29,578 nucleotides of DNA from Promethearchaeati archaeon (GTDB taxonomy: Archaea; Asgardarchaeota; Heimdallarchaeia; JABLTI01). The translations under genes were made by a program, and so were the position numbers. Positions 1-29,578 of this stretch are shown here, one piece after another (position 1 is the stretch's first letter; every line of letters begins with the position of its first letter). The notes beneath the pieces were generated by a model that saw only the letters and a list, made by a program, of their open reading frames with translations, had not been told where the DNA came from and made no database searches. Location of the stretch: contig JABLTI010000029.1 in NCBI GenBank assembly GCA_013166835.1, forward strand, positions 1 to 29,578, read 5' to 3'.

Positions 1-127
1 CGAAATTTATCACTGGATTATTTTGTTCATTTGTAATAATAATTCCTTGTGTTATTGAAGAGACAAGTAAGAATTGCGTTATTAGAATAACTAAACCTAA
101 ACTTAATAATCTCATGACTTTTGCCAT
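1..127 (-). CDS. Secreted/membrane-anchored protein, 5' part only (runs off the window start)
   Basis: Hand translation from ATG at 127: MAKVMRLLSLGLVILITQFLLVSSITQGIIITNEQNNPVINF, a basic N-terminus plus hydrophobic signal peptide. Strong SD GGAGGTGA (minus strand, 136-143). Frame is open to the window edge. Not in the ORF track. Confidence 0.75.
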   Translation of the reverse strand, partial: MAKVMRLLSLGLVILITQFLLVSSITQGIIITNEQNNPVINF

Positions 128-140
128 GAAATATCTCACC

Positions 141-230
141 TCCATGTTATAGATAAAATCCATAATATAGATAAAATCCATAATATAGATAAAATCCATA
201 ATATAGATAAAATCCATATTATAGATAAAA
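141..230. repeat. Tandem repeat, 5 x 18 bp (consensus TCCATAATATAGATAAAA)
   Basis: Units at 141-158, 159-176, 177-194, 195-212 and 213-230. The middle three are identical; the outer two differ at 1-2 positions. No spacers. Confidence 0.97.
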
Positions 231-390
231 TTATCATCACTAAAAAAATTTTCCCCTTAGTTGACTTAAGTATTTAGCTGGAATTTCTCCTTTTACACCA
301 GATATGAATTTCAATTGATTCATTATTTTCACAGTGCAACGCTTACATTTTCTATTTATTTGCGTATCGGTTTTTCTAGAATTGCTGCTG

Positions 391-424
391 AAAAAATTTA
401 TAGGAAGAAAACTAATAATTAGTT
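391..424 (+). promoter_or_regulatory. Putative archaeal BRE/TATA promoter followed by a palindromic operator-like site
   Basis: AAAAAATTTATA (391-402) lies about 31 bp before ATG 433, followed by the perfect inverted repeat AACTAAT-A-ATTAGTT (410-424). Confidence 0.45.
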
Positions 425-432
425 GATTAATA

Positions 433-1555
433 ATGTTCAATCAAATTCTACAAACTCACAGTTTTGAACCTATTCTTTTAGAGAAAGCTAAAGGCTCATG
501 GGTATGGGATGTTGATGGTAAGAAGTATCTTGATTGTATTTCCGGTACTTGGTGCACCAATTTAGGACACAATCATCCTAGAATCATTCAAGCAATGAAG
601 AATCAGATGGAAAAACTCATTCATCGAAGTATGTGGTTCCTAACTCCTGTGACAATAGAAGCAGCAGAGAAAGTACTAAAGTTTGTTCCGAAGAAATATG
701 ATGCGATAACATTCCTTCAAAGTGGAAGCGAAGTAGTTGAATATGCAATTAGTTTTGCTCAAAATGTTACCAAGCGAAGAAAGATTCTATCTTTGAAGGA
801 TTCTTATCTTGGAGCATTTGGTCTAGCAAAACAATCATCTTACCATTCTGTTAATTGAATATATATCTAAGAAATACGTTGATGAGCTTGCTTGTTTTGT
901 GTTAGAACCCATTATGGTAAGTGGGGGAATCCTGAAACCATGTAAAGCTTTTGTAGAAAAGTTGTGCAAAGAGCTACAATCTGCAGGTGTACTTGTGGTC
1001 TCGAATGAAGTAACTTGTGGATTCGGTAGAACCGGTAAGAGCTTTGGTTTTGAACATTTCGATATCAGACCTGATATTGTAGCCATAGGAAAAGCCATGG
1101 GTAATGGTTACCCGGTAAGTGCGACATTAACTAATAATCAATTAGCAGACGGTTTATCCCCGGGAGAAATGTATTACGCTCAATCACATCAATTAGATCC
1201 TTTAGGAGCGGTCGTAGCAAAAACTGTTGTAGATGTTTTTCTTGAAGAGCAAATTGTAAAGAAGAGTCAATCAAAAATAACTCAAATTCGAAATATCTTT
1301 GAATCTTTATCACACCCATTCATTAAGGAATTTAGAACACAGGGAATGCTTTTTGCTTTTGTAATCCAATCTCACAAAAATATCTTAAGTAAAGAAATAC
1401 TAGTCAAATTGAAGTATGAATTACTAAAAGAAGGAATTATTGCTGGTGCTAGTTTAGGGAAAGAGATCCTTAGATTACTTCCTCCGTTAACTATAACTGA
1501 AAAAGAAATATCGATTCTCAAAGAAAAAATCAACAACGCATTTGATTCAATCTAG
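433..1555 (+). pseudogene. Class III PLP-dependent aminotransferase (ArgD/GabT fold), split into ORFs 433..858 and 899..1555
   Basis: N-part has AKGSWVWDVDGKKYLD..GTWCTNLGHNHP and SGSEVVE. C-part has EPIMVSGG, NEVTCGFGRTG, PDIVAIGKAMGNG (PLP Lys) and LRLLPPL. The halves are in different frames (+1) with the junction at about 845-858, and about 20 aa appear to be missing relative to the family. Could be an assembly error rather than a true pseudogene. Confidence 0.85.
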
Positions 1556-1594
1556 TTTCAGCAAAAAAATGAATCATAAAATGAATAGAAGGTG

Positions 1595-1614
1595 ACCTAC
1601 CATAAATAGTAGGT
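1595..1614. terminator. Short hairpin between convergent genes
   Basis: ACCTAC-cataaata-GTAGGT followed by GTTTTC, between the stops at 1555 and 1626. Confidence 0.3.
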
Positions 1615-1625
1615 GTTTTCAATAT

Positions 1626-1919
1626 CTAAATATCAAATCCTTCAAGCGTTTTAACTTTAATATCTTCACGATTTACTTCTAGCTTCTTTGTGAGTTCAAT
1701 ATATGTAGGATCACTCTGTAATTTCTTAACTGTTTCTTTATAGTGATCTTCATCATTGTAGACAGACATAAAGTATATTACTTTATGATCTTCCGAATTA
1801 TATCCGCCACCAACCATTTTTACATCATATTTTTTGTAAATCTCATCGAATTCTTTATAGCTATTTTCGTGAACTGCATCTGCAGTTTTATATTTCATTT
1901 TATATAGTTTGTATATCAT
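1626..1919 (-). CDS. NIPSNAP-like (dimeric alpha-beta barrel) small protein
   Basis: 97 aa. Pattern MIY.L.., IYKKYDVKMVG, IYFMSVY.DEDH....KKLQSDP.Y resembles NIPSNAP domains. Confidence 0.6.
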   Translation of the reverse strand: MIYKLYKMKYKTADAVHENSYKEFDEIYKKYDVKMVGGGYNSEDHKVIYFMSVYNDEDHYKETVKKLQSDPTYIELTKKLEVNREDIKVKTLEGFDI

Positions 1920-2101
1920 AATTAATTATACAGTAATTTCCATCAAAACGCTACTGCTATACTAACCGTGTAGTTTTGTGTTGATTTTATTAGAAAATCA
2001 GAAAAAATGAGATTTTAGCATTATTCATTTTACAATTAACTTATTCAAAAAAAAGAACTATGATAATTATAGACAAATTATAAATAAAAAGAAAGAAGGA
2101 G

Positions 2102-3907
2102 TTAGAATAAACCTAGAGCTCCAATTTTTATTACTAATGTAGTAATTAATACACCTACGAACAGGACAATACCAGAAATAGATATAGCTAATCCAGCGGT
2201 ATTATGTTTGTTTTTCCCTTCAATTTTTCTAGCTCGAATGGAAACGAATAATGAAATGATGTTAACGACAATAAAGAAAATTGAGCACAAACTGACCAGA
2301 GCCAGCCTAAATGCAAATCTTGAATCATTATCACTGGTTGTACTTTTTTCTACTTCTGTTTCTGTTGTATCTAAGTCTATCCAATCTGCATTGTAAAAAG
2401 TATTTTCAACATCGACTTGGCCCTTTTGCCACCACTTAATAGATTTATCAAATCTATCTTTTCGAGCTGGAACAAGATTATTTGTAGCAGTTCGAATAAA
2501 CCATTCCAATGAACCTGTGTATTTTATCTTTTCCCAACCATATAATATTAATGAAAAAACTACTAGAGATACGAAGATCGTTAGAACAGTTCCAGTCCAA
2601 TACAATTTTTGGTAAGGCACTTTAGTTATCATTAAAGATATCAAGAAAAACACTACGACATAGATTGATTGATTATTATAATTTGAAAAAGCAACAATAC
2701 CAAAACGTCTTATGATTTTTGTTCTCTTAGCAAAAGATTTGCTTCTCCCTCTAAACTCGTTCAGTCTAAAGAGTAACATTACTGCCATTAAGCTAAAACC
2801 ATTTAATGCTAGGAATTGAAAGAGCCAAGAAAAGGGCATAATTGGTACTGTGATCCCTGGAGACATATAATGAGCATTATCTGGTGCCCAATGACGATGA
2901 AAGGAGATAAAACGATAGAAATTAATAGCAACATCAAAAGAATCTGTTCCAGGAGGATAAGAGGCATTCATAATTTTTAGTATAGCGAAAAGAATTCCTA
3001 CAACTCCACTAATGAACATCACTCCACCAACAATGAACACTTTTTTAGGAAAGTGTTTGGAAATTTTCTCCTTTGGTTGTGAAATTACAAGACCAATAAT
3101 ACTACCCATAAACGAAACAGCAAGATAGGGAAAAATTGGTTCCATAGGTGATGCTAACGCTGTAATAAATGGTGCTCTAAAGATATCCCAAAATGGTTCC
3201 GTACCGATCCAAGGTTGAGAGAATTGATGACCATTTGCATATGTTCCCCAAGGATAACCAGGACCAATTAATCCAACCAAATCCCAAATGGGTTGTGTTA
3301 ATCCTACAACGACAACTCCTAAAACAATGTACGAGATAATCATCTTTCTAGTGTTTTTCCAATTACCTTTTAGTGAAAGCAAACCTTGCACAATTCCATT
3401 AAGAATCAAACACCACGCAATTGTATGAACTGTCTCAAAAGTATTCCATTGCCAGAGGAATGTTGTGTAGTCACCAGCTGCTGGATTGTTTAGATTACGG
3501 AAGAAATTCCCAACTACTCCATGATAACCAAATGTACTTTCACTTAGCATTGCAAAGATAAGTAGTAATACTCCTCCAACGATTTGTTTTATGACAAGAC
3601 TCCTAATTGATTTTCCTTTTTCAAGATGTCTTTGCATACTTACCATATTGGCTATTGCTGATACAAGCAAGAAGAATCCCGCTAAACCTCCAAAAAAAGG
3701 TATAATAATCAGAGCTAATAGATTTGTTGTTGCTAAATTGTTGATATTTGGGTAAGCAAGCATTACATCAATATTTAAGTAGTCACCAATTACATGAAGA
3801 ACAATCATTGCGACAATAGCAATTCCTCGAGCAAAGTCAAGAGAGATGAATCTTCTTCTAGTAACCGACTTCTTTTCGGGTTCCAATGAAAGATTAACTT
3901 GAGCCAT
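2102..3907 (-). CDS. Polytopic membrane protein, DUF1624/heparan-alpha-glucosaminide N-acetyltransferase-like (transmembrane acyltransferase superfamily)
   Basis: 601 aa with many TM segments. N-terminal RRFISLDFARGIAIVAMIVLH motif, PIFPYL, GSLEWF, and a C-terminal two-TM DUF4190-like tail. Confidence 0.7.
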   Translation of the reverse strand: MAQVNLSLEPEKKSVTRRRFISLDFARGIAIVAMIVLHVIGDYLNIDVMLAYPNINNLATTNLLALIIIPFFGGLAGFFLLVSAIANMVSMQRHLEKGKSIRSLVIKQIVGGVLLLIFAMLSESTFGYHGVVGNFFRNLNNPAAGDYTTFLWQWNTFETVHTIAWCLILNGIVQGLLSLKGNWKNTRKMIISYIVLGVVVVGLTQPIWDLVGLIGPGYPWGTYANGHQFSQPWIGTEPFWDIFRAPFITALASPMEPIFPYLAVSFMGSIIGLVISQPKEKISKHFPKKVFIVGGVMFISGVVGILFAILKIMNASYPPGTDSFDVAINFYRFISFHRHWAPDNAHYMSPGITVPIMPFSWLFQFLALNGFSLMAVMLLFRLNEFRGRSKSFAKRTKIIRRFGIVAFSNYNNQSIYVVVFFLISLMITKVPYQKLYWTGTVLTIFVSLVVFSLILYGWEKIKYTGSLEWFIRTATNNLVPARKDRFDKSIKWWQKGQVDVENTFYNADWIDLDTTETEVEKSTTSDNDSRFAFRLALVSLCSIFFIVVNIISLFVSIRARKIEGKNKHNTAGLAISISGIVLFVGVLITTLVIKIGALGLF

Positions 3908-4107
3908 TATAGTATCGTCCTAATTACCAAATAAACTTCTTGTTTGTATGTTTTATGACTTAAATATTTTTAGGCGAAGAATTCAGGATATTCTCTATTC
4001 TAAAAATAGATAGGATTGAGATTTCATCTATTCCTAGATTTTCATAAAATCTTTTTAAAGTGAAATACCACATCAAAACGGGTACTCTCTAGAGAGATGA
4101 TAGCACT

Positions 4108-6957
4108 TTGATAGAAGAAACAATTAACGATAAAATAGAGCTTTCGAAAAAAGAATTGTTTAGAATTTTCTTGAAAACAGGGAGGAAAAGAGTTGGTTTT
4201 TCAATCGCATCAGGTATAATTGTTTTCCTTGCCATCACAAGTTTATGTATGGTTATTTATAGCCATCGCTACAATGTGTTTCAAGACTATCAAATTGAGA
4301 ATATTGATTGGTATAATGATAATTATATTAGCGCTTCAACCAATCTTAAAAGAAATATGGAAGTAAATTTCACGAATAATTTAATAGCAAATTTTACTGC
4401 TGATTTAAAAAATACCACAGAACATCTCATTCCAAACTTGAAAATTGCCAATACCACCTCAGCAATAAGTGCACAGCAATTCCATGCCACGGGTGATCCT
4501 GTTGACCCCTGGTATTTCTTTGAATTAATGGCTCCGGATAATAGAACCTATGAAGCATTATCAAGATGCCTTGTTGATGGGAGAATGCCTCTTAATTCAT
4601 CTGAGTTACTTTATTATCATGATGGACTTTTCGATTATCCAGTAAATAGTACTCTCACTTTAAATAATTATCAAAGTGAAAGCTCTTCTATACAAATATA
4701 TACTATTGTTGGGGTTGTTGGTGATATTACTGAAACATTTCAGAATGAGTCCCTATCCATGGATCTATTCGATTGGTATTTTGAAAGTACTTTATTATAT
4801 AATTATTATCGCTTAGCGGTTTTCTTCACGAATTATACTAATTTTCAGTTCAGAATGAACAATTTAGATTACTACTATGGTACTGTTACATATTTGACAG
4901 ATTTCCAGTACGATTGCTCTGCTTTTCAATTAAACAAATTAAGAGAATATATTGAGACTTATCCAGCAGATTCATATTACATTATATCAGAGGTCACTTT
5001 GAGTTATGTGCTTCATGCACCAGATATGAAACGTTTCCTCATTAATTTTAGTAATTATTGGATAGAACAATACTCCAAAATCATCGGGATAAATGCTCCC
5101 TTACTATTTATTATCGGACTTATTAGTGTTGTAACTCTGAATATAGGTTCGAAAGATTTAGCAACAACATTTAGAAGAATGAAGTTGTATGGTCTGAATT
5201 ATCGAGTTATTCGTCAGATGATTTTCTTGGAGAATCTAATCTTTACGTTTGTGAGTTTTGTTGGGGGAACACTTATTGGGTATCTTATTAGTTTTCTATT
5301 TACGTATCAAACGCCTGATCAACCGTTTAATTTCTATCAGAATTCGCTTCAAGAACCCTTACTTCTAATAGCATTAACCTCATTTATCATTGGATTCTTC
5401 ACTCTGAGTTTCTATCTTCAAAATGCAATAGCTAAGAAAACAGTAGGTGATAGCCACCAAGAATATAAGAAGAAGAGAAGAAGAATCCGTAATATGTTTT
5501 CTACAAATGAATTTCGGTTATTTGTAATCACTCTGTTATTTACTTTAGTTACAGTTATACTCTATGTACTATATACTTACGTTGGACCGAATGTTCCAAT
5601 GCTATCTAGTTTCTCTTATCTTACACTCTTCTGGTTTATGATTACATGTAGCATAGCATTCATGCTTACATTCCTCTTCTTAATTGTCGCCAGAGTAATT
5701 ACCTTACTTTGGACATTACTCAATAATCGTTTATGGCGTAATCGCTTGAATATTTTTTCATTATCAATAAAACACTTGTCAGATAATCGGGGAATCTATC
5801 AAACGACAATTTTGGCAGCATTAATATTTGGACTAGTAATAATACCTGGATTGGCTATGGAGAGCTCCATACCATCACATATACAAAATGAAGCAAAACT
5901 CTCAATGGGAAATACCAATTTGATTGTAACTGATTGGTTTGATGAACATGATACAATTTTACCGGTAATTGATAGTATCTCAGGTGTGAAAAACGCCACG
6001 GAGGTAAGAGCTTATACAATTATCAATGACAATCAAGGAAGCAGTTATCCCAGACCATTTCATATTAATGTGTTGGGAATCGAGGAACCAACTGAATTCA
6101 TAGAAACGATAGATTTTGATCTGTTTGATGAATCAGTATCTACAGAAGACCTTTCATTGTTGAATAACCTATCATTTGCATTATTTGACTCCGAAATTGC
6201 TAAGAAATACAATATTGATCCAGGAGAGATATTTAGAACTACATATTACACACGATATGTTTATGAGTTTACAAGTTTGGGATCATTTGATTTCTTTCCA
6301 TTATCACCTCTACCAAAGAAACAAATTTTCCACAATGATGACGTTCTCTCCATTGTCACAAGTCTTGCTACAGCAAAAGAGCTTATCTATTCTTTAGATT
6401 TCTCGACAGACATATATGGAGAATCAATTTTACTAATAAATGTAGAAAATCAGAGTTCAGTACAATATGTCAAAACTCAATTAGAGAATATGACTCTTGA
6501 CACCATGAATATGGAAGATTACTATAACGAATATTATTCCAAAATTGAATTATTTCCAAAGAATAATCTATTCTTCTTTTCTTTCGTATCAGCATTCACT
6601 TTACTCTTTATAGGCTACTTTACAGGAATGAAAATATTTGATGATAGAATTAGAATAATAGAATCATTTTACCGCATTGGAGCTGAAAGAGGAAGAATAC
6701 TAGGATTATTTACAATGGAACTTTTCTTTGTAAACATTCTCCCAATAACCATAGCTATGCTATCTTCAATACCGCTTGTTAGGTTTTTAGCGGTTTATTA
6801 TTTGAGTGTCCAAGAATACTATTTCCCATTTACACTCAGTTTGCCTGCATGGCTATTTATCGTAATAATACTGGGTGGAATAGCATTATCATCAATAGGC
6901 TGGTTCTTAGCGATCATACCTGCGCTTTATAAATACAGACCAGTTAAACAGGAGTAG
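4108..6957 (+). CDS. ABC transporter permease, FtsX/MacB-like, internally duplicated
   Basis: 949 aa, TTG start. Two large extracytoplasmic domains (GRMP...ELL; YTIVGVV), each followed by an FtsX-type TM bundle (RRMKLYGL..RVIRQMIFLE; FYRIGAERGRILGLFTME). Lies 5 bp upstream of an ABC ATPase. Confidence 0.85.
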   Translation: MIEETINDKIELSKKELFRIFLKTGRKRVGFSIASGIIVFLAITSLCMVIYSHRYNVFQDYQIENIDWYNDNYISASTNLKRNMEVNFTNNLIANFTADLKNTTEHLIPNLKIANTTSAISAQQFHATGDPVDPWYFFELMAPDNRTYEALSRCLVDGRMPLNSSELLYYHDGLFDYPVNSTLTLNNYQSESSSIQIYTIVGVVGDITETFQNESLSMDLFDWYFESTLLYNYYRLAVFFTNYTNFQFRMNNLDYYYGTVTYLTDFQYDCSAFQLNKLREYIETYPADSYYIISEVTLSYVLHAPDMKRFLINFSNYWIEQYSKIIGINAPLLFIIGLISVVTLNIGSKDLATTFRRMKLYGLNYRVIRQMIFLENLIFTFVSFVGGTLIGYLISFLFTYQTPDQPFNFYQNSLQEPLLLIALTSFIIGFFTLSFYLQNAIAKKTVGDSHQEYKKKRRRIRNMFSTNEFRLFVITLLFTLVTVILYVLYTYVGPNVPMLSSFSYLTLFWFMITCSIAFMLTFLFLIVARVITLLWTLLNNRLWRNRLNIFSLSIKHLSDNRGIYQTTILAALIFGLVIIPGLAMESSIPSHIQNEAKLSMGNTNLIVTDWFDEHDTILPVIDSISGVKNATEVRAYTIINDNQGSSYPRPFHINVLGIEEPTEFIETIDFDLFDESVSTEDLSLLNNLSFALFDSEIAKKYNIDPGEIFRTTYYTRYVYEFTSLGSFDFFPLSPLPKKQIFHNDDVLSIVTSLATAKELIYSLDFSTDIYGESILLINVENQSSVQYVKTQLENMTLDTMNMEDYYNEYYSKIELFPKNNLFFFSFVSAFTLLFIGYFTGMKIFDDRIRIIESFYRIGAERGRILGLFTMELFFVNILPITIAMLSSIPLVRFLAVYYLSVQEYYFPFTLSLPAWLFIVIILGGIALSSIGWFLAIIPALYKYRPVKQE

Positions 6958-6962
6958 ATGAA

Positions 6963-8621
6963 ATGATTGACTGTGAAGACGTAATAAAAATCTATTCAGA
7001 TCCGGAAACAAATATTAGAATTGCAGCACTAAGAGGTATTGATTTAAAAATCAATAAAGGTGAAATTATTTCCATAGTTGGCCCAAGTGGTTCCGGTAAA
7101 TCTACTTTGATAAAGATACTAGCAGGTATAGAAGCCATTTCAAGTGGGGAAGCAAGAGTAGGGGAATTTGAACTTGAAAAAATGGGTTTAAAAGATCTAC
7201 TAAATTATAGACTAAAGTCTGTAGGGTTAGTACATCAATTCCCAGAAAGAACACTATTTCTTACCGGTTCAGTTTGGGATAATATGTCTTTCTCCTCAAG
7301 CCTATCCTCGAAAAACTTGACACAAAACAAGCAAGAAAACAATGAAATACTAAAAACACTAGGAATTGACCACCTCAGAAATAGACGAGTGAGTTTGTTA
7401 TCAGGAGGAGAAATGATAAGAACAGCTATAGCCTGTATGCTAGCTAAAAAAGCTAAACTACTTTTATGTGACGAACCGACTGGTCAATTAGATAGTGTGA
7501 ACACTGAGATTGTTAAAGATACACTTCGACAAATTTCTCAAGATTATGACACCACTGTACTTGTAGTTACCCACGATCCAAGATTCTTGACAGGGGTAGA
7601 TAGAACTTGTGAAATCTATAGTGGAAGAGTCAGTTCACTCTATAATGCTGAAGAAAGTGCTCTTGTTAGTGCAGATGAATTCCCACTAGAATTTATTGGG
7701 CAATTAGATTCATCTCAGAACGTTAGGGTCCCTCGAGAAGTCTACAGTTTATTACAACTACACACAAAAGTAAAGTTCTCAATTTCTAAAGATTCTGTTG
7801 TTGAAATAAAACATCCAGAAGGATTACTGCCGAAAAAACCTGAATTAAAAGAATTAAGAAAACAGAAAAAGCTCATAATAGAAGATTTGCCGAAGGACTA
7901 TTTTGCTAGCAAAGATGTTATCATTAAAGCTTCTAACATCTCAAAAATATATACTTACAAATCTCTTAAAATCCCCGCAGTTACAAATGTGGATATGCAA
8001 ATTTGCGATGGTGAGTTAGTGTTTATTATTGGTCCTTCAGGATCAGGTAAAACTACTTTAATCAAAGTAATTACTGGCATGGAATCAAGTAGTAGTGGAG
8101 AAATTCAGGTTCTTGATGAGGAGTTGCACAAATTAAATGATGCTCATAGAGCGAAGTTTCGCAGGAAAAACCTTGGAATAGTTTCTCAATTAGGAGATTT
8201 GCATCCAAATATCACTGTCAGAAAGAATCTTTTCCTAAAGAAATTACTATCTGGTGATTTTGTATTTCTAAAGAAGTATCCACAAACAGAAATCGATGAT
8301 ATACTAGAAATGTTCCAAATTACTCATAGACAAGAATCATATCCATTAGAGATTTCCGGTGGAGAATTACAAAGAGCATCCTTAGCTATAGCAAAATATG
8401 GAGAACCAGGAATACTCCTACTAGATGAACCAACAGCAAACATGGATGGCGAACTAGCAGAAATCGTAATGGAACAATTATACCAAATTCATCAGCAGCT
8501 TGGATCGACTTTGATAATAACTACTCATGACATCAATTTAGTTAGGGATGGCACTAGAGTAATTGAACTAAAAGACGGGAAAATCAGTAGAGATGGACTC
8601 GCTACCTCTGTGGAAGAATGA
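6963..8621 (+). CDS. ABC ATP-binding protein with two LolD/MacB-type NBDs and a central AbrB-like segment
   Basis: Walker A GPSGSGKST and GPSGSGKTT, signatures LSGGE and ISGGE, Walker B LCDEPT and LLDEPT, H-loops VTHD and TTHD. Confidence 0.93.
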   Translation: MIDCEDVIKIYSDPETNIRIAALRGIDLKINKGEIISIVGPSGSGKSTLIKILAGIEAISSGEARVGEFELEKMGLKDLLNYRLKSVGLVHQFPERTLFLTGSVWDNMSFSSSLSSKNLTQNKQENNEILKTLGIDHLRNRRVSLLSGGEMIRTAIACMLAKKAKLLLCDEPTGQLDSVNTEIVKDTLRQISQDYDTTVLVVTHDPRFLTGVDRTCEIYSGRVSSLYNAEESALVSADEFPLEFIGQLDSSQNVRVPREVYSLLQLHTKVKFSISKDSVVEIKHPEGLLPKKPELKELRKQKKLIIEDLPKDYFASKDVIIKASNISKIYTYKSLKIPAVTNVDMQICDGELVFIIGPSGSGKTTLIKVITGMESSSSGEIQVLDEELHKLNDAHRAKFRRKNLGIVSQLGDLHPNITVRKNLFLKKLLSGDFVFLKKYPQTEIDDILEMFQITHRQESYPLEISGGELQRASLAIAKYGEPGILLLDEPTANMDGELAEIVMEQLYQIHQQLGSTLIITTHDINLVRDGTRVIELKDGKISRDGLATSVEE

Positions 8622-8639
8622 TTAGAAAATAAAAGAAGA

Positions 8640-8661
8640 AATTAGCTCAAAAGAGCTAATT
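8640..8661. terminator. Perfect hairpin between convergent transcription units
   Basis: AATTAGCTC-aaaa-GAGCTAATT (9-bp stem). T-rich on the right (TATTTTTT) and A-rich on the left, so potentially bidirectional. Confidence 0.6.
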
Positions 8662-8673
8662 ATTGTATTTTTT

Positions 8674-8772
8674 CTAGAATAGAAGTATAGGTAATATTAG
8701 TCCTAGTATTGCCAAGATAAATGCAACAAATATTAGAATCATTGGCCATTTCTTGGATTTTGTAATAATCAT
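8674..8772 (-). CDS. Putative 32-aa single-pass membrane microprotein
   Basis: Hand translation: MIITKSKKWPMILIFVAFILAILGLILPILLF*. Basic N-terminus followed by an uncharged hydrophobic helix. Fills the gap between the GNAT stop (8801) and the hairpin. Confidence 0.6.
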   Translation of the reverse strand: MIITKSKKWPMILIFVAFILAILGLILPILLF

Positions 8773-8800
8773 TGATTCATTATTTGTTAAGAATATAATA

Positions 8801-11800
8801 TTACTTTTCTTTCAATAAATCGCTAAGATTACTAACTCCAAAAGGTCCAATCTGTTCTAATTGCGTTGCGAGAATAAAGAGAGTGTTGAGTGTTATCGTT
8901 TCTCTTGGTTTTACTTTGATTTCTCGAGTATTTTTTGTCAAAGAAATATGAGTTAGATTTGGTGAATACGGATAAACGCTGCTAATAAATTGACCTCTTG
9001 AACAAGCAACACCAAAGTAATATTTGTTATCTGCTTTCTTAAATGCAGACCATAAGTTTCCATATAACTTTTCATAACCAACTTCAGATTCATGATTCTG
9101 CAGTTTGTAAGTCATAGTTTTTCCTTGTTTATCTTGAATGAAATAACGGTCTCTTTCAGAATTTGATGTTTTCAAATCGGCAGTAGTATGAGCATAGAGA
9201 TTCCTCGTGGATCCCGACAGATTTGTAAATACTTGTTGACCTAAGACAATAGGAGAATCAGGGAGTGTTAGGAATCGATTTTCCACTTGTATGCCCTTTA
9301 TTGCCGGATGAAATGTTAACACGTTTGATTTGAATCCAATACCTTTCCAATTACCTTCTTCTATTTCATAAGAATCAAAGGTGATATTGTCAAAGTACTT
9401 CTCATCACCAATCCAGAAGTGTTTTGGTTTTACTATGGGTCCGAGTCCACCATAAAAGTGATTAAACCATAAGAATGGTTTGCTTTCTGGGAAGTTTGTA
9501 AGCAAGTAATTATGATCATCATCTGCTGGTGATAAGAAGAAAACATAGCCCTTGAAATCCTTACTTCCTTTGAATTTCAAGTATCCATTGTTGACTTCTA
9601 AAACTTCTTTATTATCAACTAATGATTTTGTTATTGTGACATCCTCTTTCTTATCAAAGAATGCAAAAGCTATAGGTGTATCATACTTTTTGGTTTTACA
9701 ATCAAAGGTGATTTTACCACCCACAACATAGCTTTTTGGTGCTTTTATTTTGATTTCTTCTTGCCAAAATCTTCCTTTGTGAGATTTAATTTTGAAGCTA
9801 CTCGGTTCTGTTATTTTTTCTTTGAGAGAGATATCGACTTTTCCTTTTAATGTTGTAGTTCCTGAAGCATCAAAAGCCACATCTATTGTTTTCTGATTCT
9901 TATCAAGAATTACTCCTTGAGCTAGTGTTTCACCTTCAATTTTATTGATGAATCCAAATTGTTTCATATTTTCCGGGAAATGATAAAATTGCAATTCATT
10001 TTCAGGGGAGTAATGAAACTTGTCTTGCCACATTTTCCTAACTGCTTGCCAGGAATCTGTAAAATAGTAATAAGTAAATGGTGTTTCATAACTAGTTTTG
10101 CCTTTCAACTCAGCTATTTTATAATCGACACTTGGAAATCTTCTGGGTCGGATTTTATCAATTTTATTTAAATCATGGAGAAATCCAATTGTTCCACTTA
10201 CGTACTCGGTTGCTCTCCAACCCTCAGAAAAATCTGATGGATCATCTTCGAAAATAGTTGGAACTTCATACATGTTTCCAGTTTTTATTCCATCCTTTGT
10301 TGGAATAATTATATTCTTAACATCAGTTTGTCCAGGCCACCAATAGGAACCTAGTTGTATACCTAGGTCACCGATTGGTTTATCAGTGAGATTTTCTACC
10401 AAATATTTGAAACCGATTGGCTCATTGCTTGTTGGGATAAAGGCCTTTCTTGTTACTTTAATTCCTTTTTTATCCTCTGATAGTCCAGTACTATGTATCC
10501 AAACACCATTAGATTCTTCTTTAATTTCATGTTCCAATTGTAGATTAAAGAATTCACTTCCATCATCATCAAAAGGATAGCCTAGAATTATAGCATTACC
10601 ATTTATACACAATCTTCTAAGTTTGTCAGTGATATAGATTTCATTTGACCAAGGTTGTGGTTTTCTATTGAATTTCACTAAGTAATGTTTGTTTTCTATG
10701 TAAACAAGCTCCTCAAATTCATATACCACAGATTTGTTTTCGTTGAAGATGACAACAGGTAAGAGTCTCTCTTGTAATAATTCATTATCCTTTGTTGTAG
10801 CTCTAACCTTAACAAAATCAACAACTGTATCTGTGCTTCCAGTCTCAGCAGCAACCTCAAGTATTGTATCATATTTTGAAATTTTCACTTCGTGTTGCTT
10901 TTTCTTAAAAGTAATGAAATTTGTATCTGTTAATTCAATTTTAATTGCTTTTTCTTCATCAAAGCAATTTATAATTTCAAGAGGTAATGTAAATTGATGA
11001 TTTGGAATGGTATTATAATTTACTGGAGCTGTCAAGATCTTAATTGCATGTAATGGTGCTTTCCCTATTCTTATTGGAAAACTTACTCCATCGCTTTCAA
11101 TATTAAATGTAATTTGATGTTCACTGTAGTTTTGATGATGTATTTTCATATCAAATTCATTAGTATCATAAGCAAAACTAGCTGTAAATTGGAGAATTTT
11201 CTCCTCTTTTGGCTTTACAATTATTTCTTGTTTTTCAACTTTTAATTTGATTTTATCAGAAATTTGAGTATTAATTTGAAACTTCTTTTCAGTAGAGCCA
11301 TTATTTCTGATTGTCAATGTTATTGGAAATTCCTCAAAACCAATGAATGCTTCAGTATTTGGTACAGTTGCTTTCACAAATAAATCATCATTCTCAGTTT
11401 TCTTATGGAACCCACTAATGCAGCCAATGCTTCTATCTATCCAAACTTCTAGAGAATTTTTCTCATCCATTACAAAATCGTATTTGTAGATTGCCATTTT
11501 CTCTTCGAATTCTTCATCCGGAATTTGATTAATTACTGGTTTAAAGGAATTATACCATGAATACTTCTCAAACATCTCTTGGAGAAGTGGATAAACCAGT
11601 ATTTGAGGAAGATAATTCTCAAGATAACAAGAAGTATTAGGTCGCCACTTGTAACCTTGCTTCTTGTAAAGAGGCATCGCCTTAAGATTTCCACCCCACG
11701 TATGGAGAGAAATTAATGGAGCTTTATGTTTTAGTGCGTGTCTAGTGGATTCTAAGAGAAGAGCTTTTCCAAATTTCTGTCCTTGATATGCAGGATCAAC

Positions 11801-12151
11801 CCCTATCAACTGAACATACCAAGCATCAGATAGATTCCATGATCTACTACAGATACTTACTCCCACTATTTTATTCTCATCATCAGGGGCATTAATAATG
11901 AAACGGCTTGAATGATCAAGACCTTTGAATCTCTTTTCTAAATATTCACCAGTAAATTCGAAATTCCCACCAAAACCACCTGGCCAGCTATCGGTATCAT
12001 TGAAAGTCTTATAGCAACTCGCTAATGCATCGTAGTCTTTTCTTTCCTCACGTAATGTTCTAATCAATTCTGTTTTTTCATCTTGTAGGAAGATTATTTC
12101 TCTGATGTCCATACTGGTCTTATCAGTGCTTTTTTTAGGGTTCATTTCCAT
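8801..12151 (-). CDS. Large GNAT-family N-acetyltransferase domain protein
   Basis: 1116 aa. N-terminal GNAT motif A VQLIGVDPAYQGQKFGKALL and motif B HTWGGNLKAMPLYKKQGY, then about 900 aa of beta-rich sequence of unknown function. The true start may be ATG 12145, with GGTGGA upstream. Confidence 0.85.
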   Translation of the reverse strand: MEMNPKKSTDKTSMDIREIIFLQDEKTELIRTLREERKDYDALASCYKTFNDTDSWPGGFGGNFEFTGEYLEKRFKGLDHSSRFIINAPDDENKIVGVSICSRSWNLSDAWYVQLIGVDPAYQGQKFGKALLLESTRHALKHKAPLISLHTWGGNLKAMPLYKKQGYKWRPNTSCYLENYLPQILVYPLLQEMFEKYSWYNSFKPVINQIPDEEFEEKMAIYKYDFVMDEKNSLEVWIDRSIGCISGFHKKTENDDLFVKATVPNTEAFIGFEEFPITLTIRNNGSTEKKFQINTQISDKIKLKVEKQEIIVKPKEEKILQFTASFAYDTNEFDMKIHHQNYSEHQITFNIESDGVSFPIRIGKAPLHAIKILTAPVNYNTIPNHQFTLPLEIINCFDEEKAIKIELTDTNFITFKKKQHEVKISKYDTILEVAAETGSTDTVVDFVKVRATTKDNELLQERLLPVVIFNENKSVVYEFEELVYIENKHYLVKFNRKPQPWSNEIYITDKLRRLCINGNAIILGYPFDDDGSEFFNLQLEHEIKEESNGVWIHSTGLSEDKKGIKVTRKAFIPTSNEPIGFKYLVENLTDKPIGDLGIQLGSYWWPGQTDVKNIIIPTKDGIKTGNMYEVPTIFEDDPSDFSEGWRATEYVSGTIGFLHDLNKIDKIRPRRFPSVDYKIAELKGKTSYETPFTYYYFTDSWQAVRKMWQDKFHYSPENELQFYHFPENMKQFGFINKIEGETLAQGVILDKNQKTIDVAFDASGTTTLKGKVDISLKEKITEPSSFKIKSHKGRFWQEEIKIKAPKSYVVGGKITFDCKTKKYDTPIAFAFFDKKEDVTITKSLVDNKEVLEVNNGYLKFKGSKDFKGYVFFLSPADDDHNYLLTNFPESKPFLWFNHFYGGLGPIVKPKHFWIGDEKYFDNITFDSYEIEEGNWKGIGFKSNVLTFHPAIKGIQVENRFLTLPDSPIVLGQQVFTNLSGSTRNLYAHTTADLKTSNSERDRYFIQDKQGKTMTYKLQNHESEVGYEKLYGNLWSAFKKADNKYYFGVACSRGQFISSVYPYSPNLTHISLTKNTREIKVKPRETITLNTLFILATQLEQIGPFGVSNLSDLLKEK

Positions 12152-12230
12152 CCACCAAAGCGTGATTCTCTCTCAAAATTCCCAATGGAAGTTTAGCGAG
12201 AACTCATCTTATTTTAGCTTTGGGTTTACT

Positions 12231-12935
12231 CTAGGAAGTTTCTTGTTCTTTTTCAGCGAATATTTTTGGTTCTTGAGCTATCTCAACGCTTCTATATGCT
12301 AGTCTATTAACAAGTATAAGCAACGAGCCTAACATTAGAAAAACAACAACTAAAACTCCTAACGCAAGGAAATAATAACCTAAACCTATTGCATCAATAT
12401 CCAAGAAAGGATAAAGATAACTACCAAAGAATTTCCCATTAATAACTGACCATATTATATAGAGAATCGGATAGATAATCCAGAAAGCAAAATAAAGAAA
12501 TTTGTACTTTACTTTTTTCAAAGAAAAAATCCAATCAATAAGAAAAGCTATTGGGACAAGATAATGAATTACAAGATTAGTGAAAATACCATATGGTGTT
12601 GTTGGATTGTAAAGTGAGCTAAGCATTATTGCATATCCTAAGAATGTAATTGTGATATAGATTGTTATTCCGCCTTTTAGTGCACCCTCAACTTTCTTTA
12701 GCCTATCAGAGTTAAAATGAAAAATGACTGCAAGTGTTAACCATATCGCAACTAACAAATTAGTTTGCATTGTATAATACCTATAGCTTCTGATACCAGC
12801 AAGAAAACCTGATAAAGCATCTACTTGAGTTTGCGCTGTTCTCACAAACATCAAAATTAGTACCGACCAAGTAAATAATCCAAGTATTAACCTGTAACTA
12901 AAGACTAGATTTCTAAAGTATTTCCAATTAAACAT
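12231..12935 (-). CDS. Pr6Pr / FAR-17a-AIG1-like integral membrane protein
   Basis: Motifs YYTMQTNLLV, HYLVP..FLIDW, YPILY and YLYPFLD; about 6 TM helices. Confidence 0.8.
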   Translation of the reverse strand: MFNWKYFRNLVFSYRLILGLFTWSVLILMFVRTAQTQVDALSGFLAGIRSYRYYTMQTNLLVAIWLTLAVIFHFNSDRLKKVEGALKGGITIYITITFLGYAIMLSSLYNPTTPYGIFTNLVIHYLVPIAFLIDWIFSLKKVKYKFLYFAFWIIYPILYIIWSVINGKFFGSYLYPFLDIDAIGLGYYFLALGVLVVVFLMLGSLLILVNRLAYRSVEIAQEPKIFAEKEQETS

Positions 12936-13057
12936 AGATTCTTCCAGCTATAAATTGCAATGTTCTATTGTTATGATATTGTAAATTAAAAAGTATTTTT
13001 AGATGGAAAGGATGTTTGACCAGAGTATTAAAATGATAAAAACAAGAAAGATAACTT

Positions 13058-13513
13058 ATGAGTGAAAAGAAATCTATTAATTGGAAATTAATAATTATAC
13101 GTGTGACTTATTGGGTTGGAGTAATACTTGATTTTCTCTCAGCTTTAGTGACAACTATCTATATGCTTTCACCAGGAGACACGTTTATCAACGATATTTT
13201 TGATTACACATCATTAACAGATATTACTTACTCAATACTAGTTTTTGAGACAGCTTTAATGTGGGGTTGGACTGCTTTACTCATTTGGGCGGATAGGAAA
13301 CCGATTGAACGTAGAGGAGTATTACTTCTTACAATAGTTCCAGTTGTAGGAATGATGTTAATATTTAATACAGTAGGATTTGTCGGAGGTAATCCGTTCG
13401 TTTCTGTATTTATGCTTGTTATACAATCAGTAATTGTAGCTCTTTATATTGCTAGCTTTATATTAGCATCAAAACTTGCAAAGAAAAATGAGAGTTTCTC
13501 TGAAAACTCTTAA
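13058..13513 (+). CDS. Four-TM hypothetical membrane protein
   Basis: 151 aa with four hydrophobic segments and a conserved-looking LMWGWTALLIWADRKPIERRGVLLLT motif. Confidence 0.8.
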   Translation: MSEKKSINWKLIIIRVTYWVGVILDFLSALVTTIYMLSPGDTFINDIFDYTSLTDITYSILVFETALMWGWTALLIWADRKPIERRGVLLLTIVPVVGMMLIFNTVGFVGGNPFVSVFMLVIQSVIVALYIASFILASKLAKKNESFSENS

Positions 13514-13572
13514 TACTTTTTTTCATTTGGAAAATTATTTATTTTAGTGATTCAATAAAAACTTGAGTTATA

Positions 13573-13950
13573 ATGATAAATGAAGTTCTCATCTATATTG
13601 GGTCAGCTATAATAATTGTCTGGGGAATTGCTCATGAAATAGCTACAAAAAGTGTAGTAAAAGGATTCGGAGAAATATCAGAAGATAATAAGAAAATAAT
13701 TACCCTTGAATGGATTGCAGAAGGTATTGCTCTTTGTTTTATAGGCGTTCTAGCTATTTTCGTAACTGCATTTGGTGACTATTCAACGCTAACGAACCAA
13801 CTTGTTTATTGGATTAGTTCTGCTACTATGTTTGGTTTAGGTATACTCACTTTACTTACAGGTGCAAGAACTAAAGAAATTCCCTTTAAAATTTGTCCTG
13901 CTGTTTTAGCTGTTGTTATTACTTTATTTATGCTTGGTAGTTTGTTGTAA
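13573..13950 (+). CDS. Four-TM hypothetical membrane protein
   Basis: 125 aa with WGIAH, LEWIAEG and TGART..PFKICP motifs. TATA-like TTTATTTT about 30 bp upstream. Confidence 0.8.
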   Translation: MINEVLIYIGSAIIIVWGIAHEIATKSVVKGFGEISEDNKKIITLEWIAEGIALCFIGVLAIFVTAFGDYSTLTNQLVYWISSATMFGLGILTLLTGARTKEIPFKICPAVLAVVITLFMLGSLL

Positions 13951-13975
13951 CAACATCTATTCTATTTTTTTATTT

Positions 13976-15022
13976 TTAGAATCTCCTAGGAGCTCTAGGA
14001 TAGGATTTATACTTCGTTCGAGGTTCTGTGCTAATCCAATCACCAGATTCATCTAGATGTGAGAGTGATCTCAAGATATCAAAGGTTACCCACCTAGTTG
14101 CTTGGGGATTTGGAATATAGTCCCACAACCCATATGTTCCTTGTACCTCTTGTAAGTATTTCACCATATTTGCTACTCTTGGATCTTCTGTTGTCGCACC
14201 TATTCTCCAACATAGATTTAGAATTAATGCTAAATCATAGCGTCCATGGAAGGTTAGGAAGCCATGTGCTGGCTCTATACCAATTATCCTTGCTACTTCG
14301 AATCCTAGATAGTTTCTATCTTTAGTTTCTCTAGAGAGTAATAAATCAAGCACTCTTTTTGGTACATCTGTGTTTCTTCTTTTTGGATGATAGGCAAATG
14401 CATTCAGAGCACTGGTACTATTTGTTCTACAACCAAATCGCGAATTTGGAAGTTGACGGTAACCAACAGGTTGATAACCTATTTTCCCATCTGGAGAGAA
14501 AATTGTAGGCCAAGAACCATCCTCTGCTCGATGTTCTATCAGCCACTCATAAGCCTTCTCTGCTCGAGAGTCTTCGGCAAAACCACTTATAGCTAAGGCA
14601 AATAATGGATCAGCTGTTTGTTTTGGTGTTATTGCTGGACCATGGGTGGGATGTATAAAATGTAAAACTCTGCCTGGTTGTCTTGGCCAGGCTCCATCAT
14701 CGAATTGATGAGTGAAGAGGTATTCTGCGGCTTTTTGTATTGCTGGATGATCGTTTTGTAACCCCAAATAACCTAATCTAATCATTGCAAGGGAAGTATT
14801 CCTAATTGGACTATCTAGTAATAATCCTAATGATTCACTTGTTGACCATGAACCATCTTTTTGTTGAATAGCTAGTAGAGCAGTTATCAAAGGATCTTTT
14901 TGTTGTTGTCTAATCAATTCCTTGATTTCTTTATCATCAACGTCTTTATGCAAAAGCTCTTTCAAAACCAATAATCGAAGAGAAGGAGAAGCATCACCTA
15001 GTAATAATGGTAACCAAGTCAT
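13976..15022 (-). CDS. Prenyltransferase/squalene-cyclase-repeat (alpha/alpha toroid) protein of unknown function
   Basis: QW-like repeats QQKDGSW, QFDDGAW, RAEDGSW and QGTYGLW, preceded by helices such as KAAEYLF and KAYEWLI. Start overlaps the uvrA-like stop (ATGA), with SD GGAGG. Confidence 0.75.
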   Translation of the reverse strand: MTWLPLLLGDASPSLRLLVLKELLHKDVDDKEIKELIRQQQKDPLITALLAIQQKDGSWSTSESLGLLLDSPIRNTSLAMIRLGYLGLQNDHPAIQKAAEYLFTHQFDDGAWPRQPGRVLHFIHPTHGPAITPKQTADPLFALAISGFAEDSRAEKAYEWLIEHRAEDGSWPTIFSPDGKIGYQPVGYRQLPNSRFGCRTNSTSALNAFAYHPKRRNTDVPKRVLDLLLSRETKDRNYLGFEVARIIGIEPAHGFLTFHGRYDLALILNLCWRIGATTEDPRVANMVKYLQEVQGTYGLWDYIPNPQATRWVTFDILRSLSHLDESGDWISTEPRTKYKSYPRAPRRF

Positions 15023-18000
15023 AAGTTACCCTCCAAGACTTTTTTGATGTATACTGCTGATGGAGTTTTTCCAAGAGATACTTTCTCCGGAGTCTCTGAG
15101 GCAACAATTAACCCACCTTCTGGTCCTCCAACTGGACCAAGCTCAATTAACCAATCGCACGCAGCTAAAACATTCGGATGATGTTCAACTACTATTACTG
15201 TGTTTCCAGCATCGACAAGTCGCTGAAGTATTCCTATTAAGCGTTCAACATCTTCTAAGTGTTGTCCAACTGTAGGCTCATCGAGGATATATAATGTATG
15301 ATCTTTCGTTTTCTTACATAGCTCTTTCGCTATCTTCATTCTCTGAGCTTCTCCACCAGACAAGGTGTATCTTGGTTGTTGCAATACAAGATAACCTAGA
15401 CCAACGTCAATTGCTGCTTTCAAGTGCCGAGCTATAGTTTCATTCTCATCCTTGAAGAGTCTATAAACTTGGTTGATAGTTAATTTCAGAAGATCTGGCA
15501 AAGAAAATTCTTTTACTTTGACTTCCCACGCCTCTGGTATAAAACCGGTTCCTTTACAGATATCACAACTTGAGTAAACAGTAGGTAGGAAACCCATTTC
15601 CATTCTTATTCGACCGGTACCCTTGCAAGCGGAGCAACCTCGTTTGTAATGTTTATCCGTAATTCCAAGAATATCAGCCTCTGCTGTTTCTGTATAGATT
15701 TTGATTAGAGGATTTAGTAATCCAAAGAATCTTAGGGGACTGTAGATGTTTCTCTTCGATTGATCAACTAGTAAAGCATTCTTTGGTGAACCTTCTATTG
15801 ATTCATGTTCTCCAGGTTTCATTCGTTCACTATGTATAGAAGTAGTCAATTTCTTTGGAGCAACAACATTTCCAAGAGTATCTATAATTAATGTGCTTTT
15901 TCCACTTCCTGATACGCCACAAACTCCAACTAAAACTCCAAGAGGAATTTTAACATCTATGTTTTGTAGATTATGTTCCTTAGCACCTTTTATTGTCATC
16001 CATTTAGTGGCTTTTCTTCTTGGTTCGGAAATTAGTTTTAGTTGTTCATCTTGATTTGTGTGGTATGGATTTGTTTTCTTTTTCCCTGATAACCAATTAG
16101 ATGTTGTAGTATTCATTTTCATAATTTCTTCAATTGAACCTTGTGCAATAATCTCTCCACCAGCAACTCCTGAACCAGGACCAAGGTCAATTATATGATC
16201 TGCTCCGGTTATTATCTCTGGATCATGTTCCACAACAACAACCGAATTGCCATCATTTCGAAGTTCTAGTAGGACATCTAGAAGATCATTTACTTCTGAG
16301 GGATGCAATCCTCGAGTAGGTTCATCAAGGAGAATAGTAAGGGAGGTTAAACCACTTCCAAGAATAGAAGCTAATCGTAATCGTTCGTATTCACCAGCAG
16401 ATAAATTATATGTCGGACGATCGGGATTAATATACCCAAGACCAACTTTTATCAGATAATTCAATCTCTTGGTTAACTTCTCAAGATTTTGCTGCAGTAA
16501 TTCTACCCCTATAAAATCTGAGGGTTCAATTTTCTTAATTACCTTTGCTAGATTTTTAATGGTCATTTGTCGCAATTGATGAATGTTGAAACCTTTTAAT
16601 TTGAAAGCTAAATATTCTTCTTTTAATTTCTGCCCATTACAAACATCACAAGTGAATTTGTCGCTATAAGTTTCAAATAAGTCACCATAACTAAACCAGC
16701 TAAATCCACCCCACGCCTGAAAAACTCCCCAAACTCGCTGGTCTCGAACATATTTGATTATTTTTCCTTTGCTTCTTCCCTCTACTTCGAACTCCCACTT
16801 CTCATCTGAGCCATAAAGGAAGATCTGTTTCGCTTCCTCCGGAATTTCATTCCAAGGAGTTTTTTGAGGATCGAAATTATATCTCATTGCAATTTCTTTT
16901 AACAAGTAATAAGCTGAATTTAGTGGTTTGCAGTAGTAACCATAAGGCCAAAAACCAGGCGAGTACATTGCACCATCACAAATCGGTTTCTCAGGATGAA
17001 TGATTAATTTATCAATATTAGGTGTCCCAATAAATCCTAAGCCTTTACATTTTTCACAACTGGAAATCAAGCTTACTGGCGAGAAATGAGTTGGTCTCAC
17101 AAAACTAGCTGTGGATTTGCATTTCGGACAAATCCAATGTTCTTCTCCTCTTCTCATCATGGTTCTACATTCTAGACATTCTCGCTCTCCTATGTGAGTC
17201 ATAAATGTATAAAGATGATCAGCTATCTCACTTACATTTCCAACCGTATACCTCGGATCAATACGCCAAGCACTCCTAAAAGATCTAAGAATAGCTGTAA
17301 CTCCTAATCCTGTGATAGAATCTACTGGTGCTTCTGGACCTTCATTCATACTTTGACGTTCATAAATCGATAAACTCTCGAGAAATCTTCGTCTGGCTTC
17401 TAATTCTAAAACATCATTAACTAAACTCGATTTACCTGAACCCGATATACCCGTAACAACTGCAAGTTTGCCTTTCGGGATATCCACACTGATATTTTTT
17501 AGATTGTTTGCTCTTGCTCCTTTAACAGAAATTACATCAGAGTGTTGGAATTTCTTCTCACTCGTAAGAGTTCTAGGAGTGTATTCTTCTTCTTCCAGAA
17601 GTGCTTTACTTGTTAGAGATTTTTTACACTTTAGTAGATCATTTACAGTCCCACTAAAGATTAATTCACCACCAAATGGTCCTGCTCCCGGGCCAAGATC
17701 GATAATCCAATCCGCAGCTCGAATTATATCCGTATTATGTTCGACAATAACTATTGTTGCTCCTGCTCTTACAAGTCTATCAAATACAACTAACAAGCCA
17801 GAAATATCACTTGGATGTAAACCAGTACTTGGTTCATCTAAAACAATAAGATTTTCAGTAAGATTTCTTCTTCCAAGATATTTCGCTAATTTTACTCTTT
17901 GAGCTTCTCCCCCACTCAGAGTTGGTGATGCTTGTCCTAGATGTAAATAACCCAGTCCAATATCTATTAGTGCTTTCAAAATTGATTCCGCACTTTTTCG

Positions 18001-19959
18001 ATTCTTTTCCGAGAGATATTCACTCTCGAGTATATAGGGAGTAGCCTCTCTAATACTAAGATTATAAAAATCCCCTATAGATAATACATCACCATTGAAT
18101 TCTACATTTGCATCTAGTATTTCTTGTTTAAACCTTAAACCACGACATTTCTCACATGGAAGCCAAATTGGAGCAATGTAGGGCATTTTTACTTCCATGG
18201 CTCCTAAACCTTCACACTCTTCACACTGACCATCTTTCCTATTAAATGTAAAATGAGATTTCGTAAAATTAGTTGCCGCAGCAAAAATATCTCGAATAAT
18301 ATCTGAGAGCTTTGTATAGGTAGCTGGATTTGATCTTGGATTCCTACCAATTGGACTCTGATCGACTAATACTGGTTTCTTCTTTCTACCAATAACCTCT
18401 TCACAACCTTGAGGTTCCTTTTTCAATAAACTTGCAACTAAGACATCTTTAACTAGAGTGCTTTTTCCAGAACCAGAAACTCCAGTTACTGCAGAAATTC
18501 TTTGAAGTGGTAATTGAATATCTATCCCCTTCAAATTTCTGAAGATTGCATTTTTTATAGTAAGAAACTTATCGGGTTGTGGTCGTAATTCAGGTATGAC
18601 TACTTTATCCCGGAAACTAAAATAACGACCAGTTGGACTATCTTCAGACCACAGATTCTTAGCTGTTCCATGGAAAACGATCTCTCCTCCTTCTCTCCCT
18701 GCTCCTGGTCCGATATCAATCGCTTGATCTGCTACTGCTGCAGCCATTCGGTCATGTTCAACATACACTACTGGACCTGCTAATTCCCGGAAAGCTGGTA
18801 GAAATTTCATGACATCATTTGGGTGTTGACCAATTGTTGGTTCATCAAGTATGTGAAGCATGTCTTCAAGTCTACTAGTAAGAATTATTGCAAGTCTTAC
18901 TCTTTGAGCTTCTCCTCTCGAGAGAGTAGGAGATGACCTATTTAATGAAATATAACCCAAACCAACTCTGTGGAGTGCATTTATTCTTCTTGTAATTTCA
19001 TCCTTTAATCTATCAGCTGTTTTTGGCAGAAAAACAGTCTCAAATAATTTCTTAATTTCACTCACAGATAGTTTCAGAAGATCAGGTAGCATTAAGCCAT
19101 TCCATCTCACTGCGACAGCTTCAGGATGAAGCCCTGTAGAATGACATAACTCACAACCTTTTCCCTTACACGCTTCACAAGGCATATGGAAATACTTGGG
19201 TTCAAGTTCTGTGAACCAGTAATTACAATTAGTGCAAATTCTTGTTTTCGCTAATTTTGTTTCTTCATCTTTTGCGCGAACAATTATGTAGGAGGATCCT
19301 AATTCAAAAACTTGCTGTATAATCTCTCTTATCTGCTTTGTATTCGCTTTCTTTGTGAGTACAGCCAATTTTATTTCGATATTATGCTCTTTATTTGGAT
19401 CTAAAGACTTACCATCCCAATTTTTCTTGTCAATTATTATCGATTCATTATCGAATTTTTCCTCTAACATACTTAGGAGAGTTTTATGACTTCCTAATGA
19501 TTGCTGATTAACAGGTGCTAGAATCTCAATTGTATCCGTACTCACTTTATTTCTAACAATGTCTATTATTGCATCCTCTGAATGAACAGCTAAACCAGAA
19601 CTGCACTCTGGACAGAAACGAATGCCAAAATTTGCAAATAAAATTCTAAAGAAAGGATGTAAACCTGAAGAAGTTGCTAACGTTGAGAGTGGATTACGAT
19701 TTAAGACATTTTGATCTACAGCAACAGCAGGACTAATTCCTGTAATGGTATTTACATTTGCTTTTGGGAGTCTTAATCGAGTAGAGCGAGGAGTAAAAAT
19801 ATCAAGAAATCTTCTGCGAGCTTCATGATATAAGGTGTCATACACAAGTGAACTTTTTCCAGAACCGGAAATTCCAGTAACAACCGTTAAACCATCTTGT
19901 ATTTCTACATCCACGTTTTTCAGATTGTTTTCTTTCGCACCCTCGATTTTGATTTTCAT
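15019..19959 (-). CDS. uvrA: Tandem-duplicated UvrA-family ABC ATPase (two UvrA units, four NBDs)
   Basis: Four Walker A (G[IV]SGSGKS[ST]), four signatures (LSRGE, LSGGE, LSAGE, LSGGE), four LDEP motifs, GA.E/ANNLKN starts, VDQSPIGRNPRSNPATY and CxxC zinc modules. Likely start is ATG 19959 (MKIKIEGAKE) rather than GTG 20013. Confidence 0.92.
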   Translation of the reverse strand: MKIKIEGAKENNLKNVDVEIQDGLTVVTGISGSGKSSLVYDTLYHEARRRFLDIFTPRSTRLRLPKANVNTITGISPAVAVDQNVLNRNPLSTLATSSGLHPFFRILFANFGIRFCPECSSGLAVHSEDAIIDIVRNKVSTDTIEILAPVNQQSLGSHKTLLSMLEEKFDNESIIIDKKNWDGKSLDPNKEHNIEIKLAVLTKKANTKQIREIIQQVFELGSSYIIVRAKDEETKLAKTRICTNCNYWFTELEPKYFHMPCEACKGKGCELCHSTGLHPEAVAVRWNGLMLPDLLKLSVSEIKKLFETVFLPKTADRLKDEITRRINALHRVGLGYISLNRSSPTLSRGEAQRVRLAIILTSRLEDMLHILDEPTIGQHPNDVMKFLPAFRELAGPVVYVEHDRMAAAVADQAIDIGPGAGREGGEIVFHGTAKNLWSEDSPTGRYFSFRDKVVIPELRPQPDKFLTIKNAIFRNLKGIDIQLPLQRISAVTGVSGSGKSTLVKDVLVASLLKKEPQGCEEVIGRKKKPVLVDQSPIGRNPRSNPATYTKLSDIIRDIFAAATNFTKSHFTFNRKDGQCEECEGLGAMEVKMPYIAPIWLPCEKCRGLRFKQEILDANVEFNGDVLSIGDFYNLSIREATPYILESEYLSEKNRKSAESILKALIDIGLGYLHLGQASPTLSGGEAQRVKLAKYLGRRNLTENLIVLDEPSTGLHPSDISGLLVVFDRLVRAGATIVIVEHNTDIIRAADWIIDLGPGAGPFGGELIFSGTVNDLLKCKKSLTSKALLEEEEYTPRTLTSEKKFQHSDVISVKGARANNLKNISVDIPKGKLAVVTGISGSGKSSLVNDVLELEARRRFLESLSIYERQSMNEGPEAPVDSITGLGVTAILRSFRSAWRIDPRYTVGNVSEIADHLYTFMTHIGERECLECRTMMRRGEEHWICPKCKSTASFVRPTHFSPVSLISSCEKCKGLGFIGTPNIDKLIIHPEKPICDGAMYSPGFWPYGYYCKPLNSAYYLLKEIAMRYNFDPQKTPWNEIPEEAKQIFLYGSDEKWEFEVEGRSKGKIIKYVRDQRVWGVFQAWGGFSWFSYGDLFETYSDKFTCDVCNGQKLKEEYLAFKLKGFNIHQLRQMTIKNLAKVIKKIEPSDFIGVELLQQNLEKLTKRLNYLIKVGLGYINPDRPTYNLSAGEYERLRLASILGSGLTSLTILLDEPTRGLHPSEVNDLLDVLLELRNDGNSVVVVEHDPEIITGADHIIDLGPGSGVAGGEIIAQGSIEEIMKMNTTTSNWLSGKKKTNPYHTNQDEQLKLISEPRRKATKWMTIKGAKEHNLQNIDVKIPLGVLVGVCGVSGSGKSTLIIDTLGNVVAPKKLTTSIHSERMKPGEHESIEGSPKNALLVDQSKRNIYSPLRFFGLLNPLIKIYTETAEADILGITDKHYKRGCSACKGTGRIRMEMGFLPTVYSSCDICKGTGFIPEAWEVKVKEFSLPDLLKLTINQVYRLFKDENETIARHLKAAIDVGLGYLVLQQPRYTLSGGEAQRMKIAKELCKKTKDHTLYILDEPTVGQHLEDVERLIGILQRLVDAGNTVIVVEHHPNVLAACDWLIELGPVGGPEGGLIVASETPEKVSLGKTPSAVYIKKVLEGNL

Positions 19960-20174
19960 CGAAATCTCTCGACTTTTCGCATCTCTGAAGTGTTTACCCT
20001 TTTTCCTTCTCACTATTAATTTATTTTGTAAGCAATGGTTACTTTTATCGTTTTAGTAATCTTGATGATAGGAGATTACCGAAAGTAAAGGAAATTTGTA
20101 GGAAGAATCTGTTTATCACTTAGAATTTTTTTTAATTGAATAACTTTTAAAAGAACCACGTTTGCTATTATTTT

Positions 20175-22220
20175 ATGAACGAAAAAATTATTCCTCCAAT
20201 AGCTAAAAAAGAATCGAAGATTACAGAGATTTTTGATCAAAAATTTGAAGACAATTATTTTTGGCTTAGAAATAAAGAGAATCAAGAAGTTATTGATTAT
20301 TTAACTTCTGAAAATGAATATACCGCGGAAATAACCAAACATCTTAACACTTTCAATGAAAATCTCTTTGAAGAAATGAAGAATAGAATCAAAGAAGATG
20401 ACGAAAGTGTACCATACAAACACAATGATTACTATTATTATACTAAAAACGAGAAGGGTAAGGAGTACAAGATTTATTTCAGGAAGCATTTGAATTTAGA
20501 TGCTGAAGAAGAAAAAATTCTAGATCTTAACGATTTATCTGAAGGTTTAGATTATTTTTGGCTTCAAAGATACAAGATAAGCCCCAATCAAAAGAAGCTA
20601 GCCTATTCATTTGATAATACTGGTTACGAGAAATTCATTATTCAAATTAAGGATCTTGAAACTGGAGAGACAAGTACTCCGGGCATGGAAAATGTTGGTT
20701 GGAATCTTGAGTGGGCTGATAATACAACTATTTATTATACTCTCAGAGACGAAGCTCAAAGAGCTTATGCGGTAAAGAGACATATTCTTGGCACTTCTGC
20801 TGAGGATGATGTATGTATTTTTGAAGAAGATGATATTACTCGACGAGTATCAATCTGGAAAAGTAAAGATAAAAAATACATTTTCGTTAATTCAGAGTCA
20901 ACATTAAGCTCAGAGGTTCGATTTTTAGATCTTTCCAATCCTTTAGGTGAGTTTGTTGTTTTCTATCCTCGAGAAAAAGAGCATGAATACAATATTACCT
21001 ATAAGGATGGTTATTTCTACATTGTAACAAATTCCGATGATTCAACTAATTTTAAGTTGCTACGAACCCCAGTAGATAATATTGGCAAGGAGTTTTGGGA
21101 GGAAATTATTCCTCATAATGAGGATGTTCGTCTCTTATGGACTGAAGCATTTGAGAATTTTCTAGTCATTCATAAAAGATATAAAGGTTTGAAACAAGTA
21201 GAAATCTTTTATGGAAAAGATGATAAGAGAAATCATGATGTAACATTCCCTGAACCTATCTATGGTGTCTGGAGTGGAGATAATTTTGTTTACGATTCAG
21301 ATATTGTTCGATTAGAATATACTTCACTTATTACTCCAAATTCAGTATTTGATTATCATGTTAATGATAAACAGCTTGAATTATTAAAAGAGGAAGAAGT
21401 GAAAAACTACGACAAAGAAGATTATGTAACTACTAGAAAATTTGTTAAGGCACGTGATGGGGCAAATGTTCCAATTTCAATTGTTCATAAAAAAGGACTT
21501 TCTCTACCTGCTCCTACAATGCTCTATGCTTATGGCTCTTATGGTTATCCAATTGACACTAATTTCTCCCCTACAATAGTTAGTTTAATAGAACGTGGCA
21601 TGATTTATATCATTGCACATGTCAGAGGTGGTGGTGAGCTTGGTCGGAAATGGTATAATGATGGCAAGATGCTTAATAAAATGAATACCTTTACTGATTT
21701 CATTGATTGTGCAGAATATCTCATTAAGAATAAGATTACAACTAAAGAGCAATTAGTCGTTCATGGAGGAAGTGCCGGTGGTCTTTTAATGGGTGTAATA
21801 ATGAATATGCGACCTGAATTGTTTCATTTAATTATTGCTCGAGTTCCATTCATTGATGTCATTAATACTATGCTAGATGAAAGTATACCTTTGACTGCTC
21901 TGGAATGGGATGAATGGGGCAATCCAAAAATAAAGGAACAGTTTGAGTATATGTTACAATATTCACCCTATGAGAACATTGTAGCAAAAGATTACCCACA
22001 TATACTAGTAACAACTGGATTAAATGACCCAAGAGTTGCTTACTGGGAACCGGCAAAAATGGTTGCTAAACTACGAGCACTAAAAACCGATGAGAACACT
22101 TTGATCTTAAAAACCAATATGGGCGCAGGGCATGGTGGAGCTTCAGGTAGATATGAGAAAATGAAAGAAACAGCGTTCATTTATGGTTTTGCTCTTGATA
22201 AAGTAGGTTTAGTAAAGTAA
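20175..22220 (+). CDS. ptrB: Oligopeptidase B (protease II, S9A family)
   Basis: DNYFWLR, YAYGSYG, HVRGGGELGRKWY, catalytic GGSAGG, NDPRVAYWEPAK and GHGGASGRY. TTTTAAAA box at 20145-20152. Confidence 0.95.
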   Translation: MNEKIIPPIAKKESKITEIFDQKFEDNYFWLRNKENQEVIDYLTSENEYTAEITKHLNTFNENLFEEMKNRIKEDDESVPYKHNDYYYYTKNEKGKEYKIYFRKHLNLDAEEEKILDLNDLSEGLDYFWLQRYKISPNQKKLAYSFDNTGYEKFIIQIKDLETGETSTPGMENVGWNLEWADNTTIYYTLRDEAQRAYAVKRHILGTSAEDDVCIFEEDDITRRVSIWKSKDKKYIFVNSESTLSSEVRFLDLSNPLGEFVVFYPREKEHEYNITYKDGYFYIVTNSDDSTNFKLLRTPVDNIGKEFWEEIIPHNEDVRLLWTEAFENFLVIHKRYKGLKQVEIFYGKDDKRNHDVTFPEPIYGVWSGDNFVYDSDIVRLEYTSLITPNSVFDYHVNDKQLELLKEEEVKNYDKEDYVTTRKFVKARDGANVPISIVHKKGLSLPAPTMLYAYGSYGYPIDTNFSPTIVSLIERGMIYIIAHVRGGGELGRKWYNDGKMLNKMNTFTDFIDCAEYLIKNKITTKEQLVVHGGSAGGLLMGVIMNMRPELFHLIIARVPFIDVINTMLDESIPLTALEWDEWGNPKIKEQFEYMLQYSPYENIVAKDYPHILVTTGLNDPRVAYWEPAKMVAKLRALKTDENTLILKTNMGAGHGGASGRYEKMKETAFIYGFALDKVGLVK

Positions 22221-22291
22221 CTGAACCTATCAGCTATTTTTTTCTCGCAACCTTTTTCTTAAATAAATTTTAATCCATACTTGGTGGTTAT

Positions 22292-22687
22292 TTGGCTCTA
22301 TATGTTTTGGTTTATGTTTGCAGTCTATTTATGATTGGCAGAAATGTCATTTCTTTAGCTTTTAAGATAAAAGACTTGTTAACTAAAGAAAAGAGAATGG
22401 AATTTAATGAATCGAAATCGCAATATTTTGTTTATACAGCATTAATCCTCACAGCTGTTTTAGGGATTATTTGTGGGATTGGATTACTATTTGAAAATCA
22501 GATATTTGGTTACTATCTTTTCATAATAGTCTCTGGAATGATGATTTATTCTTACATAACTTACGCTGGAAAAACATATGAGAGTAAGAATTGGATTATG
22601 TTTGTAGTCTCAATCATTGTGATCATTCTAATTATGATACTAGTCTCATTGTTGATTTTCTACATGGCTACTGGGATAATTGATTAA
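22292..22687 (+). CDS. Small four-TM hypothetical membrane protein
   Basis: 131 aa, TTG start with GGTGG SD, four hydrophobic segments. Confidence 0.7.
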   Translation: MALYVLVYVCSLFMIGRNVISLAFKIKDLLTKEKRMEFNESKSQYFVYTALILTAVLGIICGIGLLFENQIFGYYLFIIVSGMMIYSYITYAGKTYESKNWIMFVVSIIVIILIMILVSLLIFYMATGIID

Positions 22688-22731
22688 TCTTGACAAAAGT
22701 GTTTATTAGCTTAATACACATCAATTGAATT

Positions 22732-23100
22732 ATGCTTGGAACGACTAAGAAAGAGATTGAGCAAATTCTCAAAGCTTTCTTCAAGAAGAAATTTCGAGGA
22801 GCTACTAAATACAGAATAAGCTCAATTCTTCCAGTTATTACAAAAGCAGATTATGTAATCTATTCATTTAATTTTAAATGTGAACACAAGAGAGAACCAT
22901 ACTCTCTCGATTATTTGATAAAATTCTTTCTAAGTATTGATGGTGAACAACAAGCAAGAAATGAACACGAAATTATACAGAAAGAAGTAAGTGACAAATC
23001 CTTTAAACCAAAAGATTTCTTTCTTGATGTTTCTAAAACTTATTTTGATGAACCATTTCTTATTGTTAACAAAGATGAAGCAGCATTAATGATAATATGA
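22732..23100 (+). CDS. Hypothetical protein resembling the N-lobe of APH/choline-kinase-family phosphotransferases
   Basis: IYSFNF...YLIKFF...QQARNEHEII...KPKDFFLD......PFLIVNK matches the N-lobe layout; no C-lobe HGD/D motifs. TTTATTA box about 25-31 bp upstream. Confidence 0.55.
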   Translation: MLGTTKKEIEQILKAFFKKKFRGATKYRISSILPVITKADYVIYSFNFKCEHKREPYSLDYLIKFFLSIDGEQQARNEHEIIQKEVSDKSFKPKDFFLDVSKTYFDEPFLIVNKDEAALMII

Positions 23101-23143
23101 GTAATTACTGTAGAAGTAAACCAAACTAATTTTCTATCGCCCA

Positions 23144-23155
23144 AAAATTTATTAT
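23144..23155 (+). promoter_or_regulatory. Putative archaeal BRE/TATA for a leaderless glnS transcript
   Basis: AAAATTTATTAT lies 25-36 bp upstream of ATG 23180, and no SD precedes the ATG. Confidence 0.4.
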
Positions 23156-23179
23156 CCCTTACTTATCGGTACAATAATT

Positions 23180-25090
23180 ATGAAATCTGTTGAGCTTATT
23201 TGCGAGAAATACGCAATTCAAAATGCATTAGAGCATGGAGAAGCACAAGTTGGTTCTATTATGAAAATTATTATGAAAGATAATCCTGAATTACGAAAAG
23301 AAGCCAACAAAGTGAAAGATATACTCGAGAAAAAAGTAGAGTATGTTAATGCCTTGAAAATAGAAGAAATACAACAAATAGCTCAACAAAAGTATCCTGA
23401 ACTCTTCAAGGAAGAAGAAGTTGCAGACACAGAGGAAGACGTTGATTTCATTAGAAAGATCATCAATGAGGATATGAAAACAGGGAAATTCGGTGGCCGA
23501 GTTCACACTCGATTTCCTCCAGAACCAAATGGCTATTTGCACATAGGTCACTCAATGTCAATTAATCTAAATTATGGCATAGCTAAGGAATACAATGGGA
23601 AATTTAACCTACGATTCGATGACACAAATCCGGTTAAAGAAGAAGAGGAGTATGTCCAAGCAATTGTTGAAGATGCAAAATGGCTTGGAGCCAATTTCAG
23701 AGATGAAGTATTGTTTGCATCTGATTATTTTGATCAATTCTATGAATATGCTGTTCAATTAGTTAAGAAGGGATTAGCATTTGTTGATGATCTAAGTGTA
23801 GAAGAGATTCGAGAACAAAGAGGATCTTTAACAGAACTTGGAAAGGAAAGCCCATACAGAACTAGAACAATAGAAGAGAATCTAGATCTTTTTACACGCA
23901 TGAAAGATGGAGAGTTTCCAGAAGGCTCGAGAGTTCTTCGAGCTAAAATTGATATGGAGCATCCAAATCTCATGATGAGAGATCCAATAATTTATAGAAT
24001 TCTCCATAAATCACATCACAACACAGGCGATAAGTGGTGCATTTATCCAACATACGATTGGGCTCACGGTCTTGAGGATTCTATCGAAGGAATTACTCAT
24101 TCTATTTGTACTTTAGAATTTGAGGTTCATAGGCAATTATATGATTGGTATTTAGACCAACTAGATGATGAAAAAGGTAAACCAATTTATCATCCCCAGC
24201 AAATTGAATTCGCTCGCTTGAATCTATCTTACCTTGTTCTTAGTAAGAGAAGGCAATTACGACTTGTAAAAGAAGGCTATGTTAAAGGCTGGAATGATCC
24301 TCGATTACTTACAATTTCTGGAATGAGACGAGGTGGAATAACCTCTGATGCTATTCGAAAATTCTGCAAACATATCGGTGTTACAAAACGAAAGAGAATT
24401 GTGGATAGGTCTGTATTCGATAAATTTGTCAGAGATGATTTAGACGAGAGATGCCCTCGAGTAATGGGTGTGCTTAGACCACTGAAAGTCATTATTACTA
24501 ATTATCCAGAGAGTAAGGAAGAAGAGATAGTTATTCAGAACCATCCCAGAGATAAGAAGATGGGAACTCGGAAAGTGAAGTTCACTAAAACACTTTACAT
24601 AGAACAAGATGATTTCATAGAAGACCCTCCCAGCGATTATAAGAGACTCGCACCTAATAAAGAAGTTAGATTACGATACGCTAGTGTCATCAAGTGTGAT
24701 AAAGTGATTAAAGATAAGAAAACAGGGCAAGTTAAAGAAATCCATTGCAGTAACCAACCAGAAAGTGAAGCAACGAAATCAATCGGAACCATTCATTGGC
24801 TTTCAGCTGATCATGTTGTACAAGCAGAAATACGATTATATGACAGACTTTGTATTAAGGAAAATCCAATGGATGTTGAAGAAGGAAAAGATTTCACAGA
24901 TTACATCAATCCTAATTCTCTCGAGGTTGTAACAGGTTTTGTTGAACCATTTATCCAGAAAGCAGAAATAGGTTCACGATACCAATTTGAGCGATTAGGT
25001 TACTTCAATATTGATCCCATTGATTCTAAGATAGATAGTTTAGTGCTAAATAGGATCATAACCCTTCGGGATTCATGGTCGAAGAAATAA
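23180..25090 (+). CDS. glnS: Glutaminyl-tRNA synthetase with an extra ~78-aa N-terminal helical domain
   Basis: FIRKIINED, HTRFPPEPNGYLHIGH, LRFDDTNPVKE, HHNTGDKWCIYPTYD, ITHSICTLEF (Gln-type, whereas GluRS has THVLRG), EFARLNL..LSKR, GWNDPRL, anticodon beta-barrels EVRLRY, IHW, RLYDRL and YQFERLGYF. Confidence 0.93.
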   Translation: MKSVELICEKYAIQNALEHGEAQVGSIMKIIMKDNPELRKEANKVKDILEKKVEYVNALKIEEIQQIAQQKYPELFKEEEVADTEEDVDFIRKIINEDMKTGKFGGRVHTRFPPEPNGYLHIGHSMSINLNYGIAKEYNGKFNLRFDDTNPVKEEEEYVQAIVEDAKWLGANFRDEVLFASDYFDQFYEYAVQLVKKGLAFVDDLSVEEIREQRGSLTELGKESPYRTRTIEENLDLFTRMKDGEFPEGSRVLRAKIDMEHPNLMMRDPIIYRILHKSHHNTGDKWCIYPTYDWAHGLEDSIEGITHSICTLEFEVHRQLYDWYLDQLDDEKGKPIYHPQQIEFARLNLSYLVLSKRRQLRLVKEGYVKGWNDPRLLTISGMRRGGITSDAIRKFCKHIGVTKRKRIVDRSVFDKFVRDDLDERCPRVMGVLRPLKVIITNYPESKEEEIVIQNHPRDKKMGTRKVKFTKTLYIEQDDFIEDPPSDYKRLAPNKEVRLRYASVIKCDKVIKDKKTGQVKEIHCSNQPESEATKSIGTIHWLSADHVVQAEIRLYDRLCIKENPMDVEEGKDFTDYINPNSLEVVTGFVEPFIQKAEIGSRYQFERLGYFNIDPIDSKIDSLVLNRIITLRDSWSKK

Positions 25091-26118
25091 GTACTCCAGT
25101 AGATATTTTCAGTGAAGTGGTTAATTTGGTTAAGAAAAATACTAAGCAATCTAAAGTTGAGGATTTATTCAATCAATCACTAAAACATTATGAACTTGAG
25201 GAATTTGATGAAGCCGAAGAATGCTTAGAGCAGGCACTTGAATTAGAGCCAACAAATATGAATACACTGCTAGGCATTGCAAACTTCCATTATGATTTAT
25301 ACGAATATGATAAATCACTTGAATATTTACTAAAAGCAAACAAGCTTGAACCAACTAACGAGGTTGTAATTAGAAGCATAGCTAACATCTATGTTTTACT
25401 CAAAGATTTGGAAAAGGGCATAGAGTATTGCAAGAAAGCACTATCACTAAATCCAGAAGATTTCAGAGCGTTTCTGATAATGGGGAGTGCTTTTTTCCAA
25501 CAACACAATATTGAGAAAGCTGAGAGCCTATTTAGAAAAGCAGCTGAGATTGAACCTGAATCTTCAGATGTATGGTTTAATCTTGGAGTATTGCACAGAA
25601 CTCTACAAGAATTTGACAAAGCATTAGAGAGTTTTCAAAAAGCACTTTCTTTGGAACCAGAAGATTTAATGTTGTACTTTACAATTGCCGAAACATACGA
25701 AGACCTAGAAAACATAGATGAAGCGATTAAATTTTATTATAAGGTGTTAGAAAACGATCCTAAAGCTTACGCTGTATGGATTCGGCTTTTCGAATTACAC
25801 GTTGATAGAGAAGAACACAAGAAAGCTGAAAAATGCATGTTGGAATTAATGAAACTGGATCCCAACAATCCTGTTATACTAAATAATCTCGGTTACCTCT
25901 ATCTTGAGATGGGAGAGCTGGAGAAAGCATTTACATTTCTAACTAAATCTATGGAAGCTAATTCTAGTTATCCTAATATTTGGCACAGTTTCGGAGAGTA
26001 TTATGAAAAAATAGGCGATAAAGAAAAAGCTCTCGACCACTATACAAAAGCAGTTGAATTAGATCCAGAGAACAAAGAACACCAAGAAGCATTCAAAAAG
26101 ATAAAGAAGAAGAAGTAA
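25075..26118 (+). CDS. Tetratricopeptide repeat protein
   Basis: 347 aa with about 8-9 34-aa repeats (e.g. VWFNLGVLH...FDKALESFQKALSLEP; ILNNLGYLY...EKA). Overlaps the glnS 3' end by 16 nt. Confidence 0.93.
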   Translation: MVEEISTPVDIFSEVVNLVKKNTKQSKVEDLFNQSLKHYELEEFDEAEECLEQALELEPTNMNTLLGIANFHYDLYEYDKSLEYLLKANKLEPTNEVVIRSIANIYVLLKDLEKGIEYCKKALSLNPEDFRAFLIMGSAFFQQHNIEKAESLFRKAAEIEPESSDVWFNLGVLHRTLQEFDKALESFQKALSLEPEDLMLYFTIAETYEDLENIDEAIKFYYKVLENDPKAYAVWIRLFELHVDREEHKKAEKCMLELMKLDPNNPVILNNLGYLYLEMGELEKAFTFLTKSMEANSSYPNIWHSFGEYYEKIGDKEKALDHYTKAVELDPENKEHQEAFKKIKKKK

Positions 26119-26126
26119 AAATAATT

Positions 26127-27242
26127 CTAGTGCTGAAGAATTTTCGTTTTACGTTTTTTCAGCATTTTTTCTCTCTTACTTTCAAGTAAATCTACAAATG
26201 CTTCTAATCTTGTTTGAAATCCCGCTTCTCCTGTATGTTCATCTACTACAAGAGATAAAACTGGCATGCCGCTTTCACGACTCACTTGAGGGAAAATACT
26301 TCTTGATATGATTTCAGGCATACAAGTGAAAGGATAGAGGTGTATTAATCCGTCCCAGCCTTTCTTCTTATAGAGAAAAGCATCTCCAAGATTCTCTTGT
26401 GTTTCACCACCAACTCTATATGGAACATATTTAACACCATAGGCATTTGCTTTTTGGAAATCCATCTTTTTGAACGGATTCAATCTCTGACCAATATCAA
26501 CAAATCTCCTCAAAGTTACAGGAGTCTTCGTAATTACTCCCAACTCATTTAATCGTTTATAGATATCCAAATTCAGTGCAGGTTCTAAAACAACATAGAT
26601 TTCACCATTCACCACAACTTTCAAAGGATTTGCTTTTTTATCCACTTCCACATTTTCAGCAAACATTTTTGTGATAATTTTCGATAATTTTCTTATCTTA
26701 CTCATTTTTCTTGTTGAGACGATTAGCTGGAATGCATCATTAGCGATCCTTTCAGCACTCCCCTTTTCGATTTCAATAGCTCGATATTTAAACAGTAATT
26801 GGTCTGTTAAATCCGTTAAACGATTTTTTACCCATGTTTTTTGTAAAACTCTAATTGTTTGCAATGTATTTAGACCCGTACTTACGTTCTTCAATACTTG
26901 CACAATATCTTTCGTACTTTCATAATCTATTCTTACCCATTTACAATCATAACCCAAATCTTCCAAAATAATCTTTTGAACTTGCCAATAAAAACGAAAG
27001 CGACAATAGCCATGCCCCCCACCCATTCCCAATTCATCAGCTCCACGTTCAAGACTTTCAATAAAAGTACCCAAAGTGAGTTTGAAAGGTGTACAGACAA
27101 ATTCTGGAGAATATCTAGATCCAAGTTGAAATGTTTTCTTACTTGGTTTATTTGGAATAACTAAGTCGTATCTTCCTAAATCATGAAATAATGACACGAA
27201 GACATACTTAAGAGACCCGAAGTGTGGGAACGTGAACGGCAT
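26127..27242 (-). CDS. 2-hydroxyacyl-CoA dehydratase/'CoA protein activase'-related Fe-S protein
   Basis: FTFPHFG, SPEFVCTPFKLTLG, GYCRFRFY, GEIYVVLEP, PFTCMPE and DEHTGEAGFQTRLEAFVDLL. GGAG SD upstream. Confidence 0.85.
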   Translation of the reverse strand: MPFTFPHFGSLKYVFVSLFHDLGRYDLVIPNKPSKKTFQLGSRYSPEFVCTPFKLTLGTFIESLERGADELGMGGGHGYCRFRFYWQVQKIILEDLGYDCKWVRIDYESTKDIVQVLKNVSTGLNTLQTIRVLQKTWVKNRLTDLTDQLLFKYRAIEIEKGSAERIANDAFQLIVSTRKMSKIRKLSKIITKMFAENVEVDKKANPLKVVVNGEIYVVLEPALNLDIYKRLNELGVITKTPVTLRRFVDIGQRLNPFKKMDFQKANAYGVKYVPYRVGGETQENLGDAFLYKKKGWDGLIHLYPFTCMPEIISRSIFPQVSRESGMPVLSLVVDEHTGEAGFQTRLEAFVDLLESKREKMLKKRKTKILQH

Positions 27243-28162
27243 GTTTCTCCTTTCTCCATCTTAACATATCGACAAATGCTTCAATACGAGTTTTCATCCC
27301 TGCTTCTGCAGTTAAATCATCTAAAACTAACTGTAATAGAGGGATGTCTTGTTTTTCTAAAGCAAACCTATTAGCTAATTCTCCTGCTAATGAATCAGGA
27401 CCACAACTAAAGATCATTAAATGAATTATACCATCAACACTTTCATTTTCAAGGAAATACATGATTGTCCCTAAAATCTCTCGTTCAAATTCAAAGTATA
27501 ATCGATTTTCCAATTTGTCTAATTGCTTATCAATTAGTTCTCTTGGCATTTGTTCAGAAGTGATGACGTCTGCACCATATGATTGTAATTTCTTTCGAAT
27601 ATCTAAGGAACAAAAACTATCATTTATTACGTAGGTATGACCGACAAGAGCAATTTTTAGCGTTTTCTCATCTTTTATTTCATCTGGAGGATCGTTAAGA
27701 AGAATAACAGATCGTTCCCACAGATGAAGTGTCTCAAGATCAATGATTAATTTCTTCTTATATTCCTTATCTGCTTTCAAAGCTTTTCTCATGGCTTTTA
27801 TAATTCGGAAGGGATTCTTTGTAAAAACAAAACCAACTTTGAGAACTTCCTTGAAAAAATCAAATTTCGTATGACCATACTTTGCCATATTGAAATGTGG
27901 TGCAATTAATGGAGGTAAATCTGGATACAGAGAACGTAAGACATCAGCTAACTTTATCCTTTAGTTCCATAATATGTCCATGAAGGATTTTAGTTGAATA
28001 ACAATCTTCATCCGGAGCTATTTCAATAGCTACCTCTCTGACATTCTTGGTTGTTTCCGGTGAAACTACCACTGTTGCTCCTAATTCTGTGAAAAACATT
28101 TCCCACATTGTGGCAAATTTGTAATAAATTAATGCTCTAGGTATCCCTACCCGTTTGGACAT
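27208..28162 (-). pseudogene. Acyl-CoA dehydratase activase-related (DUF2229-type) protein, split into ORFs 27944..28162 and 27208..27888
   Basis: N-part VGIPRALIYY...DEDCYSTKILHGH..LKDKV. The +1 frame continues LADVLRSLYPDLPPLIAPHFNMAKY.. to ALVGHTYVIND, FSCGPDS and TAEAGMKTRIEAFVDML. The family segment DY.F.PR...CPKF.G is absent at the junction (about 27950). Could be an assembly error. Confidence 0.85.
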
Positions 28163-28247
28163 TGATTACCCATCCCGACTGTTTCAAGTTTTTTTAACTG
28201 GTATTTTAGTATTTGTTTTGTATTATTTTAGTATTCTTGTGAAAAAA

Positions 28248-28721
28248 TCATTCACTTGGCAGAGATTTCTGAATAAGAATCAACTGCCCTAAGTGATAGG
28301 AATTATGTTGAAGAAGAATCTGCATAATCTTATACTTTTGAACATTACTCCATGAAGGCGTTGGATGGGAGAAATCAAGAGTATCGATTAATTTAGCGAC
28401 AGTTTCCAACCCAGCAAGAAATTGCTTTTTATGAGTATTGAACGTTTTCTCATCACTATCATTCTCCGGAAATGATTTCAGCTCAATATTCTCCTTGAAT
28501 GATGTGTCATCATCTAGTAGTAACATGATAAGTAATTTCTGCCAAAAAATCATGTGATAAAAGATCTCCCAAATAGTGGAAACATTTGGAGCAATACACT
28601 GATTAACAATACTAAATGGAAGCTTCTCGATAGCTTCTTTGGTGTTGAGATGAGTGTCCCCACCAATAAGACCATCTTTCAAATGAAGCCTAAATTCTTT
28701 AAGAAATTCTTCAGAAGTCAT
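28248..28721 (-). CDS. DinB/YfiT-family protein
   Basis: TH, TIWEIFYHMIFWQ and QHNSYHLGQ His motifs. Likely start is ATG 28721 (MTSEEF) rather than TTG 28787. Confidence 0.85.
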   Translation of the reverse strand: MTSEEFLKEFRLHLKDGLIGGDTHLNTKEAIEKLPFSIVNQCIAPNVSTIWEIFYHMIFWQKLLIMLLLDDDTSFKENIELKSFPENDSDEKTFNTHKKQFLAGLETVAKLIDTLDFSHPTPSWSNVQKYKIMQILLQHNSYHLGQLILIQKSLPSE

Positions 28722-28840
28722 TTTACTCGAGACCACTATAATGAAGATAACTAATAAAACCATTTTGTTGTTAAAAACCAAGAGCAATAAGTAGAATTTT
28801 AACTATATATCGTTTTATGATAATATAAGGGTGAACTGTC

Positions 28841-29578
28841 TTGAAGAAAGAGAGATTTTTCACAGGAGTTATACTAATATTTCTTTTAGGATTTATAACT
28901 CAGCAATGGAATTTTGCTAGTGGTTTTGAAAGAGATGAAAACAGACAAACAAATCTAAAGAATTCAATTTTGAATCTTGTTGAACATGCACCAATTCTGA
29001 TCGATTCAAATAATGATTTTGAGACTCTTAATTTCACAGGAGAAGGAACAGAACTAGAACCGTATTTAATTACTAATCTTTTTATAAATTCTTCAGGAGT
29101 AATTAATGGAATTGAAGTTCACAATACAAATGTTCATTTTGAAATAAAGAATTGCACGATTTTAACTGATTATATTGCCATTCTTTTGAGTGCTACAGCT
29201 GCAAGTACAGTGAAAATTATCAATAATACTTGCATATCAAAATTAGGGGATGGAGCAGGAGCTGGAGTAACTGGGACGTATGGTTGTACCATTACTGATA
29301 ATGAATTTGCTTATTTTATGCAAGGGATTCACCTAAACCACGCACATAATAACATCATTGGAAATAATATCATTATAGCGAGTAATTATCAAGGGATAAA
29401 CATACGGTATTCTAATTACAATGAAATAACTTACAATAGAATAGAGAACTCACAACAACACGGATTAGCATTTGTTGGATCCTCACACACAAATGAAATA
29501 CATCACAATACTTTCATCAATAATTCAAAAGCAGAATATTATACTATTGATGGTGAAAGAACAGGGACAATAATGAGT
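28841..29578 (+). CDS. Secreted right-handed parallel beta-helix (NosD/CASH-like) protein, 5' part only
   Basis: TTG start with GGGTGA SD. Hand translation: MKKERFFTGVILIFLLGFI.. signal peptide, then HAPILIDSNNDF..FTGEGTELEPYLITNLFI, GIEVHNTNVHFEIKNC and repeated N-rich rungs (IINNTC, ITDNEF, GIHL..IIGNNI, GINI..ITYNRI). Open to the window end; not in the ORF track. Confidence 0.88.
   Translation, partial: MKKERFFTGVILIFLLGFITQQWNFASGFERDENRQTNLKNSILNLVEHAPILIDSNNDFETLNFTGEGTELEPYLITNLFINSSGVINGIEVHNTNVHFEIKNCTILTDYIAILLSATAASTVKIINNTCISKLGDGAGAGVTGTYGCTITDNEFAYFMQGIHLNHAHNNIIGNNIIIASNYQGINIRYSNYNEITYNRIENSQQHGLAFVGSSHTNEIHHNTFINNSKAEYYTIDGERTGTIMS

Follow-up and report, generated by a model that had tools for sequence, protein, structure and literature searches.

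The GlnRS gene and its bacterial-type core

The window, i.e. the whole 29,578-nucleotide stretch of DNA analysed here, carries a gene for a glutaminyl-tRNA synthetase (GlnRS) whose parts are listed in Table 1. The source genome is a MAG of the archaeal class Heimdallarchaeia. Our search for tRNA genes within the window found none, and its promoter/terminator scan was uninformative, with 11 promoter-like sites against 13.8 expected. No RNA sequencing run with the GlnRS gene was found among the runs listed for it.

Table 1. Positions of the GlnRS gene and of its parts in the window.
Feature	Position	Strand	Description and basis
GlnRS gene	23180..25090	+	Single ORF, 636 aa plus stop; N-terminal extension
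N-domain, aa 1-77	23180..23410	+	Four-helix, archaeal-GluRS-type, YqeY-like; NF003169, TIGR00463 and 3AII matches; AF2 model
Acidic linker, aa 78-89, EEEVADTEEDVD	23411..23446	+	Sequence, charge, low pLDDT
Class I catalytic (Rossmann) domain, aa 108-422	23501..24445	+	PF00749 (tRNA-synt_1c), E 1.4e-99
HIGH motif, aa 121-124	23540..23551	+	Clade alignment, 27 rows
Val316	24125..24127	+	Alignment position of E. coli Asp235
LSKR, KMSKS-type motif, aa 354-357	24239..24250	+	Clade alignment, 27 rows
Two beta-barrel anticodon-binding domains, aa 425-524 (tRNA-synt_1c_C) and 537-612 (tRNA-synt_1c_C2)	24452..25015	+	Pfam; PF03950 E 2e-30; PF20974 E 7.2e-23

The whole protein reaches 659.2 bits with the NCBIfam glnS model TIGR00440 (cut-off 425.8), and it remains below the cut-offs of the archaeal GluRS models (389 bits vs 401.75 for TIGR00463; 362.7 vs 516 for NF003169). 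The GlnRS/YqeY model PRK14703 (NF011291) yields 812 bits over profile positions 10-558 of 769; as the match ends there, the C-terminal YqeY part is absent from the window GlnRS. Bacterial GlnRS represent the closest solved structures (5BNZ, 642 bits; E. coli GlnRS, 613 bits). Both beta-barrel anticodon-binding domains (PF03950, PF20974) are present, and the unpairing-loop Leu of bacterial GlnRS is retained. In a tree built without eukaryotic GlnRS, the core nests among bacterial sequences.

The initial annotation had described a bacterial-type GlnRS core in an apparently archaeal genome, with an acidic linker between the core and the N-terminal part. These descriptions are borne out: region aa 73-88 has a net charge of -7, pLDDT values fall below 50 from residue 79 onward in the AF2 model of the N-domain, and the strings quoted at the time (THSICTLEF, YPTYD, HTRFPPEPNGYLHIGH and the acidic EEEVADTEEDV) are all found in the protein. 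A grouping of the core with GluRS, then named as a possible refutation, is not what the model scores indicate. At the level of sequence, the core is confirmed as a bacterial-type GlnRS in an archaeon.

GlnRS proteins above the glnS cut-off are encoded in 41 of the 400 genomes of the phylum. Families f1 and f3 account for 29 of those genomes, and all 29 harbour the N-domain in frame, one of them being cut by a contig end. GlnRS of the Heimdall family f6/Thor and of a Thermoplasmata clade have no N-domain. Among 120 listed homologues, 52 have the full N-domain, and the N-domain alignment shows 41-66% identity among 12 other GlnRS rows. A quick tree had suggested two independent Asgard acquisitions of GlnRS, a scenario that was rejected as a conclusion, since constraining the 41 Asgard rows to one clade gave a likelihood 23.7 units higher (p-AU 0.698). 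Long-branch attraction may join the two Asgard clades, and GlnRS may have been acquired once or more often.

The catalytic residues are strictly conserved in the clade of GlnRS with N-domains (27 rows). In the HIGH motif, H121, G123 and H124 are invariant, with Ile (23 rows) or Val (4 rows) at the second position, and K356 and R357 of the LSKR motif are invariant as well. The equivalents of E. coli R30, Y211, H215, C229 and Q255, which we take to be the glutamine-pocket residues, are identical in the window GlnRS and invariant in all rows of the clade. The position of E. coli Asp235, presumably an acceptor-stem contact, is occupied by Val in 23 and by Ile in 4 of the 27 rows. It harbours Thr (11), Ser (1) or Asp (1) in the 13 f6/Thor rows, while Asn or Asp fills it in 60 of the 66 bacterial rows as well as in all nine Thermoplasmata rows.

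Relatives and fold of the N-domain

No Pfam family was assigned to aa 1-107 of the protein. Searched alone against NCBIfam, aa 1-90 match archaeal GluRS models NF003169 (E 7.3e-16, profile positions 4-87) and TIGR00463 (E 5.6e-10). The N-domain also aligns with residues 4-71 of Methanothermobacter thermautotrophicus GluRS (3AII; E 4.1e-9) and with the N-terminus of the GluRS encoded in its own genome (30% identity, E 4e-10). The homology to archaeal GluRS N-termini proposed in the initial annotation is thereby upheld, and on sequence grounds the likeness is confirmed to be far above chance level. Outside GlnRS, the N-domain is a hallmark of GluRS: of the longer matches scanned among the 150 listed representatives and classed by NCBIfam models, 37 of 38 are archaeal GluRS.

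The nearest GluRS N-domains are Heimdallarchaeial and belong to family f6 (80.5, 78.4 and 76.5 bits), above the best of the 150 listed representatives of 1.84 billion sequences searched (71.2 bits). The GluRS of the window's own family gives 55.9 bits. The proposal that the domain had been grafted from the host GluRS thus appears roughly right: Heimdall GluRS are indeed the closest in sequence, but that of the window's own family is more distant.

The AF2 model of the N-domain (pLDDT 87.2) has helices at residues 4-19, 24-34, 36-58 and 61-71. Its kinship with YqeY and the GatB tail is named in the literature, Nureki et al. (2010) having called the N-terminal segment of GluRS the 'YQEY domain' (PMC2978374). 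The initial annotation had contrasted the GluRS N-domain with YqeY; following that naming, the window fusion represents a third GlnRS plus YqeY-like arrangement. Foldseek retrieved no PDB match to the model at E <= 0.001. In the VIA structure search the best rows were unrelated small helical proteins (top Z 6.3), and the rows for residues 119-182 of human GlnRS (Z 5.2) and for YqeY (8xjg, Z 5.0, 46 residues at rmsd 1.8 A) are inside the noise. An hhalign comparison with Heimdall GatE C-termini gave a probability of 49% (P 1.7e-4, 39 columns). The GatB_Yqey families tested on the whole protein (PF02637, PF09424) gave no match at E up to 1. With 14 N-domains searched at E up to 10, GatB_Yqey was absent from the 25 of 31 Pfam families listed; no family was consistent, and a single member matched GatF (E 0.006).

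The N-domains of GlnRS are not basic, with a mean net charge of +0.15. At three positions, basic residues occur in 74-82% of the N-domains of GluRS but in only 15-54% of those of GlnRS. This near-neutral charge and the loss of basic positions suggest that the role of the N-domain has diverged, possibly to one without RNA binding.

The indirect route and the tRNA-Gln genes

Both gatD/gatE and the gene for GluRS, whose presence elsewhere in the genome was a question raised by the initial annotation, were found: the source genome retains an archaeal GluRS, two gatDE loci and an archaeal A1-U72 tRNA-Gln. The assumption that GlnRS replaces the indirect route does not agree with this gene content. 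More generally, gatD is above cut-off in 75 of 83 genomes of the class, two gatD copies are found in 9 of 11 genomes of the window's genus, and GatDE is encoded in nearly all GlnRS-bearing genomes. This retention makes GlnRS formally redundant.

Using ARAGORN, we found tRNA-Gln genes adjoining GlnRS in 11 of 12 f6 loci and in 8 of 13 f3 genomes, with no other tRNA type near GlnRS in these families besides three unassigned tRNA-like calls. Thermoplasmata GlnRS loci are likewise flanked by tRNA-Gln. In E. coli, G73 and A37 are identity elements of tRNA-Gln, with a role for Asp235 in its recognition by the enzyme. We compared positions 37 and 73 in 111 Heimdall tRNA-Gln genes, picked with a covariance model built from the GlnRS-adjacent tRNAs, which makes the tRNA sampling non-neutral. 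This model replaced an earlier BLAST search of 10 genomes with a 76-nt tRNA-Gln, which had yielded partial matches (0/5 and 2/5).

In families without GlnRS, 12 of 14 tRNA-Gln genes have G37/A73. Family f6, with its GlnRS devoid of an N-domain, has two distinct sets, one with A37/G73 (25 genes) and a native, intron-bearing one with G37/A73 (18 genes). In Thermoplasmata, 13 of the 15 neighbouring tRNA-Gln genes have G73. The f1/f3 families, with N-domains, mostly harbour A73 (46 of 54 genes, the others being seven with G73 and one with T73). All 10 CUG genes of f1 carry A37/A73 and 9 of its 11 UUG genes G37/A73, and in f3, G73 is found in 7 of 19 CUG genes. A new pattern emerges: archaeal GlnRS without N-domains pair with G73, the bacterial-type discriminator, and enzymes with N-domains mostly with native A73 and with Val or Ile at the Asp235 position, a link that rests on one N-domain lineage compared with two lineages without it.

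Proposed function, alternatives and known systems

We favour, with moderate confidence, the following reading of these sequence data: the window gene would encode a glutaminyl-tRNA synthetase with a bacterial-type core, whose GluRS-type N-domain grips native tRNA-Gln in cis, beside GluRS and GatDE. Charging with Gln is predicted from the conserved site, the tRNA-Gln synteny and the tRNA co-variation. The core (aa ~90-636) would stem from a bacterial-type GlnRS lineage, its full glutamine and ATP site intact, and read the anticodon and the acceptor end in bacterial fashion. The first 77 residues would represent a copy of the YqeY-like helical domain that heads archaeal GluRS, closest to those of Heimdallarchaeia and tethered to the core by the flexible acidic linker. 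The best reading of the role of this appended domain is that it raises the affinity for native tRNA-Gln, providing an extra grip on a tRNA with A1-U72 and A73, not the bacterial G73. This grip, combined with Val316 in place of an Asp235-type contact to the acceptor stem, may enable the foreign enzyme to use the host tRNA. GlnRS would operate alongside GluRS and GatDE, not as their replacement, and its main substrate in the window's genus may be tRNA-Gln(CUG), with A37, tRNA-Gln(UUG) retaining the native G37.

More tentatively, and with a greater share of doubt, we propose that archaea found two solutions to the tRNA-Gln orthogonality barrier, which has long been postulated. In f6 and Thermoplasmata the tRNA would have changed, a dedicated G73 tRNA-Gln set (with A37 too in f6) working with an unextended GlnRS; the second, native G37/A73 set of f6 is presumably served by GluRS-GatDE. 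In f1/f3, including the window, the enzyme would have changed, the fused GluRS N-domain and the replaced Asp235-type contact allowing GlnRS to accept native A73 tRNAs. The isoacceptors may be split in the window's genus, with GlnRS charging CUG and the GluRS-GatDE route supplying UUG. If this holds true, cells of f6 have two Gln-tRNA systems side by side, a naturally occurring pair.

A real GlnRS could also have taken over the GluRS domain as a protein-docking module. In GluRS the domain would tether the synthetase to GatDE or to another partner from the translation machinery of archaea, and through it GlnRS would join a channelling complex that the host already has. The near-neutral N-domain without the GluRS-type basic positions is consistent with docking, as are the disorder of this domain in the free GluRS crystal, as described in PMC2978374, and the presence of GatDE in nearly all GlnRS-bearing genomes. 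However, the N-domain has no known partner, discriminator-base co-variation is what a tRNA role predicts, and its studied YqeY/GatB-tail relatives bind tRNA: the Deinococcus YqeY domain is presented as a cis affinity enhancer for tRNA-Gln (PMC1865053), and the yeast GlnRS N-terminal domain (NTD) as an aid to tRNA binding (PMC3333875). We thus regard docking as unlikely.

It is less probable still that the protein is a specialised or moonlighting paralogue, which would charge one isoacceptor conditionally or act on a regulatory or non-canonical substrate, GluRS and GatDE supplying translation. The complete indirect route of the source genome would permit this, A37 is found only on the CUG isoacceptor in the genus (10 of 10 genes), and GlnRS genes are mentioned beside cox genes in other Heimdall groups (10.1101/2024.07.04.601786). 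Nevertheless, conservation is complete at the catalytic and Gln sites as well as in the two anticodon-binding barrels, tRNA-Gln synteny is tight in the sister families, and an isoacceptor split would remain canonical glutaminylation.

According to the initial annotation, the gene bears on how eukaryotic GlnRS arose. Were it a vertically inherited relic, or a precursor, of the eukaryotic gene, its N-domain would be the forerunner of the eukaryotic NTD. Heimdallarchaeia are presented as the closest known relatives of eukaryotes (10.1101/2024.07.04.601786), eukaryotic GlnRS likewise have an N-terminal GatB/YqeY-like domain, as described in PMC3333875, and residues 119-182 of human GlnRS appear in the VIA search, at the noise-level score given above. 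By bit scores to solved structures, however, human GlnRS is further from the window (438) and f6 (466) enzymes than from two bacterial GlnRS (482 and 490), and the respective values for yeast GlnRS are 365, 415, 440 and 415. As the core is nested among bacterial sequences, and as bacterial GlnRS score at least as well as it does against eukaryotic GlnRS, we conclude that it was acquired from a bacterial-type lineage and is not a precursor of the eukaryotic enzyme. The bacterial unpairing-loop Leu, the small proportion of the phylum's genomes with GlnRS and the short GluRS-type N-domain (77 aa vs ~185 aa in eukaryotes) argue in the same direction, which makes ancestry of the eukaryotic enzyme very improbable, and the view of a separate eukaryotic GlnRS origin is unchanged.

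An origin of the fusion in faulty assembly or gene calling, as the 6.8% estimated contamination of the MAG and several NCBI-annotated relatives starting within or downstream of the N-domain might suggest, is refuted almost beyond doubt by the in-frame arrangement in every f1/f3 genome, including the single-contig G015 and G016, by the start Met and N-domain kept across 18 related loci, by near-identical DNA of the locus in sequencing runs from several studies, and by the tree, in which the short database forms adjoin full-length loci and hence reflect late start calls.

Reviews to 2022 report no archaeon with GlnRS, the reason given being that archaeal tRNA-Gln and a foreign GlnRS are incompatible (PMC9499178, PMC8762117, PMC2978374). 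In our literature search the N-domain fusion was undescribed, and GlnRS in Heimdallarchaeia was mentioned in passing (10.1101/2024.07.04.601786, supplements aside). The Heimdall GlnRS run counter to the textbook view of archaea as devoid of GlnRS. They show that the tRNA-Gln barrier has been crossed, and they point to enzyme-side domain grafting or tRNA-side discriminator change as the route. The fusion appears to be the third independent recruitment of a YqeY-like helper by GlnRS, after eukaryotes and Deinococcus. These systems may provide naturally orthogonal GlnRS/tRNA pairs, and the old question of archaeal GlnRS/tRNA-Gln compatibility becomes testable with few recombinant proteins and tRNA transcripts.

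Among known systems, bacterial GlnRS (E. coli GlnS, 1GTR/1O0B; Pseudomonas aeruginosa, 5BNZ) align end to end with aa ~88-635 and have the two beta-barrels, the Gln-site residues, the unpairing-loop Leu and the HIGH and MSK motifs in common with the window enzyme. The latter differs by its N-domain and acidic linker and by Val for Asp235, and the tRNA-Gln of its archaeal host has A1-U72 and A73. The core of eukaryotic GlnRS is more distant, given the bit scores above. The eukaryotic NTD (yeast Gln4, 3TL4; human, 4YE6), according to the description in PMC3333875, is similarly an N-terminal helical GatB-tail-related appendix that aids tRNA-Gln binding, but it has two subdomains; no sequence match of the window N-domain to it was found. 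Deinococcus radiodurans GlnRS (2HZ7), as described in PMC1865053, also combines a bacterial-type core with an additional YqeY/GatB-tail-like domain. Its extension is C-terminal and has 215 residues, whereas the window domain is N-terminal and GluRS-type, with no C-terminal part. NCBI names for Heimdall GlnRS proteins follow the Deinococcus-type model. The other archaeal GlnRS (Heimdall f6/Thor, Thermoplasmata), known only from MAGs, are similarly bacterial-type and often located beside tRNA-Gln genes, but they have no N-domain and, unlike in the window lineage, the adjoining tRNA-Gln genes have G73. Archaeal non-discriminating GluRS (M. thermautotrophicus, 3AII; PMC2978374) share their overall domain order with the window enzyme, with a GluRS core in place of the GlnRS core.

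Architecture and conservation of the fused GlnRS

The window GlnRS scores 659 bits with the glnS model TIGR00440 (NCBIfam cut-off 425.8) and harbours the Pfam catalytic and anticodon-binding domains, but its residues 1-107 matched no Pfam family in a scan of the protein (see table below). The PRK14703 'GlnRS/YqeY fusion' model aligns over its positions 10-558 of 769 only, and the protein therefore lacks a C-terminal YqeY domain of the Deinococcus kind. With the whole protein, the archaeal GluRS models of NCBIfam align from residue 3-8 on, at scores under their cut-offs. Searched alone, residues 1-90 match only archaeal GluRS models (NF003169, E 7.3e-16, positions 4-87; TIGR00463, E 5.6e-10) and, in the PDB, solely the GluRS of M. 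thermautotrophicus (3AII, residues 4-71, E 4.1e-9); they are 30% identical to the N-terminus of the GluRS of the same genome (E 4e-10). The initial annotation, which described an archaeal GluRS-type N-terminus joined through an acidic linker to a GlnRS-type core, is correct in every particular. The ORF of a TPR-repeat protein starts 16 nt ahead of the GlnRS stop codon, and the two genes are thus probably co-transcribed.

Coordinates of the window GlnRS and of other features (positions in the window unless a residue range or fetched locus is named)
Feature	Position	Strand	Remarks
GlnRS gene	23180..25090	+	single ORF, 636 aa
Class I Glu/Gln catalytic domain	aa 108-422	+	Pfam, E 1.4e-99
Two beta-barrel anticodon-binding domains	aa 425-524 and 537-612	+	Pfam
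Acidic linker	aa 78-89	+	net charge -7 over aa 73-88
TPR-repeat protein	25075-26118	+	347 aa
Class-III aminotransferase, two ORFs	433-858 and 899-1555	+	141 and 218 aa; profile positions 10-130 and 195-402
UvrA-like protein	15019-20013	-	1664 aa, unusually long
tRNA-like genes between GlnRS and tRNA-Gln, family f3	L107 1168-1242, L113 1132-1206, L117 1165-1239		ARAGORN anticodon 'ta'; 6-nt loop TTTAGG in model alignment, 63-65 bits
N-domain-like/nucleotidyltransferase ORF, genome G067	L121 2052-3062	+	~336 aa

The fusion is real and conserved. Among the best 120 database clusters, 52 share this N-terminal sequence, their HIGH motif lying 108 or more residues into the protein; a further five begin within the N-domain. 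In the phylum, 41/400 genomes have a glnS match over the cut-off: 29 belong to the Heimdall families f1 (that of the window) and f3, where the open frames span 622-687 aa, and 12 to family f6, where they span 578-602 aa. The N-domain profile matched immediately ahead of the core, and in its frame, in 29/29 f1/f3 genomes (105-143 bits; including G013, whose N-domain GlnRS is cut by a contig end) and upstream of 0/12 f6 GlnRS. The start Met and the N-domain align across 18 loci, the N-domains of 12 other GlnRS rows are 41-66% identical to that of the window, and near-identical DNA is present in sediment metagenome runs from several studies. The N-domain is partly hidden in public annotation: the short NCBI-annotated forms P0031, P0060 and P0061 adjoin full-length loci in the tree and hence represent late start calls. 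In NCBI-annotated Heimdall GlnRS (P0011, P0025, P0031, P0039, P0058-P0062), starts and names both mislead: the start frequently falls within or beyond the N-domain, and the name given is 'glutamine--tRNA ligase/YqeY domain fusion protein' although these proteins lack the C-terminal YqeY part.

As judged from the alignment, the window active site is intact. The equivalents of E. coli R30, Y211, H215, C229 and Q255, whose roles, like those of Leu136 and Asp235, we take to be those assigned in the E. coli GlnRS literature, are invariant in 27/27 N-domain-clade rows, as are the H, G and final H of HIGH (second position I in 23, V in 4) and the K and R of the MSK motif. The position of Leu136 in the unpairing loop holds L in 13, I in 11 and V in 3 rows of this clade, and Leu in the window. 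At the position of Asp235 (Val316 in the window), where one contact differs, the N-domain clade has V in 23 rows and I in 4, f6/Thor has T/S/D (11/1/1), and N or D occurs in 60/66 bacterial and 9/9 Thermoplasmata rows.

Origins of the N-domain and of the core

With the N-domain profile, 719 of the 1.84 billion representatives searched reached E <= 0.001, and 37/38 of the longer matches scanned are archaeal GluRS. The remaining one, P0205 (293 aa), combines a GluRS-type N-domain (aa 30-100) with the C-terminal half of a PLP aminotransferase; it perhaps represents another fusion, or else a chimeric call. A profile made from GlnRS N-domains only scored 80.5, 78.4 and 76.5 bits with three f6 Heimdall GluRS, 72.2 bits with an f3 GluRS and 71.2 bits or less with the representatives among the matches listed. 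In an 83-column tree, the GlnRS N-domains group with f6-type GluRS, then f3 and f4, with weak support (88/82 and 81/79). These comparisons point to a Heimdallarchaeial GluRS as the most likely donor. The initial proposal of a graft from the host GluRS is thus probably right as regards the lineage, but not demonstrably as regards the present host's own enzyme, the best GluRS of family f1 reaching only 55.9 bits.

Nureki et al. call the N-terminal segment of archaeal GluRS a YQEY domain in a passage of their article (PMC2978374). Our tests are only consistent with such kinship, not decisive. The AF2 model of the N-domain is confident (pLDDT 87) and comprises four helices; Foldseek found nothing with it in the PDB at E <= 0.001. 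In a VIA search, the YqeY protein 8xjg (20% identity, with an rmsd of 1.8 A over 46 residues) reached Z 5.0 and the human GlnRS NTD, by its tail subdomain, Z 5.2, both among unrelated rows up to Z 6.3. Pfam GatB_Yqey matched neither the window protein nor appeared among the families listed for 14 N-domains, and hhalign against 29 Heimdall GatE C-termini placed N-domain columns 5-43 on the GatE tail (P 1.7e-4, probability 49%). The ORF at L121, whose like occurs in 19 f6 genomes, opens with a GluRS-type N-domain-like segment (32-44 bits) and continues as a Pol-beta-type nucleotidyltransferase domain (PF18765, E 1.6e-4; PF01909, E 3.2e-4).

The core had been described as bacterial in type, and it shares 57-64% identity with GlnRS from many bacterial phyla, Chloroflexota, Ignavibacteriota/Bacteroidota and Planctomycetota among them. 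In a quick-search tree (118 rows, 555 columns, LG+G4, midpoint root, without eukaryotes or outgroup), the N-domain proteins (28 rows), f6 plus one Thorarchaeota protein (13 rows) and Thermoplasmata-type MAGs (9 rows) form three separate clades, each with SH-aLRT 100, all among bacterial rows with weak backbone support (79-83). With all 41 Asgard rows constrained to a single clade, the tree was better than the quick free one by 23.7 log-likelihood units (p-AU 0.698). The test therefore does not reject a single acquisition in Asgard, and this reading may be the better one, with the caveat that two long stems may attract each other.

A bearing on the origin of eukaryotic GlnRS, suggested initially, is not borne out by scores to solved structures, used here as eukaryotic GlnRS were not among the tree rows. 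Against human, yeast and E. coli GlnRS, the window enzyme scores 438, 365 and 613, f6 GlnRS 466, 415 and 714, Dehalococcoidia GlnRS 482, 440 and 762, and Bacteroidota GlnRS 490, 415 and 701. By these scores, the Heimdall enzymes are diverged members of the bacterial-type lineage and not intermediates toward eukaryotes.

Host genome and tRNA-Gln co-variation

The assignment of the contig to an archaeon is upheld. Among the source names of the closest database proteins are Heimdallarchaeota, Heimdallarchaeaceae and Asgard group, and the two nearest named loci are from 'Candidatus Heimdallarchaeota archaeon' MAGs. The assembly (3.56 Mb, 260 contigs, completeness 85%, contamination 6.8%) encodes an archaeal GluRS above cut-off, gatD and gatE at two loci each, and three tRNA-Gln genes with the archaeal A1-U72 pair, A73 and encoded CCA. 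Among 83 genomes of the class, gatD (75/83) and gatE (74/83) are over cut-off in nearly all GlnRS carriers, G017 (86% complete) being the only one of 29 N-domain GlnRS carriers without both; GlnRS therefore adds to the GluRS + GatDE route rather than replacing it.

In the window's genus, 9/11 genomes have two gatD matches, and gatE is of two kinds (~640 and a divergent ~430 bits); f3 gatE are only low-scoring (356-410 bits). The two gatD-gatE loci of the window genome lie on contigs C137 and C149 (L003-L008). Its C137 gatE is broken into frames of 404 and 237 aa; this type is intact (649-660 aa) in 9/10 other genomes of the genus, G088 having an internal TAG. In the window, the class-III aminotransferase may be split by a frameshift or through misassembly, or may be a pseudogene, and the UvrA-like protein combines several ABC/UvrA-type ATPase segments with the DNA-binding and interaction domains of UvrA.

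Genomic context ties GlnRS to tRNA-Gln in the sister families. ARAGORN identified tRNA-Gln genes in the fetched GlnRS flanks of 11/12 f6 loci and 8/13 f3 genomes, and none in five f1 loci or within the window; the only other tRNA types in these flanks were three tRNA-like genes whose anticodon loop is odd.

Using a covariance model from 17 tRNA-Gln genes, we scanned the 83 class genomes, fetched the high-scoring places and aligned 115 matches; removal of one duplicate place and the three odd-loop genes left 111 tRNA-Gln genes, all with A1-U72 (111/111).

Bases at position 37 and at the discriminator, position 73, of Heimdall tRNA-Gln genes
Family	Genes	Classes
f4, f5, f7 (GlnRS-less)	14	G37/A73 12, A37/A73 one, G37/G73 one
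f6 (GlnRS without N-domain)	43	two discrete classes, both anticodons in each
f6, A37/G73	25	no anticodon-loop intron except one gene; mostly adjoining GlnRS
f6, G37/A73	18	dispersed, mostly intron-bearing
f3 (N-domain GlnRS), UUG	33 f3 genes in all	A37/A73 14/14
f3, CUG		A37/A73 8, G37/A73 4, G37/G73 7
f1 (window's), CUG	21 f1 genes in all	A37/A73 10/10
f1, UUG		G37/A73 9, A37/A73 1, A37/T73 1

G73 and A37 are identity elements of E. coli GlnRS. G73 is absent from all 21 f1 genes. The tRNA-Gln complement of the window genome is a single CUG gene (A37/A73) plus an identical pair of UUG genes (G37/A73); it has no further tRNA-Gln, since the next model matches (<=55 bits) begin with its two tRNA-Glu genes. 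The f6 genomes look like cells with two parallel Gln-tRNA systems; examples of the two sets are L098 (3183-3372) versus L198 and L200 in G067, and L093, L202 and L203 in G075. The independent Thermoplasmata GlnRS, also devoid of the N-domain, are flanked by tRNA-Gln with G73 in 13/15 cases (L063 has A73). Genes for tRNA-Gln(CUG) and tRNA-Gln(UUG) lie up- and downstream of GlnRS at loci L040, L055, L069, L071, L074, L079 and L080 of Thermoplasmata-type MAGs. Within the limits of few independent lineages, of sampling steered by a model from GlnRS-adjacent tRNAs and of incomplete MAGs, unextended archaeal GlnRS go with G73 tRNAs (two lineages) and N-domain enzymes mostly with A73 (one lineage). 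According to a passage in PMC9499178, the tRNA-Gln discriminator is A73 in archaea and G73 in bacteria.

Possible role of the N-domain and related systems

Passages of reviews (PMC9499178, PMC8762117, PMC2978374) describe archaea as lacking GlnRS, and part of one preprint (10.1101/2024.07.04.601786) mentions GlnRS in Heimdallarchaeia in passing. In the literature outside the preprint's supplements, our searches turned up neither a description of the N-domain fusion nor one of the tRNA co-variation, and the latter is new in the present analysis.

By analogy with known appended domains, the N-domain, on its flexible acidic tether, would raise affinity for the native A73 tRNA-Gln in cis, and Val316 together with the N-domain would relax bacterial acceptor-end requirements. 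Counting against a tRNA-affinity role, the N-domain is roughly neutral in charge and several basic positions conserved in GluRS have been lost from it, which makes docking to a protein a live rival explanation of its function. A contribution to tRNA affinity would agree with accounts, in parts of the respective articles, that the YqeY domain of Deinococcus GlnRS raises in cis the affinity for its own tRNA-Gln (PMC1865053) and that the yeast GlnRS NTD aids binding of its own tRNA (PMC3333875). The window enzyme would join a known theme, GlnRS with an appended YqeY-like helper domain; in Deinococcus GlnRS the YqeY domain is C-terminal, whereas the window GlnRS has a GluRS-type domain at its N-terminus instead.
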